Shown: piece by piece, positions 1 to 64,000 of the stretch | Position numbering within the stretch: the stretch's first letter is position 1 | How the letters are laid out: each line of letters starts with the position of its first letter | Assembly (NCBI GenBank): GCA_963849825.1 | Contig: CAWKIK010000003.1 | Coordinates: 592,813-656,812, forward strand | Length of the DNA: 64,000 nt | Source: an uncultured Gammaproteobacteria bacterium | Lineage (GTDB): Bacteria; Pseudomonadota; Gammaproteobacteria; JASBUN01 | Reading direction: 5' to 3' | Program-made: the position numbers and the translations under genes | The notes under the pieces: model-generated | What the model saw: only the letters and a program-made list of their open reading frames with translations | The model's database searches: none | What the model was told of the DNA's origin: nothing

Positions 1-87
1 TAATGTAGGACAACAGAAAATGCGCCGCCCAAATCAGCGGCGCCACGATAAGCAGCCAGAGACTTTCTTTTTGTTCCGAAAGCGGGT

Positions 88-2610
88 TCATGTGCTGTTC
101 ACCAGCGGAAAACCGGCCAGCACCGCAACGCTGACCGCGGCTGTGATGGCCACGAAGTGCCAGTACAGGGTGACGTTCGCGATGTCGATGTCATACCGCG
201 ACGTGAGCTTGCCGGCGGCGGCGCGCGCGACGCAGTAAAGCTGCATCACGATTCCGGCCGCGACGTGGGCCAGCACCCAGATCACGAATACCCATACCGT
301 TGCAGGATAGACGTGCCGGGCTGGTTGCATGTCGTAAACGAGCGGTCCGGCCACCAACGCGAGGGAGCCACCACCGGCGCACAGCACACCGACGGCCAAG
401 GCGAGGAAGAACGCGCTGCGCCCACCGCGCCCGTTCCAGTACCGCGCCGCGACAGTGAGCGCCCACGCGCTGAGCAGCAATGCTGCTCCGGTGACCGGCC
501 AGACCCAGCCCGGCCCGGCGGCGCCGTCAGGCGGAAAGTCTTCGTGAATGGTCCAATAAAAGAAATAACCGAACACCAACGCTGCGAATGCCGCCATGTC
601 GCCGACCATCGTAATCATCATCGCCCACCACCCCACCGATGGCGGTCCGGACGCATATAGGGGCAAGCTCAAGCCGAGGCCGACGTGCTTTTCATCCTTC
701 TCCGGTATCAATGCGGTGCCGGTCCACAGCCAATAAAGGATCGTCACCAACGCGAGCACGCCGCTGACCAGTGCCGGCCACCACCAGTGAAACGTGGAGA
801 AAATAAATACGCCGCCGGTGAACAACGCAGCGAACAAGGTCATGAAAGTCGGCCCTGGCACGCGCAGACATTGCACCGGATCGGCGTCGATGCTGGTAGT
901 GACCAGGGTCTCGCGTTTGCCTTCTTCCGCGTCGGCGAGATAAAACCGGCCTTCGTCCACATGTTGGACGAGGTCCTGCTGGTCCCACAGCGGATAACGA
1001 CTTTCGATAACGGGAATGGAGCGGGTGCCCCAAGGTTTGTCCGGCATCTCGCCCAGCCATTCCAACGTGCCCGCATTCCACGGATTGCGCTCCGAATAGG
1101 GCTGCTTGCCCTTGGGCCGCACCACATCCCAGACGAATACCAAGAAACCGGCGGCGACGATGAACGCCCCGACCGTGGAAACAAGATTCAAGGTGTCGAA
1201 GCCAAGCCCGGCCGGATAGGTGTAGACCCGGCGCGGCATACCCAACAGGCCGGTGAAATGCATCGGCAAGAAGGCGACGTTGAAGCCGACAAAAATCAGC
1301 CAGAAGGCGATGCGGCCGAGACGCTCGGAAAGCTTTTTCGCAGTGGCGAACGGAAACAAATAATAGAAGCCGGCGATCACAGGAAACACCATGCCGCCGA
1401 TCAGCACATAATGCAGATGCCCGACCACGAAGTAAGTGTCATGGGCCTGAAAATCAAACGGCGCCACCGCCACCATGACTCCGGTGAGACCGCCGAGAAC
1501 GAAGATCGCCAACGCCCCGGTGACATAAAGCATCGGCACGGAATAGACCACGCGCCCAGCCAGCACGGTGGCGAGAAAACAAAAGATCTGCACGCCGGTC
1601 GGAATCGCCACCGCCTCCGAGGCTGCGGAAAAAAAGCCCAGCGAGATCCCGGGCAACCCGGTGGTGAACATGTGGTGCACCCACAGGCCAAAACTGAGAA
1701 AACCGGTGCCCACCGCGGCCAATACGATCCAGCTGTAGCCGACCATTGGCGTACGAGCAAAGGTCGGCACGATCATCGCCACCAGCGCGATCGCCGGCAG
1801 GAAGATGATGTATACCTCGGGGTGGCCGAATATCCAGAACAGGTGCTGCCAAAGCAGCGGGTCGCCGCCGCGCGCCGGATCGAAGAACGGCCAGTCCAGC
1901 ATGCGTTGCAGTTCCAATAACAAGTCGCCGGCGATCAATGGCGGAAACGCGAACAAAATCATTCCGGCGACCACCAGAATGTACCAGGCATACAACGGCA
2001 TCAGATTGATGCGCATCCCTGGCGGTCGGCATTTGAGCACACCGACGATCAACTCCACCGCCGCGGCGATGGACGCCACTTCGATGAAACTCAATCCCAG
2101 CAGCCAGATGTCGGCGCCGACGCCTTCCTGGTACGCGGTGGTAAGCGGCGGATACATGAACCAGCCGCCTTCCGGCGCCGCGTTGAAAAAAATCGAACCG
2201 CACACGAAAACGCCGCCGATCAAGAAACTCCAATACCCATAGGCCGACAGCCGCGGAAAAGGCATGTCCCGTGCGCCCAGCATTTCCGGCATGATCAAAA
2301 TCGAGACTGCTTCGAACATCGGCACGGCGAACAGAAACATCATCACCGAGCCGTGTAACGTGAATGCCTGGTTGTAGAACTGCGGCGAAAGAAAGTCGTT
2401 TTCCGGCACGGCCAGCTGCATACGCATCAACAAGGCAAGCACGCCAGCGAACAGGAAAAAGCAAAACGCAGTGAGCGTATACCATGCGCCCACTTCCGAG
2501 TTGTTGACTGCCGACCAATAGCGCCAACCGCGGGGCATTTCCCATGCTTTGAGCAACCGGGCCGCGGATTCGCGCTGGCGTTTTTGCTCGGTGTCCTCGG
2601 CGCTGCTCAT
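88..2610 (-). CDS. ctaD: cytochrome c oxidase subunit I fused to a subunit III-like C-terminal domain
   Basis: 840-aa ORF with canonical COX1 motifs (WFFGHPEVYIIFLP, HHMFT, VGHLHYVL). A C-terminal ~250-aa polytopic extension resembles subunit III. The ATGA overlap with the upstream coxB gene indicates an operon. Confidence 0.9.
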   Translation of the reverse strand: MSSAEDTEQKRQRESAARLLKAWEMPRGWRYWSAVNNSEVGAWYTLTAFCFFLFAGVLALLMRMQLAVPENDFLSPQFYNQAFTLHGSVMMFLFAVPMFEAVSILIMPEMLGARDMPFPRLSAYGYWSFLIGGVFVCGSIFFNAAPEGGWFMYPPLTTAYQEGVGADIWLLGLSFIEVASIAAAVELIVGVLKCRPPGMRINLMPLYAWYILVVAGMILFAFPPLIAGDLLLELQRMLDWPFFDPARGGDPLLWQHLFWIFGHPEVYIIFLPAIALVAMIVPTFARTPMVGYSWIVLAAVGTGFLSFGLWVHHMFTTGLPGISLGFFSAASEAVAIPTGVQIFCFLATVLAGRVVYSVPMLYVTGALAIFVLGGLTGVMVAVAPFDFQAHDTYFVVGHLHYVLIGGMVFPVIAGFYYLFPFATAKKLSERLGRIAFWLIFVGFNVAFLPMHFTGLLGMPRRVYTYPAGLGFDTLNLVSTVGAFIVAAGFLVFVWDVVRPKGKQPYSERNPWNAGTLEWLGEMPDKPWGTRSIPVIESRYPLWDQQDLVQHVDEGRFYLADAEEGKRETLVTTSIDADPVQCLRVPGPTFMTLFAALFTGGVFIFSTFHWWWPALVSGVLALVTILYWLWTGTALIPEKDEKHVGLGLSLPLYASGPPSVGWWAMMITMVGDMAAFAALVFGYFFYWTIHEDFPPDGAAGPGWVWPVTGAALLLSAWALTVAARYWNGRGGRSAFFLALAVGVLCAGGGSLALVAGPLVYDMQPARHVYPATVWVFVIWVLAHVAAGIVMQLYCVARAAAGKLTSRYDIDIANVTLYWHFVAITAAVSVAVLAGFPLVNST

Positions 2611-3692
2611 TGCAAACCGTCCAGATAGGTCGCCAACGCCTGCAACTCGTTCTGCGCTAATAGATGAAAACTCGGCATGCGCACGCCGGGTTTCACTTCG
2701 CCAGTGCGTCCGATCCAGCGTACGAAGTCGGTGCGCGTGTTACCGAGCACGCCCGCGCCCAAGGTCATGCGACTGCCGACGTGGGTGAGATCGGGACCGA
2801 TTACGCCGTCGGCTTGAGTGCCGCGCACCGTGTGGCAGGCGCCACAACCGTTAGCCAGAAACAAGTCATGGCCCCGCGTCGCAATGGGGCCGGCGGCGGG
2901 GGCGGCGTCCTGGTTCTGGTGCTGCAACCAGACATCGAAGGCATCGGCTTCCATGACCACCACCTGGAAGTTCATCAAGGCGTGGGCCGTGCCGCAAAAT
3001 TCGGCGCAAGCGCCGCGGAAAGCGCCCGTACGGGTGGGCTCCAGCGCAAGTTCGGTCGTGCGCCCAGGGATCATGTCGACTTTGCCCGCCAGGGACGGCA
3101 CCCAGAAGGAATGAATCACATCGGGACTACGAAGGCGCAAACCCACTCGGCGGCCGACCGGCAACCGCAGTTCATTGGCCAGCTCGAAGCTGGCGCCTTC
3201 CGCGGTGCGATAGCGCACCCGCCACCACCAGCGCTCACCGGAAACGTCGATGCGCAAGCCGCCCTCAGGCGCAGGTGCACGCAGTTGCGGGATCAGTTGC
3301 AGCCCATAGACCAGCAGGCCACCCAACACCGCCGTGGGCACGACCGCCCCGCCGCCGACAATCAAACCGGCCGCCAAACGCGGACTGTGGGGATGTTGGC
3401 GCACGCGGGTGGCGTACACAGCCAAGCCGATCACCACCAGCCAGACTACGACCGCGCCGCCCAGCATCCACCAAAACAGCTCTGCGATCGCCTCCGCGCC
3501 GCGTCCTGCCCCGACCAACGCCGATTGCGGACCGTCGCAGCCTGCGAGCAGCAGCGATAACGCTGGTAAAAACCCGACGGTCCGCGCCGCCGCCATAGCT
3601 TCCGTCGTAGAATTTTTCTTGAAGATGGAGTCTTCCTCTCGCGCGGCTACACAGGTCCCGGACGGGAACGGTTGACGGAAACAAGCGCGCAT
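2607..3692 (-). CDS. coxB: cytochrome c oxidase subunit II with C-terminal cytochrome c domain (caa3-type)
   Basis: CuA motif HSFWVPSLAGKVDMIPGRTTEL...CAEFCGTAHALM and a C-terminal CGACH haem c motif. A likely internal start at 3596 (MAAARTVGFLPALSLLLAGC) gives a lipoprotein-type signal peptide. Confidence 0.85.
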   Translation of the reverse strand: MRACFRQPFPSGTCVAAREEDSIFKKNSTTEAMAAARTVGFLPALSLLLAGCDGPQSALVGAGRGAEAIAELFWWMLGGAVVVWLVVIGLAVYATRVRQHPHSPRLAAGLIVGGGAVVPTAVLGGLLVYGLQLIPQLRAPAPEGGLRIDVSGERWWWRVRYRTAEGASFELANELRLPVGRRVGLRLRSPDVIHSFWVPSLAGKVDMIPGRTTELALEPTRTGAFRGACAEFCGTAHALMNFQVVVMEADAFDVWLQHQNQDAAPAAGPIATRGHDLFLANGCGACHTVRGTQADGVIGPDLTHVGSRMTLGAGVLGNTRTDFVRWIGRTGEVKPGVRMPSFHLLAQNELQALATYLDGLQ

Positions 3693-4113
3693 TTCCTCTG
3701 CACTTGTATAGAAACTCCGCGGCCCTGTTCAAACGGGGAGGGAAGTCGGCTTAGCGAGCGGCCCGACCCGCGGTCTCGCCTTGGCGCTGCGCGCCCCGGG
3801 TGCCGGAGTTGCCGATATCGGCAACCATCGTCCAGCCACTTCCGAATTCTGGTTCCCGTTGCTGGGTACTGGGGTCGCGCTGGGCGGCTTTCCGTGGTTG
3901 GCGATGCCCGAGTATCAGTATAATTTCTCCGCTTTCCGATACTGCTCTTGTAGCGCTCGAAGCTGAATTCAGGCTCAAGGCGTTCGCCGCTTGGTTGCCC
4001 GGCCACCGCCACGTCGCGCTCGATAGTAACAGCCACAACTTTCCCGTTATTCATCCAGTCAGGAGTGGGCGACGATTACGGACTACACTTCTCCCGTCGA
4101 GACCATTCGATCG

Positions 4114-4698
4114 ATGCCAAAAGGTGCAACACAAATGAAGCTTCAATTGACACATGGACTGTGGTTGGGGGTGGCACTGGCGGTCACACTGCCGGCAGTC
4201 GCGCAGGATCAAATACGCAGCCAAACCCAATCCGCAACGCCGGAACAAACGCGCGGTCAGCAGATCTACGGTTATCAGCTGATGACGCCCGCTGAAGTCA
4301 GCGCCTACCGAAGCCGTATGGCCAACGCCACTACGGCACAGGAACGGGAACGCATTCGCACCGAACATCATGATCTGATGCAGGCACGCGCGAAGCAGCG
4401 CGGCATCACCTTACCCGAGCAGCCGCCGGCCGTCGGCAGCGGCATGGGTTCCGGCAACGGCATGGGTTCCGGCAGTGGTATGAGCCCGGGCAGCGGCATG
4501 GGTTCCGGCAGCGGCATGGGTTCCGGCAGCGGCATGGGTTCCGGCAGCGGCATGGGTTCCGGCAGCGGCATGGGTTCCGGCAGCGGCATGGGTTCCGGCA
4601 GCGGCATGGGTCCCGGCAGCGGCATGGGTTCCGGCGGTGGTATGAGCCCGGGCAACGGGATGGGTTCCGGCAGCGGCAGCAACCGCGAATCAAATTGA
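4114..4698 (+). CDS. periplasmic Met/Gly/Ser-rich repeat protein with LTxxQ-like N-terminal motifs (putative metal-binding, Spy/CpxP/ZraP-like)
   Basis: Signal peptide MKLQLTHGLWLGVALAVTLPAVA, then LMTPAEV and ITLPEQ motifs, then about 12 tandem GSGMGS units. Confidence 0.55.
   Translation: MPKGATQMKLQLTHGLWLGVALAVTLPAVAQDQIRSQTQSATPEQTRGQQIYGYQLMTPAEVSAYRSRMANATTAQERERIRTEHHDLMQARAKQRGITLPEQPPAVGSGMGSGNGMGSGSGMSPGSGMGSGSGMGSGSGMGSGSGMGSGSGMGSGSGMGSGSGMGPGSGMGSGGGMSPGNGMGSGSGSNRESN
4436..4680 (+). repeat. 18-bp in-frame tandem repeat (GGCATGGGTTCCGGCAGC)n encoding (GSGMGS)n
   Basis: Direct reading of near-perfect 18-bp units, with a few variants (GSGMSP, GNGMGS). Confidence 0.85.
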
Positions 4699-4803
4699 GC
4701 CAATTCTCGTGACGCCAACAAGCTGCGGGGCAATGTCCGGAAGCGAAGTCCGGCACCTGGGCCGGCCATAGGCCGCTTTTGATATGGTGGCCGCCGCGTA
4801 TCC

Positions 4804-5409
4804 TTGAAGCGCCGCGACGCACGTGTAATGTCAACATTCGTCGCTCATGCCGTGGCGGCTTTCGCCATCAGCCGCGCGGCGCCGCAACGACTCGGGCGGC
4901 GACGCACTGTGGTCTGGGCCGCGATGATGTGCGCCTGCGCGCCCGACCTCGACGTCGTCGCCTTCGCCTTCGGTTTTCCCTATGGCCACGCCCTGGGACA
5001 CCGCGGATTCAGCCACTCATTGCTGTTTGCCATACTGCTGGCGGCGGTGGCCGCATTCTGGCTTGCACGCCGCGAGCGGCTCGGCCGCGGGCTCGGCTTT
5101 GGTTTGCTGTTACTGCTGTTCGTTGCCACCGCGTCCCACGGTCTGATTGATGCCATGACCAACGGCGGTCTGGGGGTTGGATTTTACATCCCCTTCGACA
5201 ACGCGCGTTATTTCCTGCCCTGGCGACCGTTGGTGGTCCCACCCCTCGGCGTGGCGCCGATGTTCAGCGCCTGGGGGTTCGCAGTGGTGCAAACCGAGCT
5301 CCTGTACATCGGATTGCCGAGTCTTGTAGTCAGCTTTGCCGCCTGGTCACTCCAGCGTAACCGTCAAAGCACGGTTTCGAAACCCTCGAATTGGGGCGGC
5401 CCGAGATAG
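4804..5409 (+). CDS. membrane-bound metal-dependent hydrolase, DUF457/YdjM family
   Basis: Polytopic small protein with conserved His/Asp pattern (HALGHRGFSHS, HGLIDAMTNGG). The start is uncertain: TTG at 4804 or ATG at 4828. Confidence 0.55.
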   Translation: MKRRDARVMSTFVAHAVAAFAISRAAPQRLGRRRTVVWAAMMCACAPDLDVVAFAFGFPYGHALGHRGFSHSLLFAILLAAVAAFWLARRERLGRGLGFGLLLLLFVATASHGLIDAMTNGGLGVGFYIPFDNARYFLPWRPLVVPPLGVAPMFSAWGFAVVQTELLYIGLPSLVVSFAAWSLQRNRQSTVSKPSNWGGPR

Positions 5410-5666
5410 ATATCTTTCGCCGCGCCGGCTTGCGCATGGGCTTTGCGAAACGCTTCGGATTTGGTCCAGGCCTCGAACGAGGCGCGCGAATCCCACTCCG
5501 AATGGGAAGCGAACAAAGTGGCGGTCTCGTCGCTGGGCCCGCGCAAAAGTTGGAATTGTTTGAACCCCGGTACTCGATCCAAAAAGGTTTCCCGCTGGCG
5601 CCAGACATCGACGAATTCTTCTTCCCGGCCGCGGGCGACTCGAAAGCGATTCATGGCGATGAACAT
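5364..5666 (-). CDS. antibiotic-biosynthesis-monooxygenase (ABM) domain protein
   Basis: Start ATG at 5666 is supported by an AGGAG Shine-Dalgarno 6 nt upstream. The ~100-aa product (MFIAMNRFRVARGREEEF...WDSRASFEAW) fits the ABM fold. The longer track ORF extends to 5840 without support. Confidence 0.7.
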   Translation of the reverse strand: MFIAMNRFRVARGREEEFVDVWRQRETFLDRVPGFKQFQLLRGPSDETATLFASHSEWDSRASFEAWTKSEAFRKAHAQAGAAKDIYLGPPQFEGFETVL

Positions 5667-5782
5667 CGGTTGCTCCTGTGACAGGCTATGATGGCAGAAC
5701 GTCCAGCCTAGCCGACTGGCGTCACGCTCGCGACAGGAAGTAGCACCCTGAAACGCGTCGTTGATTACCGCACGCCGAGTCG

Positions 5783-6400
5783 GTGAAAATGACGCGCTCG
5801 CTCCCGAAAAACAGGGCCTCCTTGATGGAACCGTCGACACTCACCGGATTGGACGTATTGTTTCGCGCCGTGGGCAGCGCCGTTTCGTTGCTAACCGTGA
5901 GCGGCGTTATTATCGGCGGTATCGTCGGCTTGAGACGTTACCGCCATGGATTGAAAATCAAAGCCGGTGAACTGCTGCTGCAGATGGAACAGGAATTCCG
6001 CATCGTTTCGCCGACCTGCCTGATTTGGGAAACGAATGCCAGCTACCGCTCCCGGATCAAACCCATGCTGGACAAGAACGCAATCGACGCGGCCATGTCG
6101 GACGAGGAACTCAATCTGTTGCAGAATATCGATCGCTGTTTGCGATTCTTTTATCTCTGCACGGTGCTGCACAGCGATTTGAAAATCGAACGTGCGATCG
6201 TTGCCCGATCCTATTATTGGTATGCGAGTCTGCTGCTGGACAGCACCGCCCGTCCCGAACTAGCGCAATACGTGCGCCAGCATTACCGCCGGCTCTACGA
6301 ATGGTTGCAGCGGCACCAGCCCTGCTTTCAACACTATCGCGATACCGGCGAGTGGCGCGAATGCGATGCCCTGCCGTGTGCGCGGTCACAGCGCGGATAA
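5783..6400 (+). CDS. hypothetical membrane-anchored protein (one N-terminal TM, Cys/Tyr/Trp-rich C-terminal domain)
   Basis: ORF of 203-205 aa. Part of it (about 5990-6250) has locally lower GC. No recognisable family. Confidence 0.45.
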   Translation: MKMTRSLPKNRASLMEPSTLTGLDVLFRAVGSAVSLLTVSGVIIGGIVGLRRYRHGLKIKAGELLLQMEQEFRIVSPTCLIWETNASYRSRIKPMLDKNAIDAAMSDEELNLLQNIDRCLRFFYLCTVLHSDLKIERAIVARSYYWYASLLLDSTARPELAQYVRQHYRRLYEWLQRHQPCFQHYRDTGEWRECDALPCARSQRG

Positions 6401-6419
6401 CTGAGATGTCCGGGATACC

Positions 6420-6911
6420 ATGCAATTGAGCTATCGACGCCCGACTGCGCTCGACGATCTGCAACCACTGATCGCGCTTCTGGAGGACGACCTCGGTCCC
6501 GAATTCGAAAGATCCATGCGCGCCTGGTTCGGACTCCAACCGCGGCCCTATGTCCTCGACCGCTGGGAAATCCTGGTCGCCCGCGACGAGGCCGGCGCTT
6601 CGGATGTAGGCGTCTGCGGCTACTACCGCCAGCAGGGCGACCGCCCCGGCAGGTTTTGGATCGGGTGGCTGGGCGTCGTACCGCGAGCCCGCCGCCGAGG
6701 CATCGGGGCACAGCTATTGAACAAGCTCACAACCGAAGTGGCACACGCCGGTGGCAAAGAACTGTGGGTCTACACCGAACCCGATAACCAAGCTGCGATT
6801 GCGTTCTATCGCGCCAATGACATGCTGCCGCAAAGGCCGTTCGTCGATCTCGGATTGCCACAAGCCGCCGCCTCGCCGCGCAGCATTACGTTTTCCAAAG
6901 CACTTGGCTAA
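6420..6911 (+). CDS. GNAT family N-acetyltransferase
   Basis: Acetyl-CoA-binding motif WLGVVPRARRRGIGAQLL. Confidence 0.75.
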   Translation: MQLSYRRPTALDDLQPLIALLEDDLGPEFERSMRAWFGLQPRPYVLDRWEILVARDEAGASDVGVCGYYRQQGDRPGRFWIGWLGVVPRARRRGIGAQLLNKLTTEVAHAGGKELWVYTEPDNQAAIAFYRANDMLPQRPFVDLGLPQAAASPRSITFSKALG

Positions 6912-6935
6912 CCCTTATCTGCCGCCTGCCCTGAC

Positions 6936-7580
6936 ATGACCGAAATGACTCCGGAGCAATTCCGCCGCCATGTGATGGACGAGGGCCTCGATCGCAGCGA
7001 ACTGGACGCCGACCCGTTGCGGCAGTTCGAACGCTGGTATCAGGATGCCATCGACGCCCAGATACCGGAACCAAACGCCATGAGCCTGGCCACGGTCGCC
7101 GCCGACGGCCAGCCCTCCCTGCGCACGGTGCTGCTGAAACTCTACGATCACCGGGGCTTCGTGTTCTTTACCAACTATGAGAGCCGCAAGGCGCGCGAAA
7201 TCGCCGGCAATCCAGCCGTCGCACTGTTGTTTCCGTGGGTGGCACTGGGCCGGCAAGTGAAGATCACGGGTCGGGCGACCAGGATTTCCGTTACCGAATC
7301 ACTGCGCTATTTCGCCAGCCGCCCGCGCGGCAGCCAAATCGGCGCCTGGGCCTCGCCGCAGAGCCAGGTGATCAAAACGCGTGCCTTGCTCGACATCAAA
7401 GTCGACGAATTGAAGCGCAATTTCGCCGACGGCCACATTCCCCTGCCCTCCTTCTGGGGCGGGTTTCGCGTCTACGCCCAGACGGTTGAATTCTGGCAGG
7501 CGCGGGAAAGTCGACTGCACGACCGTTTCGTGTATCGGCGGCAGAACGAACACTGGCTGATCGAACGATTGGCGCCCTGA
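6936..7580 (+). CDS. pdxH: pyridoxamine 5'-phosphate oxidase
   Basis: Full-length similarity to PdxH (LRTVLLKLYDHRGFVFFTNYESRKAREI, FWGGFRVYAQTVEFWQARESRLHDRFVY). Confidence 0.9.
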   Translation: MTEMTPEQFRRHVMDEGLDRSELDADPLRQFERWYQDAIDAQIPEPNAMSLATVAADGQPSLRTVLLKLYDHRGFVFFTNYESRKAREIAGNPAVALLFPWVALGRQVKITGRATRISVTESLRYFASRPRGSQIGAWASPQSQVIKTRALLDIKVDELKRNFADGHIPLPSFWGGFRVYAQTVEFWQARESRLHDRFVYRRQNEHWLIERLAP

Positions 7581-7670
7581 ACACCGTCAAACCGGAGATG
7601 GCAACCCCGCGGTTTACTCACGGGTCTGGGGCAGGCATGCTAAAGACCCGATTTGCTATAGGAGTATGCA

Positions 7671-8066
7671 ATGAACCCAAGTGGCGCCAGCTCCATAGGC
7701 AAGCTCATCCTTCGTCTCACCTTGGGCATTCTGATTCTGCTGCACGGCACCGATAAACTGTTGCACGGGATCGGCCCCATCGAAGGCATGGTAACGGCTG
7801 CCGGCCTGCCGGCATTTTTCGCCTTCGGCGTGTACCTGGGCGAGATCCTGGGCCCCGTGCTGTTGATTCTCGGTTTCTATGCCAGGGTTGGCGCCGGCCT
7901 CATCGCCTTCAACATGTTGGTGGCGTTTGCACTGGTGCATCGGGCCGAAATCTTCACGCTCAACCCGCACGGTGCGTGGACGTTGGAGCTGCAGGGCATG
8001 TACCTGTTCACCGCCCTGGCACTGGTTTTCTTGGGCCCCGGCCGGCTGAGCCTCAACGGTCGTTGA
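7671..8066 (+). CDS. DoxX family membrane protein
   Basis: 131 aa with 4 TM segments and the DoxX-like LLRLTLGILILLHG motif. Confidence 0.75.
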   Translation: MNPSGASSIGKLILRLTLGILILLHGTDKLLHGIGPIEGMVTAAGLPAFFAFGVYLGEILGPVLLILGFYARVGAGLIAFNMLVAFALVHRAEIFTLNPHGAWTLELQGMYLFTALALVFLGPGRLSLNGR

Positions 8067-8105
8067 TCTTATCGGCGGTTACCGGCCGACGCCTTCGTCC
8101 TCGAC

Positions 8106-8729
8106 TCAGCGCCTGGCGCTGAGTTCGGGCTTTTGCAGCGCCTTGTTCAGGTCGCCACGCAACTGAGCGAACACCTTCCGATAGGCGTCGATCGAGGATT
8201 GCCTTACCGCGGATTTCATCGCGAATGCGCCGCCCCAGAACATTTTTCCACCCTGCGTCGCCCCGGTTGCGGTGTAGCTGTGATCGAACAGCTGCTGATG
8301 GTCGGCGCTCAAGGCTACGGCGCGCACCATCACCGTGGCGTGGAAATCGGCGAATGTGTAACTGGGTACGGACAACTCCAGTATCAGCGGCCGGTCCTCG
8401 AGCTTGGCGTCGGCGACTGCATCGACGCAACGGTACTGCACAAACATTTGCGGCAACTCGATATCGGCGACCTGTTTGAGCATCAACCCCGGCTCGGCAT
8501 TCCAGCTGTGGGCGATGCCGGTCATGAAGGAACGGATCTCAACCTGATCGTGCAACGTCGCATCGTCGATCACCGCCACCACGCTGCGGCTGTAACGCTG
8601 AGTATCGATCGCGTAGTGAGCATCCTGAAATGCGACCTGGTGGGCGCACCCGCCCAGCAGTAGTGCAACGATCAACAAGGCAAGCAAAGCCAACCCGCCG
8701 CCGTTGCGCGGCCGAAAACGCCTACCCAT
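8106..8729 (-). CDS. hypothetical lipoprotein
   Basis: Signal peptide plus lipobox (LLGGC). No family recognised. Confidence 0.5.
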   Translation of the reverse strand: MGRRFRPRNGGGLALLALLIVALLLGGCAHQVAFQDAHYAIDTQRYSRSVVAVIDDATLHDQVEIRSFMTGIAHSWNAEPGLMLKQVADIELPQMFVQYRCVDAVADAKLEDRPLILELSVPSYTFADFHATVMVRAVALSADHQQLFDHSYTATGATQGGKMFWGGAFAMKSAVRQSSIDAYRKVFAQLRGDLNKALQKPELSARR

Positions 8730-9121
8730 GTGCCCCCCTTTTCTTGTCCGGTATAGAATCTCAGGGCTCAGAATAACCCTGCTCAGCCCGTGGTTCTAGG
8801 GCCGACGACATCAGCGGGCCGGTCCCGTCGATCGTTGGCGACCCGGTAATGCGGTTGCGCAGGCCCTTTGCCTTCTTCCAGACCCTGGTCATAAGCGGTG
8901 GTGCGGGCGCTCGTTACGAACAAGCGCAGGTACAGCCGGCGCGCTATTTCGCAACGTGCCGATGGCTTGGATCGGCGCGACCGGCCCGCCTCGGATACCG
9001 GGACCCCCCGATGACCCCCCTGGACCGCCGGTGGTCGAACGTTCCATGAAGCGCCCTACCGAACCTAATGGCGGCGTATCCGGTGGCGGTCCGGACAGGG
9101 TTCGCGGCCCCAGTCAGCGTT

Positions 9122-9150
9122 TTGACACTCGCCGCACAAATCTGTAACAT
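9122..9150 (+). promoter_or_regulatory. sigma-70-like promoter candidate (TTGACA, 17-bp spacer, TAACAT) in an unusually AT-rich spacer upstream of the DUF202 gene
   Basis: Perfect -35 at 9122-9127 and a 4/6 -10 at 9145-9150, followed by an AT-rich tract through 9177. Confidence 0.35.
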
Positions 9151-9259
9151 ATTATTTTCTATTCAATTTTTGTATCCGGGTTTCTATCCTGCTGTTAGCT
9201 GCGCCGTGCGCGACTGGGCGCCGGGATGGAAGCCGCAACTTTCGACACGGAGGGTAATT

Positions 9260-9613
9260 GTGATTGATGACCCCTATTCGGAGTTCAAGCGCGAACAAAT
9301 GATTCTGCGCGATTGGCTGGCATTGGACCGCACCGTCCTGGCCAACAAACGGACGTTTCTGGCCTACGGCCGTACTTCCATCGCCCTCGTCGTTCTGGGC
9401 TTGGCGTTGGTGAAATTTGTCCAGCACGACGCAATGGAAATCGCCGGCTTCTGTCTGATGGCCTTCGGAATCCTCACTTTCATTGTCGGTCTGCGCGAAT
9501 ACTGGACCAACCAGGCCCGTTTCAAGCGCCTGTTGGCGGTGGAAAAGCACATGGACCGCGAACGGGAAGACGGCGAGGCCGGTGGCGAAGCGGCTGACCG
9601 GCGCGTTTCCTGA
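9260..9613 (+). CDS. DUF202 (YidH-like) inner-membrane protein
   Basis: GTG start at 9260 preceded by GGAGGG. DUF202 motif MILRDWLALDRTVLANKRTFLAYGRTSIAL. The longer track ORF from 9068 is unsupported. Confidence 0.65.
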   Translation: MIDDPYSEFKREQMILRDWLALDRTVLANKRTFLAYGRTSIALVVLGLALVKFVQHDAMEIAGFCLMAFGILTFIVGLREYWTNQARFKRLLAVEKHMDREREDGEAGGEAADRRVS

Positions 9614-9684
9614 GTCCCGCGGCGCTCTGCGCAGCCGGCGCTTCCCGGTGCTGGCTGCGGGGCGCTGCACGGCTCTGTCCGATC

Positions 9685-9693
9685 CTGTATAAT
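9685..9693 (+). promoter_or_regulatory. extended -10 element (TGTATAAT) upstream of infA
   Basis: TGnTATAAT at 9685-9693. The -35 is weak. Confidence 0.25.
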
Positions 9694-9870
9694 AAGTCCA
9701 GATTTCGGCGTATTATCATTTCGAATCAGCAGGTTGAAGTTGGCTTTGGCCTGCCCCGCGCTGTTCTCAATTCGGTTCGTCTCATCATCTCGAGCTGAGT
9801 CCCACAACGACATGGGCATCGATGCGGCCCGGTTTGCCGGCGACCACGATGCTGGAGGAAATACGCAATT

Positions 9871-10092
9871 ATGGCGAAGGAAGAACTCATTGAAGTCGAA
9901 GGTACCGTAAGTGAGGTGCTACCCAACACCCGGTTTCGCGTAGAGCTGGAGAACGGCCATCAGGTCGCCGCGTACGCGTCCGGCAAAATGCGACGCTTCC
10001 GCATCCGCGTGGTCGCCGGAGACAAAGTCAAACTGGAAATGTCGCCCTACGATCTGAGCAAAGGCCGGATCAGCTTCCGCTACAAAAACTGA
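9871..10092 (+). CDS. infA: translation initiation factor IF-1
   Basis: 72 aa, near-identical to bacterial IF-1 ([13 protein letters not shown]...[16 protein letters not shown]...). Confidence 0.95.
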
Positions 10093-10240
10093 TATTCCAC
10101 CGTTTGCGCGTGGATTCCGCACGCGCCCCTTCAACAAATCCCGCCGCGCACCGAGCGCCGCCGGTGGCCCGCACGGCGATCCCGCAGCCCCCGACCCGGC
10201 GCCCCGGCGCACCATAATTGACCCTGGCTATACTCAGGGC

Positions 10241-11044
10241 ATGCGCGCGTTATCCTGGTTATTGCTGGCGGTCTTCGCGCCGGGGGCCTGGGCCACGGAC
10301 TGGCCGCTGTTCGACGCGCACATCCATTACAGTCAGGACGTTTGGGCGGCAGTGCCGCCGGCGCAGGCAATCGCCCGACTCAAGGAAGCGGGACTCAGCG
10401 GTGCGATGGTCTCGAGCTCTCCCGATGAGGGCACGCAGATGTTGCGCCGTGTCGCGCCCCAATTCGTGGTCCCCGCGCTGCGTCCCTATCGTCGACACGA
10501 CGAACGGCGCACCTGGATGCACGATCCCGGCGTGGTGCCCTATCTCGAGCAACGCTTGGCCAGTGACCGATACGTCGCCATTGGTGAGTTTCACATCTAC
10601 GGTGCGGATGCGGAGTTACCGATCGTACGCCAAGTCGTGGCGCTGGCCCACGGACACCATCTGATCCTGCACGTCCACTCCGACGCCGACGCCATTGAAC
10701 GAGTGTTTCGACAACAGCCTCGGGCGCGCATTCTGTGGGCCCACGCCGGGTTTGAACAAGCGACGCGAGTGCGCGAATTGATGGAACGTCACGAGACTTT
10801 ATGGGCCGACCTGGCCTTTCGGCGCGAGATCTTCGCCAATGGCCGTTTGCTCACCGATTGGCGCTCGCTATTGATCGACCATAATGATCGATTCATGGTT
10901 GGGGTCGATACATACACGCCGCAACGTTGGCTGCAGGTGCAAACCGTCGCCGACGGATTGCGCGCCATGCTCGACACCTTGCCGGAAGAAACCGCCGAAC
11001 GAATCGCTTATCGCAATGCAGAGCGCCTGCTGGTAATCCCCTGA
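10241..11044 (+). CDS. secreted amidohydrolase-2 (TIM-barrel metal-dependent hydrolase) family protein
   Basis: Signal peptide, then a DAHIHY metal-binding start and HVHSD...HAGFE motifs. Confidence 0.65.
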   Translation: MRALSWLLLAVFAPGAWATDWPLFDAHIHYSQDVWAAVPPAQAIARLKEAGLSGAMVSSSPDEGTQMLRRVAPQFVVPALRPYRRHDERRTWMHDPGVVPYLEQRLASDRYVAIGEFHIYGADAELPIVRQVVALAHGHHLILHVHSDADAIERVFRQQPRARILWAHAGFEQATRVRELMERHETLWADLAFRREIFANGRLLTDWRSLLIDHNDRFMVGVDTYTPQRWLQVQTVADGLRAMLDTLPEETAERIAYRNAERLLVIP

Positions 11045-11256
11045 TCGTCGTCGATCGGCTACTGTCGCAACAAGCTGACACGATTATTTGATTCGCTAGC
11101 ACGCACATTTTCGATCCGAAAATGTGACCGCGATCGCATTTTGTTTTTTGTTCCTTGAAGCATCCCGCGGCCACTTGAGTCAAGCCCCCTACATCACGCT
11201 ACCATACACGTCCAACATGGGAAGCAACTGCAAACACACCAAATGCGCATACGGAC

Positions 11257-11976
11257 ATGACCGCTGATTCGGCCGCTACGCGCAATCCCACTGCTTCCTT
11301 TCAGCTCAAAGGCGGAATGATTACCGTCACCGCGCTGAATCTTCTTCAGGACGATCTCGAACGGTTCGCCAAAGAATTGGCCGCCAAGGTGCGCAAGAAT
11401 CCAGGATTCTTTCAAGGCATGCCCGTGGTGATCGATTTGCAGGCGATGAAGAGCAATGCCGCGGAAGTCGACATTCCGCGCATCGCGCTGTTGCTGGGAG
11501 ACCAGGGCATGATTCCCCTCGGCGTGCGCAACTGCTCCGAAACGCAACGGCAAATAGCTCAGGATTTCGGCCTGGCATTGCTGCCGGACACCGAAGGCGC
11601 GCGGCCGACACGCAGCAGCGCCGAACCGCAAGCCACGAAGCCCAAAGCGACGACTACCAAGGTAATCAACCAACCGGTGCGCTCCGGCCAACAGATTTAC
11701 GCCGAGGGCGGCGACTTGATCGTGTTGTCGTCGGTCAGCCCTGGTGCCGAAATCCTCGCCGACGGCCACATCCACGTATACGGGAGCTTGCATGGGCGCG
11801 CCTTGGCCGGTATCCAAGGTGATAGCGAAGCGCGCATCTTCTGCCGCAAGTTGTTTGCCGAACTGATCTCCATAGCCGGCACATATCGCGTTTACGAAGA
11901 CATGGATTCCAAACTGCGCGGCCAATCCGTGCAGATCTATCTGCAGCAACAGCAGTTGCTGACCGACCCCCTGTAA
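11257..11976 (+). CDS. minC: septum site-determining protein MinC
   Basis: MinC N- and C-domain similarity. Lies immediately upstream of minD and minE. Confidence 0.9.
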   Translation: MTADSAATRNPTASFQLKGGMITVTALNLLQDDLERFAKELAAKVRKNPGFFQGMPVVIDLQAMKSNAAEVDIPRIALLLGDQGMIPLGVRNCSETQRQIAQDFGLALLPDTEGARPTRSSAEPQATKPKATTTKVINQPVRSGQQIYAEGGDLIVLSSVSPGAEILADGHIHVYGSLHGRALAGIQGDSEARIFCRKLFAELISIAGTYRVYEDMDSKLRGQSVQIYLQQQQLLTDPL

Positions 11977-12014
11977 CCATTCGACCGGCCCCAACGCCGG
12001 AGAGGTGATTTATC

Positions 12015-12821
12015 GTGACCAAAGTTGTCGTCGTGACATCAGGCAAGGGTGGCGTGGGCAAAACCACCACCAGCGCCGCGCTCGGCGCCGGGCTCGCCCT
12101 CAAAGGACACAAAACCGCGGTAATCGATTTTGATATCGGACTGCGCAACCTGGATCTGGTAATGGGCTGCGAACGCCGCGTCGTGTACGATTTCGTGAAC
12201 GTGATCCAGGGTGACGCCAAATTGCACCAAGCGCTGATTCGAGTGAAAGGGGCCGATAATCTCTATGTGTTGCCCGCTTCCCAGACCCGCGACAAAGACG
12301 CATTGACGACCGAAGGTGTAGAGAAGGTCATCGATGAATTGAAAGAAACCTTTGACTATGTAGTTTGCGATTCACCTGCCGGCATCGAACGAGGTGCGCA
12401 TCAGGCGATGTATTTCGCCGACGAAGCAATCGTCGTCACCAATCCGGAAGTATCTTCTGTCCGGGATTCCGACCGTATGCTCGGTCTTCTGGCGAGCAAA
12501 TCCCGCCGCGCCGAACACGGCGAACAGGTCAAAGAGCACTTGTTGCTGACCCGCTACGCGCCCAGACGTGTCGCCCAGGGTGAAATGTTGAGCGTCGACG
12601 ATGTCAGCGAACTGCTCGACATCCCACTGCTCGGGGTAATCCCGGAATCGCAGGCGGTATTGTTCGCTTCAAACCGCGGCGTACCAGTGGTCATGGACGA
12701 AAAATCCGACGCCGCCCAGGCCTACATGGACGCGGTAGGACGCTTTCTCGGCGAAGACCTGCCGCACCGGTTTCTGCAGGAACAAAAGAAAGGCCTGCTA
12801 GGCCGCTTGTTCGGGAGCTGA
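12015..12821 (+). CDS. minD: septum site-determining ATPase MinD
   Basis: GTG start. Deviant Walker A motif KGGVGKTT. Full-length MinD similarity. Confidence 0.95.
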   Translation: MTKVVVVTSGKGGVGKTTTSAALGAGLALKGHKTAVIDFDIGLRNLDLVMGCERRVVYDFVNVIQGDAKLHQALIRVKGADNLYVLPASQTRDKDALTTEGVEKVIDELKETFDYVVCDSPAGIERGAHQAMYFADEAIVVTNPEVSSVRDSDRMLGLLASKSRRAEHGEQVKEHLLLTRYAPRRVAQGEMLSVDDVSELLDIPLLGVIPESQAVLFASNRGVPVVMDEKSDAAQAYMDAVGRFLGEDLPHRFLQEQKKGLLGRLFGS

Positions 12822-12823
12822 AT

Positions 12824-13072
12824 ATGAGATTATTCGAACGATTCCGCGCGGGCCGTAACCGCAGCGCCGCGCAGGCCAAAGAACGCCTGCAGGTCATTAT
12901 CGCCCATAGCCGCGCCGAACGGGATGGGCCCGACTATCTGCCGCGTTTGAAGCAGGAACTCCTGGACGTGATCAAAAAATATGTCCAGGTGAGCCAGGAA
13001 GACGTCAAAGTGAACGTCGAACACGAAGGCGGTTACGAGATTCTCGAACTCAATATTACGCTGCCCAAATAG
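12824..13072 (+). CDS. minE: cell division topological specificity factor MinE
   Basis: 82 aa. Starts MRLFERFR...ERLQVIIAHSRAER. Confidence 0.9.
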   Translation: MRLFERFRAGRNRSAAQAKERLQVIIAHSRAERDGPDYLPRLKQELLDVIKKYVQVSQEDVKVNVEHEGGYEILELNITLPK

Positions 13073-13118
13073 GGGCACGGCATGCGCGAATAGCCGCGGG
13101 CAGTGAACAAAAGGAGAA

Positions 13119-13484
13119 TTACGGTGTGTCGACCACTTCCAGGCGCTCGACATCGGCTAATGTGATCGAGCGCCCGTCGATGGTTTCGAAACTACGGCCG
13201 TGCACGGCATCCCGGTACACCGAATAGGTGCTGACTTCGCCGGTTCGCGTATCGATCACACGGGCGACGTAGATCCGGTGCTCGTCCTGCCATTGCACCC
13301 AGAACATGCCCGCACTCACCAGCAGTGCCGCCAACAACAGACCCGCGGGCAGCAGACGCCAATACCATGCAGGCGGCGCTGGCGGCTGCGGTCGTACGCT
13401 CGCGCCGCCCTGCGTTGAGCGATGGCGCAAATACATTACCGCGGCGATGATGATAAGCGCCGTCAACAGAAACTTGGTGATCAT
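13119..13484 (-). CDS. hypothetical membrane protein
   Basis: 121-aa ORF with two TM segments. No family recognised. Confidence 0.4.
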   Translation of the reverse strand: MITKFLLTALIIIAAVMYLRHRSTQGGASVRPQPPAPPAWYWRLLPAGLLLAALLVSAGMFWVQWQDEHRIYVARVIDTRTGEVSTYSVYRDAVHGRSFETIDGRSITLADVERLEVVDTP

Positions 13485-13629
13485 ATGGGGTCGCAGCCTA
13501 CCGGAATCGGCGCCCTTCGGGTAGGGCGGGTTATCAGCGGTGGCCCAGGATTGGAACTAACAGCCGACCGGGAGCGCGAGCGCGGAATCGCGCCGAACCC
13601 CGCACGGTCGATACCCATCGGGCCAACCG

Positions 13630-14016
13630 TTATCCGTACTGCTGCTCCAGATAACGGATGATATCGCGGGATTCATACAACCACGTGGCGTTGCCGTCGG
13701 CCTTGTCGATTTTCAAGCACGGTACTTTCGCGGCGCCGCCGCCGCGCAGCAACTGCTGGCGATGCTCTGGATTCCTTTGGGCATCGCGCGTCTCGATGTT
13801 CAAAGACATTCGATTGATCGAACGCCGCACTTTGATGCAGAACGGGCAAGTACGGAATTGATATAGCGTCAGGTGGCGGGTCTGCGCGTCGACCCGCTGC
13901 TGCTCTTCAGGGGTACGCACAACGCCCTTGGGCGTACTCATCTTTTCCCACAGCAACATGAATGGGCCCAAAACAGCCCGAACCGCCTTGAAAAAGGATC
14001 GAATCAGCCAGCGCAT
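13630..14016 (-). CDS. glutaredoxin-family protein (CPFC active site)
   Basis: LYQFRTCPFCIKVRR...KVPCLKI thioredoxin-fold pattern. Confidence 0.65.
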   Translation of the reverse strand: MRWLIRSFFKAVRAVLGPFMLLWEKMSTPKGVVRTPEEQQRVDAQTRHLTLYQFRTCPFCIKVRRSINRMSLNIETRDAQRNPEHRQQLLRGGGAAKVPCLKIDKADGNATWLYESRDIIRYLEQQYG

Positions 14017-14296
14017 TGGATTTTACCGCGGAGTTTAGAGAGCAAGTGCTTGCAGCATGCTAACGGTTTACGCCCCGGGCGTCTACTCGGTGAGCGACGA
14101 TGGCGGCCGCATGCCCCGCCCTACACTAACCGCTGAACGCGCCATGGCAGGCGTTCCGCGACCATTTCGTCCCTGGATTTCCGCGATTCGCGGCCCCTGC
14201 ACGGCACTGTTCATGCAAAATGATTGCATTGTGTTTCACCGTGTCGCGCGCACACAGCGGTTGATTGATTGACACGACCACCACCAGCGCGGCGCG

Positions 14297-15022
14297 TCAA
14301 TCATCGAGTTCGGGGTAATGACGAAAGATCCCCTCGTTGTTGAAAGGCAGACGCCTCGACGAGATCAGATATTCGGCAATACGCGGGCGAGCAGCGACGC
14401 GCTCGTGCAGCGCCAACAGTCCGGGTATTTCGCTGCGCAAGCGTCGCATCATGTTCGGAAACGCATATAGCAAGCCATCGACGATCTGGAACATCGAAAG
14501 ATCCACGTACGACAAGCTGCGACCGAGCATCCATCCGCGGACGGTGTTGCCGCGCACCAACACGCGTTCGAAATAGCCCAGCAGTTCGGGGCCGCGCTCA
14601 GCGGTGAAAAACTTCGCGCGCCGGCGGGACTCCGGTTTCTGCTCGTGATAGTAACGGGTGGTGGCCACCGGATGATGGGTATCGTGTACGTCGACGATGA
14701 AATCCTCCACCGTCAGTTGCAGCTGGTGCGCCCACAAGCGACCGCTTTCGGACTTTGCCACCAATCCGAGTCGGGGCCCGAGGTAAAAAAGTATGTTGGC
14801 GGTCTGGGCGACGATCTGTTTTCCTGCGCGAAGAAACGGCGGTGCGAACGGCGGCCGGACGAGAGACGACTCTCCCATCAATGCCAACATCGCCTCAATA
14901 CCCAGGCCCGGACCCCGCTCCCGGGCGACGTCCATGTAATCGGCGCCCGCTGCCTCCAGGGCCAAGCGTACGAATTCCCCCCGCCCCTGGATCGTCGGCC
15001 AGTAAAAGAGCTCGTATTGCAT
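14297..15022 (-). CDS. glutathione S-transferase family protein
   Basis: GST N- and C-domain pattern (YELFYWPTIQGRGEFVRLALEAAG...). Confidence 0.65.
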   Translation of the reverse strand: MQYELFYWPTIQGRGEFVRLALEAAGADYMDVARERGPGLGIEAMLALMGESSLVRPPFAPPFLRAGKQIVAQTANILFYLGPRLGLVAKSESGRLWAHQLQLTVEDFIVDVHDTHHPVATTRYYHEQKPESRRRAKFFTAERGPELLGYFERVLVRGNTVRGWMLGRSLSYVDLSMFQIVDGLLYAFPNMMRRLRSEIPGLLALHERVAARPRIAEYLISSRRLPFNNEGIFRHYPELDD

Positions 15023-15087
15023 GGCAAAGCCTCGCGGCGCGGAGGCGGCGCCCGAACCCAGAACCGCGGCGCCTGCCGTCGAATGTT

Positions 15088-16008
15088 TTAGAAGTTTTCC
15101 TGTTCTACTTCGAGATACGTACGGGAAATGTTGCCGCCCATCATCTCATCGAAATACGGCAGTTGGCGCCACGCACTCAAATCCAGCCGTTCGCGTATCT
15201 CATAGGGTTGCAGACCTTCCTTGAAGCCGGCCTCGATACCGTCATACAGCGCCGACATGCGCGCATGCATTGCCGCGGCATCGACAGGCGTCATCAACGG
15301 CCCGTGGCCAGGCACGATGGTGTCGACATCGGTTCTGGTGATCTCGGCCAACGTCGCCACCCAGGATTTGACATGACCGTCACGGAAGTTCGGCATCATG
15401 CGATGCACCAGGATATCGCCGGCGATCAGCACCCGGTCGTCCGGCAACAGTATCATGAGGTCCCCGGGCGTATGCGAGCCGCTCGGCATCCACAGAACCA
15501 TATTCACTCCCGCCAATTGCACAGGGACACGGCTTTGCTGCGAAAAAGTACGCGTGGCCGGTACTGCGTGCGTATGAGGAAACCGTAGGCCAGTCAAATT
15601 CTTCACCAACGAAATCCATTCCTGTTCCGTCTCCACCACCAGTTCACGACATTTTTCGCTGCTGATGATCTGCGCTTCCGGAAATGCGCTATTGCCGAGG
15701 TGATGGTCGCCATGGTGGTGGGTATTGATGACATGGCGGACCGGCTTATCGGTGATACGCTCGATGGCGGCACGCAGATGGCGACCGATAGCATCGGTAA
15801 AGCCGGTGTCCACGACCACTGCGCTGCTATCGCCGACGATCAAAACACTGTTGACCATGTACCCCTGGTTCTCCGGCGACGGTATACCAACCGGACCCAG
15901 TAGGGCGTATATGCGGTCGTTGATTTTCTGAACCTGGGGCGCCGGCAGATCCGCAACTGCTGCCAGGCACCACAGCGCCGACAAAAACACAATGACGATT
16001 CGGTGCAT
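15088..16008 (-). CDS. secreted MBL-fold metallo-hydrolase
   Basis: HHHGDHHLGN motif. Start ATG at 16008 has a GGAG Shine-Dalgarno and gives a signal peptide MHRIVIVFLSALWCLAAVA. Confidence 0.75.
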   Translation of the reverse strand: MHRIVIVFLSALWCLAAVADLPAPQVQKINDRIYALLGPVGIPSPENQGYMVNSVLIVGDSSAVVVDTGFTDAIGRHLRAAIERITDKPVRHVINTHHHGDHHLGNSAFPEAQIISSEKCRELVVETEQEWISLVKNLTGLRFPHTHAVPATRTFSQQSRVPVQLAGVNMVLWMPSGSHTPGDLMILLPDDRVLIAGDILVHRMMPNFRDGHVKSWVATLAEITRTDVDTIVPGHGPLMTPVDAAAMHARMSALYDGIEAGFKEGLQPYEIRERLDLSAWRQLPYFDEMMGGNISRTYLEVEQENF

Positions 16009-16174
16009 GTCCCATCTCCGGTTAACGCTCAAGCTCAAATGCTAGCGCAAGTCGATGCCAAATTGCAGTTCAGGCGCCCGCCAGGTCATTTCGTCTCGCA
16101 GCGTCCGGACAGCCCCGGAGCATCGGGGCGCCGTGGTGTATAGTAGCGAGCCGCGATTATTCGTTAACAACCCC

Positions 16175-16909
16175 ATGCTGCACCTGGAACCACTACAGAT
16201 CGCCTTCGTCGTCGTACTGTTCGTATGGACCGGCTTCGTACGCAGTGGGCTCGGCTTCGGCGGCGCGGCATTGGGCCTGCCGTTGCTGCTTCTGATCGAC
16301 GGGCGGCCGCTGTTGTGGTTGCCGATCATCGGTGCCCACCTGCTGTTCTTTTCGGCTTTGACTCTGCGCACCCGGCTTCACAACGTACATTGGCGGTACC
16401 TGCACCGTTCCGCTGTCTATGTAATTCCGGGTGCGATCGTCGGCGTGTTGGGCCTGATCAATCTGCCTACCCGCTGGCTGCTGCTGTTCATTTATTCCAT
16501 CACTTTGTTTTACGCCGTGATCTGGCTGATGAACTGGGCTATTTACAGCGAACGCAACTGGGTGGACAAGGTACTGCTGGTTTTGGGCGGTTACATAGCC
16601 GGCACTTCATTGAGCGGCGCGCCGCTGATGGTTGCGGTCTACATGCGCAACGTACCCCTGGCTCAGTTGCGCAACACGCTGTTCGTGTTGTGGTTCATCC
16701 TGGTCAGTATCAAAATGAGCACCTTCGTTGCATTCGGCATCGACTTGCATCTGCTGACTGCGGTCGCCCTGCTTCCGGTGGCCGCCATCGGACATGTGCT
16801 CGGTCTGCGTGTGCACGACTCGATCATGAGCAACCAGCGCCTGTTCCAGCGCTGGATCGGCGCCGGGCTTATGATCGTCTGCCTGCTGGGTTTGGCGAAA
16901 CAATGGTAA
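16175..16909 (+). CDS. TSUP/TauE/SafE family sulfite/anion exporter
   Basis: Polytopic, with the GxGGG TauE motifs (GFVRSGLGFGGAAL). The likely start is the internal ATG at 16175. Confidence 0.7.
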   Translation: MLHLEPLQIAFVVVLFVWTGFVRSGLGFGGAALGLPLLLLIDGRPLLWLPIIGAHLLFFSALTLRTRLHNVHWRYLHRSAVYVIPGAIVGVLGLINLPTRWLLLFIYSITLFYAVIWLMNWAIYSERNWVDKVLLVLGGYIAGTSLSGAPLMVAVYMRNVPLAQLRNTLFVLWFILVSIKMSTFVAFGIDLHLLTAVALLPVAAIGHVLGLRVHDSIMSNQRLFQRWIGAGLMIVCLLGLAKQW

Positions 16910-16930
16910 GGAGCCGTTCGCGTCCGTGTC

Positions 16931-19474
16931 TCAGTTGGCGATGCCGCCATGCAGTGCCCGCTTGTCGATCATCTTGACCTTGACCGGCTTCGCGTTCCAG
17001 ATTTCACGGCAATATTCGCCGATGGTCCGGTCGGACGAAAACGGCCCGCTGCGGGCGGTGTTGAGAATCGACATCCGGCTCCATCGCTCCTTGTCGCAAT
17101 AGGCTTGCCCAACCCGCTCCTGGCAGTCGACGTAGGACTGGAAATCTGCCAATAACATGTACGGATCATGGTGCAGCAGATTGTCGACGATGGGACGAAA
17201 CAGTCCGCTGTCGCCGTGGGCAAAACTCCCGTCGAGCAGCAGCGCAACAATGGCTTGCAACTGCGGACTGCTTCGGTACACATCCTGCGGCGAATACCCA
17301 TGGGCGCGCAGGGACTGCACTTCCGGGGCGGTCAAACCGAACAAAAAGAAATTATCCGCGCCCACCTGATCGCGAATCTCGACGTTGGCGCCGTCCAAGG
17401 TCCCGATGGTCAATGCGCCATTCATGCAAAACTTCATATTGCCGGTGCCGGAGGCTTCCTTGCCGGCTGTGGAAATCTGCTCCGACAACTCCGCTGCCGG
17501 ATAGATGCGCTGCCCATTGCTGACGTTGAAGTTGGGTAGAAACACGACCTTGATCTGATCCCGCAGGCCGGGATCGTGATTCACCACTTCTCCAACTCCG
17601 TTGATGAGCCGGATGATGAGCTTGGCCATGCGGTACCCCGGCGCGGCCTTGCCGCCGAATATGAACGTGCGGGGCGCAATATCCAGGTTCGGATTGCTCT
17701 TCAAGCGCAGATACAGGTCGATGATGTGCAGCAAATTGAGGTGCTGGCGCTTGTACTCGTGGATACGCTTCACCTGTACGTCGAACAAACTGCCAGGGTC
17801 GACACTTGTTCCGGTCTGCCGACGTAGGAAGGAAGCGAATCCTTCCTTCACGTTGCGCTTGACGAAGCGCCATTCGCGGCGGAAAGAGGCATCCCCGGCA
17901 TAGGGCTCAAGCAACCGAAGCTGGTCGAGATCCTTCGCCCAGCCCTCGCCTATGGTTCGGTTCAGCAGCGAACTCAGCCCCGGGTTGGAAAGCGCCAGCC
18001 AGCGCCGCGGCGTGACCCCGTTGGTCTTGCTGCTGAACTTTTCCGGCCACATGAGATGGAAGTCGGACAATACGTCCTGCTGCAACAACTCCGTGTGCAA
18101 CGCCGCCACGCCGTTGATCGCGTAACTTCCGATACAGGCCAGGTTCGCCATGCGTACGTAGCGCTCTCCTTGCTCGTTGATCAAGGACATGCGCGCCAGG
18201 CGGGCGTGATCGCCGAGAAAACGTGTGCGCACTTGGTCGAGAAAACGACGGTTGAGCTCGAAGATGATTTCCAGATGTCGGGGCAGAACACGCTTGAACA
18301 ACTCCAGCGGCCATTGTTCCAGCGCCTCGGGCAGCAGCGTGTGATTGGTGTAGCCGATGGCGTTGCGTGTGACGTGCCAGGCTTCGTCCCACGCCATGCG
18401 GTTCTCGTCCACCAACAAACGCATCAGTTCCGCCACCGCGATTGCCGGGTGGGTGTCATTGAGTTGGACCGCGAATTTTTCGTGGAATCGAACCAAAGGC
18501 ACCTGCTGGATGCGCATGATCCGCAGCATGTCCTGTAGCGAACACGAAACGAAGAAATATTGCTGTTGCAACCGCAGTTCCTTGCCCTGCACCTGTTCGT
18601 CGCTCGGGTAAAGCACCTTGGTGATATTTTCCGACACCACTTTCTGATTCACCGCGCCCCAGTAATCGCCGCGGTTGAAGGTGGAAAGGTCGAACGACTC
18701 CGGTGCCTCAGCACGCCAAAGACGCAGGGTGTTGGCCGTGTTGTTGCGGTATCCGAGGATCGGCGTGTCGTAGGGTATTCCGTTCACGATCCAGGCGGGC
18801 TGCCAATGGGCACGGTGGCAGCCGTCGTCATCGGTATAATGCTGCACCCAGCCGCCGAGTTTCACCGCCGCAACCCACTCGGGACGTGGAATCTCCCATG
18901 GGTTGCCGCGACTCAACCATTTGTCGGTGCGTTCCACTTGTTCGCCCGCGACGATGTCCTGGGCGAAGATGCCGAACTCGTAGCGAATGCCGTAACCGAT
19001 CGCGGGAATCTCCAATGTCGCCAGAGAATCGAGGAAGCATGCGGCCAGTCGTCCCAGGCCGCCGTTGCCCAAGCCTGGTTCCGGCTCCTGCCCCAGCAGT
19101 TCGTGCAGGCTGAGTCCCAGTTCGCGCAAGGTTTCGCGTACCGGCTCATAGATGCCCAGGTTGAGCAGGTTGTTGCCCAGGTGCGGACCGAGCAGAAACT
19201 CGGCCGACAGGTATGCCACGGTGCGCGACTGCAACCGGGTGTAGGTTTCCGCAGTACTGATCCAACGTTCCAACAGGCGGTCACGAACCGTGTAGGCAAG
19301 CGCCATGTAGTAATCGTTCATGGTCGCGAGTCCAGGAAACTTGCCCTGGACATAGAACAGGTTGTCCAACAAGGTCTTCTTGAGCGCGACCTTGTCGAGC
19401 CGGGTGCGATCGTCGCCCGCGGGCGGAGGCGGCGTGAGAGGCGCGATGGCGGCTTCGGTCATAGGAATAGACAC
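16931..19474 (-). CDS. glgP: glycogen/maltodextrin phosphorylase
   Basis: 847 aa with the PLP-lysine region EASGTGNMKFCMNGALTIGTLDGANVEI. Confidence 0.95.
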   Translation of the reverse strand: MSIPMTEAAIAPLTPPPPAGDDRTRLDKVALKKTLLDNLFYVQGKFPGLATMNDYYMALAYTVRDRLLERWISTAETYTRLQSRTVAYLSAEFLLGPHLGNNLLNLGIYEPVRETLRELGLSLHELLGQEPEPGLGNGGLGRLAACFLDSLATLEIPAIGYGIRYEFGIFAQDIVAGEQVERTDKWLSRGNPWEIPRPEWVAAVKLGGWVQHYTDDDGCHRAHWQPAWIVNGIPYDTPILGYRNNTANTLRLWRAEAPESFDLSTFNRGDYWGAVNQKVVSENITKVLYPSDEQVQGKELRLQQQYFFVSCSLQDMLRIMRIQQVPLVRFHEKFAVQLNDTHPAIAVAELMRLLVDENRMAWDEAWHVTRNAIGYTNHTLLPEALEQWPLELFKRVLPRHLEIIFELNRRFLDQVRTRFLGDHARLARMSLINEQGERYVRMANLACIGSYAINGVAALHTELLQQDVLSDFHLMWPEKFSSKTNGVTPRRWLALSNPGLSSLLNRTIGEGWAKDLDQLRLLEPYAGDASFRREWRFVKRNVKEGFASFLRRQTGTSVDPGSLFDVQVKRIHEYKRQHLNLLHIIDLYLRLKSNPNLDIAPRTFIFGGKAAPGYRMAKLIIRLINGVGEVVNHDPGLRDQIKVVFLPNFNVSNGQRIYPAAELSEQISTAGKEASGTGNMKFCMNGALTIGTLDGANVEIRDQVGADNFFLFGLTAPEVQSLRAHGYSPQDVYRSSPQLQAIVALLLDGSFAHGDSGLFRPIVDNLLHHDPYMLLADFQSYVDCQERVGQAYCDKERWSRMSILNTARSGPFSSDRTIGEYCREIWNAKPVKVKMIDKRALHGGIAN

Positions 19475-20161
19475 TCGTATAAGGTGTGCTCAATGCAGAG
19501 CAAAATCGATGCCCGACCGGGACATCAGCGGTCAACCAAAACTGGCGATCAAATCAAGCGAATAGCGCGTCGTATCGAGAGCAGCGGCGGCGGGACACGC
19601 CCCCCGGGGCATCGAATGGTGCATCCGTAAGCGCCATGCACCGAATCGGGACGCTGCGGCAGGAAACGCCATGACCCGCCGTGGAGCAGCATACGCCTAA
19701 TCCAGGATTGCCGCGTGAAAGTCCGAGCGCCCTAGTCACGCATCACGCGCCGCTACCGGCGGCGCGCTTTCGGTCTCATGCGTCCGTCGACTCCCTGGTG
19801 AATATCGGGCTCCGTCAACGGCGCCAGTGATGCTATGGTGTGTTCGGTGGCGCCGGCGAATCGGGCCTCGCGACAGCCTTCGCAGCGGGCCGCGATTGCC
19901 CGTGGGCGGCACCTTACCACCTGCATCCGTACGATCAGGGGGATATCCGCAGTATCAGAATCGATTGCCGTTTCGGTGACAGCATGATCGATATCCTGCG
20001 ACTTGGAAAACCACACTCTAACACGCGTGAATCACTTGCGGCCGTCAATCGCCCACTACCCGCAGGCTTTAGCGCCCACTACGCACGCGAATCAAGCCTG
20101 AGCCGATGAATTCCCGACCTCACACGCCGCTTTTCGCTCCCAACCGCACCGCACGACCCAG

Positions 20162-20725
20162 GTGGCGTCGAAAAGCAGCCTGCGGTGCCGATCCTGCCGT
20201 CGGGTTGCGACCATGCTGAGTCGCTGGTGGAAAAGCCGCGATGGTTTCACGGCACCGATATTGGCCGGCATTTTCATCGCGCCCGCCGCCGGCCGATCGA
20301 TGACCGCGGTCAGCTGCGCAGCAGCCGAAGCAGGCGCGGGAATCGCCGGCGATCGCTACAGCGCGCACGCCGGCTTCTGGAAAGCCACCGACGCCTGCCA
20401 GGTCACCTTGATAACCGAGCATGAACTGCAACGGGTACGAACACGCGACCCGGCGCTCCGGATGAGACTCGCCGCCGGTCATCATCGCCGCAACTTGGTG
20501 ATCCGCGGATTGACCCCCCAGCAGATCGAAGGTCGGTGTTTCAGAATCGGAAACGCGACGTTTCAACATCTCAAGCCACGACCGCCTTGCGGCTACCTCG
20601 ACCAGATCGAAGGCGCCGGCATGTGCACAGCGCTGGGGCGCAACAGCGGCATGTGTCTCCGGGTCGTCGAGAGCGGCGTCTTCGCGGTTGGCGACGCGGT
20701 CGAATTGCTCCAGACGTCACGATAG
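20162..20725 (+). CDS. MOSC domain-containing protein
   Basis: MOSC beta-barrel pattern (GDRYSAHAGFW...QVTLITEHEL...GENLVIRGL). The start may be the internal ATG at 20213. Confidence 0.6.
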   Translation: MASKSSLRCRSCRRVATMLSRWWKSRDGFTAPILAGIFIAPAAGRSMTAVSCAAAEAGAGIAGDRYSAHAGFWKATDACQVTLITEHELQRVRTRDPALRMRLAAGHHRRNLVIRGLTPQQIEGRCFRIGNATFQHLKPRPPCGYLDQIEGAGMCTALGRNSGMCLRVVESGVFAVGDAVELLQTSR

Positions 20726-20802
20726 CGAAACCAGCCGTACCCGCGCCGGGCGTGGCTCGCTGTCCCGGCGCAGCAAGCACGGGGCACCGCTACAACCGCA
20801 GC

Positions 20803-21435
20803 TCACGCAGGGCCGTGCGGGGTCATGTTCATCTCGAACATGTGACCGTGCCCTTGCGTCCACTCGCGTGCCATCGCCCCCTGCAGTTGCGCACGGCTGT
20901 TGCCGTACTCCGCCCGCCGGTATTCGAATCCATGGGGTAACGAAACCTGCACCCGATGCGGCTCGCCGGTCACGGGATTGCGAATCGGCTCATCCGCCAC
21001 GTCGACCAGCCCCGGCACGCGGAAACTCCCCGTGCAGGCATCGATATCCGCCTCGAACTGGATCGGCGCGATCCGCGGCTCATGCATGGTTTCGAAGGTC
21101 GCGGCGAACACATTGAATACCGTTGCGCCGGGCTCGGTTTCCTGGCCAGAGAGGATGTTCAGCAAGGCGGCACGCTGCTCCTCTGTGGTGTTTTCATCGA
21201 GTATCGGTAACACCTGCCCGTGCCCTTCATGGATAGCGCCAGGCCACAAGGCGATCGCGGCGAACTTGGCGTTGTCCAAATCCACGCTGCCGAAATGTCC
21301 TGACTTGATGTGCATCGCGAACGCGGCGTGACAGTCGCCGTGGGAAGGTCGGCTGTTGAACTGGCAAGGACAACCCCAGTCGCAATTACACGCTGCTACG
21401 AATGGTCCGCGAATATTCCAATCTTTATAGGCCAT
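20803..21435 (-). CDS. DUF1326 domain protein
   Basis: Hallmark CNCDWGCPCQF motif. Confidence 0.7.
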   Translation of the reverse strand: MAYKDWNIRGPFVAACNCDWGCPCQFNSRPSHGDCHAAFAMHIKSGHFGSVDLDNAKFAAIALWPGAIHEGHGQVLPILDENTTEEQRAALLNILSGQETEPGATVFNVFAATFETMHEPRIAPIQFEADIDACTGSFRVPGLVDVADEPIRNPVTGEPHRVQVSLPHGFEYRRAEYGNSRAQLQGAMAREWTQGHGHMFEMNMTPHGPA

Positions 21436-21508
21436 TGCTCTACCTCCGTAGTGCAGATTTCGGTCGTTACAGGCGGCGTACGCCGTCCACGGGTAACGGC
21501 CTGGCGTG

Positions 21509-22279
21509 TCAGATCAAACCGCCGATGATCGTCGCACCCCACACCAACAGCGCGACGCCCGCGATCCGACCCAGCCACTGCCCGGCGGGCAGTACTTTTT
21601 CCAATAGCACAAACGCTGCCAAAACCGCTGCCCAGAGCAGGTCCATCACGCCGCTGACGAACAGCAGCAACATCAACACCCAGCAGCAACCGACGCAATA
21701 CGCGCCGTGTACCAGGCCGAGACGCAAAATGCCGCGCAGCCCGGGCCGCCAATTTGCCAACAGAAACATCAACGGCGAGCGGCAATGCGCCAGACAGCGG
21801 GACTTCAGCGGCGTCCATTGGTATATTCCCGCCGCCATCAAGACCACGGCCGCGCTCACCGGCCGCGTCAAGCCGTCCTCGGAGAGCAAACGTGCGCTCT
21901 GCAGGCTGCCCTGCAACAGCGTCGCTACGGCGGAGAACGCGGTCCAGATGATGAGATAGCCGAGGATGAAGAACGCAGTTCTGATGTTGGAATTACCGGG
22001 CGCCCGCGACACCAGCAACACAACGGGCGCCGCGCTGGGCAGCATCATGCCGGCCATCATCACCGTCCACATGAGAAAAGCCAGCCAAGCGGTGGTAAAG
22101 CTCCAGGGTTCGGGCACAGACGACATACCCGACATCCCGTCCGCACCCGACATGCCGCGGGATATGTCGAGCAGATACACCCAGGCCAGTATCGTCAACG
22201 CGAGCAACGCGCCGAGCACCAGCCATGTCTGCCAGCGCGCACCGGGAGCCAGCCGGACCATGGTTGCAGGTCGGGACAT
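21509..22279 (-). CDS. DUF2182 metal-binding integral membrane protein (usual partner of DUF1326)
   Basis: Start ATG at 22279 with a GAAGGAG Shine-Dalgarno. Polytopic protein. Confidence 0.65.
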   Translation of the reverse strand: MSRPATMVRLAPGARWQTWLVLGALLALTILAWVYLLDISRGMSGADGMSGMSSVPEPWSFTTAWLAFLMWTVMMAGMMLPSAAPVVLLVSRAPGNSNIRTAFFILGYLIIWTAFSAVATLLQGSLQSARLLSEDGLTRPVSAAVVLMAAGIYQWTPLKSRCLAHCRSPLMFLLANWRPGLRGILRLGLVHGAYCVGCCWVLMLLLFVSGVMDLLWAAVLAAFVLLEKVLPAGQWLGRIAGVALLVWGATIIGGLI

Positions 22280-22540
22280 TGCCGCCGCTCCTTCGCTCAA
22301 TGGTGAACGCAACGTCGAGAGCCGACGGGCCACCGCGGAAAAATTCCAGAGGGCCTGAGTATAGCAGTGGTCCGGCGGTTGTGAGGCCGGCGCACGGCGT
22401 AACGCCATACCACGGGCGACAGGAATTGGTTTGCGAGGTACTGTATGGTCGTTGAGAACTTTTGCCGCCGCGGTTTGCCGCGGTGCAAAAAAACGGGGCG
22501 GTACACACCGCCCCGTTCTTATTGCGCGTAGTTTTAACGG

Positions 22541-23245
22541 CTACTCGTAGTAGTAATAGGCATAAGGCTGATAGATCAACTGCGGCTGCAGCTTGGTGGA
22601 ATACGGCAGCCCCTGGTAATAGCGCCAGCCGTCCTTGTCCTGATCCGTGATCTGTCCGTCATGATTCAAGTCCAGCGGCCCATCCAGATTGAAATCGACT
22701 TTGGTCTGGCCGACGAAGCCCTGCCAAATGTTGCGCACGTGGGTGTAGCCCGCAGCGGTCAGCAGGTTAGCCGCCAGCACGCTGCGGTGCCCGGTTCTGC
22801 AAAGGGTGTAGATCGCCGTGTCCTTATTCGGGAACGCTTGCTCGACCGCAGCGACGAATTCGGCATCCGGTTGCGGTACCCTGGCGCCTCCGCCGATACA
22901 CGCGCCGTCCGGAGAACGTTCCGTGCAGGGTTGATAAATGAAAGGATACGGAATGTTGGTTGCACCCTCAGGGTGGCCGGCAACGTATTCGGGAATGCTG
23001 CGCACGTCGACGATCACCGCGCGGGGCTTACCGTGCTTTGCACCCTGATGATGACCATGATCCCAGCCATCGTCATCCACGGCTCGCACGTAGGCTTCCG
23101 CGGCACTGATCTCGGAATGGTAGTTATGGGGCAGGCAATAGCGGTTGGTCGGCTCGGCGCAATCGTCCGCCAGCGCCGGGACCGCGGCCACTGCCAGAAA
23201 CGCTCCGACAATGACGATGCTTGTAGCGTTTTTTGCTTTTCTCAC
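22541..23245 (-). CDS. secreted rhodanese-domain sulfurtransferase with Tyr-rich C-terminal tail
   Basis: Signal peptide. Rhodanese core with active-site loop CRTGHRS. C-terminal tail ...IYQPYAYYYYE. Confidence 0.75.
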   Translation of the reverse strand: MRKAKNATSIVIVGAFLAVAAVPALADDCAEPTNRYCLPHNYHSEISAAEAYVRAVDDDGWDHGHHQGAKHGKPRAVIVDVRSIPEYVAGHPEGATNIPYPFIYQPCTERSPDGACIGGGARVPQPDAEFVAAVEQAFPNKDTAIYTLCRTGHRSVLAANLLTAAGYTHVRNIWQGFVGQTKVDFNLDGPLDLNHDGQITDQDKDGWRYYQGLPYSTKLQPQLIYQPYAYYYYE

Positions 23246-23657
23246 AATTGACTCCTTCAGGGATTGCTCGCATTGTTGTTAGAGTTGATCCAGCGGATCA
23301 AAAAATAAGCTAGTGAATTTCACCCATGGCCACAATGGGCATATGCACAGTCGATGTTCGCGCCGTTTTGCGGTGAAGCTGTCCGCCCCGGCGCGAAAAG
23401 CGGGGTGCGTCCGCACACCACGGGTGCTACCACGCTCGAAATATTTCACAGGATGAAAACGGCGACCGAAAGGGTGCCCGGGGCCTGGTGATGCTTGATC
23501 GTGCGGCTTGGGTATTTGTGCCCGAATGATGCAGGCACGCGACTGCGGCTGCGCACCGTGAACCGGGACGCAGCGCAGATGGAGAGGCGAACCAATAGCG
23601 ATTTTTTCGTTTAGGACTACTGCAACTGTTATTGCAGACGTTGGTTCGCGATCATGT

Positions 23658-23876
23658 CTACCGAGGGTTGGAACCGGACGGCTTGCAGGTATTGATGCCG
23701 AGAATCGAGTTCGCGGGACAGTATCCGACGATCGCCGTCAGCAGCGCAATCGCGGCGATCACGAACACGACGATTTGCCAAGCCGCATTCAGCGGTGCAA
23801 AAAATCCAACCAGCAGCAACACGACACCGAGCACGATGCGCGCAGTGCGGTCCATACCGCCAACATTGCATTTCAT
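23658..23876 (-). CDS. DUF2892 (YgaP-like) small membrane protein
   Basis: Start at 23876 with an AGAGGAA Shine-Dalgarno. Motif GMDRTARIVLG. Confidence 0.6.
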   Translation of the reverse strand: MKCNVGGMDRTARIVLGVVLLLVGFFAPLNAAWQIVVFVIAAIALLTAIVGYCPANSILGINTCKPSGSNPR

Positions 23877-24011
23877 ATCGCATTCCTCTGTGAACAACGG
23901 TTCATCGAGCGTCGCCGATGCGAGGCTCGTTACCGCTACAGTCTAGCAGCGCAAATCCACATCTGGGGCGGCCTGGTGCGCTCGCCAGGATCTGGCGGTG
24001 CAGGTTCCGGC

Positions 24012-24353
24012 TCAGCGCGTGTGCCGGGCATAAGTCTGCTTATCCATATCCACAACTTCCACTGTGACCGATTCGGCATCCCAGCCCTGGTCGCACAATG
24101 CGGTGAGCACCGCGCCGCTGAGAAGCCGTTTCTGGGTCGCGTCTCGACCGCTGTGGATACGCAACTGCGCATGCACGAACGGCGCACGACTCGTCCCGGT
24201 ACGATAGAACTCCACCGGTATGGCGCGCGTTCGGATATGACTTTGTTCGAAAAGGCCGGTTGCATAAGCAGCGTCGTGCACGGCGTCCAGCATTTGCGTA
24301 ACCTGGTCTGCGGTGGCCAACTCCTGGGCGTATTCGATGATCAAGTGAGGCAT
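24012..24353 (-). CDS. 5-carboxymethyl-2-hydroxymuconate isomerase (CHMI) family protein
   Basis: N-terminus MPHLIIEYAQ matches E. coli HpcD MPHFIVEC. Length fits. Confidence 0.7.
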   Translation of the reverse strand: MPHLIIEYAQELATADQVTQMLDAVHDAAYATGLFEQSHIRTRAIPVEFYRTGTSRAPFVHAQLRIHSGRDATQKRLLSGAVLTALCDQGWDAESVTVEVVDMDKQTYARHTR

Positions 24354-24647
24354 GCAGGACTCTTGTCATTGCGCCGGCGTACTGAAACCGATCCCCGGGC
24401 CGGCACCCCGGTGGCTGCAAGTCTACCGTAACCGGCGCGACAGCGTTGGCAGGCGGCGCTGTCAGGCGCTACATGCCGGCCGCTCCACCACTGGGCCAGT
24501 ATGATGCGGACACAGCCCGTGGATTTTCCCCACCAGAATCGATGCCCTTCGCGTATCTGAGCGGGCGCCGATCGGATCGCCGTGCCGTCTGGTAAGCACT
24601 GCCCGCCACGCCACGCAGACTGCCATTCGCGCCGCAACGCCTTGCGC

Positions 24648-26252
24648 TCAAGGAACCCGAGTCGCGCTGTTGGCGTGCGGCGGACGAAATGCCGCCGCGT
24701 TGATACCAAGAGACTTGAGCTTCATGTGCACCGCGCGCGGCGTCACCGACATTTCGCGGGCTACGGCAGTGACATTGCCATTGAACTTGCGTAGGGCCGC
24801 GACAATGAGATTCGCCTCGGTCTCGCGCAGCGCTTGACGCCGTGCGTCACGCAGGTTCGCCGGCGCGTGCGCGTAAGCCGTAGGCGCGTCGATCTTCAGA
24901 TCATCGATCACAACGCCGCGTGCGAATAAAAACGCGCGCTCCAACACGTTCTCCAGTTCCCGCAAGTTGCCGGGCCAATCGTAACGCAGCAGCTTCGACC
25001 AGGCTCTGTTGTTGAATGTTTTCGGAGCAGTGGCGTATTGCTCTGCCAGGCGACCCATAAAGTGGTGAACCAGGGGCGACAGATCGTCGGGGCGCTCGCG
25101 CAGCGGCGGTATCTGAATCGGCACTACATTGAGGCGATAGAAGAGATCGCGCCGGAAACGGCCTTCGGCGACGGCGCGCTCCAGATCCTGATTGGACGCG
25201 GCGACGATGCGCACGTCTGTAGCCAAGGTCTGCCGGCCGCCGACCCGTTCGAACTGCCCCTCCTGCAATACGCGCAGCAATCGCGCTTGTGCCGATACAG
25301 GCAGGCAGTCGATTTCATCGAGAAACAGCGTGCCGCCGTTGGTACGTTCGAAATAACCGTGATGGACGTCGTAGGCATCCGTGAACGCGCCTTTTTCGTG
25401 GCCGAACAAAGTGCTTTCGATCAAATTTTCGGGAATCGCACCACAATTCACCGCCAACAACTCCCGGCCGGTACGATCACTCATGGCATGAATGGCGCGT
25501 GCGATCACTTCCTTGCCGACTCCGGTCTCGCCGCTGATCAATACCGTGGCCCGGGTCGGCGCCACCACCTCGACCGCCTCCAGCACGTTCCGCATTGCCG
25601 CGGATTCTGCGATCACCGCCGGCGCCGGATGGGCCGGGCGCGCCCCTCCGGGAATCGCCGGACACCACACCTCGCGCAGTTTCGCTTCCACACGCGCACG
25701 CACGGTCGTCGACGCCGAGCGGGATACGATCTTGTCGCCGTCGCAGTGATACTCGTCGCCCGGCTTGTTCTCCGCCGTGGCCGGGTCGATGTATACGTAA
25801 ACTTCACAGCAATCGTCATGGGTTGCGATGCGCTTGCGCAGTTCGACCTTACCGTAGCCGAAATTGCGCGCCGCGATGCCGCCGAATACGCTTGCCGTCA
25901 TGCGGCACAGTTCCGGCGCAGCGCGCACGTTGTCGCCGAACGGGCAGCAACTGTTGCGCACCCGGATGACGCCCGGTTCAGATGAGGTGCGGGCGAAATT
26001 TCCGCCGATCTGGTTCTTTAAGGTGACAATCAAACTGGCATATTGATCGGGCGTTATGGGCCCGCTGCCTGAATAACCTAAGCACGACCGGGCACCTTCC
26101 TCCAGGCACTGGCTGGCCGCCAAGCCGACCCGTTCGACGTATTCCTGAGTACCGCTGCCGTCCCCCGCCGCAGTGGTTACGCGCACGCTTTCGGCGATGA
26201 ACGCTTGCAGAAAAGTGATCGGATCGAGGGGCTTGCGGGAATCGCTCGACAT
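24648..26252 (-). CDS. sigma-54-dependent Fis-family transcriptional activator with Cys-rich N-terminal sensory domain
   Basis: AAA+ motifs [15 protein letters not shown] and [13 protein letters not shown], plus a C-terminal helix-turn-helix. The N-terminal ~200 aa carries many Cys (SCCPFGD, DDCCEVY), as in V4R/FisR-type sensors. Confidence 0.85.
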
Positions 26253-26374
26253 CTGCGCACCCCCTTTTGGTTCAGTACGACTTCATCAATATAGCCGATC
26301 GACGGCCGGCGCGGGGCATGGCAAACGTGGAGCCCCTCACCGAAACCATCGGTGAGGGGCAGTTTACCAGCGGT

Positions 26375-26602
26375 TCAATGACAGCAAGGGCAGCCCGGGC
26401 CGTGCCTCGCAGGTTGCGGTTCCAGGCTCTGCGCGGCCATTTCCCGCCCTCGGGCCATATAGCCGTGCACTGCCGGAGCTGCGAGGAAGACACGTCTCGC
26501 CTCGGCACCGCACCGCGGGCACGGCGGCGCAACTTCGCTCATGCCGTGACGGGCCTCGAAGCACGTATCACAACGGCCACAACGGTAATCATACGATGGC
26601 AT
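26375..26602 (-). CDS. FmdB-family zinc-ribbon protein
   Basis: MPSYDYRCGRCD...CPRCG...CPCC. Start at the internal ATG at 26602. Confidence 0.6.
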   Translation of the reverse strand: MPSYDYRCGRCDTCFEARHGMSEVAPPCPRCGAEARRVFLAAPAVHGYMARGREMAAQSLEPQPARHGPGCPCCH

Positions 26603-26620
26603 GGCAGACTCCAAGGACGC

Positions 26621-27274
26621 TCAAGCCCAACGCGCCGGCTGCGCCGCTTTGACGCCGAACTGCTTGGCGGTCACGTCGGTCCGGGCACGCTTTTCAGCCT
26701 CTTGGGTGGGCGGCCGCAACCGCCGGGTCTCCACTTCCCAAATCCAACCGCTTACGGTTACGTCCTTGGGAATCAGGGGGTGGTTCTTGAACGCTTCCAC
26801 GGTTTTCATGCACGCTTGATCAACGTCATCCATCATGCCGATCCATTTCGCAAACGCGCCCTTGTCGAGCTTGAGTTCGGGCAGGGACGGATCGAGCGTC
26901 ACTTCGTCGGGATCGATGCCTTTCTTGCGCAGTGCCTCCACCAGATCGTCGGCGTTGGCCGACAACATGCCGCACTGGGTGTGCTGGACGATGACGATTT
27001 CCTTGGTGCCGAAGAAATTGCAAGTCAGCATGGCCGAGCGCACCGCATCGTCGGTGACGATACCGCCGGCGTTGCGAAAACAGTGCGCGTCTCCGCCGCC
27101 GACCGGCGAATCCACGCGGATGCCCAACGCCTCGTCCACGGGCAGGCGCTCGTCCATGCACGCCAGGACCCACAGACGCCGATTGTTGGGTCCATCTGCG
27201 CCGTAACGCCGCCGGGTGGCCCAGTGATCATAGGCTTTGGATCGGCTTTCCAATTCTTCTTTCAAAGTTGCCAT
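26621..27274 (-). CDS. beta-class carbonic anhydrase, clade D (Rv1284/COS-hydrolase-like)
   Basis: CMDER, FRNAGGIVTDD and HTQCGM zinc-ligand motifs. C-terminal ~40-aa extension. Confidence 0.8.
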   Translation of the reverse strand: MATLKEELESRSKAYDHWATRRRYGADGPNNRRLWVLACMDERLPVDEALGIRVDSPVGGGDAHCFRNAGGIVTDDAVRSAMLTCNFFGTKEIVIVQHTQCGMLSANADDLVEALRKKGIDPDEVTLDPSLPELKLDKGAFAKWIGMMDDVDQACMKTVEAFKNHPLIPKDVTVSGWIWEVETRRLRPPTQEAEKRARTDVTAKQFGVKAAQPARWA

Positions 27275-27544
27275 TAACGTCTCCTCCGGATGTAATCATG
27301 TGTACGCCGCAGCGCGGCATGTTGTCGAAGCAGCTTGTGTGCCAGACAGGTACCGCCAATAAATACAACGGCTTGGCGGAAGCGGAGAATGCGTATGGAA
27401 GCCCGGATACGGGGGCGCACACCTAAGCGCCTGTGACAGCGTCGATTTCGGTCCGGGAAGCAATAGTTCGCATTGTGAAGATTGGCTTCCCGGTGGGCCC
27501 GTCGGTGCAGCCGGTGTACCCGGCGGGCCGGCGCGGCCCGAGCC

Positions 27545-27560
27545 TGGTGAAGCGAGCGCA
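27545..27560 (+). promoter_or_regulatory. weak sigma-54 (-24/-12) promoter candidate upstream of the persulfide dioxygenase gene
   Basis: TGGTGA-N5-GCGCA has the correct GG..GC spacing but poor consensus. Speculative. Confidence 0.15.
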
Positions 27561-27642
27561 AACCCCGCGCGCACGTGCTGCGACCGAGGTCTCGCCTGCT
27601 AGACTGCGAAGCAGTCCACCACCATGAAAGGGAATCTCAGGC

Positions 27643-28404
27643 ATGATTTTTCGACAGCTTTTCGAGCCCGTTTCCAGCACTTATACCTATCTGCTCGGCT
27701 GCGAAGATACCGGCCAGGCGCTGTTGATCGACCCGGTGTTGCCGACCTGGCAGCGGGACCTGGAAACCGTGAACGATCTAGGCCTTCGGCTGGCCTATAC
27801 CCTGGACACACACATCCACGCCGATCACATTACCTCGGCGTCCACTCTGCGCCGCGAAGCTGGCAGCCGCATTGCCCATCCGGCGATCGACAAGCTCGAG
27901 TGCGTCGACATCGGGATCGAGGAAGGCACTCCCTTTGAAATGGGCAGCGTTCGGCTGGACCCGTTGTTCACGCCCGGACATACCGACGGCCATCATGCCT
28001 ACCGCATCCGCGACCAGCTCAGCGACCGTGTGTTCAGCGGTGACGCCTTACTGATCGAAGCCTGTGGTCGCACCGACTTCCAAAACGGCGACGCGCCTAC
28101 GCTCTATCGCAGCATCCATGAAAAGTTATTTTCCCTGACGGACGACGCCCTGGTCTTCCCTGCTCATGACTACGAGGGCCGCCATGTGACCAGCATCGGT
28201 CAGGAGAAGAGCCGCAACCCGCGTTTGGGTAACAACAAGCCCATGGACGAATTCGTCAAGATCATGGAGGAAATGGATTTGCCGTACCCGAAGTTCATCG
28301 ACCATGCGGTGCCCGGCAATCGTCAGTGCGGGGTCTGCCCGCCGGATCTGCCCAACCACCTGCAAGAATATTGCGAAGCATCCGGAGACAGTCGCCAGGG
28401 TTGA
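27643..28404 (+). CDS. persulfide dioxygenase (ETHE1-like MBL-fold sulfur dioxygenase)
   Basis: N-terminus MIFRQLFEPVSSTYTYLLGCEDTGQALLIDPV...HIHADHITSA closely parallels human ETHE1 (RQMFEPVSCTFTYLLGD...HCHADHITG). Confidence 0.85.
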   Translation: MIFRQLFEPVSSTYTYLLGCEDTGQALLIDPVLPTWQRDLETVNDLGLRLAYTLDTHIHADHITSASTLRREAGSRIAHPAIDKLECVDIGIEEGTPFEMGSVRLDPLFTPGHTDGHHAYRIRDQLSDRVFSGDALLIEACGRTDFQNGDAPTLYRSIHEKLFSLTDDALVFPAHDYEGRHVTSIGQEKSRNPRLGNNKPMDEFVKIMEEMDLPYPKFIDHAVPGNRQCGVCPPDLPNHLQEYCEASGDSRQG

Positions 28405-28431
28405 GCCCGGCGGCAAACGCCGGCATCGCGA

Positions 28432-29205
28432 TCAACCCGCCGGCTTGCGGATCAAATCCCGAGCGCCGGAAACAGAAAGTCTGCCGAAATAGGGTTTGAT
28501 CTCCTCGAACAAATACAGCAGACCATCGTAGGTTTGGGCATCAGCAAGCGTTGCGGAACCCGGCACCAATGTCGCATTTTCGAGCGCGAGAGTAGCGGCC
28601 GATCCCGCTCCAAATGTGATTTCGATATGGGTAGCATGTTCCCGCGCAGTCCAACCGAACCGCTTGGCGACCATATTGGCGACGGTCGCCACTTTGGGCT
28701 TTTCGTTGCGGGAATGCAGTTCGCCATCCCAGTGCAGCGTCGCACCGCGCCCGCTTGTGTCCTGCCACCAATACACGATGCTCAGGATCCAACCGCACAA
28801 GTGCAGCAATCCCAGGTAACCCAGGGCGAACACGAACAGCACTGCGATCAGGTGATTGGTTTCCGGTTTGCCGATACCGGCAAGCAACAAGGCCAACGCG
28901 ATCCCCGCCGTGACCAGGCACACATCCGCCGGTACCATGGCGACGATCAGCGCCTTCTGTCGACCTGGGCGCGGGGGTCGCGGGGCAGAGCCGAGCCTGC
29001 CGATCAAAGCTAGTTTGACCGCGGCGAGGTATGCGGACAACGCGACCATGATCGCCAAAAGATTGGACCCGTCATGCGCTATCGGCAGTGTCAGCTTTGT
29101 GCCTTGATACAAAGCCACAACACACACGATGCAGCCCGCGCCGAGCAGGCACAGTGATAATTTCCTCGTATACCACGCCACCATAAATCGCCCTCCGTGT
29201 GCCAC
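28432..29205 (-). CDS. hypothetical membrane protein (4 TM plus soluble C-terminal domain)
   Basis: ORF only. No family recognised. Confidence 0.4.
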   Translation of the reverse strand: MAHGGRFMVAWYTRKLSLCLLGAGCIVCVVALYQGTKLTLPIAHDGSNLLAIMVALSAYLAAVKLALIGRLGSAPRPPRPGRQKALIVAMVPADVCLVTAGIALALLLAGIGKPETNHLIAVLFVFALGYLGLLHLCGWILSIVYWWQDTSGRGATLHWDGELHSRNEKPKVATVANMVAKRFGWTAREHATHIEITFGAGSAATLALENATLVPGSATLADAQTYDGLLYLFEEIKPYFGRLSVSGARDLIRKPAG

Positions 29206-29474
29206 CGATGACCGGACGTTTGCTGTACGTTTGCGCGTGAACCGATCATAACTCGTCGCAATCTCCTTACGTACTGTCGAGATTTACACGAACGGCCGCC
29301 GCTGTTGCGATCCATCGCTGTTGTCGAAATTGCGAGCGCATCGCAGGCGCACGAAGTGCCGTATGCACCTCGGTCGTTGGTTACACTTGTCCCCCCGGAC
29401 ACCACGAGTCGACCCGGCGCGCACTCACGGGTGCGTGGGATGGTCAACACCGGGTCAACCCGGAGGAGGCCACT

Positions 29475-29713
29475 ATGGACACCTATATCGTTCGGCGTCG
29501 GCGCGGGTAGGCGACGAGGAGATGCCCGAGGAAGTTCGCTGGCTCCGCTCTTATGTCATCGACGAGGGAGACGGAAAGCTCGGCACGGTGTGCGTCTATC
29601 AGGCAGCAGGCCCCGACGCACTGCAGGAACATGCGCGCCGCGCAAGCCTGCCGGCGGATGAGGTTTTACCGGTGGTGGACACTTTGATCGTACGCGGCGA
29701 CCCGACGAAATAA
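29475..29713 (+). pseudogene. DUF4242-family gene with an apparent -1 frameshift and internal shortening
   Basis: ATG at 29475 has a GGAGGAGG Shine-Dalgarno and encodes MDTYIVRRRRG*. The DUF4242 core (VRWLRSYV...VCVYQAAGPDALQEHARRASLPADEV) continues in the -1 frame from about 29500. Confidence 0.45.
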
Positions 29714-29783
29714 AGTGCCCGCGCCAACGACGATGAAATGGGCATACGCGGGACCCGATGCCCGCGTATGCCATCGCGGCAGA

Positions 29784-30671
29784 TTACTGGACCTTGCTCT
29801 GAACCCAGCGTCGCAGGCGGTTGGAATCGCCGAACGGCGTCAACTTACCGAAGGAATCGAGAAATACGATATACAGCGGATGATCGGCGATATCCGCCTG
29901 CATCACCAGGCAACGACCGGCTTCGTTGATGAAGCCAGTCTTGCTGAGTCCGATGTCCCAGCTGTCGCGCCGCACCAAACGATTGGTGTTGCCGAAACGC
30001 AAGCCGCCGCGTCCCTTGAATGGATGGACGGTCATGAACGCAGTCGTGGTCGCCTCCCGGATCAACGGATAGCCTTGAGCGGCCCGTATCATTTTCACCA
30101 GGTCGCGCGCTGAAGAAACCGTTGCGGGGTCCAACCCCGCGGGGCCGGCGAAATGACTGTCATGCATGCCCAGGGATTGCGCTTTGCGATTCATGGCGGC
30201 GATGAACGCTTTGCGACCGCCGGGATAAGTACGCGCCAACGCCATCGCCGCGCGGTTTTCCGACGCTAACAGCGCCAGACGAAGCATCTCGTCTCGGGTC
30301 AAGGTTGCACCGTAGCGCAGGCGCGAACCGGTCAGTTTGATGATGTCGCGGTCGGCCTTGGTGATCGTAATCCGTTCGTCCAATGGCAAGCCGCTGTCCA
30401 ATACCACCATGGCGGTCATCAATTTCGTGATGGACGCGATCGGACGTGTCTGGTCGTCGTGCTTGGCGTAGATCACATTGCCGGAACGGTCCACCACCAG
30501 AGCGGCCGCCGAACGCAAATTGAGGTCATCGGGATCCAGTGCATCCCAGGGGGTTTCCGCCGTCGCGGCCATCGGCTCCTGGGCCGACAGCTTGGCCATC
30601 TGGACGGCGGGACCGTCCGCAAACGCGGCCGACGCGAACAGAAAACCGAAAATCAGCAAATGCTTCTTCAT
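29784..30671 (-). CDS. D-alanyl-D-alanine carboxypeptidase/endopeptidase (PBP7/PbpG-like, class C LMM PBP)
   Basis: Signal peptide. SITKLMTAMV (SxxK) active site. Confidence 0.8.
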   Translation of the reverse strand: MKKHLLIFGFLFASAAFADGPAVQMAKLSAQEPMAATAETPWDALDPDDLNLRSAAALVVDRSGNVIYAKHDDQTRPIASITKLMTAMVVLDSGLPLDERITITKADRDIIKLTGSRLRYGATLTRDEMLRLALLASENRAAMALARTYPGGRKAFIAAMNRKAQSLGMHDSHFAGPAGLDPATVSSARDLVKMIRAAQGYPLIREATTTAFMTVHPFKGRGGLRFGNTNRLVRRDSWDIGLSKTGFINEAGRCLVMQADIADHPLYIVFLDSFGKLTPFGDSNRLRRWVQSKVQ

Positions 30672-30891
30672 TTTCCACAATCCTTTTGCACATGCCGGGC
30701 ATTTCACACGTTCCTAGTGCGGATGTAAACTGCTGTGCACAAACTATTTATCGACCGCTGCAAATTTTCTTGAAGCGCCAAATTCGCAGCCTTTCTTAAC
30801 CAGTTTGAAAGTGTGGCTGAATTCACGTGGAAAGGCTGGCGTCACCCGCGCTTTACGCTAGCGGACGACCGGCTTCCGACTTGAGCGCTCG

Positions 30892-31668
30892 ATGCAAATC
30901 CCAGACACTGCGGCAATGCTCACCCTGTCGCAGGTTTCGAAGCGTTACGGCAGTACCGACGCCTTGCTAGCTATCGATTTGCAGGTTGCGAACGGCGATA
31001 CGGTGGTGCTGATCGGACCCAGCGGCTGCGGCAAGTCGACATTGCTGCGCCTGATCGTCGGGCTGCAGCAAGCGGATCACGGCCGCATCGAGTTCGAGGG
31101 CGCCGCCCTCACCCCGGATAACATCGGCAAAGTCCGACAGCGCATGGGTTACGTGATCCAGGAAGGCGGCCTGTTCCCGCATCTGTGCGTGCAAGACAAC
31201 GTTACCGTCATGGCGCGTTATCTGCGGCGTGATCCCGAATGGATCGACGCACGCCTGCAGGAACTCGCCCGCCTGGTGCAACTGCCCGCCGACCTGATGA
31301 AGCGCTTTCCGGGAGAGTTGTCGGGCGGTCAACGCCAGCGCGTCAGTCTCATGCGTGCATTGATGCTCGACCCTGACCTGCTGTTGCTCGATGAACCGCT
31401 GGGCGCCCTGGATCCCATGATCCGTTATCAACTGCAACAGGAACTGAAAGGGATTTTCGCGACTCTCGGTAAGACCGTGGTCATGGTCACCCATGACATC
31501 GCCGAGGCCGCGTACTTCGGTCATACCCTGGTGCTGATGCGGGCGGGCCGCATTGTGCAAACCGGATCGCCGCAGGAGTTGCTGCGCAATCCCGCAGAGC
31601 CGTTCGTGGAACAGTTCATTTCCGCGCAGCGCGAACCCATGGCCCAACTCGCCGAGCTTCTGGGATGA
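30892..31668 (+). CDS. ABC transporter ATP-binding protein (osmoprotectant/choline-type)
   Basis: Walker A GPSGCGKST, signature LSGGQRQR, Walker B LLLDEP. The start may be 30916. Confidence 0.85.
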   Translation: MQIPDTAAMLTLSQVSKRYGSTDALLAIDLQVANGDTVVLIGPSGCGKSTLLRLIVGLQQADHGRIEFEGAALTPDNIGKVRQRMGYVIQEGGLFPHLCVQDNVTVMARYLRRDPEWIDARLQELARLVQLPADLMKRFPGELSGGQRQRVSLMRALMLDPDLLLLDEPLGALDPMIRYQLQQELKGIFATLGKTVVMVTHDIAEAAYFGHTLVLMRAGRIVQTGSPQELLRNPAEPFVEQFISAQREPMAQLAELLG

Positions 31669-33212
31669 ACGCTGCGTTGCGACGGTCGCGCGGCGCTCTG
31701 TTCACGGCATACCTCTTCTGTTCCGCGACTTCCGTCGCCGCCGCGCCGAAAGCGCCGGAAATCACCATTGGCTCAAAAGTGTTCACCGAGTCGGTGATAC
31801 TCGGGGAACTGCTCCAGCAAACCGCACAAGCCGCCGGCGCCGTTGCCGTACACCGACGTCAACTGGGCGGCACACGTGTGTTGTGGGACGCATTGCGTCG
31901 AGGCGATATCGACGCCTATCCGGAATACACCGGCACGCTGTTGCAGGAGATTTTGCACGAAGACCATGTCGCTACGCGCGCAGCGCTCGAACGTGCATTG
32001 GCGAAGCGGCACCTGCGGATGACGCAACCGCTTGGATTCAATAACACCTACGCCCTCGGCGTCACCGGCGCCCTCGCCGAGAAGCTCGATCTGCACACCA
32101 TCTCGGATTTGCGCCGCCATCCGGATCTGGCATTCGGCTTCAGCAATGAGTTCATGGATCGCAACGATGGCTGGGCCGGCCTGCGCCGACGCTACCACTT
32201 GCCGCAGCAAGACGTCCGCGGCCTGGACCACGATCTGGCCTACCGGGGGCTCGCTGCAGGGTCGTTGGACGTCATCGATCTGTACACCACCGACGCTGAG
32301 ATTCCGTACTACCATCTGCACGCGCTCGAAGACGACCTGCATTTCTTTCCCACTTACGACGCGGTCATCGTTTATCGCGCCGATCTGCGACAGCGTGCGC
32401 CTGACGTCGTCGCCATGTTCCAGCGACTGAGTGGCAGCATTGACGTCGAGGCCATGCGCAAGATGAACGCCCGAGTCAAACTCGATCGGGAAAACGAGTC
32501 CGCCGTCGCCGCAACGTTCCTGCACCATGCCATGGGCTTGAACATCCACCAGCCACCGCACAGTATCTGGCAACGCATCTGGGACACCACCGTGCAACAC
32601 CTGGTGCTGGTCGGCGTCTCGCTCAGCGCGGCAATAGTCGTCTCGATTCCCCTCGGTATATTGGCCGTGAGACGCGAGCGCGTCGGTCAGTTGATACTCT
32701 CAATTGCGGGGCTTTTACAGACTATTCCGTCGTTGGCATTGTTGGTGTTCATGATCCCTTTGCTGGGTATCGGCGGCCCTCCCGCCATCGTCGCATTGTT
32801 TCTCTACAGTCTGCTGCCCATCATCCGCAACACGTACGCAGGCTTGAAAGACATCCCGCGGGATATCGTCGAATCCGCGCAGGCACTGGGACTACCGCCG
32901 GGCGCCAGGCTTCGAATCGTAGAATTGCCGCTCGCGACCCGCACGATTCTCGCCGGTATCAAAACTTCCGCGGTCATCAATGTCGGCACGGCCACCTTGG
33001 GCGCATTGATCGGCGCTGGCGGTTACGGACAACCCATTCTCACCGGCATACGTCTCGATGACATGGGCTTGATTCTGCAGGGGGCCATTCCGGCGGCGGT
33101 CATGGCGGTATCGGTCCAGGGCCTGTTCGACTTGGTGGAGCGCGGCCTCCTCCCCAAGCACCTGCGGGTTCGAGTTCGGGACGACGCCGGATCCGATACC
33201 CGCCATCATTGA
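31665..33212 (+). CDS. fused substrate-binding protein and permease of a glycine betaine/choline-type ABC transporter
   Basis: N-terminal OpuAC-like binding domain and a C-terminal 6-TM permease with the EAA loop. ATGA overlap with the ATPase gene. Confidence 0.85.
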   Translation: MNAALRRSRGALFTAYLFCSATSVAAAPKAPEITIGSKVFTESVILGELLQQTAQAAGAVAVHRRQLGGTRVLWDALRRGDIDAYPEYTGTLLQEILHEDHVATRAALERALAKRHLRMTQPLGFNNTYALGVTGALAEKLDLHTISDLRRHPDLAFGFSNEFMDRNDGWAGLRRRYHLPQQDVRGLDHDLAYRGLAAGSLDVIDLYTTDAEIPYYHLHALEDDLHFFPTYDAVIVYRADLRQRAPDVVAMFQRLSGSIDVEAMRKMNARVKLDRENESAVAATFLHHAMGLNIHQPPHSIWQRIWDTTVQHLVLVGVSLSAAIVVSIPLGILAVRRERVGQLILSIAGLLQTIPSLALLVFMIPLLGIGGPPAIVALFLYSLLPIIRNTYAGLKDIPRDIVESAQALGLPPGARLRIVELPLATRTILAGIKTSAVINVGTATLGALIGAGGYGQPILTGIRLDDMGLILQGAIPAAVMAVSVQGLFDLVERGLLPKHLRVRVRDDAGSDTRHH

Positions 33213-33768
33213 CTTTGACTCTCGGTGCCGTTTGCCCGGCGTGTCGTCGATGTCCGCCTCCGCCCGGATGCTCCTGCCGGCCACGCCGACGCAGCCTCGG
33301 CGCGGTGCCGGGACTGAGCGCCGTCGGGCCTTCCAACGCAATTGACTCCGTTTACGCGCGACATCCATGCCACGGCCATGCCGCTTTCATGCGTTGGACG
33401 TGCCATGCAACGAAACTTTGGTGCCCCGCGGTATATTTACGCGTGCCACCGCGATATCGCGCGCTGGCGTATCGGTGCGCTTTGTCGCACCGAGTGTCAC
33501 CGGCCGCAGCGGGCGCCGCTCGGTCGCAACTTTATCGAGCGTGAGTGAAGCCGCGTCGTCTGCGCCGGCAGGGGCGGCCACGTGCCCTTTTCCGACGCCT
33601 ACGGCAGCCCGGTCGAAAGACCACGGCAAGAAACGGCGCATTTCATTTCTATAATGAAGCGCAACCCGACCGACGACCGACGACCGGCAGTGCACGCAAA
33701 GTCGCAGTTTGGCAATAGCCATACTTGCAGTCTGAATCCGGACCTCACCAAGGAATTAGGAGGCATAT

Positions 33769-34278
33769 ATGAACACGGAAATCACGTTCGTTCGAAACAG
33801 ACCCGGTGGCAATGCTGCAATCGGGCGGTTCCATTCGGCGCGGCTGCCAGCGCTCGCGGCCCTAGCCGTTTTCATCACGGCTTGCGCGCCGGTGCGCGAA
33901 CCCCCTCAAGAGGTGGCCACCACTTCGCCGACGGTGAGTTATAACTACAACACCGACGACGGCTTGGTCGAGGCCAATACCAAAGCACGCGCCTACTGCG
34001 CTCAGTACTCGGCCACGCCAAGCCTGCAGGGCTCGATTACGACGAATTCGGACGGCACCAAGACCGTGACCTTCGAATGCCTCAAGACCGCTGCGGTGGT
34101 GACTCCGCCCCCCGCGCCACCGGCAACCGGCTATACGTACCGTTCCGACAGCGAGTTCGTGCAATCGATACAATCGGCCGACGCTTATTGCGCCCAATCC
34201 GGTCAGACCGCTTCCACCCATATCGTCACCAACACCGACGGCAGCAAAACGGTGACGTTCCAATGCGTGCCGCGGTAA
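33769..34278 (+). CDS. hypothetical lipoprotein with internally duplicated ~60-aa Cys-containing domain
   Basis: Lipobox ITAC. Two repeats: YCAQYSATPS...DGTKTVTFECLKT and YCAQSGQTAS...DGSKTVTFQCVPR. Confidence 0.5.
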   Translation: MNTEITFVRNRPGGNAAIGRFHSARLPALAALAVFITACAPVREPPQEVATTSPTVSYNYNTDDGLVEANTKARAYCAQYSATPSLQGSITTNSDGTKTVTFECLKTAAVVTPPPAPPATGYTYRSDSEFVQSIQSADAYCAQSGQTASTHIVTNTDGSKTVTFQCVPR

Positions 34279-34620
34279 TCATCGACCGATTCCTCGGCGT
34301 TTAAAGCTTCGCTAGCTCGAATCGCGCGGCCGCGGCCGCTGCAACTGCGGCCGCCGGCACGCCCATCGCTACCCCTCCCGACCCTCCAGCGTTGGCGGCG
34401 AACCGAGCGGCCGCGCATTTCCCGGACCCAGCGCCCGGCGGCGCGGCCGGTTTCAGGCGCCCACCTCGAACCCTCGCTGAGCAGCGGTCGTTCTAGGCGG
34501 TTTTGATCCATTTCTTAATTTTCTTAAGGTGGACCGCACACGACGCTGCTACGATGGAACGTGCGCGATCTCGCGTCGGGTTCTCGAATTCCAACAACAA
34601 TGCAGTACGGAGGAGTCACC

Positions 34621-35256
34621 GTGCATAAGAAAATATCGAAACCTATCCTGCTTTTCTGTGGAACGTTCGTGCTTGGTTTGCTGGGTTCGTCCGCGTTCGC
34701 CGACAACGACCACGACCGCGGGGGGAACAATCAATGCCCCGTTGGCCTGGTTTCAGGCCTGACTTTGGATCAGGAGTTCGGCGCGGGTGCAAGCGATCTG
34801 ACCCGCTGCATCAAACGCCGTCATCACGTCCAGGTGGTGGTTGAAATCAATCGTTATTGCCGCAGCCAGACTGCGACGCCAGACGCGGGAGGCAATTGCG
34901 CCGGCGGCCCCGATGCGCTTGGCAACATGGTGAACATGATTCAGGACTACGAAGTCACCTATGGCATGAAGCAGGGGCGCGACTATGAAATGGTCGCAGT
35001 GGTGCATGGCGGCGGCGGTCGCCTGCTACTGAACAACTCTGTACCCAACGCTTACGCCAGCCAGGTCCAAAGCCTGATGAGCCAAGGTGTGAAATTCTAT
35101 TTCTGCCAGAATACAGTGCGCGGCTTCATGCACAACGGCATGATCAGCCCTGGCAACGCCGTAAACGAAGTCATCCCGGGCGTCCAGTTCGTCACCGCCG
35201 GCTTTACAGCGCTGTCGGACTTCCAGAGCTTGGGCTGGACCCAGGTCACTCCTTGA
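34621..35256 (+). CDS. secreted DsrE/DsrF-like family protein
   Basis: GTG start at 34621 after AGGAG. Signal peptide. VVHGGGGRLL and FYFCQNTVRG motifs resemble the DsrE fold. Confidence 0.45.
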   Translation: MHKKISKPILLFCGTFVLGLLGSSAFADNDHDRGGNNQCPVGLVSGLTLDQEFGAGASDLTRCIKRRHHVQVVVEINRYCRSQTATPDAGGNCAGGPDALGNMVNMIQDYEVTYGMKQGRDYEMVAVVHGGGGRLLLNNSVPNAYASQVQSLMSQGVKFYFCQNTVRGFMHNGMISPGNAVNEVIPGVQFVTAGFTALSDFQSLGWTQVTP

Positions 35257-35282
35257 AACTCAGTACTGCCCGCTGAACCACA

Positions 35283-35312
35283 AAACCCGCTCCCAGGGGC
35301 GGGTTTTGTTTG
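35283..35312 (+). terminator. rho-independent terminator
   Basis: AAAACCCGCTCCCAGGGGCGGGTTTTGTTT: a GC stem followed by a T-tract. Confidence 0.6.
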
Positions 35313-35726
35313 GTCGGCGTTTTTCGGCCAGGGGCGGCGATCGTGCCGTTTCGGCATTTCCATCCGCGCAGATCCTTCCCGCCCGAGGGGATCATACTCG
35401 ACGTCGGTCTGCCGGACATCACGGTCCATGTGCTGGCGCCGGTACTCGCGTTGACGCGTGATTTGCCGAGCGCGCGATCGAAAGGTGCCGACAGTCGGCG
35501 TGCCAGGACTGTTCGAATCGCGGGCCGTTCGCGCGATCCCAGGCTCGCCGCCGGGAACCCACATACTCCGCTGCAGTATGTTCGTTTCCCATCCACCGAC
35601 AACGGCGCTTGGCGCGGTGGGTGACGCCCCGCGGTTCCCTTCCTCCGCTCCATATGTTCCAATACCGCCTCTTCGCACGACCCGCCCTTGGTCGACCCTA
35701 TTTCCGCACTTTCTCGGTAGCCGCTC

Positions 35727-37337
35727 GTGATCACGACAGCCAATCTCACCATGCAGTTCGGACCCAAGCCCCTGTTCGAAAACGTTTCGGTCAAGTTCCG
35801 CGAAGGCATGCGCTATGGCTTGATCGGTGCCAACGGCTGCGGCAAATCCACTTTCATGAAGATCCTCGGCGGCGAACTGGAGCCAAGTGCGGGGTCGGTA
35901 TCCTTCGAGGACGGCAAGCGGGTCGGCAAGTTGCGCCAGGACCAGTTCGCGTTCGAGGAACACTCGGTGATCGATACCGTCATCTTCGGCCACGAGGAGC
36001 TGTGGCAGATCAAACAGGAACGGGACCGCATCTACGGCTTGGCGGAGATGAGCGAAGACGATGGCATGAAGGTCGCCGAGCTCGAAGCGCGTTTCGCCGA
36101 ACTCGGCGGTTATACCGCCGAGGCGCGCGCCGGCGAATTGCTGCTTGGCCTGGAGATCCCCATCGAACAGCACAACGGCCCCATGAGCGCCGTCGCGCCC
36201 GGTTGGAAATTGCGCGTGCTGCTGGCGCAAGCGCTGTTCGCCGATCCCGATATCATGCTGCTGGATGAACCCACCAATAACCTCGACATCAACACCATCC
36301 GTTGGCTCGAGGGCGTGCTCACCGGGCGCAACAGCACCATGATCATCATTTCCCATGACCGCCACTTCCTGAACAGCGTATGTACGCATATGGCCGACCT
36401 CGACTACGGCGAGCTGCGCCTGTACACCGGCAATTACGACGAGTACATGACCGCGGCCACCCAGGCCCGTGAGCGCATGTATGCCGACAACGCCAAGAAG
36501 AAGGCCCAGATCGCGGACCTGCAAGCTTTCGTCAGCCGCTTCTCGGCCAACGCATCGAAGGCCCGCCAGGCCACGTCTCGCGCACGTCAGATTGAAAAGA
36601 TCGAACTGGAGGAAATCAAACCCTCCAGCCGCATCAGCCCGTTCATCCGCTTCGAACAGAACCAGAAGCTGTATCGCAATGCGCTCGAAGTCACTGGACT
36701 GCGCAAAGGTTACGGCGACACGCCGCTGTTTCGGAACCTGGAACTCGCAGTGGAAGTGGGCGAACGCATTGCCATCATCGGCCCCAACGGCATCGGCAAA
36801 AGCACGCTGCTGCGTACGCTGGTCGGCGACTTGGCCTCCGATGCCGGCACGGTAAAGTGGTCGGAGAATACCACCCTCGGTTATTACGCTCAGGACCATG
36901 CCGACGAATTCGCCAACGACATTACGGTATTCGACTGGATGGACCAATGGGGACAAAAGGGCGATGACGAACAGGCCATTCGCGCTGTACTGGGCCGCCT
37001 GTTGTTCTCCAAGGACGACTTGAACAAGAAAGTGAAGGTGCTCTCGGGCGGCGAGCAGGGTCGGATGCTGTTCGGAAAATTGATTCTCCAGCGTCCCAAC
37101 GTAATGTGCCTGGACGAACCCACCAATCACCTGGACATGGAGTCGATCGAGTCCCTGAATCTGGCGCTCGACAACTACCCGGGCACGCTATTGTTCGTCA
37201 GCCACGACCGCGAGTTCGTCTCATCCCTGGCGACCCGGATCATCGAGTTGACGCCAGACGGCATCGTCGACTTCAGCGGCAGTTACGAAGACTACCTGCG
37301 CGGCCAAGGCATCAACCCGTTGCGCGCGGCGCAGTAA
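35727..37337 (+). CDS. ybiT: ABC-F family ATPase YbiT-like (two ABC domains, no TMD)
   Basis: N-terminus [24 protein letters not shown] parallels E. coli YbiT [24 protein letters not shown]. Two Walker A/B sets. Confidence 0.9.
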
Positions 37338-37353
37338 GCGCTGCCCATGCGAA

Positions 37354-37378
37354 AGCGGGCGGGCAAATAGCCCGCCCT
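37354..37378 (+). terminator. GC-rich hairpin downstream of ybiT (weak terminator)
   Basis: GGGCGGGC-AAATA-GCCCGCCC. No clear U-tract. Confidence 0.3.
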
Positions 37379-37394
37379 ATGCGCGAACATGCTT

Positions 37395-37499
37395 CAGCCA
37401 CGACCGCGAGTTCGTCTCACTGGCGCCCCGGATCATCAAGTCGACACCTGTCGGCATCGTCGATTTCAGCGGCAGCTACGAAGACTATCTGCGCGGCCG
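37395..37499 (+). repeat. degenerate direct duplicate (~105 bp, ~88% identity) of the ybiT 3' coding end (37198-37306)
   Basis: Direct comparison of the two segments. The copy has indels that break the reading frame. Confidence 0.6.
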
Positions 37500-37613
37500 G
37501 CTTCCTCTATCATTTGCCGCCTGAGCCAGAAAGCATGCGCCGACATCAGGTCATGGTCGGCGCGGCATGCGGACATTGAATTCGACTTCGGACAATAGTC
37601 GTTTGCCGCCTCG

Positions 37614-38366
37614 TTAAAACGCGTACTCCAACTGCGCGACCAGCGTCTCGTCCGGCGCCGTCTCGTTGAGGCCGAATACGACACCCAGCCGGTAGGAGAA
37701 TTCGCGACCTGTGGCCGAATAGAATTCGCCGCTGATCACCGGACCCAATTGCCTGGCGTGGTCGTCGGGACGATAGTAGGCTTCGACACCCGGCCGGAAC
37801 CCGGTCGTAACGCGATAGTTGACGCTGTAGGCGGAACGGAATTCATAGTGATCGTCGGCGCCAGCACCGATCTGTTTTTCCCAAATGAAATTCAATCGTT
37901 GGTTGATCCGACCGCTGGACTTCTCCAACAACGGACCGAATTCGAGCACGTCCGGTTCGCCCGCGGCTCTGGGATGCTCGTAGGACAGCAGGAATCCCGG
38001 ATCCGCCCAGAATCTGCCATTCGCCGCGAGTTGAAAAGTGTTCTCCAACTCATAGCCGCTGAACTTGGTCGAAGCGCCGGGCTCGCGCTCATAGTTGGCG
38101 AAATAGATTTCGGGTTTCCACCAACCGGTGACGCCATAAGAAGCGGAAAAGTTGTAGCCACGGGCGCCGTTGAGTTCGCGGCCGTCGTCGTGATAACCAA
38201 AACCGCGCAACTCGAACTCGGTGCGGCCTTGGGCCACGTGCGGCGAATAGACGATGAAATCGCCGGCATAAGCGGGCTGTCCCGCAAACATGGGAAGCAA
38301 GCCCGCGATTACGGTGGCCAACACAGTGGCGGAGCTTTTGATCCCGGCGACGGTGGAGCCGTACAT
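37614..38366 (-). CDS. putative outer-membrane beta-barrel protein
   Basis: Signal peptide from ATG 38366, alternating amphipathic strands and a C-terminal ...LEYAF. Confidence 0.5.
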   Translation of the reverse strand: MYGSTVAGIKSSATVLATVIAGLLPMFAGQPAYAGDFIVYSPHVAQGRTEFELRGFGYHDDGRELNGARGYNFSASYGVTGWWKPEIYFANYEREPGASTKFSGYELENTFQLAANGRFWADPGFLLSYEHPRAAGEPDVLEFGPLLEKSSGRINQRLNFIWEKQIGAGADDHYEFRSAYSVNYRVTTGFRPGVEAYYRPDDHARQLGPVISGEFYSATGREFSYRLGVVFGLNETAPDETLVAQLEYAF

Positions 38367-38463
38367 ATTGCGATTACCTCCTGAACTAAGCGACACGCGG
38401 CAATGAGCCGGTTTTCGGCTATGGGGAAAACGAGGGATTGGCTTTGTCTAAAACACGAGTTGC

Positions 38464-39297
38464 TCAAGCTTCGCGCGGATGCGTACGCGACACGGCGCGG
38501 TCGCGGCCAAACAACATCATCAACAGCACCACGATGACCAAAGTGGCCAGATAGAAGAGCAATTCAATCCCGGATGGTCTTGCGATATAACCGACCAGAA
38601 TGTGCAACAGACGCCCCAGCAGGCTTTGCTGGCTCAGCAGCCAGGATGTGTCCCACAATGAAGTACCCAGCGACGGTAGATATCCCGCCTGGTTCAAGAA
38701 GCTCGCAGCCTGCGCGGCGAGCCCGGCAGTCAAAAGCAGGATCAGCCAAGTCGTGACCGCAAAGAAGTGGCGCAACGGAATACGCAGCAGGCCCCGGTAG
38801 AGCAACGCGCCTACGAGTACCCCGCCGATGATGCCTGCCAATCCGCCGAGCAGCATACCGTTGCGCTCGCCGCCACCCGCTGCCACGGCCCAAAGAAACA
38901 GCACGGCCTCCGACCCTTCGCGCATGACCGCGGCCAAAGTGATCAACATCAGTGCCGCCACTGGTCGACTTCCACTGTGCACTTCGGCACTGGCGTTGGA
39001 GACATGCGCGGCCAACTCGCGGCCGTGGGCGCGCATCCATACGTTGTGCCATGTGAGCATCGCGACGGCGCTGAGCAAGATCCCCGCGTTCAGCAGCGCT
39101 TGACCGTTACCGCCCCAGGCAGCAGCCAGGTCGGCGGCGAGGACTGCGATCACGCAGGCGCCGCCAATTCCCAGCACGACCCCCGCGACGACCCAGCGCC
39201 CACGCCCATCGATGCCGCGGCTCGCGCCCAGAACGATGGCGATGATCAGCGCCGCCTCCAACACCTCGCGAAACACGATGACGCCGGTTGCCAACAT
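38464..39297 (-). CDS. FTR1-family high-affinity iron permease
   Basis: Two RExxE motifs (REVLEAALII, REGSEAVLFL) in a polytopic protein. Confidence 0.8.
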   Translation of the reverse strand: MLATGVIVFREVLEAALIIAIVLGASRGIDGRGRWVVAGVVLGIGGACVIAVLAADLAAAWGGNGQALLNAGILLSAVAMLTWHNVWMRAHGRELAAHVSNASAEVHSGSRPVAALMLITLAAVMREGSEAVLFLWAVAAGGGERNGMLLGGLAGIIGGVLVGALLYRGLLRIPLRHFFAVTTWLILLLTAGLAAQAASFLNQAGYLPSLGTSLWDTSWLLSQQSLLGRLLHILVGYIARPSGIELLFYLATLVIVVLLMMLFGRDRAVSRTHPREA

Positions 39298-39299
39298 GT

Positions 39300-39650
39300 C
39301 TAATCCGCGGCTGCGGCGGCAGGGCTGACCACGACGTTGCCTTTCATCGCGGGATTGAAGTCATTGAAGAAGCCATAGCGCCCCGGCTGCAGGGGGCCGA
39401 CGTACACCACCACGCTGCCATGGGGTGGGACGATCACCTCCCGGGACAAGTCGTAGCTTTCAAACTCTGCCGGCAAGTCGCCTTCGTTTCGGATCGTGAG
39501 TTTCACCTTCTGACCCTGGGGCAGTTCCAACTGTTCGGGCGCAAAATGCTGAGCCCGGATCACCAATTGCGCGGTCGCTTCGGCGGCCAGCGCCGCGTTC
39601 CCGGCCAGCATGCTGCAGGCGAGCAGCACCATCGAATGTCGCAAGAACAT
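39300..39650 (-). CDS. periplasmic cupredoxin-like protein, partner of the FTR1 permease
   Basis: Signal peptide, then a small beta-rich domain. Lies 3 bp upstream of the permease. The start is uncertain (39650 chosen). Confidence 0.45.
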   Translation of the reverse strand: MFLRHSMVLLACSMLAGNAALAAEATAQLVIRAQHFAPEQLELPQGQKVKLTIRNEGDLPAEFESYDLSREVIVPPHGSVVVYVGPLQPGRYGFFNDFNPAMKGNVVVSPAAAAAD

Positions 39651-39869
39651 ACACTTCACCATCTGCGTACGAATATCATGAGCTAAATATACATGAGATC
39701 GATTCGTATTCGCAAGAACTATCACGCCAGGGATTGGTCGCGAAAACCCGTCACCCGCGGAATCCAAGGCGGTGCCCGCAGTATCCGAGACACCGATGCA
39801 ATCGCGTGCCGCCGGCCCGCAACCGTGGCCCCTGGCGATTCAGGGCTGGAGTCGCCATACCGGTGTCCA

Positions 39870-40553
39870 CTACGGCTCTCCCGCTCGGCGCGCAATCCAA
39901 ACGACATGGCGCGCGCCCTTCGAGCCATGGGCGCGCACCCGCACCTCGTCCACCTCGAAACCCACCTTGCGCAGCCGCTCGGGGAAATCCCGATCCGGCC
40001 CCGCCGACCACACAGCCAACACGCCGCCCGGTCGCAACGCAGCGTACGCCGCATTCAGGCCATCCACGTCATAAAGCCAATTGTTCGCTTTGCGGGTCAG
40101 CCCTTCGGGCCCATTGTCCACATCCAATAAAATACCGTCGTAGGCCTGGCTCGATTCCCGCAATGCCTTACCGACATCACCCATGCGCACGGTGACCCGC
40201 GCGTCAGCCAATGGATTGCCTGCGCACGCACCCAACGTCCCGCGATTCCACTCAACCACCGCCGGCACCAGTTCCGCCGCAACCACCTGCGCCTCGCTGC
40301 TCAACTCGCGTAACGCTGCGGCCAAAGTGAAGCCCATGCCCAGCCCCCCGACCAACAGGCGCGGCGCATCACAATTTATCAATCGGGAACACGTCAGCTG
40401 CGCCAGCGCATCCTCGGAACCGTGCACCCGGCTGTTCATCAACTCGCCACGACCCACGAGCCGGATCGAAAAATCGGGCCCGCGCTGATAAAGGCGTAAT
40501 GCGCCGCCGTTACCAGGCACTTGTGCCTCATCCAATAAAATCCAGGGCGTCAT
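39870..40553 (-). CDS. spermidine-synthase-like (PABS-type) methyltransferase-fold protein
   Basis: LLVGGLGMGFTLAA...ILLDVDNGP pattern. Confidence 0.65.
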   Translation of the reverse strand: MTPWILLDEAQVPGNGGALRLYQRGPDFSIRLVGRGELMNSRVHGSEDALAQLTCSRLINCDAPRLLVGGLGMGFTLAAALRELSSEAQVVAAELVPAVVEWNRGTLGACAGNPLADARVTVRMGDVGKALRESSQAYDGILLDVDNGPEGLTRKANNWLYDVDGLNAAYAALRPGGVLAVWSAGPDRDFPERLRKVGFEVDEVRVRAHGSKGARHVVWIARRAGEP

Positions 40554-40647
40554 CGGTCGCTCATTGATCCCAAACAGCTCGCAGGAACCGCATGATAGCG
40601 CTTAGCTACAAGATTGACCGAATCAAGCAACACCGGCCCGAAGGTCG

Positions 40648-41070
40648 AATTAAACCCTGTAGGTCGCGTTAAGCCGCAACGCGGCGAACCCGACGCTACC
40701 GTGACGTCCTACCATACCGATCACCCAATCGACGCGGTCAGTTGAAACCGGGTAGGTCGGGTTGAGCCGCAACGCGGCGAACCCGACGTCACCGTGACGT
40801 CCTACCATACCGAACGCCCAATCGACGTGGTCAGGTTAAACCGGGTAGGTCGGGTTAAGCCGCAACGCGGCGAACCCGACGTCACCGTGACGTCCTACCA
40901 TACCGAACACCCAATCGGCGTGGTCAGGTTAAACCGGGTAGGTCGGGTTAAGCCGCAACGCGGCGAACCCGACGTCACCGTGACGTCCCGCCATATGGAT
41001 CACCCAATCGACATTGGACAGATCAAACGACGTGGGTCGGGTTAAGCCGCGCAGCGGTGAACCCGACGCT
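40648..41070. repeat. tandem array: ~93-94-bp unit x ~4.5, each unit holding a nested-hairpin REP-like palindrome (GTAGGTCGGGTTAAGCCGCAACGCGGCGAACCCGAC)
   Basis: The GTAGGT anchor recurs at 40658, 40752, 40845, 40938 and 41032. Inter-palindrome segments are near-identical. Confidence 0.85.
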
Positions 41071-41121
41071 CAGCTTGCGAACCCCACCTGGCTCCGGCCT
41101 CCCGCCTCCTTAACCGAACAC

Positions 41122-42243
41122 TCAATCCCCACGCTCGTTCCGATGCGGAATCGTCAACCGCGACACCGTGTAGCGACTAACGTCTTCTTCCGGTTCGTCG
41201 CCGGCCGCCGGGGTCAAGGGCAGCGCAAGGTTGGTGACCAACATCTTATTGCCCGCGATCGCAAGGCTTGCAGGAAACAACAGTCCCCGCGGCGCGCCAT
41301 CGGGAGCGACACCTTCGAAGGCCCCGAGCTTCACCACCACCCGGCCGCCATCGTTGAGAGCGACCACTTCATCACCCTGGTTCGCCGCGACCCACACCAG
41401 CCCCTTCGAGTCAACGGTCAGGCCATCGGCGCCATTGACACTCTCGGCAAAAACGCTGACATCGTTGCTGGTATCCAGATTGGTGAGCTTCAGCACCCGG
41501 TCATCGCCGGTGTTGGCGATATACAGCGCGCGCTCATCGGCATTGAACGCCATACCATTGGCCCCGAATGGCGGAAAGCCGGTAGTGGCCAGCATCCCGC
41601 TCTGCACCACCGGCTCCGCGACACAGGCACCGCTGCAAGCAGTTGGGTTCACAACACTGAAGATCGCGCCCTGGAACGAGTCCGAGATCAGCAGCCGGCC
41701 ATTCGATGTAAAAGCGAGCGCGTTGGGAACAGATGCATTATCGCCAAAAGTGATCACATCCTGGCTGCCGTCGGGGTTGGCCACAGTGCGATTCGGCGGC
41801 GCACCAATATTGGGAATGGTCGCCACGTCCTGCAGCGCCGCGCCATTAACGAAGTCGGCGGGAATGCGTCGTACGCTAGACGGCAGCCCCTGAAAGTTTC
41901 CGACGCTGGCCACGTACACGTGGCCGTCGGCCGGGTTGAACGCCAATCCCAACAGCGGAACGTTGCTGGAGAAATCCGACACCGCGAGCAAGCGTCCGTT
42001 ACGGTCGAACCGCACAATGCCGTTGGTTTCGCTGCCACTGCCGTTGAACTCGAAGGTGCTGACGAACACGTCGCCATTCGCAGGGTTCACTGCGATTCCC
42101 TCGGGGAAGTTAGCCACCTCGGGCAGCGTGGCGAAGCGCTGAGCGGCATGGCGTTTTACGATCAAATCCGGCGCCGCACTCGCACCTTGCGCGGCCAGTA
42201 GGGCGCAGGTGAATAACAAACTCGATTTGGTCATTTTTCTCAT
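41122..42243 (-). CDS. secreted beta-propeller protein (SMP-30/gluconolactonase/NHL-like)
   Basis: Signal peptide. Repeated ...DG.VYVA.....V.R..... blades. Confidence 0.45.
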   Translation of the reverse strand: MRKMTKSSLLFTCALLAAQGASAAPDLIVKRHAAQRFATLPEVANFPEGIAVNPANGDVFVSTFEFNGSGSETNGIVRFDRNGRLLAVSDFSSNVPLLGLAFNPADGHVYVASVGNFQGLPSSVRRIPADFVNGAALQDVATIPNIGAPPNRTVANPDGSQDVITFGDNASVPNALAFTSNGRLLISDSFQGAIFSVVNPTACSGACVAEPVVQSGMLATTGFPPFGANGMAFNADERALYIANTGDDRVLKLTNLDTSNDVSVFAESVNGADGLTVDSKGLVWVAANQGDEVVALNDGGRVVVKLGAFEGVAPDGAPRGLLFPASLAIAGNKMLVTNLALPLTPAAGDEPEEDVSRYTVSRLTIPHRNERGD

Positions 42244-42528
42244 TGTGCACCCTCCTTATATTTAGGTCTCAACGAGTTCCGTCGCGGATCGAGTCGGCCC
42301 CACGCCCCTCGATGCTGCGCGGCGAACCATAACGGACCGGCGCCGCGTTGAGGCGCCACGTTGCGGGAATGGTTGCCGGCGGCGATGGCAAAACGATCTC
42401 GGATGACGTCGACGGCCAGCACACGCGCCGCGAATCACAAAGAAAAGCACAGGAGCAAGATGCGAGCCACGGCAGCCTCCATTTCGATGCACGACGTCGG
42501 CACCATTGTGGCCATCGGTCGACCTGGT

Positions 42529-43188
42529 TCATCGACCGGCGCCCGCATCCGCAAGTTCCCGCCAATCCTGCGCCGACAGCACGCCGACCACCTCGAACGT
42601 GCCGTTTCCGCTAGGGCGCACCACCGCCGACCCGCCCTCCGGCGGGCGGACATTCGCGACCATCATCAACACGTTGCCGTGGCCCACCAACACCACATTG
42701 GCGCCGGCGGGCGGTGACATCGATAGTCGTTGGCGGGCCGTCGCCGCCAACGCCTCGCGGCCACCTACATATTCCGCCGCGCGCGTATTGAGCACATCCC
42801 TCGTCGTTTGAACAGGCCCGACGTTCAGCAGCTTCGCCGTTTCGGTTGTACGGCAATACTCACTGGCAAAAACCGCACTCACCGGAATCTCCAACCGCCG
42901 CATCGCCGCACCTACTGCTTTGGCGGTCGCCCGACCCTCATCGGAAAGCTGGCGCATCTGGTTGCGATCGCAACTACGGATAGCCTCCTCCGAGTCCAAT
43001 TGATCCGAATCCAGCCAATCGGTCGGTGCGTGGCGGAAATACAGGATATAACCGCCGCCGCGCACAGCCGCCGCCAACCCATCGCGGTCCGCCGCGCCCG
43101 CTGGGGTCGAAAGCAACGCAAATGCGCACATCGCCGCCAACAAAGCGACCCAGGTACGACGCAAACGAACCGATTTGGAAACGAACAT
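42529..43188 (-). CDS. secreted histidine-phosphatase-family protein
   Basis: Start at the internal ATG at 43188. The track's longer N-terminus translates a REP element. YFRHAPT catalytic motif. Confidence 0.55.
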   Translation of the reverse strand: MFVSKSVRLRRTWVALLAAMCAFALLSTPAGAADRDGLAAAVRGGGYILYFRHAPTDWLDSDQLDSEEAIRSCDRNQMRQLSDEGRATAKAVGAAMRRLEIPVSAVFASEYCRTTETAKLLNVGPVQTTRDVLNTRAAEYVGGREALAATARQRLSMSPPAGANVVLVGHGNVLMMVANVRPPEGGSAVVRPSGNGTFEVVGVLSAQDWRELADAGAGR

Positions 43189-43288
43189 TGGATACCATCG
43201 CCGATATGGTGAATAACGAATTCTAGACCCATTGCAAGCCAACGTCGCCCCGTCAATTCGTAAATGAAATAACACAGGTCGACTTACC

Positions 43289-43401
43289 GTAGGTCGGGTT
43301 GGCGAAGCGTAACCCGACAAACACTCGCCGTATATGCACGCCCGAAACGCTACCCCTCCTCTGGATTTATCCTAGGTCGGGTTAGCGAAGCGTAACCCGA
43401 C
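43289..43401. repeat. two REP-like palindromes (GTAGGTCGGGTT[A/G]GCGAAGCGTAACCCGAC)
   Basis: Direct reading at 43289-43318 and 43373-43401. Confidence 0.7.
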
Positions 43402-43540
43402 AAACACTCGGCACAAACTCACGGCCGAAACGCATCCCCCATGGCCGATTCTTCAATGCACTCGACGGAGTGCGGTTCCATTGTTCGACAATCGCGTTAA
43501 CATGGCGTTTCACGCTTCACCACGGACTCACAATAGAATC

Positions 43541-44110
43541 ATGAGAAAATACGCTCTATTCGCCCTTGCGTTCATGTTTGTCATCGCAACAGCAAATGCG
43601 GCCGAGATTGCCGGCATCGATGTGCCGGAGCAACTCGCGACCGCACGCGGTGATACCTTACGGCTGAACGGCGCGGGCGTACGCAGCAAGTTCTTCATAA
43701 AAGTATACGTAGGCGCGTTATACCTACCCACTCCGACACACAGCGCCGCGACAATATTGCAGCACGACGGCCCGGCGGTCATGCAATTGCACATAGTCCA
43801 CAGCGAAATCTCAGAGGAGAAGCTTGTTAAAGCCTGGACAGAAGGTTTCGAAGACAACTTGAACGGCCGCGAACGCTCAGCACTCGCCGCGCGCGTTCAC
43901 AAGTTTAATAGCCTGTTCAGAACCGTGCGTAAAGGCGAGACCATAACCCTAGACTATCAGCCAGGCAGCGGCACGATCGTGCGGATCAACAACGAAAAAC
44001 GCGGCGTGATCGAAGGCGCAGACTTCGCGCGCGGTTGGTTGAAGATCTGGCTCGGCGAAGATCCGGCGGATGAGGGCTTGAAGCAACGTTTGCTGGGCGG
44101 TCCCGGGTAA
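43541..44110 (+). CDS. secreted chalcone-isomerase-like family protein
   Basis: Signal peptide. KFFIKVYVGALYL pattern typical of bacterial CHI-like proteins. Confidence 0.55.
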   Translation: MRKYALFALAFMFVIATANAAEIAGIDVPEQLATARGDTLRLNGAGVRSKFFIKVYVGALYLPTPTHSAATILQHDGPAVMQLHIVHSEISEEKLVKAWTEGFEDNLNGRERSALAARVHKFNSLFRTVRKGETITLDYQPGSGTIVRINNEKRGVIEGADFARGWLKIWLGEDPADEGLKQRLLGGPG

Positions 44111-44193
44111 TCGGGCAATCAATTGCAGCCCCGGCGTCGATTGGCTGAGTGCAGCCAAACCAGAGAAATTCGTTTTGTTTAGAGATGGAGTTG

Positions 44194-44796
44194 TCGGGTT
44201 ACGCTTCGCTAACCCGACCTACGTCTTATTGGCAGGCAATTTTAGCATTTCGAGGGGGACGTTCGCGTTTGGCCGCAACGACTCACTTGCAACGCCCGAT
44301 CGCGTTGTGCCCCGGGGTACTGAGACATCGGCGGATACGCTGGTTCGCAGATGGAATTGTCGGGTTACGCTGCGCTAACCCGACCTACATCGATGTGCTC
44401 GGATAGCGCATCCCTTCAATTACTTGTCACCAACCCAGTGGTTGGCCGCATAACCCTGTAGGTCGGTTTACCCTAGGTCGGGTTAGCAATGCGTAACCCG
44501 CCAAACGATCGCCGAACACGCACGCCCGAAACGCAGCCCCCTCCCCTGGATTTAACGTAGGTCGGGTTAGCACAGCGTAACCCGACACCCGACCGTCACC
44601 TATGCCCGAAATCCGGGTCGCAATGATTCGCGTCGGTCACCTACCTCTTCCTTGGCCGCATAACCCTGTAGGTCGGTTTACTGTAGGTCGGGTTAGCGGA
44701 GCGTAACCCGACAAACAATCGCCGAACATGCACGCCCCAAACGCAACTCCTTCTCCTGGAGCTATCGTAGGTCGGGTTAGCGCAGCGTAACTCGAC
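44194..44796. repeat. cluster of at least 6 REP elements, including a ~211-bp higher-order unit duplicated in tandem (about 44440-44650 and 44651-44860)
   Basis: The REP palindrome occurs in both orientations. CTTGGCCGCATAACCCTGTAGGTCGGTTTAC recurs 211 bp apart. Confidence 0.8.
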
Positions 44797-44854
44797 ACCC
44801 GACCGTCACCTATGCCCGATTTCCGGGTCGCAAGAATCCGCCTTGGTCACCCAC

Positions 44855-45637
44855 CTATTTTTTTTGGCCGCATAGGCTCAAGGCATCGGCTTCGATGTGC
44901 AGGTACGCCCGCGCCAACCTATCGGCCCACTCGTCGGCCAAGCGCTGGGTGCCTATCACGTCCTGACGCAACTCGATCATGACACTGGGCAGATCGCGAC
45001 CCTCAGCGTGCACGGGTACGGTGTAATCGATGTGCGCTTCGATGGCATACGGTTCGTTGTCCCCCACCACCACGCCGAGTTCCTCGGCAAGGGCGCTTTT
45101 CAGCAACACGGCCAGGCGATCATCGCGCCAATGGGAGACGCCCACGTGCCAGGGCCGCTGTTGGCCGTCCAGCACCGGCGTGAAGCTGTGAATGCTGAGC
45201 AGCAGCGTCGGGCGCTGCGCCCTTTGATCCAGCAAATGATCGACGGCGTCATGATAAGGCTGAAACACGCTCCGCAGCCGTGCCGCCCGTTGCGCCGGCG
45301 ACAGGTCGCAATTACCCGGCACGACGATGCCGTTACTCTGTTCGGCGATGGACTGGGGACTGGCGGGCGGGCGATTGCAGTCGATCACCAGGCGTGAATA
45401 CGCGCTGAGCACCAACGGCGCATTCAACGATTGCGCAAGTCGGCGCGCGACATCGGCGGCGCCAGGGTCCCAGCCGATGTGGGCCTCGAGCTGCGCCGGC
45501 TCCAGGCCCAGCTGGGCGAGCCGCCGGGGTACGCGGTTGGCAGCATGGTCGCACACCAGCACCGCGGCGGCGGCGCCAGCGGCGTTGATCACTTCCACGG
45601 GAGTCGGCTCGTCGGCTTCCAGCAACGACTCGTTCAT
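44855..45637 (-). CDS. N-formylglutamate amidohydrolase family protein
   Basis: FGase family pattern (VCDHAANRVP...IDCNR...LLSIHSFTP...). Confidence 0.7.
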   Translation of the reverse strand: MNESLLEADEPTPVEVINAAGAAAAVLVCDHAANRVPRRLAQLGLEPAQLEAHIGWDPGAADVARRLAQSLNAPLVLSAYSRLVIDCNRPPASPQSIAEQSNGIVVPGNCDLSPAQRAARLRSVFQPYHDAVDHLLDQRAQRPTLLLSIHSFTPVLDGQQRPWHVGVSHWRDDRLAVLLKSALAEELGVVVGDNEPYAIEAHIDYTVPVHAEGRDLPSVMIELRQDVIGTQRLADEWADRLARAYLHIEADALSLCGQKK

Positions 45638-45679
45638 GACAATGTATCCATTATCCGGCGACGCATCCCGGCCCGGTCG

Positions 45680-46492
45680 TCAGCCCGTTTGCAGTTCGTC
45701 GGTCCACACCCGAAAGCCCGTGAGCAGGTTCGGCCCGAAAGTACTGGTGAGCGCCACGTCAGCGGCATCGCGACCCTGAGCGATCAGCACCCGGCCGATG
45801 CGCGGCTGGTTGTTACGCGCATCGAAGGTATGCCACTGACCGTCGAGATAAACCTCGAACCAAGCGGAAAAGTCCATGGGGTCGGGCGACGCCGGCACGC
45901 CGATGTCGCCCAGGTAGCCGGTGCAATACCGGGCCGGAATGTTCATGCAGCGACAAAGGGCGACGGCCAAGTGCGTGAAATCCCGGCACACGCCGGTACG
46001 CTCGTTGTAGGTCTCCAGCGCAGTGCGGGTGGCGCACGCATGCTGATAGCCGAAGCTCACGTGGTCGTGCACGAAATCACAAATGGCCTGCACCCGCGGC
46101 CAACCTTCCGGCGTCTGGTCGAACAACGACCAGGCCGTCTCCGACAAACGGTCCGTCTCGCAATAGCGACTGCCCAGCAGATAAACCAACGTTTCCGAAG
46201 GCAGGTCCTGCACTGCATGCTGGCGCGCGGAAGGGATCACGGCATCCGGCTGACCGCTGTCGTTGATCACCGCATCGGTCATGATGCGCAGATCCCCGGG
46301 CGGCGCCACGATGCGATTACACCAATTACCGAACCCGTCGCGGTAGGCGCACATCGGCACCGCCGGATCGGTAATGATATTGTCGGCCGAAACCAAATCC
46401 GAGACGCGGCTGTAGTGCACATTCAACGTCAGGATCATAGGCGTGGGCTGCGGGCATTGATAAATCAACTCGTAGCCAATCCGGATCTGCAT
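45680..46492 (-). CDS. transglutaminase-like cysteine-protease superfamily protein
   Basis: GVCRDFTHLAVALCRCMNIPARYCTGY Cys-His-Asp core. Start at ATG 46492. Confidence 0.75.
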   Translation of the reverse strand: MQIRIGYELIYQCPQPTPMILTLNVHYSRVSDLVSADNIITDPAVPMCAYRDGFGNWCNRIVAPPGDLRIMTDAVINDSGQPDAVIPSARQHAVQDLPSETLVYLLGSRYCETDRLSETAWSLFDQTPEGWPRVQAICDFVHDHVSFGYQHACATRTALETYNERTGVCRDFTHLAVALCRCMNIPARYCTGYLGDIGVPASPDPMDFSAWFEVYLDGQWHTFDARNNQPRIGRVLIAQGRDAADVALTSTFGPNLLTGFRVWTDELQTG

Positions 46493-46614
46493 CCTGCACT
46501 CCTGGTAAAAAGATGGGCTGAAAATCGCTTGCGGGGCCATTACAACATGTGCCGCGCGTCGCGCATATCGCTATCACCGGTGCGGGCAATAGCCCCAATG
46601 CGCTTCAGGATGAC

Positions 46615-47646
46615 TTTGTAGGTCGGGTTAGCGCAGCGTAATCCGACAATGTTCGTCGCTCGGATTACACATCTATGTCGGATGACAGGTCGGATTAGGG
46701 TAGATCGGATTAGTGTAGCCGACGACAATCGTCCCCATCGTCGGATTCGCCCTTCGGGCTTAATTCGAGCTACAAATGCGTTGCCCTCGTCGTTACGTAG
46801 GTCGGGTTAGCGAAGCGTAACCCGACAGCCCCAGGTTACGTAGACCCGCTGACCACGACGTCACCGACGCCATCCCATACATCTGATCATCGTAGGTCTG
46901 GTTAGCGCAGCGTGACCCGACAATGTTCGTCTCTCGGATTACACATCTATGCCGGATCGCAGGTCGGATTAGGGTAGCTCGGATTAGCGTACCGACGACA
47001 AGCGTCCCCATCGTCGGATTCGCCCTCCGGGCTTAATCCGACCTACAAAGGCGTTGCCCTCGTCGTTACGTAGGTCGGGTTAGCGAAGCGTAACCCGACA
47101 CCCCAGGTTACGTAGACCCGCTGACCACGACGTCACCGACGCCATCCCGTACATCTGATCATCGTAGGTCTGGTTAGCGCAGCGTGACCCGACAATGTTC
47201 GTCGCTCGGATTACACATCTATGCCGGATCACAGGTCGGATTAGGGTAGCTCGGATTAGTGTACCGACGACAATCGTCCCCATCGTCGGATTCGCCCTTC
47301 GGGCTTAATTCGAGCTACAAATGCGTTGCCCTCGTCGTTACGTAGGTCGGGTTAGCGAAGCGTAACCCGACAGCCCCAGGTTACGTAGACCCGCTGACCA
47401 CGACGTCACCGACGCCATCCCATACATCTGATCATCGTAGGTCTGGTTAGCGCAGCGTGACCCGACAATGTTCGTCGCTCGGATTACACATCTATGCCGG
47501 ATCACAGGTCGGATTAGGGTAGCTCGGATTAGTGTAGCCGACGACAATCGTCCCCATCGTCGGATTCGCCCTTCAGGCTTAATTCGAGCTACAAATGCGT
47601 TGCCCTCGTCGTTACGTAGGTCGGGTTAGCGAAGCGTAACCCGACA
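46615..47646. repeat. higher-order tandem array: ~273-bp unit x ~3.8, each unit built from several REP-like palindromes
   Basis: The ACAATGTTCG anchor recurs at 46646, 46920, 47192 and 47465. Confidence 0.85.
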
Positions 47647-47723
47647 GCCACCCCGGCGATCGCCATCACCCACTCAAGCTACCTACGCAAAAAAACTCGG
47701 AATATCCAGGCGCGCGCGCCATA

Positions 47724-49091
47724 ATGAGACACATGTCATCGTTATCGATCCGCATTCGCATGGCTTTCCTTATCCTTGCTTTGTGCAGTTGGTGCCCGCC
47801 ACCAGCCTGGGCCCAGGATACGCCGGCCGCTGACAAGACCCTCAGCGTCAATATCAGCGACGCCGCCGACCACCGTATCCAGCAGGCTATCCAACGACGT
47901 TTGCAGCAGAACAAAAATCTGCTCGATGTCCAGGTATCGGTGGACGCGGGCGTGGTAACGCTAAAAGGCAGCGCACTCACATCCGAGGCAATCAACGAAG
48001 CGATCGCGCTGGCGCAACGCACGGAAGGCGTCGCCGCCGTCAATTCCGAACTCACCGAGAACTGGCAGGTACGGCAACGGGTGCGCCCGACACTTCAAGA
48101 CGGCTGGACCCGACTACGGAGTTTTGTCTCGCTGATCCCGCTGTTTCTGGTTGCCGTCGGCATCGTCGTGGTGTTCGGATTCCTGGCGCGACTCCTCGCC
48201 AATTGGGACCCCTTGTACAACCACCTGGCGCGCAATCGTTTCGTGCGCGATCAACTGCGCCAAGCGGTGCGCATCATTGTCTTCGTGATCGGGGTACTGA
48301 TCGCGCTGGAGCTGCTGGACGCCACCGCATTGGTAGGCGCCCTCCTGGGCACAGCCGGCGTGGTGGGTATCGCCCTTGGCTTTGCGTTTCGCGATCTGGT
48401 GGAGAACCACATTGCCAGCATCCTCCTCAGCCTGCGCCAACCATTCGCGCCCGGCGATCAAGTGGTCATCGGCGACCATGAAGGCAAAGTGATCCGCCTC
48501 ACCTCGCGCGCCACCATCTTGATGACCTTGGACGGCAACCACCTGCGAATTCCCAATGCCGACGTGTACAAAGGCGTCATCCTCAATTACACCCGCAACC
48601 CACAACGTCGGTTTTCGTTCGGCGTCGGCGTGGGCGTCAACGAAGATTTGCAACGTGCGCAGCAGTTGGGGGTTGCCGTATTGCAATACATGCAAGGTGT
48701 ACAGAACGAACCACCACCCATGGCCCTGATCGAGGAACTCGGTGACTCGAATGTGTTGATCCGCTTCTTCGGCTGGGTAGATCAAACCCAGAACAATTTC
48801 ATCAAAGTCAAAAGCGAAGCGATTCGGCAGGTCAAGAAAGCGCTGGACGACGCCGGCATCGACATGCCGGAACCCATCTATCGCGTGCAGTTGAGCGATC
48901 GGCGCGGAGGCGACGCGACCGTCGCTGCGAAGCCAACGCCGGAAACTCCGGAAGTCCGCGCCAAACAATCCCTGCAGGACACCCCCGCGGGAGACTTGTC
49001 TGCCGGCGATTCCGTCGACACCCAGATCGCACGTGAACGGGCCGACACGCAAGACGTGGACCTGCTCGATCCCACCGCGCCGAAAGAATGA
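47724..49091 (+). CDS. mechanosensitive ion channel (MscS family) with periplasmic BON-like N-terminal domain
   Basis: Signal/TM region, then a BON-like segment. MscS TM3 and beta-domain (GDQVVIGDHEGKVIRLTSRATIL). Confidence 0.8.
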   Translation: MRHMSSLSIRIRMAFLILALCSWCPPPAWAQDTPAADKTLSVNISDAADHRIQQAIQRRLQQNKNLLDVQVSVDAGVVTLKGSALTSEAINEAIALAQRTEGVAAVNSELTENWQVRQRVRPTLQDGWTRLRSFVSLIPLFLVAVGIVVVFGFLARLLANWDPLYNHLARNRFVRDQLRQAVRIIVFVIGVLIALELLDATALVGALLGTAGVVGIALGFAFRDLVENHIASILLSLRQPFAPGDQVVIGDHEGKVIRLTSRATILMTLDGNHLRIPNADVYKGVILNYTRNPQRRFSFGVGVGVNEDLQRAQQLGVAVLQYMQGVQNEPPPMALIEELGDSNVLIRFFGWVDQTQNNFIKVKSEAIRQVKKALDDAGIDMPEPIYRVQLSDRRGGDATVAAKPTPETPEVRAKQSLQDTPAGDLSAGDSVDTQIARERADTQDVDLLDPTAPKE

Positions 49092-49106
49092 GTGCGCATC
49101 GCTCAC

Positions 49107-49136
49107 GTAGGTCGGGTTAGCGAAGCGTAACCCGAC
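49107..49136. repeat. single REP element downstream of the MscS gene
   Basis: GTAGGTCGGGTTAGCGAAGCGTAACCCGAC. Confidence 0.7.
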
Positions 49137-49695
49137 AACACGCTGACAAACGTGGGCGTAAACCGTGGTCCGTCCCTGATGATCCGCCACTCTACGGGTC
49201 ATACGGCGGGCTCCGCGCCGAGCAACCAGTGACTTCGAGCGGCCGTCGCCTGCGCAATCGCAAAACCGTTGTACCGCGCGAAAACCGTCAGGTCAGCCCG
49301 AACCGTCGCCATATCGATCATCTACGGCTGGGCGGGCTTCGCCCGCCGCACAGCCAATTTTTCCAAGCAACCGTCGCGGGCGTGACCGCCGGCGCTTGTG
49401 CCGCAGCCCAATAGGCGCACGCAGGCTGGACGATCGGGCAGTGGATCGCAACGCCTGCGGCTGCGTGGGCGCAAGCAAATGCCGCGTGGCGCAGTGGTCG
49501 GACCGGCAAACCGCTATAGTCGGCGTTTGAACACCCCGATCGGGGCCGCGCGCTGACGAGCCGAGCAGGATACCTCACGGTGCGCAGGGCCGACCGGCGC
49601 GTCAGCGGGTTATCGAAACCGAAGGGAATAATTTCGCGCAAACCGCGCACTACTTAACAACAGCGCGAATCGACGTGCGGCGTAAAGGGTCGGTC

Positions 49696-50247
49696 ATGCC
49701 ATTCATTGGGAAGCGGAAACGGCTGGAAGCCATGATCGACCGGCATCACGCGACGCTCTATCGCCACGCCCTGTGGCTGATCGGCGACCCGGACGCGGCA
49801 GCCGACCTTATCCAGGACACCTACTACGAGGCATGGAAAAGCTTGTGCCGGTGCCGGCCGCCGCGCCATGAAATGGCATGGCTGCTGGCCATATTGCGCC
49901 GCCAGGCCGGTAAGGCCTATCGGCTGCGCGTTACATGCCCGGAATGCAGCGATGCCTGTTTGGAGGGCGTGGTGCTCGCGCCGGATGCGGATCTCGACGC
50001 CGTGCTCGACCTCATGCGCGCCCTGCAGTCGCTGCCATTGGCCCAGCGCGACCTGCTGCTGCACTATGCGCTGCACGGCCTTTCCTACGAGGAGTTGGCG
50101 GTGCAACTGGAAGTGCCGCTGGGCACAGTCATGAGCCGTATGGCGCGGGCCCGGCGGGCGCTGCAGAAGATCATGGGACACGGGGAGACCGACGACCGAA
50201 AGGTGATCGCGTTGTTCGGTCCGGAAACCCGCCAAAAGCGAGCCTGA
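49696..50247 (+). CDS. ECF-type RNA polymerase sigma factor
   Basis: Region 2 and 4 patterns (LYRHALWLIGDPDAAADLIQDTY, LSYEELAVQLEVPLGTVMSRMARAR). Start at 49696 after AAGGG. Confidence 0.75.
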   Translation: MPFIGKRKRLEAMIDRHHATLYRHALWLIGDPDAAADLIQDTYYEAWKSLCRCRPPRHEMAWLLAILRRQAGKAYRLRVTCPECSDACLEGVVLAPDADLDAVLDLMRALQSLPLAQRDLLLHYALHGLSYEELAVQLEVPLGTVMSRMARARRALQKIMGHGETDDRKVIALFGPETRQKRA

Positions 50248-50250
50248 GCC

Positions 50251-50871
50251 ATGCACGAGAAACCGGACGTCCAACTTCGCCGCACGTTGCAGACCCCGCA
50301 ACCGCCCTCGAGCTTGCGGCGGCAGCTGCACGCCAACCTGCGTCTGCAGCGGGACGCCGAGCGGCGCACGCACTGCCGCGGCGGCGCCATGGCCGCCGTC
50401 GCGGCGCTGTTGCTGATGCTCACGGTGTTCGCAGGGTCGCGCTGGCCGTCGGCCGGCGCGGAGCTGTCTGCGGTCATCGCCGCGGCCCGTCAGCACGCGC
50501 AGGACGAAGCTGCGATGCGGGAAGTCGATCCGGCAGCGCTGTCGTCGTGGCTGCAATCACTTGACGCCGGTGCCACGGCGTCACCGCGTCTGGTGCTGTT
50601 CAAAACCTGTGTGGTCGACGGCGTCGCCGTCAAGCACCTGCGCGTGCGCCTGGACAGTGGCGGTACGGCCGACTTCATGGTCGACGCCTCTGGCCAGTGG
50701 CGCGCCTTGCCGGCGTCCCGCGCAAAGCGCGGCTGGCTGGTCGCCCATCCGCGCGCAAACGTATCGATGGTCGCTGTATTCACGCCGAACCAGGAAATGG
50801 GTGCCATCCGCGCCATGGAGGCCATGTTTCCGGGTTGGCACTCATCCAGTGAGACCCAGCAGGAGGTTTGA
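50251..50871 (+). CDS. putative anti-sigma factor (single TM)
   Basis: Lies 4 bp after the sigma-factor stop. One TM helix. ATGA overlap with the next gene. Confidence 0.45.
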   Translation: MHEKPDVQLRRTLQTPQPPSSLRRQLHANLRLQRDAERRTHCRGGAMAAVAALLLMLTVFAGSRWPSAGAELSAVIAAARQHAQDEAAMREVDPAALSSWLQSLDAGATASPRLVLFKTCVVDGVAVKHLRVRLDSGGTADFMVDASGQWRALPASRAKRGWLVAHPRANVSMVAVFTPNQEMGAIRAMEAMFPGWHSSSETQQEV

Positions 50872-51830
50872 TCATGAAGTACGCATTCACTCGTAGCGCA
50901 GTCGCCTCGTTGGCGCTCCTGGCAGGATCCGTGGCAGTGCCGCTCGCCGATGCGGCTACACCCGCGGCCTACGTTACGCTCCAGGAAGACCATGCAGTGA
51001 CACCGCTGGGCTCGAATACCAAATGGCCCGCCGGCAAAGGCATGACCTATATCACCGTGGATCCGGACAACAAGATCGTGCTCGCCACCAGCAGCGGCGA
51101 AAACCAGATCTACGCATACGATGCCGCCAGCGGCGAGCTGCGCAAAAAGATTCCGGTGGGCAAGTCCCCGAAGGGCATCAAGATCGACCACAAGGGGCGC
51201 TATGCAGTGGCCGCCAATGAGAAATCCAACTCCATCAGCGTCATCGACCTGCAGAAGCTGGCGGTGATCAAGGAGGTCGAAGTCGGCCCCACGCCCCACA
51301 ACAGCGTCTTCTCGCCCGACAACAAACATCTCTATGTGGACTTACAGGGCGGCACCAGCGTCGCGGTGGTGGACGTGGGCAAATGGGAGAAGACCGGTGA
51401 ACTGCCGGCCGGCGAATCCCCCCACAACGTCGACATCTCCCCTGACGGCAAAACCCTGTATGTGGCCAACATCGGCAGCCAGGACCTGAGCATCGTGGAC
51501 ATCGGCGCCAAGAAAGTGGTCAAGACCATCCCATTGAGCCTGCCCCACTACGGTGTCGACGTCACCCCGGACGGCAAATACGTACTGGTCACCGGCATCG
51601 CCGGCTCGGTGCTCAACGTCATCGACACCAAGAAAATGGAACGCATCAAGCAGATCGAAGTCGGCACCGGCCCCCACGGGGTGCGCGCCGACCCCGACAG
51701 CCGCTATGCCTACGTTGCAGTCACGACCAAGAACCAGCTCGTCAAAGTCGACCTGAAAACCCTGAAAGTCGTCGACCACATCGACATCGGCCAATTTCCG
51801 TTCTGGGTCGCGATGCTGGGCAATACCTGA
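50868..51830 (+). CDS. secreted YVTN-family beta-propeller repeat protein
   Basis: Signal peptide. About 7 repeats of ...P.GV..SPDGK.LYVAN....VSVID. Confidence 0.7.
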   Translation: MIMKYAFTRSAVASLALLAGSVAVPLADAATPAAYVTLQEDHAVTPLGSNTKWPAGKGMTYITVDPDNKIVLATSSGENQIYAYDAASGELRKKIPVGKSPKGIKIDHKGRYAVAANEKSNSISVIDLQKLAVIKEVEVGPTPHNSVFSPDNKHLYVDLQGGTSVAVVDVGKWEKTGELPAGESPHNVDISPDGKTLYVANIGSQDLSIVDIGAKKVVKTIPLSLPHYGVDVTPDGKYVLVTGIAGSVLNVIDTKKMERIKQIEVGTGPHGVRADPDSRYAYVAVTTKNQLVKVDLKTLKVVDHIDIGQFPFWVAMLGNT

Positions 51831-52139
51831 ACTGTGACCAGGCGCGCGGTCGGTGTGCGCAACGCAGTCGTTCCAGCGTGGGTCATCGGTCGCTGCGGCC
51901 GGGCGGGAATTTCCTGCCCTGCGCTATTCGTCTTCGTGCCGGACCCGGCGGCAAAGGCCGCCCTATGATTGAACTGCAGAGCGCACCTCGTCCGAACCGG
52001 CGGGCCCGTTTATGGCTTCATCGAAGGGCTTATCCGCGGCGTCGACCAGCCGCTCGGCACCATGAGCACTCGGAGCTGGGCGATCTGGACCACGTCTACG
52101 CGTGCGGCCAGGGCTGCACCATGGTGCGGCTGTCGAACC

Positions 52140-52523
52140 TCATCCAGCGCCGCCATAGGGACGGGTGATAATCTCCAGGAGATGACCGCTCGGATCCTCG
52201 AAATACACGCCGCGACCACCGTCGCTGTGATTGATCTTGCCTGGCTGACGCTGACCCGGATCGGCCCAGTAGTCGATCTTGCGCGCGCGGATGCGGGCGA
52301 AGATCTGATCGAACTCGGCTTCCGTGATCAAGAACGCATAGTGCTGTGATGCGATCTCGCCGTCCGTTTGGTAGAAATCGAGGCTCACCCCATTGTCCGT
52401 CCCCACGACCAGGAATGGACCGAAGCGGGTCGGTTCAGGAAGGCCCAGCACCTCCGAGAAAAACCGCGCGGACGTCTCCGGATCACGGGAGCGCACGATT
52501 GTGTGATTGAGGTGCACCGACAT
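52140..52523 (-). CDS. VOC (glyoxalase/bleomycin-resistance/dioxygenase) family protein
   Basis: 127-aa paired beta-alpha-beta-beta-beta modules (HLNHTIV...SARFFSEVLGL). Confidence 0.7.
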   Translation of the reverse strand: MSVHLNHTIVRSRDPETSARFFSEVLGLPEPTRFGPFLVVGTDNGVSLDFYQTDGEIASQHYAFLITEAEFDQIFARIRARKIDYWADPGQRQPGKINHSDGGRGVYFEDPSGHLLEIITRPYGGAG

Positions 52524-52805
52524 GGCGCTGTCTCCGGCTGAGTCGTCCTCCAGTGTAGGCGGCGGTTCCGATCGTGTGCGCCGCAGTGCGCAAAGAGCAC
52601 TTCACCCTCTTCTCAGGGAACTCCAGCGGCGGCAACAGCGCCTGAGGCAGTGCTATCAACGCCTGGATGTCCTCAACAGCGGTTTTTTTTGAGCAGTTCG
52701 TTATCGATCTGCCCATATTCGCGCGCGAGGATATCGCCCAGTCCGGTGCGAACCGCGCAGCTATACTTCGGACCGGAGCCGAGGGCGAGCGCCGGGAAGG
52801 GGGCT

Positions 52806-53826
52806 ATGGATCATCCAGGGATTACGCGTCGGCAGTTCACGGCCTTTCTCGCCGCCGGGCTGTTACTCGGCCAGTCCGGGAACGGCAGGGCAGGCGAACC
52901 GCGCGTGCGCGGCCCGCGGCGCCGAGTGGGTCATTCTGCCGGAATATTTCACCTCGGCCGCGGCCTTTCATCCCCGCCTGCTGGACGCTATCCAACCGCC
53001 GGACGGCGCCGCGCTGCACCTGCTGCAGGACCTGGCGCGCCAGGGCAACGCCGTGGTCGGCGGCTCGTTCATGGCCCAACGCAACGGTCGCGTCTACGAC
53101 AGCTTCATACTCGCCCAGTCCGATGGCACCACGGCGCGCCACGACAAGGACGCGCCGACGTATTGGGAGAACTGCTACTGCCAAGGCGCCGAACCGGGAG
53201 ATGACGGCGTGCCGGCCTCACCCATCGGCCCGGTCGGATCGGCCCTGTGCTGGGAGCTGATCCGTACACGCACGGCCGCACGCCTGCGGGGCCGGGTTCA
53301 CCTGGTGGTCGGCGGCTCCTGTTGGTGGACCCTGCCGGACGATACCGCCGCCGACAGCCCGCTGCGCAGCGTCAACCTGAAGATGCTGCAGCAGACGCCG
53401 GTGCGTTTCGCACGGCTGCTGGGCGTGCCGATAATCCACGGCTCCCATGCCGGGCGCTTCGCCGGGTTCTTCAGTCCCGATCTACCCGATGTACCCTACG
53501 ACTCGAGCTATCTCGGCGAAGCCATGATCGTGGACGCCGCCGGTCAGGTGCTGGGCCGGCGGGGGCTCGAGGAGGGAGCCGGTGTCGTGATGGCCGACGT
53601 ACTCGTTCCCGAAACACCCCACCCCCTCGACCCACTCCCAGCTCGCTTTTGGATTCCGGAAGAAATGCCCCCGCCGTGGAAAGACGCCTGGGCGCGCTGG
53701 TTCGAGCCCGGCGGTCGCTATTACGAGACCGTGACCCTGCCGTATTTGGAGACCGGGGAGCTCAACGAGTATGTGCCGGCGTGGATGAGCGGGGACTCCT
53801 CTGCAGGAGCAACTTTTGCGAGTTGA
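52806..53826 (+). pseudogene. carbon-nitrogen hydrolase (nitrilase superfamily) gene, N-terminus apparently frameshifted
   Basis: E-K-C triad elements (VILPEYF, RHDKDAP, LCWELIR) lie in frame 1. That frame has no ATG/GTG/TTG between the stop at 52690 and the PE motif. An ATG with a Tat-like RRQFTAFLAAGLL lies in frame 0 at 52806. Confidence 0.4.
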
Positions 53827-53922
53827 TTGCAGAGGCGATCACTGCGGAAGCGCGCATCGTGTTGCCTTAGGTGCCTTGAGAACGTGCCATGTTCCCATCG
53901 GCGCGCGATGCCCCCAGACTTC

Positions 53923-54246
53923 TCAATCGCGAAGACGCTGAAGCGCATTCACAAGTTCTGGCACATCATCCCGGATAATGCGCCCAATCGTCTCATTGTC
54001 GATGCCCAGGTAGGCATGTATCAGTCGATTGCGCGTTGCGATAATCATTCGCCAGGGAATCTCGTGGTACGACACGCGAACAGCTTCGGGGATATGGGTC
54101 GCGGCCTCGCCGATCAATTCCAGGTTCCGCAGTGTCGCGTCATAATTGAGCGGCGTGGACGCGAAGCGTCCTGACTCCGGGCGCCCCAACTCGTCCTCCA
54201 GAAGAAAACTGGACCCCGAAATAGCGCTTGGAAGTTGCGGGGCCAT
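53923..54246 (-). CDS. hepT: HepT-like (DUF86) toxin of a HepT/MntA toxin-antitoxin module
   Basis: RNLELIGEA...RNRLIHAY (Rx4HxY) motif. Candidate ATG at 54246. Confidence 0.55.
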
Positions 54247-54370
54247 CGAAATCGACCACGATGTCCAAATCGCTGTTGGGACCAGCCTCGTCACGGGCGG
54301 TGGACCCGAACAGCGCCAGCCCGATCACGCCGTACCGCTCGGCGAGTTCTGGCTTGAGACGGGACAACAC
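54140..54370 (-). CDS. mntA: MntA-like nucleotidyltransferase antitoxin (C-terminally short)
   Basis: [20 protein letters not shown] motif. GTG start. Overlaps hepT by ~105 nt in another frame. Confidence 0.55.
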
Positions 54371-54691
54371 GCGCAGCGCTTCATCACGAGTGACGATCGA
54401 CCGCCCTTACTGCCTGGCTTCGAAATGGTCGGGACTGAAACAGCGGCAACCGCGCCCCCCTCGCTCACCAACCGCCCCTGCTCAACCAGCTGCGCCAACC
54501 GGCGCTGCAGGGTGCGTCTCGGCATGCCGATTCCGGGCGCTCGCGATCTGCTCCACGGACGCACCAGCGGGAAAACCGCCAACACTTCGGGAGATCGCAT
54601 CGAGTTCGGATTGAGAAATCGTTCGGGGCATTGGTATCAGACAACGGTGTAATAGCAGAGGAAGACCCGCGCGCCCGGTTCCATATCCGAG

Positions 54692-55636
54692 TCACTCCGG
54701 TCCTTGGCGTTCACGCCCGCGCGCGAGCGCCGCTCGGTCGGCCACCGAGTCCTCGGCGGCACCGCTCCGTAGCCACGCCTTGACCGGGTGTATCACCAGC
54801 AACAATACAGCGCCGATGGCGAGGCCGGCCACCAGGTCGGCGGCCAACGTGGGTAAGGCTTCCAGCGCGTGATGCACCCAGGCAATGTTGTGGACATACA
54901 TACCACCCCCCACCAACAGCATCGCCACCGTGCCGATAATACCCAGCAACCGGACCGCATGGGGCAGTCCATTGACCAGCATGCGTCCCGCAACCCGCGT
55001 CGTGCGCCTTGCGGCTCCCGTCAGGCTGGCTGCGCGGTCGATCAAGTACAAACCCGCATCGTCCATGCGCACCAGCAGGGCCACAAGCCCATACACGCCA
55101 ATGGTCGCCGCCAGGGCAATCAGGGACACCACCAGGATTTGAATGGTCAGTGACTGCTCCATCACGGTTTCCAGCGCGATCACCACGATTTCGATGGATA
55201 GGATGAAATCGGTGCGTACCGCCGCCTTGATCTTGGCCTTCTCGCGCTGAACGATTGCCTTGGGCTCGCCCGTCTGCTCCGCCGCGATGGGCTGCTTCCT
55301 GTGGCCCGCAAACCACTCGTAGACCTTTTCGGCGCCTTCGTAACTGAGGTACGCGCCGCCCAAGAGCAGAATGGGCACGATCAACCATGGCAGATAGGCA
55401 CTGAGCAGAAATGCCAGGGGCAGAATGATCAACTTGTTGAGAAGCGACCCGCGGGTAATGGCCCAGATCACCGGCAGCTCACGGGAGGCCGTGAAGCCCG
55501 TGGCGTTCTCCGCGTTCACCGCCAAGTCGTCGCCGAGCAACCCGGCTGTCTTCTTGGCCGCCACTTTGCTCATGACCGCCGTGTCGTCCAGCAGTGCCGC
55601 TACGTCGTCCAGGATTGCAAAGATGCCGCTAGCCAT
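54692..55636 (-). CDS. DUF808 (YedI-like) inner-membrane protein
   Basis: Start at MASGIFAILDDVAALLDD, the YedI-type N-terminus. Confidence 0.7.
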   Translation of the reverse strand: MASGIFAILDDVAALLDDTAVMSKVAAKKTAGLLGDDLAVNAENATGFTASRELPVIWAITRGSLLNKLIILPLAFLLSAYLPWLIVPILLLGGAYLSYEGAEKVYEWFAGHRKQPIAAEQTGEPKAIVQREKAKIKAAVRTDFILSIEIVVIALETVMEQSLTIQILVVSLIALAATIGVYGLVALLVRMDDAGLYLIDRAASLTGAARRTTRVAGRMLVNGLPHAVRLLGIIGTVAMLLVGGGMYVHNIAWVHHALEALPTLAADLVAGLAIGAVLLLVIHPVKAWLRSGAAEDSVADRAALARGRERQGPE

Positions 55637-55839
55637 GGGAGACACTTCGTCGAGGTCGTAGTCGATGTGCCCCAATGTAGCAGCTCACCGCGTCGCATCC
55701 CGGGCGGTGGGCGCGAATGCCGGCGCATTCCCACCGGCGAACCGCGGATGCGTGGGTCCGCGACCGGTTCGTAGCAGAGACTAGCATTAGCCCCCGCGTG
55801 TCAGCGGCTCGACCCGCACCCCGCCTCAGGCACACCCCC

Positions 55840-56530
55840 AACCAAGTGTTGGGTCCGGCCCGCCGGGCCCTGACCCAACCCACCGAGCCGTCCCGTAGGA
55901 TGGGTCAAGCGCCCAACGGGCGCGGACCCATCGAAAACCCGCCGCCAGCAGCAGTCCCATCCGGCGACACCGTAGGCCGGATTAAGCCCGCAGGGCGAAT
56001 CCGGCAAACGCATGCAGCCTCTCCAAACCCCGCCCGATTCGCTGCGCTTAATCGGGCCTACGGGTGCCAAGCACATCCCGAGCCCCGTAGCATGGGTCAA
56101 GCGCCCAACGGGCGCGGACCTATCGAAAACCCGCCGCCAGCAGCAGTCCCATCCGGCAACACCGTAGGCCGGATTAAGCCCGCAGGGCGAATCCGGCAAA
56201 CGCATGCAGCCTCTCCGAACCCCGCCCGATTCGCTGCGCTCAATCGGGCCTACGGGTACCAAGCACATCCCGAGCCCCGTAGCATGGGTCAAGCGCCCAA
56301 CCGGCGCGGACCCATCGAAAACCCTCCGCTAGCAGCAGTGCCATCCGGCGACACCGTAGGCCGGATTAAGCCCGCAGGGCGAATCCGGCAAACGCATGCA
56401 GCCTGTCCGAATCCCGCCCGATTCGCTGCGCTCAATCGGGCCTATGGGTGCCAAGCACATCCCGAGCCCCGTAGGATGGGTCAAGCGCCCCAACGGCGCG
56501 GACCCAACGGAAACCCGCTGCGACATCCGT
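55840..56530. repeat. tandem array: ~192-bp unit x ~3.5, each unit holding three distinct palindromes (GATGGGTC...GACCCATC; GCCGGATT...AATCCGGC; CCCGATT...AATCGGG)
   Basis: The TGGGTCAAGCGCCC anchor recurs at 55901, 56093, 56286 and 56476. Confidence 0.85.
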
Positions 56531-56779
56531 ATTGTTTTCGTGGCACACGGCATCCGATTTCTGACCGATCAGGATCTGAAAGACATGCCGTTCGAAGCCG
56601 ACGCCGCACTATGCGAACGCCGCGAGAACCTCCGCGGCCGCCTTGCCGGCCTTGCCAACGTCTGCATAACAATACCCAATATGGGCACTAGCAAGCCCGG
56701 GGTTGCGAGCGCCTGCGCGTTGCTCTGGGGGCCTCGACCCCGTTCGGAGATGACGATCAGGACCGAGCCTAGGATGCGT

Positions 56780-56809
56780 GTCGGGTTACGCTGCGCTAAC
56801 CCGACCTAC
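56780..56809. repeat. REP element
   Basis: GTCGGGTTACGCTGCGCTAACCCGACCTAC. Confidence 0.7.
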
Positions 56810-56906
56810 GCTCACTACAACCCGTTTTGGTTCTGCTCAGGCAGAATAATTCGCGACCTGGCGTAGCCTCGATTAAGCGAAGCGAATCGGGCGAGGAATG
56901 CGGACT

Positions 56907-57440
56907 TTAATTCGGCACGGGTCTCGGCGGTGCCCCGGCGCGAAAATCCTTACAACCGTCTTCGAAATTCTTTTTGATTTCCTGCTTCAGGCTTTCCTGT
57001 AGGGAGGGCTGCAACGCGGTCAGCACGTCGCGCAATGAACCGCCGAAATTACTCAGGGCGACCGATACGGCGCTGACTTTGCAATCGGCGAGGCTGGCGG
57101 CTGCAGACGCTTTCAAATCCGCCGAGGCGTCGCCCACCATCGCAGAACCGGGCCCGGTTTCGCAGGCCAGCGATCCGGATAAATCCACTTTGACGTTGTT
57201 ACCGTCCAGCGCGAGGTTGGCGTGGCTCACTTTGACACGTTTGAGTTTGTCGATGCCGATGCGCGTACCCATGAGATCGGCCTTGAGGTTTCTGCATGGG
57301 TTCTGCTGGGCGATCAAATCTTCGACCATCGTGCCCGCGTGCGCGGTGGGCAGCGTAATAACGGAACCGATACTCAGGTACAGCGCCATAACCGCCATCA
57401 ACGGATTGTGCATAAACAACTTCCTATGGTGATTGATCAT
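56907..57440 (-). CDS. hypothetical secreted protein
   Basis: Signal peptide. No family recognised. Confidence 0.4.
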   Translation of the reverse strand: MINHHRKLFMHNPLMAVMALYLSIGSVITLPTAHAGTMVEDLIAQQNPCRNLKADLMGTRIGIDKLKRVKVSHANLALDGNNVKVDLSGSLACETGPGSAMVGDASADLKASAAASLADCKVSAVSVALSNFGGSLRDVLTALQPSLQESLKQEIKKNFEDGCKDFRAGAPPRPVPN

Positions 57441-57836
57441 TCCGGAGAGTGTAGAAACAGTTGATGCAGTAACGATGCAGGGCCCGCTACCGCGCAGCTT
57501 AATCTGACCTGCGCATCGCAGTCATACGCGAACCGGACGACGATTCGGCGGGCAGCTCCAGGCCGCCGGCTGCGCCGCTTAATCCGGCATGCGGGAATGC
57601 AATGGAGACGGAATCCAGCTCAGCCACGCGGCAGGAAAGCCGTTCGCAGGCAGGGTGATGCAGCGACAAGCCACCAGCCGGCCGGCGGAAACACCGTCAA
57701 TTTTCTTTACAACCGGCAGCCGCGCTCGGCGCCACGATTCGGACAACCCGTTGTATTCGTGCGGGAAATGAGAAATGGCTCGGTTTCTGCTTACGGACGA
57801 GCCAGATAATGCTATCCGCTCGGCAATGGGAACCCA

Positions 57837-58502
57837 ATGATGAATAACAATCAACGCATTCTGGCGCTGTTCGCCAGCATCGCAATGTGGCTGGTATCTG
57901 CACCGGCGAACGCGGTGGTGATGTTCTCCGACAATTTCGACGCCGACGTTACCGGCCTGAACGCCCCGGGCGGGCTGATCAACTGGACCATCGACAACGG
58001 CACTGTGGATGTCATCCACTCTGGTTCGTACAGCATTGATTGCGTCGGCGGCACCGGCAAGTGCATCGACATGGACGGCAGCACCGGTAACGGCGGGCGC
58101 ATCATCTCCAAGCAGACCTTCACGCTGCTGCCCGGCCAGACCTGGAGCTTGAATGGGCTCATTTCGGGCAATCAGCGGGGGACCGTGACGGGAGACACCT
58201 GGATCGCGGGGTTCGTGGATGCGGCCACCCTGGCTTTCGTCGCTTCGGCCAGCGGTACGGTCGCCAGTTCCGACCCCTACACGAGCCACGGATTGACACT
58301 GAGCTTTGGCAGCCCGACGACACTGCGCGCGTTCTTCGAGGACCCGGGCATCGACAACATCGGGTTTATCCTGGACGATGTGACGCTGGAGTGCCGGGGC
58401 ACTGCCTGCGCCGCCGCCAGCGTCCCGGAACCGGGCATGCTCGCACTGCTCGGCGGCGGCCTGATGGGGTTGGCACTGAATCGTCGCCGACGCCGGCGCT
58501 GA
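57837..58502 (+). CDS. PEP-CTERM sorting-domain protein (putative exosortase substrate)
   Basis: Signal peptide. C-terminal VPEPGMLALLGGGLMGLAL followed by RRRRRR. Confidence 0.8.
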   Translation: MMNNNQRILALFASIAMWLVSAPANAVVMFSDNFDADVTGLNAPGGLINWTIDNGTVDVIHSGSYSIDCVGGTGKCIDMDGSTGNGGRIISKQTFTLLPGQTWSLNGLISGNQRGTVTGDTWIAGFVDAATLAFVASASGTVASSDPYTSHGLTLSFGSPTTLRAFFEDPGIDNIGFILDDVTLECRGTACAAASVPEPGMLALLGGGLMGLALNRRRRRR

Positions 58503-58693
58503 ACCACTGCGGTCGACCCTCACGAACCCCGCTCCGGCGGGGTTCGTCGTTTCTGGAGCTTACAGCACCGAGAACGGCACCATCGCGTAGCCGGCCGCGG
58601 TACGCGCGTTCGGCGGGACCCGCACGGTGCTGCGCCATCGCCGGGTGAGCACTTCGAACGTCGGGCAGTATCCGTAGGTCGAGTTAGCGCAGC

Positions 58694-58723
58694 GTAACCC
58701 GACGTGCCGATGTCCGCGAACAA
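58694..58723. repeat. REP element abutting the 3' end of the RAYT gene
   Basis: GTAGGTCGAGTTAGCGCAGCGTAACCCGAC. Confidence 0.7.
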
Positions 58724-58727
58724 CCGC

Positions 58728-59264
58728 TCATTCCCCCGCAACGCCCGGATCATCCGCCACCCGACCGGCCCAATCCGCCTCGACCAGGCCCGCTTCCACA
58801 TATCGGTGAAAGCTCGAATAGGGCCATTCCACCGCAGCACGCACGTACCCGTGTTTGACCGGGTTGTGGTGAACATATTCGACGTGGCGGGCGAGGTCGT
58901 GGTCGTCGCGCAACGTATGTTCCCAATACCGATGTTGCCACACCGCTTGTTCGCCGCGTGCGGCCTGGGCATGGGTGGGCTGACGTCGCAATGAAGGGTC
59001 ACAATGGCGCGTGAACCAAGTTTTGATCAATCGCCAGCGGGTCGCGTAATCGGCGTCGCCAAACGGCATGGTCCATACGCAATGCAAATGGTCGGGCAGC
59101 ACGACGATTGCGTCCATCGAGAATGGGTATTTCGCGCGCACCGCTCGGAACGCATTGCGCAGGACGTCGATTGAGTTTAACCGGGTTAAGACCGGGGTTC
59201 GCTTCGCGGTCACCACGGTGAAAAAGAATCGTCCGCCCGGTACGAAATTGCGGCGGTATTGCAT
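58728..59264 (-). CDS. REP-associated tyrosine transposase (RAYT, IS200/IS605-like HUH transposase)
   Basis: HUH motif LPDHLHCVW and catalytic Tyr region YVHHNPVKHGYV. REP elements flank both sides. Confidence 0.85.
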   Translation of the reverse strand: MQYRRNFVPGGRFFFTVVTAKRTPVLTRLNSIDVLRNAFRAVRAKYPFSMDAIVVLPDHLHCVWTMPFGDADYATRWRLIKTWFTRHCDPSLRRQPTHAQAARGEQAVWQHRYWEHTLRDDHDLARHVEYVHHNPVKHGYVRAAVEWPYSSFHRYVEAGLVEADWAGRVADDPGVAGE

Positions 59265-59293
59265 GCGACATCCCTGTCGTTTTGGATTGTGGT

Positions 59294-59528
59294 TGTCGGG
59301 TTACGCTGCGCTAACCCGACCTACGTTTACATCATTGCATTTTTTTGCGCATATTGTCGGGTTACGCTGCGCTAACCCGACCTACGACGATCAATGCGGC
59401 CTTCGTCATTGCGTTTGTTGGCGCTGTTGTCGGGTTACGCTGCGCTAACCCGACCTACGGTCGGTGGTCATCGTGGCTGCGGTGCTGGATTCGGGAACGT
59501 CGGGTTACGCTTCGCTAACCCGACCTAC
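59294..59528. repeat. array of 4 same-orientation REP elements at 61-73-bp spacing (BIME-like) upstream of the RAYT gene
   Basis: GTCGGGTTACGCT[G/T]CGCTAACCCGACCTAC at 59294, 59355, 59428 and 59500. Confidence 0.8.
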
Positions 59529-59728
59529 CCCGACCTACGACGATCAACTCGCCTTACGTGTTGGCGACGCTGCGCTGCAATAACAGGGTCGATTGCTTTT
59601 CCCCGCTCTCCGGCTAAGCTTGCGAAGCCCGCTTGAACTGGCGATGCGCGAAGCGGGATCGCGCTTGTCAGGTTTCCAATCGGGAGGCGGGATGATTTCT
59701 CTGTAGCTCGTTGCATGATGAGGTATGG

Positions 59729-62700
59729 ATGCCTGCCATTGACGGCAAGCTGGTCTCCACCGCCGACGGTGTTTCGGTCGAGAACTACGCAGTTCGGGCC
59801 GATCTGTTCGTCGAGCTGACGTTGGAGCCCGACAGTGGCGACGCCACCAGCATCCTTGCGCCCGTCTCCGGCTCTGCACGCGCGGCTGCCGATGGCAGCT
59901 TTCACATTGCCTTCGATGTCGACGGTGAGCTGCAAGGACCGGTGCAAGTCACTGTCTCCGCGCCCAACGGTATCGTGGTCGATCGGCGCGCGTTGTCCCT
60001 GGACGACATCGCCAATCCCGTCGAGCTGCGCATCCAGCCCACACCACCGTTCACCGTCGATGAAAGCGATCTGCCCGGTTTGGGCGAACGCTTGCGGATC
60101 AACGGCCGGGTGATCGACCTGACCGGGCAGCGGGTGCCGCCGAAGCTGCCGGTGGTGATCTGGGGCGTGGATCTGGTCGATGGTGATACACCGCCGCCCC
60201 GCCCATTGCTGGTCACCGAGACTCAGGTCGACGGCGCCTTCAGCGGCGACTGGCCCGAGGATCGTCTGGCCGACGCGTTTGGCACGGTGTCCGGCGGCGA
60301 GCCGGTGCCGGTGCCTCTGGACGACCAGTCGCGCCTGGTGCGCGACATCATTCTGGTGACGCGGGTCAGCCCCGGCCCTGCCTGCGAGTGCACCGAGTCA
60401 CCGCCGCGGGCGCCGGATGCCAGTGATCTCACCCGCAACCCGGAAGCCTTTTCCCAGGATCTCGGTGGCGGCTGCGTCGACCTGACCGTGCCCAACCGCA
60501 CCCTGGAGGAATACGCCTATTACTTCGTGGTGCGTACTTCCGAACCTTCGATCAAAGGCGTGACCCTGGGCAAGCGGCGCAAGTTGCCGCCGCACCTGTT
60601 GACCGATCTGCTCGGCGTGTCTCTGTCGTCCGTCGCCTTGCGCGGCGCACGGCTGAACTCGGCAACCATCGGCAAGGCGGACTTTGCGCTCGACATCGAC
60701 AGCGCCCGGCGGCTGGTGCGCACCGACGCGGTGCCGCGCCCGGAAGACATCGAGCGCGCCGCCTGGTTGTCGGAAGTCGCCGACACCAAGGGGCTGATCG
60801 ACACCACCCTGCGCGACGAGTCGGCGCGCCAAGTGCTCGACGCCGACACGCCGATCGACTGGGACGAAACGCCGACCATCTATCTCAGCACCGAAATCGC
60901 CTTCGGCCATATCCTGCAGTACCGCGAAGTATGGCGCGCCGACGGGTATTCATTGGGCGATCTGTTGTACTCGCTGCCGCTGGCGCCGGGGCAACGGCGC
61001 CAGATCGCAGTGGTGGACTGGGAACGGCGCACCCGCTCGGCACGTGAGGAGTCGCTGGACTTCGAGGAAACCTTGGACGCGTTGATTGAACGCGACCGCG
61101 ATGTACGCGAAATCGTCGGCACCGACCTGCATGAGCAGACTTCCGCCGGCTCGCGCAATACCACCTGGGGCGCGGCGGGGGGCATCGGCGCCGGTTTCAT
61201 CGGCAGCGGCTTTGGCATCTTCGGCGGCGTTGCCGGCGGCGGCTCGGGCTCCGACACCCATGCCTGGCAGAACTCCGCCCGCCAGTTCTCCGCCGACTCC
61301 CTGCAACAACTGCGCGATCGCATCGGCCAGCGCGCCTCATCGGTGCGCAGCGAGCGCTCCACGGTGATCCAGACCGTGGCCCAAGGCGAATCGATGCGCG
61401 CCGAAACCGAAGTCGTCGCCAACTACAACCGCTGCCACGCGGTGACCGTGGAATACTTCGAAGTGCTGCGCCACTTCCTGGTCACCCACGAATTGGCCGA
61501 CGTGCAGGAATGTCTGTTCGTACCGCTGCCCATCACCCAGTTCGACCGCGGCAAGGCGCTGCGTTGGCGCGAATACCTGAGCCGCTATTTGAAGGACCGT
61601 TCACTGCTGAGCGGCTTCCCGGCCATCGAACGGGTCGCCGACAACTGGGTGGGTTGGGATTATCCGCTGGCGCGCTTCAGCGAAGAAGCGCCCAACGTCC
61701 TGGAAGGCGAGCTGTACGTGAGCTTCGTGCTGCCGCGGCCGCGCGATGCCGATGACGGCAGTTTCCAGCTCGCCGAATGGGAAGCCTATCGCGACGTGCT
61801 GCCGGGCTTCGCACGCCACATCTACAGTGCGCTGATCGAGCAGGCGGTAGCGGCGAACAAAAGCCGCACCGCCGCCCGGGACGAAGCGTTCCAGCGCGAC
61901 GTGGCACCGCAGATCGCCGGCAACTTGATCAACCGCTTGCGACTCGCCTACGTCGGTTCCGACGGCGGTGAGACTGAAGTGCCCTTGGACGGCACGCTGG
62001 TATCGCGCTATCGCGAAGACCTGCCTTTGTATGTCACCTTGAACCCGGCCGGCGACCTGCCGGAAGTGCCGCGGGAGGATATTGCCTATTTCAAGATCTG
62101 GTACGACGGAGAACCGCTGCCGCCGGACGCCAAAGTGATCGTTCACCGCGGTCGGATGCGTTACCGCACTGCGCACATCACCGCACTGTTGTTCGACAAC
62201 GATCGCATTCTCGACGATGTGCGCAACGGCGACCCGGTGTTGGTCGCCACGCCCACCTCGCGCGCCGAGTTGCGCAACCCCCGCGAAGAGGATCGCCAGC
62301 TCGCCGATCGCGTGGTGGCGCACTTGAACGACCACTTGGAGTTCTATCACCAGGCGATCTGGATGAGCCTGGACACCCAGCGCCGCTATATGCTGCTCGA
62401 TGCCATCGAAGTGCCGGGCCAGCAGGGGCGCAGTGTCGCCAGTGTGTGCGTCAACGATTTGCTCGGCATCGTCGGCAACAGTCTGGTATTGCCGGCGGCA
62501 CCGGGCCAACGCCTCAACACGGCGGTGAGTTCCACCGACGAAGCCGGCAAACCGGTCGATCTGCGCAACGCCTATGCGACCCCGCCGGCGCCGCGAATGC
62601 GCTTGAGCGTGCCCACCCGCGGCGTGTATGCCGAGGCGGTTGCCGGCGAGTGCAGCGCCTGTGAAGCCATCGACGAGACCCGCTACTGGCGCTGGAGCGT

Positions 62701-64000
62701 GGAAGGCCTGCTGGCGCCGCCGGAAATCCAGGGCCCGATCGACACCGGCACCCGCGCCAGCGAAGAACCGACCCTGACGCCGACGCCGTTGCCGGCGCCG
62801 TTGGTGTCGATCCAGAACGCCCCGGCGGTCCCCGATCCCTTCGGACTGAAAGCGGCCTTCGAACTGTTGTCCAAGCCGGAACTGTTTCGCGATGTCACCG
62901 GTCTCGAGGGCACGCAGAAGAATGCCGGTGCCGCCTTCGAAGCGGCGTTGTCGGCGGCATCGGCCATGGGCGGCGAGGCGGCCAAACTTGCCCGCCAGCA
63001 GGAATTGACCAAGAACTCCGACCGGGTGGTGGACCGCATCGGCAAAGCGGTGAACGACGAGCTGCTGACGCCGGAGGCAGCGCAGAAACTGACCCAGTCG
63101 TTGCTCGAGGGCCTGACCGGCAAAGAAGAGCCCAAAGCCGAAGCGCCGCTGGACGATCCGGCGGTGAAAAAAGCGGTGGAAGGCATGTCGCAGTCCGACG
63201 GCGGCAACTTGAAGGTGGAATCCTCCGCCGAGACCGTCGAGGTGAGCTTCGATGACAGTGCGCCGGTGGTGGGCTCAGGCAATGCTGTGCCGCGCACATT
63301 GATCCCCGCCGCGCCCCATGACGCCACCGACGTACCGGTGCAGATCGAAGCGAGCTTCATCGGCCGCGCCGATCCCAACAACCCACTTGCCGACGACCTC
63401 ACGCCGTTCGTGTTCGACACCCGCGACGGTCTCGATTTCCTGCTGCGCCGGCAGGCGCCCAACTCCGCCGATCCGCTGGCCGAGCTTGCCGCCATCGGCA
63501 TGCTGCTGCCCGGTCGCGATGCCGACCACTATCGTCTGCGCCGCATGCTGCAAATCGTCTACCCGGCGGATGATCAGACCAACCAGGTGTCCGGCAGCGG
63601 CCCGCTGCCCATCGTGGTCCTGCAACACGGCGCCCACGACTGGATTCGCACCAATCCGCTGCGCTTCGTCGAAAGCTACAAGGGCATGCGTTATCTGCAG
63701 GACGCCCTCGCCGCGCTGGGTATCGTGTCGGTGTCGGTGGATGCCAACGCAGCCAATGTCTTCAACGCCACGCTGGTCGAAATGCGCGCCGCCCTGATCG
63801 TAAGCGCCCTGGACAGTTTGCGCGAGTTGCACAAGTCCGCGGGTTCGGTGCTGCACGATCGGCTCGACTTCTCCCGCATCGGCCTGCTGGGTCACTCCCG
63901 CGGCGGCGACGCCGTGGTACGGGCAGCAAAGCGCATCGCCGCCGACCGCCCCGACTATCGAGTGAAGTTCGTCTGCTCCCTGGCACCGACCGACTTCAGC
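59729..64000 (+). CDS. giant uncharacterized protein, N-terminal >=1424 aa (open at window end), with C-terminal alpha/beta-hydrolase (lipase/esterase-like GHSRGG) region
   Basis: Frame-2 ORF from ATG 59729 (GAGG Shine-Dalgarno 5 nt upstream) to 64000 with no stop. Host-like GC3 bias. Only short antisense ORFs overlap it. Not in the ORF track because it has no in-window stop. Confidence 0.8.
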   Translation, partial: MPAIDGKLVSTADGVSVENYAVRADLFVELTLEPDSGDATSILAPVSGSARAAADGSFHIAFDVDGELQGPVQVTVSAPNGIVVDRRALSLDDIANPVELRIQPTPPFTVDESDLPGLGERLRINGRVIDLTGQRVPPKLPVVIWGVDLVDGDTPPPRPLLVTETQVDGAFSGDWPEDRLADAFGTVSGGEPVPVPLDDQSRLVRDIILVTRVSPGPACECTESPPRAPDASDLTRNPEAFSQDLGGGCVDLTVPNRTLEEYAYYFVVRTSEPSIKGVTLGKRRKLPPHLLTDLLGVSLSSVALRGARLNSATIGKADFALDIDSARRLVRTDAVPRPEDIERAAWLSEVADTKGLIDTTLRDESARQVLDADTPIDWDETPTIYLSTEIAFGHILQYREVWRADGYSLGDLLYSLPLAPGQRRQIAVVDWERRTRSAREESLDFEETLDALIERDRDVREIVGTDLHEQTSAGSRNTTWGAAGGIGAGFIGSGFGIFGGVAGGGSGSDTHAWQNSARQFSADSLQQLRDRIGQRASSVRSERSTVIQTVAQGESMRAETEVVANYNRCHAVTVEYFEVLRHFLVTHELADVQECLFVPLPITQFDRGKALRWREYLSRYLKDRSLLSGFPAIERVADNWVGWDYPLARFSEEAPNVLEGELYVSFVLPRPRDADDGSFQLAEWEAYRDVLPGFARHIYSALIEQAVAANKSRTAARDEAFQRDVAPQIAGNLINRLRLAYVGSDGGETEVPLDGTLVSRYREDLPLYVTLNPAGDLPEVPREDIAYFKIWYDGEPLPPDAKVIVHRGRMRYRTAHITALLFDNDRILDDVRNGDPVLVATPTSRAELRNPREEDRQLADRVVAHLNDHLEFYHQAIWMSLDTQRRYMLLDAIEVPGQQGRSVASVCVNDLLGIVGNSLVLPAAPGQRLNTAVSSTDEAGKPVDLRNAYATPPAPRMRLSVPTRGVYAEAVAGECSACEAIDETRYWRWSVEGLLAPPEIQGPIDTGTRASEEPTLTPTPLPAPLVSIQNAPAVPDPFGLKAAFELLSKPELFRDVTGLEGTQKNAGAAFEAALSAASAMGGEAAKLARQQELTKNSDRVVDRIGKAVNDELLTPEAAQKLTQSLLEGLTGKEEPKAEAPLDDPAVKKAVEGMSQSDGGNLKVESSAETVEVSFDDSAPVVGSGNAVPRTLIPAAPHDATDVPVQIEASFIGRADPNNPLADDLTPFVFDTRDGLDFLLRRQAPNSADPLAELAAIGMLLPGRDADHYRLRRMLQIVYPADDQTNQVSGSGPLPIVVLQHGAHDWIRTNPLRFVESYKGMRYLQDALAALGIVSVSVDANAANVFNATLVEMRAALIVSALDSLRELHKSAGSVLHDRLDFSRIGLLGHSRGGDAVVRAAKRIAADRPDYRVKFVCSLAPTDFS

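Follow-up and report, generated by a model that had tools for sequence, protein, structure and literature searches.

A conserved cassette of a CS2-hydrolase-clade enzyme, an FmdB protein and a sigma-54 activator as a candidate inducible system for CS2/COS hydrolysis

In a 64-kb stretch of DNA from an uncultured gammaproteobacterium (here called the window), three genes encode a CS2-hydrolase-clade enzyme of the beta-carbonic anhydrase (beta-CA) fold, an FmdB-family zinc-ribbon protein and a sigma-54 activator. This three-gene cassette is conserved and mobile. It is frequent among ammonia-oxidising, methane-oxidising and sulfur bacteria, and seems not to have been described before. We lean towards reading the whole region, with the complete circuit proposed below, as an inducible CS2/COS-hydrolysing cassette. 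The four open reading frames (ORFs) on which the original prediction was built, those for the activator, FmdB, a beta-CA and a persulfide dioxygenase (PDO), are all present at the positions given for them.

Conservation of the cassette

Among 80 genome loci from a search seeded with the enzyme, 69 have a tblastn match to FmdB next to the hydrolase and 63 have one to the activator; by ORF clustering, full-length activator orthologues adjoin the hydrolase in 58 genome loci. In the reverse search, seeded with the sensor domain of the activator, 60 metagenome loci had sufficient flanking DNA, and 56 of them contained the enzyme. No hydrolase was seen in the DNA examined around some activator relatives (L124 and L121). 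The hydrolase is the most conserved member of the cassette (77-89% identity, compared with 43-66% for FmdB and 45-68% for the activator, the same-species locus excluded). Acidithiobacillus also has the three-gene cassette, with a hydrolase that shares 77% identity with that of the window, and a Methylobacter plasmid carries the cassette between IS elements. CS2 hydrolases of Acidithiobacillus thiooxidans were reportedly described by Smeulders in 2013, and S1p and G8 are said to be the enzyme-bearing strains. Outside that work, we know of no dedicated sigma-54 regulator or FmdB partner of a characterised CS2 hydrolase.

Transcriptional control of the hydrolase gene

The hydrolase ATG follows a strong Shine-Dalgarno sequence, GGAGGAG, and the first base of a sigma-54 (-24/-12) promoter, TGGCACacaagCTGCt (27329-27344, minus strand), lies 70 nt upstream of it. 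This promoter has one mismatch to TGGCAC-N5-TTGCW, its -12 element being CTGC, not TTGC, and is one of just two such sites in the 64 kb. Thus, the sigma-54 promoter predicted for the interval 27275-27642 exists on the minus strand, before the hydrolase; none faces the PDO gene. Of 76 related loci, 65 have an equivalent promoter (at most one mismatch to TGGCAY-N5-TTGC) 5' of the hydrolase; with the window counted in, it is 66 of 77 sequences. In the 11 loci without an activator match, several of which are short contigs, no equivalent sigma-54 site was found upstream of the hydrolase.

Two GAAG-N5-CTTC palindromes at 27457-27489, GAAGcaataGTTC (27457-27469) and GAAGattggCTTC (27477-27489), form a putative upstream activator sequence (UAS). 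They are spaced 20 bp apart and lie 113-145 bp upstream of the -24 element. The pair is unique within the 64-kb window, with 0.02 expected, and an inverted repeat at this site was also recovered by an independent search. At least two copies of the motif occur 5' of the hydrolase in 49 of 77 sequences versus 18 of 1540 shuffles; most copies are pairs 20 bp apart, and their distance to the -24 element is fixed within each clade. Both the promoter and the UAS are conserved across genera.

The activator and its sensor domain

The activator (24648-26252, minus strand; 534 aa; Sigma54_activat, E 2.7e-68, with AAA_lid_14 and HTH_8) consists of an N-terminal sensor domain (residues 1-200; 25653-26252), an AAA+ sigma-54 interaction domain placed by domain search (residues 214-380; 25113-25613) and a Fis-type HTH_8 DNA-binding domain (residues 475-513; 24714-24830; PF02954, E 4e-8), all on the minus strand. 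Its sigma-54 contact loop reads GAFTDA, as in 8 of 59 orthologues, and 51 of the 59 carry GAFTGA. The same order of an HNOB/V4R sensor, AAA+ and a Fis-type HTH is found in MopR, PoxR and the DmpR/XylR family. V4R-type catabolic activators are likewise encoded beside the pathway gene that they control, and they work through paired palindromic UAS placed some 110-150 bp 5' of a -24/-12 promoter. Unlike these proteins, the window sensor matches Pfam MetOD1, neither XylR_N nor V4R, and its presumed ligand would be a triatomic sulfur gas, not an aromatic.

As judged from the domain match (PF18546, E 1.4e-10) and a structural model, the sensor has a MetOD1/V4R-type fold, within the V4R-HNOB superfamily, with three conserved cysteines. 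The AF2 model (pLDDT 82.6) matched Bet3/TRAPP, H-NOX, MopR (5kbh) and PoxR (5frv) in Foldseek; it resembles the latter two only moderately (TM about 0.5, E about 0.02). The conserved residues, as read from one sequence alignment and from 59 orthologues, are C103 (nt 25944-25946), C116 (25905-25907), C149 (25806-25808) and E51. The Cys pairs from which a thiol-based sensor had been predicted, in SCCPFGD (residues 101-107) and DDCCEVY (146-152), are present, but a single Cys of each is conserved: C103 is kept in 56 and C149 in 57 of the 59 orthologues, compared with merely 10 for C102 and 7 for C148. The prediction had overlooked C116. In PoxR and MopR, the three-Cys cluster of the V4R domain binds structural zinc. 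Thiol or metal chemistry at the three cysteines of the window sensor is possible, and a role in detecting sulfide/polysulfide or a metal would suit them equally well.

The regulator proves not to be of the FisR type that had been proposed. The window activator is 44% identical to the experimentally studied FisR of Acinetobacter baumannii across the AAA+ and lid/HTH regions (residues 217-504), and similarity begins only at residue 217, within AAA+. The FisR N-domain, of approx. 120 residues, has no MetOD1 match and no alignable similarity to the window sensor. Moreover, since the N-domain belongs to the MopR/PoxR superfamily, it resembles non-thiol ligand sensors at the level of fold, which argues against the thiol-type sensor originally envisaged.

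Sulfide-oxidation genes around the cassette

The PDO gene (27643-28404, plus strand; 253 aa) is the divergent neighbour of the cassette. Its product had been described as a divergent ETHE1-like sequence; by sequence comparison it is a typical ETHE1-type (type I) enzyme outside the core cassette (E 2e-92 to PDB 8zbd and 8.5e-64 to human ETHE1). Its proposed membership in the sigma-54 module is not supported: no sigma-54 promoter faces it, and it adjoins the cassette in only 1 of 80 genome loci (same species), other PDO-like genes being found in some other flanks. In L160 and L171, the cassette has an orthologue of this PDO (62-63% identity) as a neighbour. The closest plasmid orthologue examined belongs to an operon that has a regulator gene of the ArsR/SmtB family close to it. 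The window PDO is likely a downstream partner of the cassette and at most a possible member of its regulon.

The predicted link to sulfide oxidation has been strengthened by these orthologues and by the operons of ammonia oxidisers. In Nitrosospira briensis (L039), hydrolase, FmdB, type II PDO (E 6e-111 to 4ysk), SQR (E 4e-98 to human SQOR) and TauE genes follow one another with small gaps. In L171, the UAS and a perfect promoter precede hydrolase-FmdB-SQR-TauE, and the orthologue of the window PDO is next door. In L131, L137 and L159, a second UAS and promoter stand before an OmpW-DsrE-TusA-SQR-like operon; a similar arrangement precedes an SQR-like gene in L124, whose activator appears to control the SQR-like operon alone. 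That PDO, SQR and TauE genes recur within or alongside the cassette in other lineages speaks for H2S as its product. Among the neighbours named in the original prediction, the rhodanese is borne out (PF00581, E 7e-14), the TauE family assignment stands (E 2.8e-15) with the ORF corrected from 16175-16909 to 16055-16909, and the DsrE-like match (34621-35256) is weak (E 7.5e-5).

The same operons bear on whether the product is sensed, that is, whether the activator responds through its conserved cysteines to sulfide, persulfide or polysulfide, as FisR would in function, with the hydrolase and sulfide-oxidation genes forming a general reactive-sulfur response. The three conserved cysteines are consistent with this, as is an inferred regulon that in several lineages includes SQR, PDO, TauE, DsrE and TusA. 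L124 also fits, having an intact activator, and a UAS and promoter before the SQR-like gene, with no hydrolase within 10.6 kb. FisR of Cupriavidus pinatubonensis and A. baumannii is itself a sigma-54 activator tied to sulfide-handling genes (pdo-sqr), and the ammonia-oxidiser layout, a divergent activator followed by hydrolase-FmdB-PDO-SQR-TauE, resembles the A. baumannii locus of fisR followed by pdo-sqr-tauE (PMC7315123). However, the FisR sensor domain is not homologous to that of the window, the vicinal Cys pairs are not conserved, and MetOD1 has the three-Cys cluster in common with the V4R domains of PoxR and MopR, which sense phenol (PMC5847659). In most loci, the hydrolase and FmdB genes are the sole ones controlled, and induction of a sulfide producer by sulfide would be positive feedback of no obvious benefit. 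Whereas FisR targets pdo-sqr, the primary target of the window activator would be the hydrolase gene, and the window PDO has no sigma-54 promoter facing it. Sensing of sulfide species thus seems rather unlikely, and we infer that CS2/COS is the inducing ligand.

The hydrolase

The first gene of the cassette (26621-27274, minus strand; 217 aa; Pro_CA, E 1.8e-8 by domain search) encodes a protein that sequence comparison places in the CS2-hydrolase (CS2H) clade, a small group of enzymes that break down the toxic gases CS2 and COS to H2S and CO2. It is thereby set apart both from ordinary clade-D CAs and from COSase. Its best solved relative is the CS2 hydrolase of Acidianus (3TEN; E 7.5e-55), residues 3-187 of which align with residues 5-191 (54% identity over 179 positions, 189 bits). 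Scores are 72 bits against COSase and 70-82 bits against ordinary clade-D CAs. In a neighbour-joining tree, the hydrolase and the Acidianus enzyme fall within the CS2H clade (bootstrap 98/100), outside which lie the COSase-like representative, Cab, 3las and 5ztp. Hence, the protein, originally called a clade-D beta-CA, does not group with the ordinary CO2-hydrating enzymes of that clade. Its placement in a lineage of H2S-releasing hydrolases holds through CS2 hydrolase, not through COSase. The clade is narrow, as only 29 of 1.84 billion cluster representatives match the hydrolase at E<=1e-30.

With the enzyme of Acidianus sp. A1-3 (3TEN/3TEO), it shares the beta-CA fold, the Zn ligands (C39/H98/C101) and Asp-Arg dyad (D41-R43) typical of beta-CAs, an alignable N-terminal arm and the Phe-Phe motif (F87-F88). 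This motif, cited as characteristic of CS2 hydrolase (PMC6382920), is present in 14 of 19 CS2H-clade members versus 2 of 43 proteins outside the clade. Unlike the Acidianus enzyme, the hydrolase has Ala106 at the position of Phe96, a 6-residue loop (D-S/T-P-V-G-G-G) before the DAH motif, found in the bacterial clade and absent from the archaeal enzyme, and a C-terminal tail beyond residue 191 (EKRARTDVT..QFGV...QP.RW) that is conserved within the bacterial clade and, relative to Acidianus, measures 26 residues instead of the predicted 40 or so. Because of these three features, substrate specificity may differ from that of the Acidianus enzyme. The COSase of Thiobacillus thioparus THI115 (3VQJ), a clade-D beta-CA relative that releases H2S and has low CA activity, does share the FRNAGG/HTxCGM core, as predicted; however, it aligns mainly over residues 31-114, has Leu-Leu in place of Phe-Phe and is placed outside the CS2H clade. 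From its place in the CS2H clade, the enzyme would be expected to hydrolyse CS2/COS.

An ordinary CO2-hydrating beta-CA, supplying or removing bicarbonate in autotrophs under a sigma-54 response to inorganic carbon or nitrogen status, would suit the public annotations (all "carbonic anhydrase"), the Cys-His-Cys and Asp-Arg catalytic residues, and the carriers, which are mostly autotrophs (nitrifiers, sulfur oxidisers, methanotrophs). We consider it highly unlikely in view of the 98/100 clustering with CS2 hydrolase apart from characterised CAs, the Phe-Phe motif and N-terminal arm, the repeated operons with SQR, PDO and TauE, genes that have no role in carbon supply, and the negligible or absent CA activity of characterised CS2 hydrolases (PMC12035519, PMC8209446).

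The FmdB protein

The FmdB gene (26375-26602, minus strand) matches PF09723 (E 1.7e-11) and TIGR02605 (E 2.3e-12). The mechanically called ORF (26375-26614, minus strand) begins at TTG 26614; the conserved ATG 26602 is the likelier start. CxxC...CxxC, PAVHGxMARGRE and a C-terminal HGPGCxC are conserved. The zinc ribbon and this tail would accord with metal homeostasis, in which the three-Cys site binds zinc or another thiophilic metal, FmdB serves as a metal buffer or donor and the CA-fold protein depends on metal or stores it. So would the metal transporters of three unrelated families that are inserted into the cassette or flank it in different lineages (ZIP in L047 and L081, Nramp in L088, MerC in L092), and the DUF1326 and PpoB2 copper chaperone genes that recur nearby. 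This is the least plausible reading, as the core cassette has no transporter in most loci, the most conserved component (77-89%) is an enzyme with a complete catalytic site, and the transporters may just as well supply the cofactor of a zinc enzyme that is made in large amounts.

Proposed mechanism

In the proposed CS2/COS-responsive circuit, the N-terminal MetOD1/V4R-type domain would restrain the ATPase of the activator until a signal is perceived. This domain carries a three-Cys cluster, with Glu51, like that of phenol-sensor V4R domains, and the signal would most likely be CS2/COS, the small hydrophobic substrate, or its adduct at the Cys/metal site. Once released, the activator, encoded downstream, would bind the tandem palindromes and activate the sigma-54 promoter from which the hydrolase is presumably transcribed. 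The zinc enzyme would then convert CS2 via COS to CO2 and 2 H2S and would hydrate CO2 hardly or not at all. FmdB is probably an obligate accessory that may supply the enzyme with metal or serve as a co-sensor. In the window, the H2S would pass to sulfide-oxidising enzymes, namely the separately transcribed PDO next to the cassette and the rhodanese close by; other lineages have SQR, PDO and TauE built into the sigma-54 operon of the hydrolase itself.

The predicted hydrolase and its family

The gene at 26621-27274 (minus strand) encodes a 217-amino-acid protein of the β-carbonic anhydrase (β-CA) fold. All homologues found carry the database name "carbonic anhydrase"; nevertheless, the protein is a member of the CS2-hydrolase clade. 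Its match to the Pfam family Pro_CA is weak (E 1.8e-8), and its best solved relative is the CS2 hydrolase of Acidianus (3TEN/3TEO; E 7.5e-55, 189 bits, residues 5-191 versus 3-187), with which it shares 54% identity over 179 positions. In this search against solved structures, every relative that is not a CS2 hydrolase scored at most 82 bits, including COSase 3VQJ (72 bits) and the ordinary clade-D carbonic anhydrases 3las, 5ztp, Cab and Rv1284 (70-82 bits). When 1.84 billion cluster representatives were scanned with the hydrolase, only 29 matched at E<=1e-30, and the full-length proteins below them score about 100 bits or less, which is the range of ordinary clade-D enzymes. The phylogeny was built by neighbour joining only, from 61 sequences: besides the window protein, these were named family members and cluster representatives, plus stretches of four PDB proteins taken from HMMER alignments. 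The window protein and Acidianus 3TEN form one clade (98/100 bootstrap replicates), outside which fall Cab, 3las, 5ztp and the COSase-like representative P0324, the only form in which COSase is present in the tree. The original prediction of a clade-D, COSase-like β-CA is thus corrected by the 189-bit match and the bootstrap value in favour of the CS2-hydrolase clade, while its expectation of an H2S-releasing lineage is upheld.

The zinc ligands Cys39, His98 and Cys101 and the Asp-Arg dyad (Asp41/Arg43) align with the Acidianus enzyme and with all references. The N-terminal arm likewise aligns with that of Acidianus (residues 5-31 versus 3-27). According to Smeulders in 2011, the N- and C-terminal arms of CS2 hydrolase reportedly close the entrance used in carbonic anhydrases and build a ring or catenane. 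The Phe-Phe motif (Phe87-Phe88; Phe77/Phe78 in Acidianus) is invariant across 40 family members and occurs in 14 of 19 members of the CS2-hydrolase clade versus 2 of 43 proteins outside it; this motif is characteristic of CS2 hydrolase and has been used as a criterion for it (PMC6382920). Only the enzymes of Acidianus and Acidithiobacillus thiooxidans have been characterised, and their carbonic anhydrase activity is negligible or absent (PMC12035519, PMC8209446). Three features set the window protein apart from the Acidianus enzyme: its C-terminal tail, a stretch of 26 residues conserved in the bacterial clade; Ala106 in place of Phe96 of Acidianus; and six conserved residues that form a loop ahead of the DAH motif. 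Judged from its sequence, the protein would, like CS2 hydrolases, split CS2 and COS to give H2S while hydrating no CO2, and may assemble as an octamer or hexadecamer. Since every allowed homologue is more than 76% identical, the AlphaFold/AF2 model of the hydrolase reached a pLDDT of only 59, too poor for judging the arms, the fold or a tunnel.

Distribution and gene order of the cassette

All four reading frames of the original prediction are present in the window: the hydrolase, an FmdB gene (26375-26602, minus), a sigma-54 activator (24648-26252, minus) and a persulfide dioxygenase (PDO; 27643-28404, plus). The first three form a conserved triad. A search with the hydrolase, restricted to one genome per species, returned 165 relatives, the best 80 of which are 77-99% identical to the window protein; the closest match (approx. 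99%) comes from a gammaproteobacterial metagenome-assembled genome (MAG). By a tally of record titles, about a third of these best 80 of 165 loci (approx. 26) belong to Nitrosomonas, Nitrosospira or Nitrosovibrio; the remainder comprises 3 methanotrophs, 3 Nitrospirota, 6 members of Thiobacillaceae, Sulfuricella or Sulfuriferula, 10 Chromatiaceae, Thiohalobacter, Pseudonocardia, Acidiphilium and many unclassified MAGs. Cultured carriers include Nitrosospira briensis Nsp8, Nitrosomonas ureae Nm13, N. oligotropha Nm75, Thiocapsa roseopersicina DSM 217, Methylomonas methanica R-45363 and Thiohalobacter thiocyanaticus. Within the same best 80 genome loci, tblastn detected FmdB in 69 and the activator in 63, and an Acidithiobacillus sp. 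carries the same three genes. In gammaproteobacteria and sulfur oxidisers, the activator gene is found downstream with unchanged strand; in Nitrosomonadaceae, it is divergent and upstream. All-against-all clustering of neighbouring ORFs at the 80 loci yielded no further broadly conserved gene. The association also holds in the reverse direction: with the alignment of the sensor domain alone as query against metagenome contigs, all 80 of the best 80 loci were of the activator type; where upstream DNA extended to 1.5 kb or more (60 loci), the hydrolase was found in 56, nearly always with FmdB.

The 79-amino-acid ORF between the two larger genes encodes an FmdB-family zinc ribbon with conserved CxxC...CxxC and C-terminal HGPGCxC motifs. 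The mechanical ORF begins at a TTG (26614); the ATG at 26602 corresponds to the Met of MP(S/T)YDY, the conserved start in 38 aligned orthologues.

Outside the same-species locus, the enzyme remains 77-89% identical, far above FmdB (43-66%) and the activator (45-68%). On a 349-kb plasmid of Methylobacter sp. YRD-M1 (NZ_CP091425.1, 229200-241787), the whole cassette, there consisting of hydrolase, zinc ribbon, ZIP transporter, activator and cupin, is flanked by IS3/IS1 transposases; near it are genes for an RNA-guided endonuclease (IscB) and a toxin-antitoxin pair (AbiE). Placement between transposases is compatible with mobility of the cassette and with the near-uniform identity across phyla. 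A contig from a MAG labelled Bacteroidetes bacterium SZAS-11 has the same layout as a Nitrosomonas locus, with identical promoter and upstream activator sequences, and is probably mis-binned.

In three Nitrospirota loci (L027, L017, L066) and one from Pseudonocardia (L078), the hydrolase gene is 78-81% identical to that of the window, and neither FmdB, activator nor sigma-54 promoter was found within the DNA examined, the flanks of which are ample for L027 and L078 and short downstream for L017. Regulation must differ there; Actinobacteria are not known to have sigma-54. The neighbours of the stand-alone Nitrospirota genes give no functional hint.

Promoter and operator

The hydrolase gene is preceded by a conserved promoter and operator. 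In the window, the sigma-54 site TGGCACacaagCTGCt lies on the minus strand (27344 to 27329), its first base 70 nt upstream of the hydrolase ATG, and TGGCACacaagCTGCt is one of only two sites in the 64 kb with at most one mismatch from the sigma-54 consensus. A -24/-12 element had been sought between 27275 and 27642, as the original prediction proposed, and it was located there on the hydrolase side. Sites with at most one mismatch to TGGCAY-N5-TTGC precede the hydrolase in 66 of 77 sequences, the window included, and in none of 11 loci that also have no activator match, several of which are short contigs.

Upstream of this promoter, two GAAG-N5-CTTC palindromes (27457-27469 and 27477-27489) lie 20 bp apart and constitute a putative upstream activator sequence (UAS). 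Chance alone would give 0.02 such pairs across the window, which contains this one and no other; the pair coincides with an independently detected inverted repeat. Of 77 sequences, 49 have two or more copies of the motif before the hydrolase, versus 18 of 1540 shuffles. The copies are mostly pairs spaced by 20 bp, and each clade keeps a constant distance between them and the -24 element (-145/-125 for the window's clade, about -97/-77 for Nitrosomonadaceae). The aligned regions give a 5-nt spacer within the palindrome, and the pattern with a 6-nt spacer had no match in the upstream regions. Paired palindromes together with a sigma-54 promoter are the classic operator layout of enhancer-binding proteins, which is predicted here. 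Between 24400 and 28600, no sigma-70 promoter was found and terminator predictions were below chance; an Rfam search of 24000-29500 returned nothing.

The activator and its sensor domain

In the 534-amino-acid activator, an N-terminal sensor (residues 1-200) is followed by a sigma-54 interaction domain (E 2.7e-68), then by an AAA lid and finally by a Fis-type helix-turn-helix (HTH). Its sigma-54 contact loop (residues 286-291; 25380-25397) reads GAFTDA in the window's lineage (8 of 59 orthologues) and the canonical GAFTGA in the other 51 of 59. Residues 65-151 match the Pfam family MetOD1 (E 1.4e-10), and neither XylR_N nor V4R was detected in the activator at E<=0.01; therefore, the sensor represents a sister domain family rather than a member of the XylR/DmpR group. 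Its homologues include HATPase-domain fusions and stand-alone MetOD1 proteins, which on the plasmids examined lie beside other signalling proteins. A profile search of the PDB with the sensor alignment was swamped by the HATPase domain of the fused relatives and was uninformative about the sensor. Modelled from this alignment with AlphaFold/AF2, the sensor has a confident structure (pLDDT 82.6), which Foldseek relates most closely to TRAPP Bet3 (E 2e-4), to H-NOX domains and to the phenol sensors MopR (5kbh) and PoxR (5frv). The modelled sensor thus belongs to the HNOB/V4R/Bet3-type fold class, and MetOD1 has been described as related to HNOB and V4R domains (Galperin et al., PMC5847659).

Glu51, Cys103 and Cys116 are invariant in the sensor alignment and Cys149 is nearly so; the three cysteines are kept in 56-57 of 59 full-length orthologues, and the cluster extends to distant MetOD1 proteins. 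A cluster of three highly conserved cysteines is common to MetOD1 and the V4R domains of PoxR and MopR (PMC5847659). The activator therefore shares a sensor fold superfamily and a three-Cys cluster with MopR/PoxR/DmpR-type proteins, although it lacks their XylR_N and V4R Pfam domains. The vicinal Cys pairs proposed originally are not borne out, as their second members are poorly conserved (Cys102 in 10 and Cys148 in 7 of 59 orthologues).

A FisR-type regulator had also been proposed. The window activator resembles FisR in its sigma-54 activator architecture (AAA+, Fis HTH), and the comparison rests on the sequence of Acinetobacter baumannii FisR, characterised in PMC7315123. At the recovered A. 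baumannii locus, the activator is divergent from PDO, SQR, TauE and Hsd; its N-domain of approx. 120 residues has no Pfam match, hence no MetOD1, and BLASTP aligns the two proteins only over window residues 217-504, leaving the N-domain unaligned. Since the sensor is of the MetOD1/V4R superfamily and the alignment starts only at residue 217, the protein is a sigma-54 activator and not a FisR homologue. Three regulatory cysteines have reportedly been defined in the FisR of Cupriavidus. The Cupriavidus and Burkholderia plasmid loci examined, which carry PDO homologues, have ArsR-, AraC- or LysR-type neighbours and no adjacent sigma-54 activator.

Sulfide-oxidation genes

The window PDO (253 amino acids, metallo-β-lactamase (MBL) fold) aligns over its full length (residues 1-246) with persulfide dioxygenases (E 2e-92 to 8zbd, 1.1e-68 to 4ysb, 8.5e-64 to human ETHE1 4chl) and has the HxHxDH motif as THIHADH; it is a typical ETHE1-type (type I) sequence and not a divergent one. 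Among the best 80 of 165 genome loci, it is adjacent to the cassette in a single one, from the same species. No -24/-12 site faces it in the window, which speaks against sigma-54-driven expression of this gene. Its closest plasmid-borne orthologue examined (Cupriavidus campinensis, 64% identical) belongs to an operon close to which a regulator of the ArsR/SmtB family is encoded.

In nine Nitrosomonadaceae-type loci, by comparison, hydrolase and FmdB are followed directly by SQR on the same strand, most with TauE and four with a PDO; in Nitrosospira briensis, the in-operon PDO is of type II (E 6e-111 to 4ysk) and the SQR matches human SQOR at E 4e-98. In some lineages other than that of the window, SQR, PDO and TauE thus lie downstream of the cassette promoter. 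On one metagenome contig (L171), hydrolase-FmdB-SQR-TauE are preceded by the UAS pair together with a -24/-12 site that is perfect, and an orthologue of the window PDO (62% identical) is divergent from the activator; a second contig (L160) also carries such a PDO. Repeated recruitment of non-orthologous sulfide-oxidation genes is expected if the product of the enzyme is H2S. The general circuit proposed originally is thus supported by these recurrent genes, and co-regulation of the window PDO is not.

At three loci (L131, 4594-7993; L137; L159), a second sigma-54 promoter with a 20-bp-spaced GAAG-N5-CTTC pair precedes an OmpW-DsrE-TusA-SQR-like operon. The gene order of this operon, which also includes an unknown protein of 202 amino acids, is taken from the homologous locus L093 (6634-9890), whose SQR-like protein matches SQOR at E 3e-36. 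A comparable promoter and palindrome pair lie before an SQR-like gene at L124 (7246-8726). The second promoter and UAS imply a larger predicted regulon in some lineages.

Of the other sulfur genes suggested in the window, the rhodanese (22541-23245) and TauE (ORF 16055-16909) were confirmed, and the DsrE-like protein has a match, albeit a weak one. In the rhodanese region (22541-23897, minus), the rhodanese carries a signal peptide, has CRTGHRS as its active-site loop and shows an Asp-rich, DxNxDGxIxD-like (calcium-binding-type) C-terminal motif; a separate YgaP-like transmembrane gene (PF11127) lies just upstream on the minus strand. Divergent from the TauE-family gene (region 15088-16909) is a 316-amino-acid MBL protein (15088-16038), which was rejected as a second PDO, its best solved relatives being 8d2z and class B β-lactamases.

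Metal-related genes and decayed activators

Unrelated lineages repeatedly have DUF1326 and PpoB2 (PF09948, 'copper chaperone') genes in the vicinity of the cassette. In the window (20803-22408, minus), they are on the activator's strand approx. 2.2 kb beyond it; in a Methylobacter locus (L061, 8571-9940), they follow hydrolase-FmdB-DUF938-SDR on the same strand; and at L091 (2071-3437) and L175 (2922-4287), they persist beside a decayed activator where the hydrolase is lost. A sigma-54-like site (4930, minus strand) precedes them at L091. Three unrelated metal-transporter families were found inside or right after the cassette in separate lineages (L047, 9117-10013; L081, the Methylobacter plasmid, 5049-5894; L088, 9169-10419; L092, 3819-4415): methanotrophs have ZIP, Acidithiobacillus has Nramp and one Pseudomonadota MAG has MerC. 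Their recurrence suggests that metal supply matters for the system.

Activator pseudogenes from two independent assemblies, at L093 (5001-6617) and L094 (1641-3257), carry the same in-frame TAG behind the MetOD1 domain, and only activator fragments remain in the methanotroph-like genomes of L091 (5001-5591) and L175 (6001-7071). No hydrolase gene was found near any of these four decayed activators.

Proposed mechanism

V4R-type activators (XylR/DmpR/MopR/PoxR) have their AAA+ ATPase repressed by the sensor as long as the pathway substrate is not bound. By analogy, the ligand of the window activator may be CS2 or COS, possibly reacting at the Cys/metal cluster. FmdB may act as a metal-delivery factor or co-sensor, given its conserved CxxC...CxxC and HGPGCxC motifs, and H2S released by the hydrolase would pass to the PDO and the rhodanese. 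The main alternative is product sensing, in which the activator perceives sulfide or polysulfide. It gains some plausibility from L124, where an intact activator accompanies the SQR-like operon with its UAS and promoter and no hydrolase lies within 10.6 kb. However, hydrolase loss together with activator decay in two locus groups (L093/L094 and L091/L175) suggests that the purpose of the regulator is tied to the enzyme.

Carrying substrate sensing further, we tentatively propose a full reading that is possible, yet on balance doubtful: the cassette would be a mobile, CS2/COS-inducible resistance and scavenging module, with MetOD1 as the first dedicated CS2/COS transcriptional sensor. It would shield the copper monooxygenases AMO and pMMO of ammonia and methane oxidisers from CS2 and feed H2S into energy metabolism in sulfur oxidisers, while DUF1326/PpoB2 and the metal transporters would reflect the repair of metal centres hit by CS2-derived chelators. 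Hyman et al. (1990; cited in PMC7170481 as ref. 25) are said to have found that CS2 inhibits AMO in Nitrosomonas europaea.

Significance

Bacterial CS2 hydrolases (A. thiooxidans) and V4R-type sigma-54 activators are already known. A literature search found no report tying CS2/COS hydrolases to a sigma-54 activator, FmdB, nitrifiers or methanotrophs; Smeulders 2013, which lay outside the search, may show the Acidithiobacillus neighbourhood. CS2 and COS are abundant sulfur gases of natural and industrial origin, and most of the closest 80 loci carry their own activator, promoter and operator beside the enzyme. The cassette provides a defined experimental system for the MetOD1 sensor domain and the FmdB zinc-ribbon family, and the conserved promoter-operator pair is a potential ready-made chassis for a CS2/COS biosensor. 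Its implications are testable and ecologically relevant. If the predicted activity is true, surveys of β-D "carbonic anhydrase" genes would misassign a distinct function, the COS/CS2 sinks of soil and wastewater would extend to organisms that are currently uncounted, and nitrifiers and methanotrophs would be able to induce a defence against a compound known to inhibit nitrification.

What the first reader, a model, noticed from the sequence alone, without database searches (positions are those of the whole stretch)
59729..64000. Giant open ORF (>1424 codons) missing from the ORF track
A single reading frame runs from ATG 59729 to the last base of the window without a stop. The ORF track omits it, presumably because it lacks an in-window stop. 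Its codon usage (GC-rich third positions) matches host genes. All overlapping track ORFs are short antisense or off-frame. Visible features of the product:
- no signal peptide
- an N-terminal ~450 aa of mixed beta-rich sequence
- a Gly-rich hydrophobic segment, GAAGGIGAGFIGSGFGIFGGVAGGGSGS (about 61155-61262), resembling glycine-zipper or membrane-insertion segments of toxins
- a long helical/Ala-rich middle section
- from about 63600, an alpha/beta-hydrolase core: oxyanion-hole-like VVLQHGAHDW and nucleophile elbow LLGHSRGGDAV (63886-63915), as in PAF-acetylhydrolase/cutinase/Tle-type lipases

It sits directly downstream of a RAYT/REP element and a PEP-CTERM gene. This architecture (a huge non-secreted protein with a glycine zipper and a lipase-like module) is reminiscent of secreted effectors or polymorphic toxins, but I recognise no described family. 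It is the best candidate here for an undescribed system, and its partner genes would lie beyond the window.
Basis: partly seen in the sequence, partly recalled or inferred. Interest (0 to 1): 0.85.

Follow-up and report, generated by a model that had tools for sequence, protein, structure and literature searches.

The report
Giant effector protein, swappable enzyme tail
The open frame is a real gene for a 1,839-residue protein from a very large, unnamed family. These proteins share a ~1,170-residue body of unknown fold and carry interchangeable cell-envelope-attacking enzymes at the C-terminal end, so the family is probably an undescribed way of delivering enzymes against other cells.

Summary
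ATG 59729 opens a 1,424-codon stop-free frame (chance probability 2e-19, GC3 0.82). It is the first 77% of a 1,839-aa protein (P0001, 100% identical).

The core defines a superfamily of at least 3,481 clusters (50% identity) in many bacterial phyla, and distant relatives sit on haloarchaeal plasmids. Its features:
- homologous N-terminal heads
- no signal peptides
- a conserved uncharged glycine-zipper segment
- about 50 unrelated C-terminal tails, including peptidoglycan amidases, lysozymes, M23/M15 peptidases, C70/C11 proteases, chitosanase and tyrosinase

In close relatives and in three other lineages the gene heads a conserved three-gene cassette. A is this gene, B is a ~100-aa IPT/TIG-fold protein, and C is a 1,410-aa paralogue ending in a Peptidase_C70 protease. 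No secretion system, immunity gene, orphan cassette, phage module or defence island recurs nearby.

Best reading: a polymorphic-toxin-like, self-contained effector-delivery protein. The mechanism is inferred, not shown.

The parts
59719..59722 (+). Shine-Dalgarno-like GAGG, 6 nt upstream of the start codon
   Evidence: Read directly from the sequence.
59729..64000 (+). Gene A, 5' 77% of the coding sequence (aa 1-1424 of 1,839), cut by the window end
   Evidence: No stop in 1,424 codons, chance probability 2.4e-19, GC3 0.82. P0001 is 100% identical over 100% of the query and 1,839 aa long.
59729..60358 (+). aa 1-210: two tandem beta-sandwich domains (transthyretin, CarboxypepD_reg or CnaB-like). 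Inferred surface- or receptor-binding head.
60365..60598 (+). aa 213-290: conserved Cys-containing motif (C.C..PPRAPD..DL..NP.AFSQDLGGGCVDLT.PNR.LEE)
   Evidence: Invariant or near-invariant columns D244, C249, P255, R257, E261, R269 and P273 in 107 sequences. Low to moderate pLDDT.
60824..61468 (+). aa 366-580: the most conserved stretch of the family (DW..PT, HGH, WRADGYSLGDLLYSLPLAPGQ, NYNRCHA.T.EYFEVLRH). It is not confidently modelled as a monomer.
   Evidence: Dense invariant columns. pLDDT below 50 over 408-580.
61166..61249 (+). aa 480-507: uncharged glycine-zipper segment WGAAGGIGAGFIGSGFGIFGGVAGGGSG, flanked by predicted helices 444-463 and 518-539. Inferred membrane-insertion or oligomerisation element.
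   Evidence: 14 Gly in 28 residues, 0 charges, 7 GxxxG; family median 12, 0 and 6 at a fixed spacing between two invariant motifs. Flanking helices come from DSSP on a low-confidence part of the model. The paralogue gives a weak Pfam C19orf12 (glycine-zipper family) hit.
61466..62608 (+). aa 580-960: compact alpha/beta domain with no recognisable fold relative
62609..62848 (+). aa 961-1040: conserved PTRGVYAEAV.G.C..CE.ID.TRYWRW motif with an invariant CxxC, followed by a Pro-rich linker
   Evidence: Invariant T963, G965, C975, E979, D982 and W987, and near-invariant C978. pLDDT below 50.
62849..63118 (+). aa 1041-1130: long helices (1060-1109 and 1115-1129) ending the conserved body
   Evidence: DSSP on the model, pLDDT 50-75. 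This is the end of the region shared with paralogue C.
63518..64000 (+). aa ~1264-1424: N-terminal half of the C-terminal alpha/beta-hydrolase tail. The rest, including the catalytic Asp and His and a further ~350 aa, lies beyond the window.
   Evidence: Pfam PETase 1314-1403, E 1e-5, below the gathering score. 9xg1 E 1.2e-17 with a single sequence and 7e-27 with a profile over positions 1264-1732.
63896..63898 (+). Codon of Ser1390, the predicted nucleophile in GHSRGG
   Evidence: Aligned to GHSRGG of 9xg1. Position. G, H and G of the motif are at least 90% conserved in the family.

Best explanation
**What it is (shown).** The ORF is gene A of a conserved three-gene cassette, A-B-C. It belongs to a very large, unnamed superfamily of modular proteins.

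Each member has a conserved body of ~1,170 residues made of:
- two N-terminal beta-sandwiches
- a Cys motif
- an ultra-conserved segment with an uncharged glycine zipper
- a 380-residue alpha/beta domain of unknown fold
- a CxxC motif
- long helices

After the body comes an interchangeable C-terminal enzyme. Here the enzyme is a Ser-Asp-His alpha/beta-hydrolase related to the solved 'protein-asparaginase' 9xg1 and, more distantly, to cutinases and PETases. In relatives, a ~100-aa IPT/TIG-fold protein (B) follows, and then a paralogous giant (C) whose tail is a Peptidase_C70 cysteine protease.

**How it most likely works (inferred).** The body is a self-contained delivery or anchoring device, and the tail is the payload.
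- The protein is made without a signal peptide.
- The beta-sandwich head binds a cell surface.
- The glycine-zipper hairpin and the conserved segments that model poorly as a monomer oligomerise, probably as an A/C hetero-complex bridged by B, and insert into a membrane.
- This places or passes the enzyme tail where it can attack the envelope or proteins of another cell.

On this reading the family is a polymorphic-toxin-like antagonism system that needs no dedicated secretion apparatus. In this version a hydrolase and a protease are delivered together.
For: **Real gene and full length:**

**Superfamily size and spread:**
- 756 hits among the 8,000 candidates scored in the first search.
- 3,481 representatives of 50%-identity clusters at E<=1e-3, and 1,499 at E<=1e-30.
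- Found in Gammaproteobacteria, Alphaproteobacteria, Actinomycetota, Acidobacteriota and Myxococcota. Distant relatives (29-37% identity) occur on Bacillus, Nostoc and haloarchaeal plasmids.

**Constant body, variable tail:**
- 244 of 247 heads fall in one BLAST cluster.
- Tails fall into ~50 unrelated clusters.
- Tail Pfam types: Amidase_2, Glyco_hydro_25, Muramidase, Peptidase_M23, Peptidase_M15_4, PG_binding_1, OmpA, DUF2272, Glyco_hydro_75 chitosanase, Peptidase_C70, Peptidase_C11, Tyrosinase, DUF4056 and DUF5675. These enzymes normally act outside the cytoplasm, on cell walls, surfaces or proteins.

**No classical export signal:** 1 of 247 N-termini is signal-peptide-like.

**Glycine zipper:** conserved and uncharged at a fixed position.

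**Cassette:**
- A-B-C is found in five lineages with unrelated flanks.
- A and C are 42% identical over the core, while A orthologues are 55% identical between Gammaproteobacteria and Actinomycetota. The duplication is therefore older than the spread, and the cassette moves as a unit.
- Hydrolase-B-C70 occurs in 18 metagenome loci.

**Active-site conservation:** the Ser, Asp and His motifs align with 9xg1 and are at least 90% conserved.

**Self-containment:** the only recurrent neighbour is B. 148 immediate neighbours hit 132 different Pfam families, mostly regulators.

**Archaeal members:** haloarchaea carry members with a DUF2272 tail. From general knowledge, haloarchaea lack murein. If DUF2272 is a peptidoglycan hydrolase, as the other tail types suggest but I did not show, this favours action on other organisms.
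Against: - No experiment or structure shows export, membrane insertion, oligomerisation or toxicity.
- The region proposed to insert or oligomerise (aa 390-580) has pLDDT below 50, so the 'helical hairpin' rests on a weak model.
- Peak hydropathy of the glycine segment is modest: Kyte-Doolittle 1.33 over 19 residues.
- No conserved immunity gene follows the C70 or 'other' tails, and there are no orphan cassettes. Both are expected for classical polymorphic toxins.
- Tyrosinase is not a typical toxin payload.
- B's strict linkage to the hydrolase tail and its position just 3' of it also fit an immunity protein.
- Some distant members sit among defence or toxin-antitoxin genes on plasmids, which fits an anti-phage role equally well.
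- For this exact genome, B and C are predicted from relatives that are 94%, 92% and 85% identical. They were not seen directly.
Confidence: 0.42

Rival explanations
1. Non-antagonistic enzyme scaffold. The body anchors or displays hydrolytic and oxidative enzymes at the producer's own surface or in its surroundings. The purpose would be envelope remodelling, matrix turnover or nutrient scavenging, such as lysis of dead cells, chitosan, polyesters or proteins, rather than killing.
For: - The tails are the kinds of enzymes found in secretomes: cutinase-like hydrolase, chitosanase, tyrosinase, peptidoglycan hydrolases and proteases.
- PG_binding_1 and OmpA wall-binding modules occur in some members.
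- Adhesin-like beta-sandwich heads.
- No immunity genes.
- Neighbours are ordinary metabolic and regulatory genes.
Against: - Tail swapping on a constant body, patchy distribution and inter-phylum transfer of the cassette are hallmarks of conflict systems.
- There is no signal peptide, although ordinary secreted enzymes have one.
- A 1,170-residue, highly conserved body is excessive for a tether.
Confidence: 0.2
2. Anti-phage abortive-infection protein. The body senses infection and forms a pore in the producer's own membrane. The tail (lysin, lipase or protease) then destroys the infected cell from within, acting as a fused holin-endolysin-like suicide module.
For: - There is no signal peptide, and only the cytoplasmic membrane would need crossing. 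That would explain why one design works in monoderms, diderms and archaea.
- Effector swapping is common in defence systems.
- Distant single-gene members lie beside TIR, PIN, SIR2, restriction, DUF262, Fic and integrase genes on plasmids.
- L011 lies next to an integrase.
Against: - No PADLOC match for A, B or C.
- Among 148 immediate neighbours of the main family there are only sparse, generic-domain PADLOC hits and 2 integrases.
- Chitosanase and tyrosinase tails have no target inside a bacterium.
- If DUF2272 is a murein hydrolase (not shown), the haloarchaeal hosts would carry a tail with no target in their own murein-free wall (the wall chemistry is from general knowledge).
Confidence: 0.15
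3. Cargo or component of a phage-tail-like apparatus encoded elsewhere, such as T6SS, an extracellular contractile injection system, or a virion-associated lysin or tape-measure-like protein.
For: - The tail repertoire mirrors T6SS effectors and virion-associated lysins: amidase, muramidase, M23, lipase-like hydrolase.
- One member has an Hcp gene immediately downstream.
- B, a ~100-aa module that is usually alone but once extended by an enzyme, recalls the logic of PAAR proteins. The PAAR analogy is from general knowledge.
Against: - No T6SS, CIS or phage structural gene recurs in ~90 loci.
- Only 1 locus in 2.9 million viral contigs and 1 unverified record among 50,697 phage records, and both sit among cellular genes or next to an integrase.
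- PHROGs gives nothing.
- B has an IPT fold, not a PAAR fold.
- The family is abundant in Actinomycetota, which lack T6SS (general knowledge).
Confidence: 0.06
4. Simply a large PET-hydrolase, cutinase or lipase enzyme with accessory domains, as current database names imply ('alpha/beta hydrolase', 'PET hydrolase family protein').
For: Names given by NCBI and UniRef for relatives. Weak Pfam PETase and NCBIfam BHET-hydrolase matches.
Against: - The hydrolase is under a quarter of the protein.
- The Pfam score (25.3) is below the gathering cut-off (28), and the NCBIfam score is 20 against a cut-off of 520.
- The same body carries dozens of unrelated enzymes, so the body defines the family, not the hydrolase.
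- The closest solved relative is not a PETase.
Confidence: 0.03

Closest known systems
Polymorphic toxin systems and related effectors lacking immunity genes (Zhang et al. 2012, PMC3482391)
   Same: - A constant N-terminal body with highly variable C-terminal enzymatic domains.
- Patchy distribution across phyla, consistent with lateral transfer.
- Some tails are peptidases or wall-active enzymes.
- The paper itself describes effectors that resemble polymorphic toxins but lack immunity genes and cassettes.
   Different: - The body contains none of the known trafficking or stalk domains (Rhs, filamentous haemagglutinin, LXG, PAAR, VgrG and others), and Pfam finds nothing.
- There is no recurrent downstream immunity gene and no orphan cassettes.
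- There is no linked secretion system.
- Two paralogous giants plus an IPT protein form the unit.
Colicin- or pesticin-type bacteriocins, which have receptor-binding, translocation and C-terminal lytic or killing domains and lack a signal peptide (general knowledge)
   Same: A three-part logic of surface-binding head, membrane-active middle and enzymatic C-terminus. No signal peptide. Pesticin carries a muramidase tail, as several family members do.
   Different: - This protein is 5-10 times larger.
- There is no sequence or fold similarity.
- There is no adjacent lysis gene and no clear immunity gene.
- It also occurs in monoderms and archaea.
Large clostridial toxins and MARTX toxins, giant toxins with an internal cysteine protease that releases effector domains (general knowledge)
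   Same: Giant size, no classical signal peptide, a membrane-translocation region, and a cysteine protease within the system (the C70 tail of paralogue C).
   Different: - The domain order is reversed, with enzymes at the C-terminus.
- C70 is not the inositol-phosphate-activated CPD family.
- No AvrRpt2-type PxFGxW site is present in A or C.
- There is no homology.
Phage tape-measure and virion-associated lysins such as T5 Pb2, long proteins with a hydrophobic membrane-active segment and a C-terminal M23 or lysozyme domain (general knowledge)
   Same: A long protein that combines a membrane-active hydrophobic or glycine-rich segment with a C-terminal peptidoglycan hydrolase used to breach an envelope.
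   Different: The family is essentially absent from phage genomes. It is not predominantly coiled-coil. PHROGs gives no match. No phage genes lie nearby.
PDB 9xg1 'Protein-asparaginase', and cutinase or PETase alpha/beta-hydrolases (for the tail only)
   Same: - Homologous over ~470 profile positions, E 7e-27.
- The GHSRGG nucleophile elbow, the D.DVS motif and the NHN.FN motif all align.
- PETases and cutinases match the central ~85-90 residues.
   Different: - 9xg1 is a 793-residue chain that matches only the tail region, with no match to the body.
- The substrate of this tail (protein amide, lipid or polyester) is unknown.
- No paper on 9xg1 could be found.

Membership tests
Polymorphic toxin systems (Zhang et al. 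2012) | A constant N-terminal body with C-terminal toxin domains that vary between homologues | tested here: met
   One head cluster (244 of 247) against ~50 tail clusters; 21 Pfam families hit when tail representatives were scanned full-length, most of them tail enzymes.
Polymorphic toxin systems (Zhang et al. 2012) | A cognate immunity gene immediately 3' of the toxin gene | tested here: inconclusive
   B lies immediately 3' of hydrolase-tailed genes and tracks that tail. However, B has an IPT fold and is once fused to a tyrosinase. No recurrent gene follows C70 or other tails.
Polymorphic toxin systems (Zhang et al. 2012) | Arrays of orphan toxin cassettes near the full-length gene | tested here: not met
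   tblastn of 360 tails against ~95 loci found no tail-like sequence outside core genes, apart from a frameshifted copy and the B-tyrosinase fusion.
Polymorphic toxin systems (Zhang et al. 2012) | An N-terminal trafficking domain or a linked secretion system (T2, T5, T6, T7, PVC or Sec signal) | tested here: not met
   No Pfam or NCBIfam domain in the body. 1 of 247 N-termini is signal-like. No secretion genes recur.
PET hydrolase / cutinase (Pfam PF12740) | Score at or above the Pfam gathering threshold | tested here: not met
   25.3 bits against a cut-off of 28, covering profile positions 64-146 of 263.
Alpha/beta-hydrolase fold, Ser-Asp-His enzymes | A nucleophile elbow GxSxG plus Asp and His in the canonical order | tested here: met
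   GHSRGG (Ser1390), QDNDVS (aa 1450-1455) and CNHNRF (His1488) align with 9xg1. They are at least 90% conserved across 107 relatives. The 3D geometry was not modelled.
Peptidase_C70 (AvrRpt2-like), partner protein C | Pfam match above the gathering score | tested here: met
   52-56 bits against a cut-off of 19 in three phyla. The AvrRpt2-type PxFGxW cleavage motif is absent from A and C.
Known anti-phage defence systems (PADLOC-DB 2.0) | A match of A, B or C to a defence-protein model, or residence in defence islands | tested here: not met
   No hit at E<=0.1. Neighbours give only sparse, generic hits. Defence-like context is seen only for distant plasmid copies.
T6SS / contractile-injection effectors | Linkage to VgrG, PAAR, Hcp, sheath or baseplate genes, or a known effector marker domain | tested here: not met
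   One Hcp neighbour on a 5.9-kb contig, and none in ~90 other loci. Genome-wide co-occurrence was not tested.
Phage virion proteins | Presence in phage genomes within structural modules | tested here: not met
   1 locus in IMG/VR and 1 unverified GenBank record, both without structural genes nearby. PHROGs gives nothing.
Glycine-zipper membrane segments | Repeated GxxxG in an uncharged hydrophobic stretch that inserts into membranes or packs helices | tested here: inconclusive
   The sequence pattern is met and conserved. Membrane insertion cannot be tested with these tools, the model is of low confidence there, and hydropathy is only moderate.

The most novel reading that the evidence does not exclude
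The A-B-C cassette encodes a previously unknown, self-sufficient protein-translocation machine. It would consist of two paralogous ~1,400-1,800-residue subunits with a new fold, bridged by an IPT-domain protein. The machine would export itself, or insert into a target membrane, through a conserved glycine-zipper element, and carry swappable enzymes across. It would do this without Sec, Tat or any dedicated secretion system, and it would work in monoderm bacteria, diderm bacteria and archaea alike.
Probability: 0.22. Interest if true: 0.9.

Novelty: new variant of a known kind. Interest (0 to 1): 0.72.

Why it matters
If the reading is right, thousands of proteins currently labelled 'hypothetical' or mislabelled 'PET hydrolase / alpha/beta hydrolase' belong to one undescribed effector-delivery family. 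That family spans most soil bacterial phyla and reaches archaea.

Its body has no known fold and appears to work without any known secretion system. How large folded enzymes leave cells, or enter other cells, without a dedicated apparatus is an open question, and this family could make it testable.

The tails are a ready-made catalogue of envelope-active enzymes: lysins, a chitosanase, proteases, and a hydrolase related to a protein-deamidating enzyme. These could be useful as antimicrobials or biocatalysts.

A practical point follows too. Genome mining for PETases will pick up these proteins as false leads.

Tried and rejected
- **Domain libraries for the body.** Pfam, NCBIfam, PADLOC and PHROGs gave nothing for the first ~1,260 residues.
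- **PDB sequence and profile searches.** Only the tail matches; partner C matches nothing.
- **Exact-protein look-up.** P0001 is not on record in the contig index, so this genome could not be extended past base 64000. Cluster look-up gave no name or organism.
- **Phage origin.** Rejected.
- **Ruegeria lead.** A 'diffusible killing' paper mentioning a glycine zipper concerns a gamma-butyrolactone cluster and is unrelated.
- **Literature.** Searches for locus tags of named relatives, for 'protein asparaginase', and for several keyword combinations found no description of the family.
- **C70 as a releasing protease.** The idea that C70 uses AvrRpt2-like sites found no support: there is no PxFGxW motif. 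It is neither supported nor excluded.
- **Tail on plasmids.** A tblastn search with a 433-aa stretch of the hydrolase tail found no match.
- **Weakly recurrent neighbours.** LuxR regulator, pentapeptide-repeat protein, GGDEF-HD, TPR, SDR, methyltransferase and ECF sigma are generic and mostly reflect related contigs.

Full report
**1. The observation**

Translating 59729-64000 in frame gives 1,424 codons without a stop. With the window's base composition, the probability of this by chance is 2.4e-19. GC at codon positions 1, 2 and 3 is 0.69, 0.47 and 0.82, and the longest open run in any other frame of the region is 557 codons.

The nearest in-frame upstream stop ends at 59695. ATG 59729 has GAGG 6 nt upstream. 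The ORF lister skips the frame only because it runs off the window.

A database protein, P0001 (1,839 aa), is 100% identical over the whole query and starts at the same Met. The window therefore holds the first 77% of a real gene.

- a PEP-CTERM protein at 57837-58502
- a Y1-transposase (RAYT-like) ORF at 58728-59264 on the minus strand
- four copies of a palindromic REP at 59295-59529

The flanks of homologous genes in other genomes are unrelated, so this neighbourhood is incidental.

**2. Anatomy of the protein**

Only the C-terminus matches known families:
- Pfam PETase: E 1e-5, 25 bits against a cut-off of 28.
- NCBIfam BHET hydrolase: 20 bits against a cut-off of 520.
- PDB sequences: best hit 9xg1 'Protein-asparaginase', at E 1e-11 with the window part and 1.2e-17 with the full tail. 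A family profile gives 7e-27 over profile positions 1264-1732, aligned to chain residues 167-656.

GHSRGG (Ser1390, nt 63896-63898), a D.DVS motif and an NHN.FN motif align with 9xg1 and are at least 90% conserved in 107 relatives. The Asp and His lie beyond base 64000. No paper on 9xg1 was found, so the substrate is open: protein amide, ester or lipid.

An AlphaFold2 model of residues 1-1200, built with 44 sequences, has mean pLDDT 65. It is confident for two beta-sandwich domains (aa 1-210) and for a 380-residue alpha/beta domain (aa 580-960, pLDDT ~85-95).

The model has low confidence in exactly the most conserved stretches:
- aa 390-580, containing HGH, WRADGYSLGDLLYSLPLAPGQ, the glycine segment and NYNRCHA.T.EYFEVLRH
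- aa 960-1040, containing PTRGVYAEAV.G.C..CE

I read high conservation with poor monomer modelling as a hint that these parts fold only in an oligomer or after a conformational change. That is inference.

The glycine segment (aa 480-507) has 14 Gly in 28 residues, no charged residue and 7 GxxxG motifs. In 210 relatives the equivalent window has medians of 12 Gly, 0 charged residues and 6 GxxxG, at a constant distance between two invariant motifs. Its hydropathy is moderate.

**3. The family**

- The first database search gave 756 hits among the 8,000 candidates it scored. Full-length relatives are 1,700-1,900 aa and come from Pistricoccus (85%), Micromonospora, Parafrankia, Kitasatospora, Mycobacterium, Actinomadura, Rhizomicrobium, Bryobacterales and Kofleriaceae.
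- An exhaustive phmmer search with the core (aa 360-1180) against 1.84 billion cluster representatives found 3,481 proteins at E<=1e-3 and 1,499 at E<=1e-30, with lengths of about 1,100-2,600 aa.
- Distant copies (29-37% identity) lie on plasmids of Caballeronia, Psychrobacter, Polaromonas, Bacillus, Streptomyces, Nostoc, Ruegeria and Novosphingobium, and of the haloarchaeon Haladaptatus.
- Heads upstream of the core are homologous in 244 of 247 sampled proteins. Only one has a signal-peptide-like N-terminus. A few carry an extra N-terminal helix-hairpin-helix module.

The tails downstream of the core fall into ~50 unrelated BLAST clusters. Pfam identifies these types:
- Peptidoglycan hydrolases: Amidase_2, Glyco_hydro_25, Muramidase, Peptidase_M23, Peptidase_M15_4.
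- Wall-binding modules: PG_binding_1, OmpA.
- Proteases: Peptidase_C70, Peptidase_C11.
- Others: Glyco_hydro_75 chitosanase, Tyrosinase, DUF2272, DUF4056, DUF5675.

Many tails have no Pfam match at all. The body defines the family and the enzyme is exchangeable. Most identifiable enzymes act on cell walls, surfaces or proteins outside the cytoplasm.

**4. The cassette**

The same three genes follow one another with gaps of a few bases in two MAGs that are 94% and 92% identical to the window, and in Pistricoccus, an Actinomycetota MAG, a Bryobacterales MAG, Rhizomicrobium and Micromonospora:
- A, with the hydrolase tail
- B, 94-111 aa
- C, ~1,330-1,440 aa

C is a paralogue of A. It is 42% identical over aa 365-1172 and 37% over the beta-sandwich head. 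It ends in Peptidase_C70, the AvrRpt2 family (52-56 bits against a cut-off of 19).

A orthologues from Gammaproteobacteria and Actinomycetota are 55% identical. That is more than A and C within one genome, while the flanks share nothing. The duplication therefore preceded the spread, and the cassette travels as a unit.

In 79 metagenome loci:
- Hydrolase-B-C70 occurs 18 times, plus truncated versions.
- B never accompanies the 54 single genes with C70 or other tails.
- Single core genes are common.
- A DUF4056 variant has A' directly followed by a C-type gene without B.

**5. What is not there**

- Clustering all neighbours in ~90 loci finds no recurrent partner except B.
- 148 immediate neighbours hit 132 different Pfam families. 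The most frequent are LuxR/GerE, ECF sigma, AraC and response regulators, and integrases appear twice.
- PADLOC hits among these neighbours are sparse and generic. A, B and C match no PADLOC or PHROGs model.
- There are no orphan tail cassettes.
- The family is essentially absent from phages. There is one IMG/VR locus and one unverified GenBank record, both beside cellular genes or an integrase.
- One member has an Hcp gene downstream. This is isolated.
- Distant plasmid copies do sit among TIR, PIN, SIR2, restriction, Fic and integrase genes.

**6. Interpretation**

Shown:
- It is a real giant gene.
- It has a Ser-hydrolase tail.
- It belongs to a huge superfamily with a constant body and swappable tails.
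- The A-B-C cassette is conserved in relatives.
- No known secretion, immunity, phage or defence partner is present.

Inferred:
- The body is a self-contained delivery or anchoring device.
- The beta-sandwich head binds a surface.
- The glycine zipper and the poorly modelled conserved segments mediate oligomerisation and membrane insertion.
- A and C form a hetero-complex with B.
- The tails act on other cells.

The tail repertoire and the polymorphism favour antagonism. The missing immunity genes and cassettes match what Zhang et al. call effectors that resemble polymorphic toxins but lack immunity genes. They are also compatible with wall-active payloads that cannot reach the producer's own wall from outside.

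I put 0.42 on this model. The rivals are a non-antagonistic enzyme scaffold (0.20), an abortive-infection suicide protein (0.15), cargo of a phage-tail-like system encoded elsewhere (0.06), and 'just a big PETase' (0.03). The rest is unassigned.

B's role is unresolved. Its position and its linkage to the hydrolase tail fit an immunity protein. Its IPT fold, tight operon coupling between A and C, and the tyrosinase fusion fit a structural adaptor.

**7. Novelty and limits**

By concept this is a polymorphic effector, which is a known kind. Its body, its cassette of two paralogous giants plus an IPT protein, and its apparent independence from any secretion system are undescribed in the libraries and literature I could search.

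Limits:
- The exact genome could not be extended.
- Complexes could not be modelled.
- The hydrolase tail could not be modelled, because the full protein exceeds the size limit and only window or database sequences may be submitted.
- Fold-search outputs do not list the aligned query residues.
- My gene calls in the loci are heuristic. For example, B was missed in L003, although Pistricoccus has it as P0127.

Noticed in passing
window 59295-59529 and 58728-59264 (minus strand): Array of four palindromic REP copies (GTCGGGTTACGCTGCGCTAACCCGACCTACG, spacing 61-73 nt) beside a RAYT-like Y1 transposase ORF. Pfam Y1_Tnp scores E 9e-5, right at the threshold.
   Followed up: partly
window 57837-58502 (+): A 221-aa protein with a C-terminal PEP-CTERM sorting motif (Pfam 28.9 bits against a cut-off of 20.7). 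It is not linked to gene A in other genomes.
   Followed up: partly
L002 9872-15531: In the 92%-identical MAG, gene A is broken into three ORFs (1,215, 173 and 107 aa). These are frameshifts, from either assembly errors or a decaying copy, while B and C remain intact.
   Followed up: no
L089 686-2557 (minus strand): The B (IPT-like) module is fused to Tyrosinase plus DUF7868 in a 624-aa protein next to a hydrolase-tailed core gene. So the small partner can also carry an enzyme.
   Followed up: partly
P0188, P0191, P0199, P0232, P0233, P0242 (N-termini): A subgroup of core-family proteins carries an extra N-terminal ComEA-like helix-hairpin-helix (HHH_3) module. This suggests DNA binding, or possibly another role, at the head end.
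   Followed up: no
L095 7290-11363 (Haladaptatus plasmid); H47 (Nostoc plasmid): Core-family members occur in a haloarchaeon (1,357 aa, DUF2272 tail, among PIN, Fic and HTH genes) and in a cyanobacterium. The family therefore crosses domains of life.
   Followed up: partly
contig of P0131 (no DNA held), genes at 525-5180 and 5274-5780: A 1,551-aa core-family protein with an unannotated tail is followed 94 nt downstream by a T6SS Hcp gene on a 5.9-kb contig. This is the only such case seen.
   Followed up: no
L092 (Polaromonas pH8NP2), L093 (Bacillus tropicus plasmid), L091 (Psychrobacter pP32BP2): Distant single-gene relatives lie in accessory regions rich in conflict genes (TIR, PIN, DUF262, type I restriction, PDDEXK, SIR2, AAA+helicase, Fic). 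An integrase or recombinase lies directly downstream in two of them, and a recombinase lies further downstream in the third (Psychrobacter).
   Followed up: partly
L006 8900-10004; L036 2791-4126; L045, L049 and L053 upstream genes: In several loci without B, a LuxR/GerE-type regulator plus a small unannotated 110-150-aa protein sit immediately upstream of the core gene. This may be a dedicated regulator pair.
   Followed up: no
P0001 aa 569-570, 595, 975, 978 (window nt ~61433-61438, 61511-61513, 62651-62662): Invariant or near-invariant Cys and His residues (the CH of NYNRCHA, C595, and the C975-x-x-C978 pair) suggest a metal site or disulfides in the body. Their spatial proximity could not be checked.
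   Followed up: no
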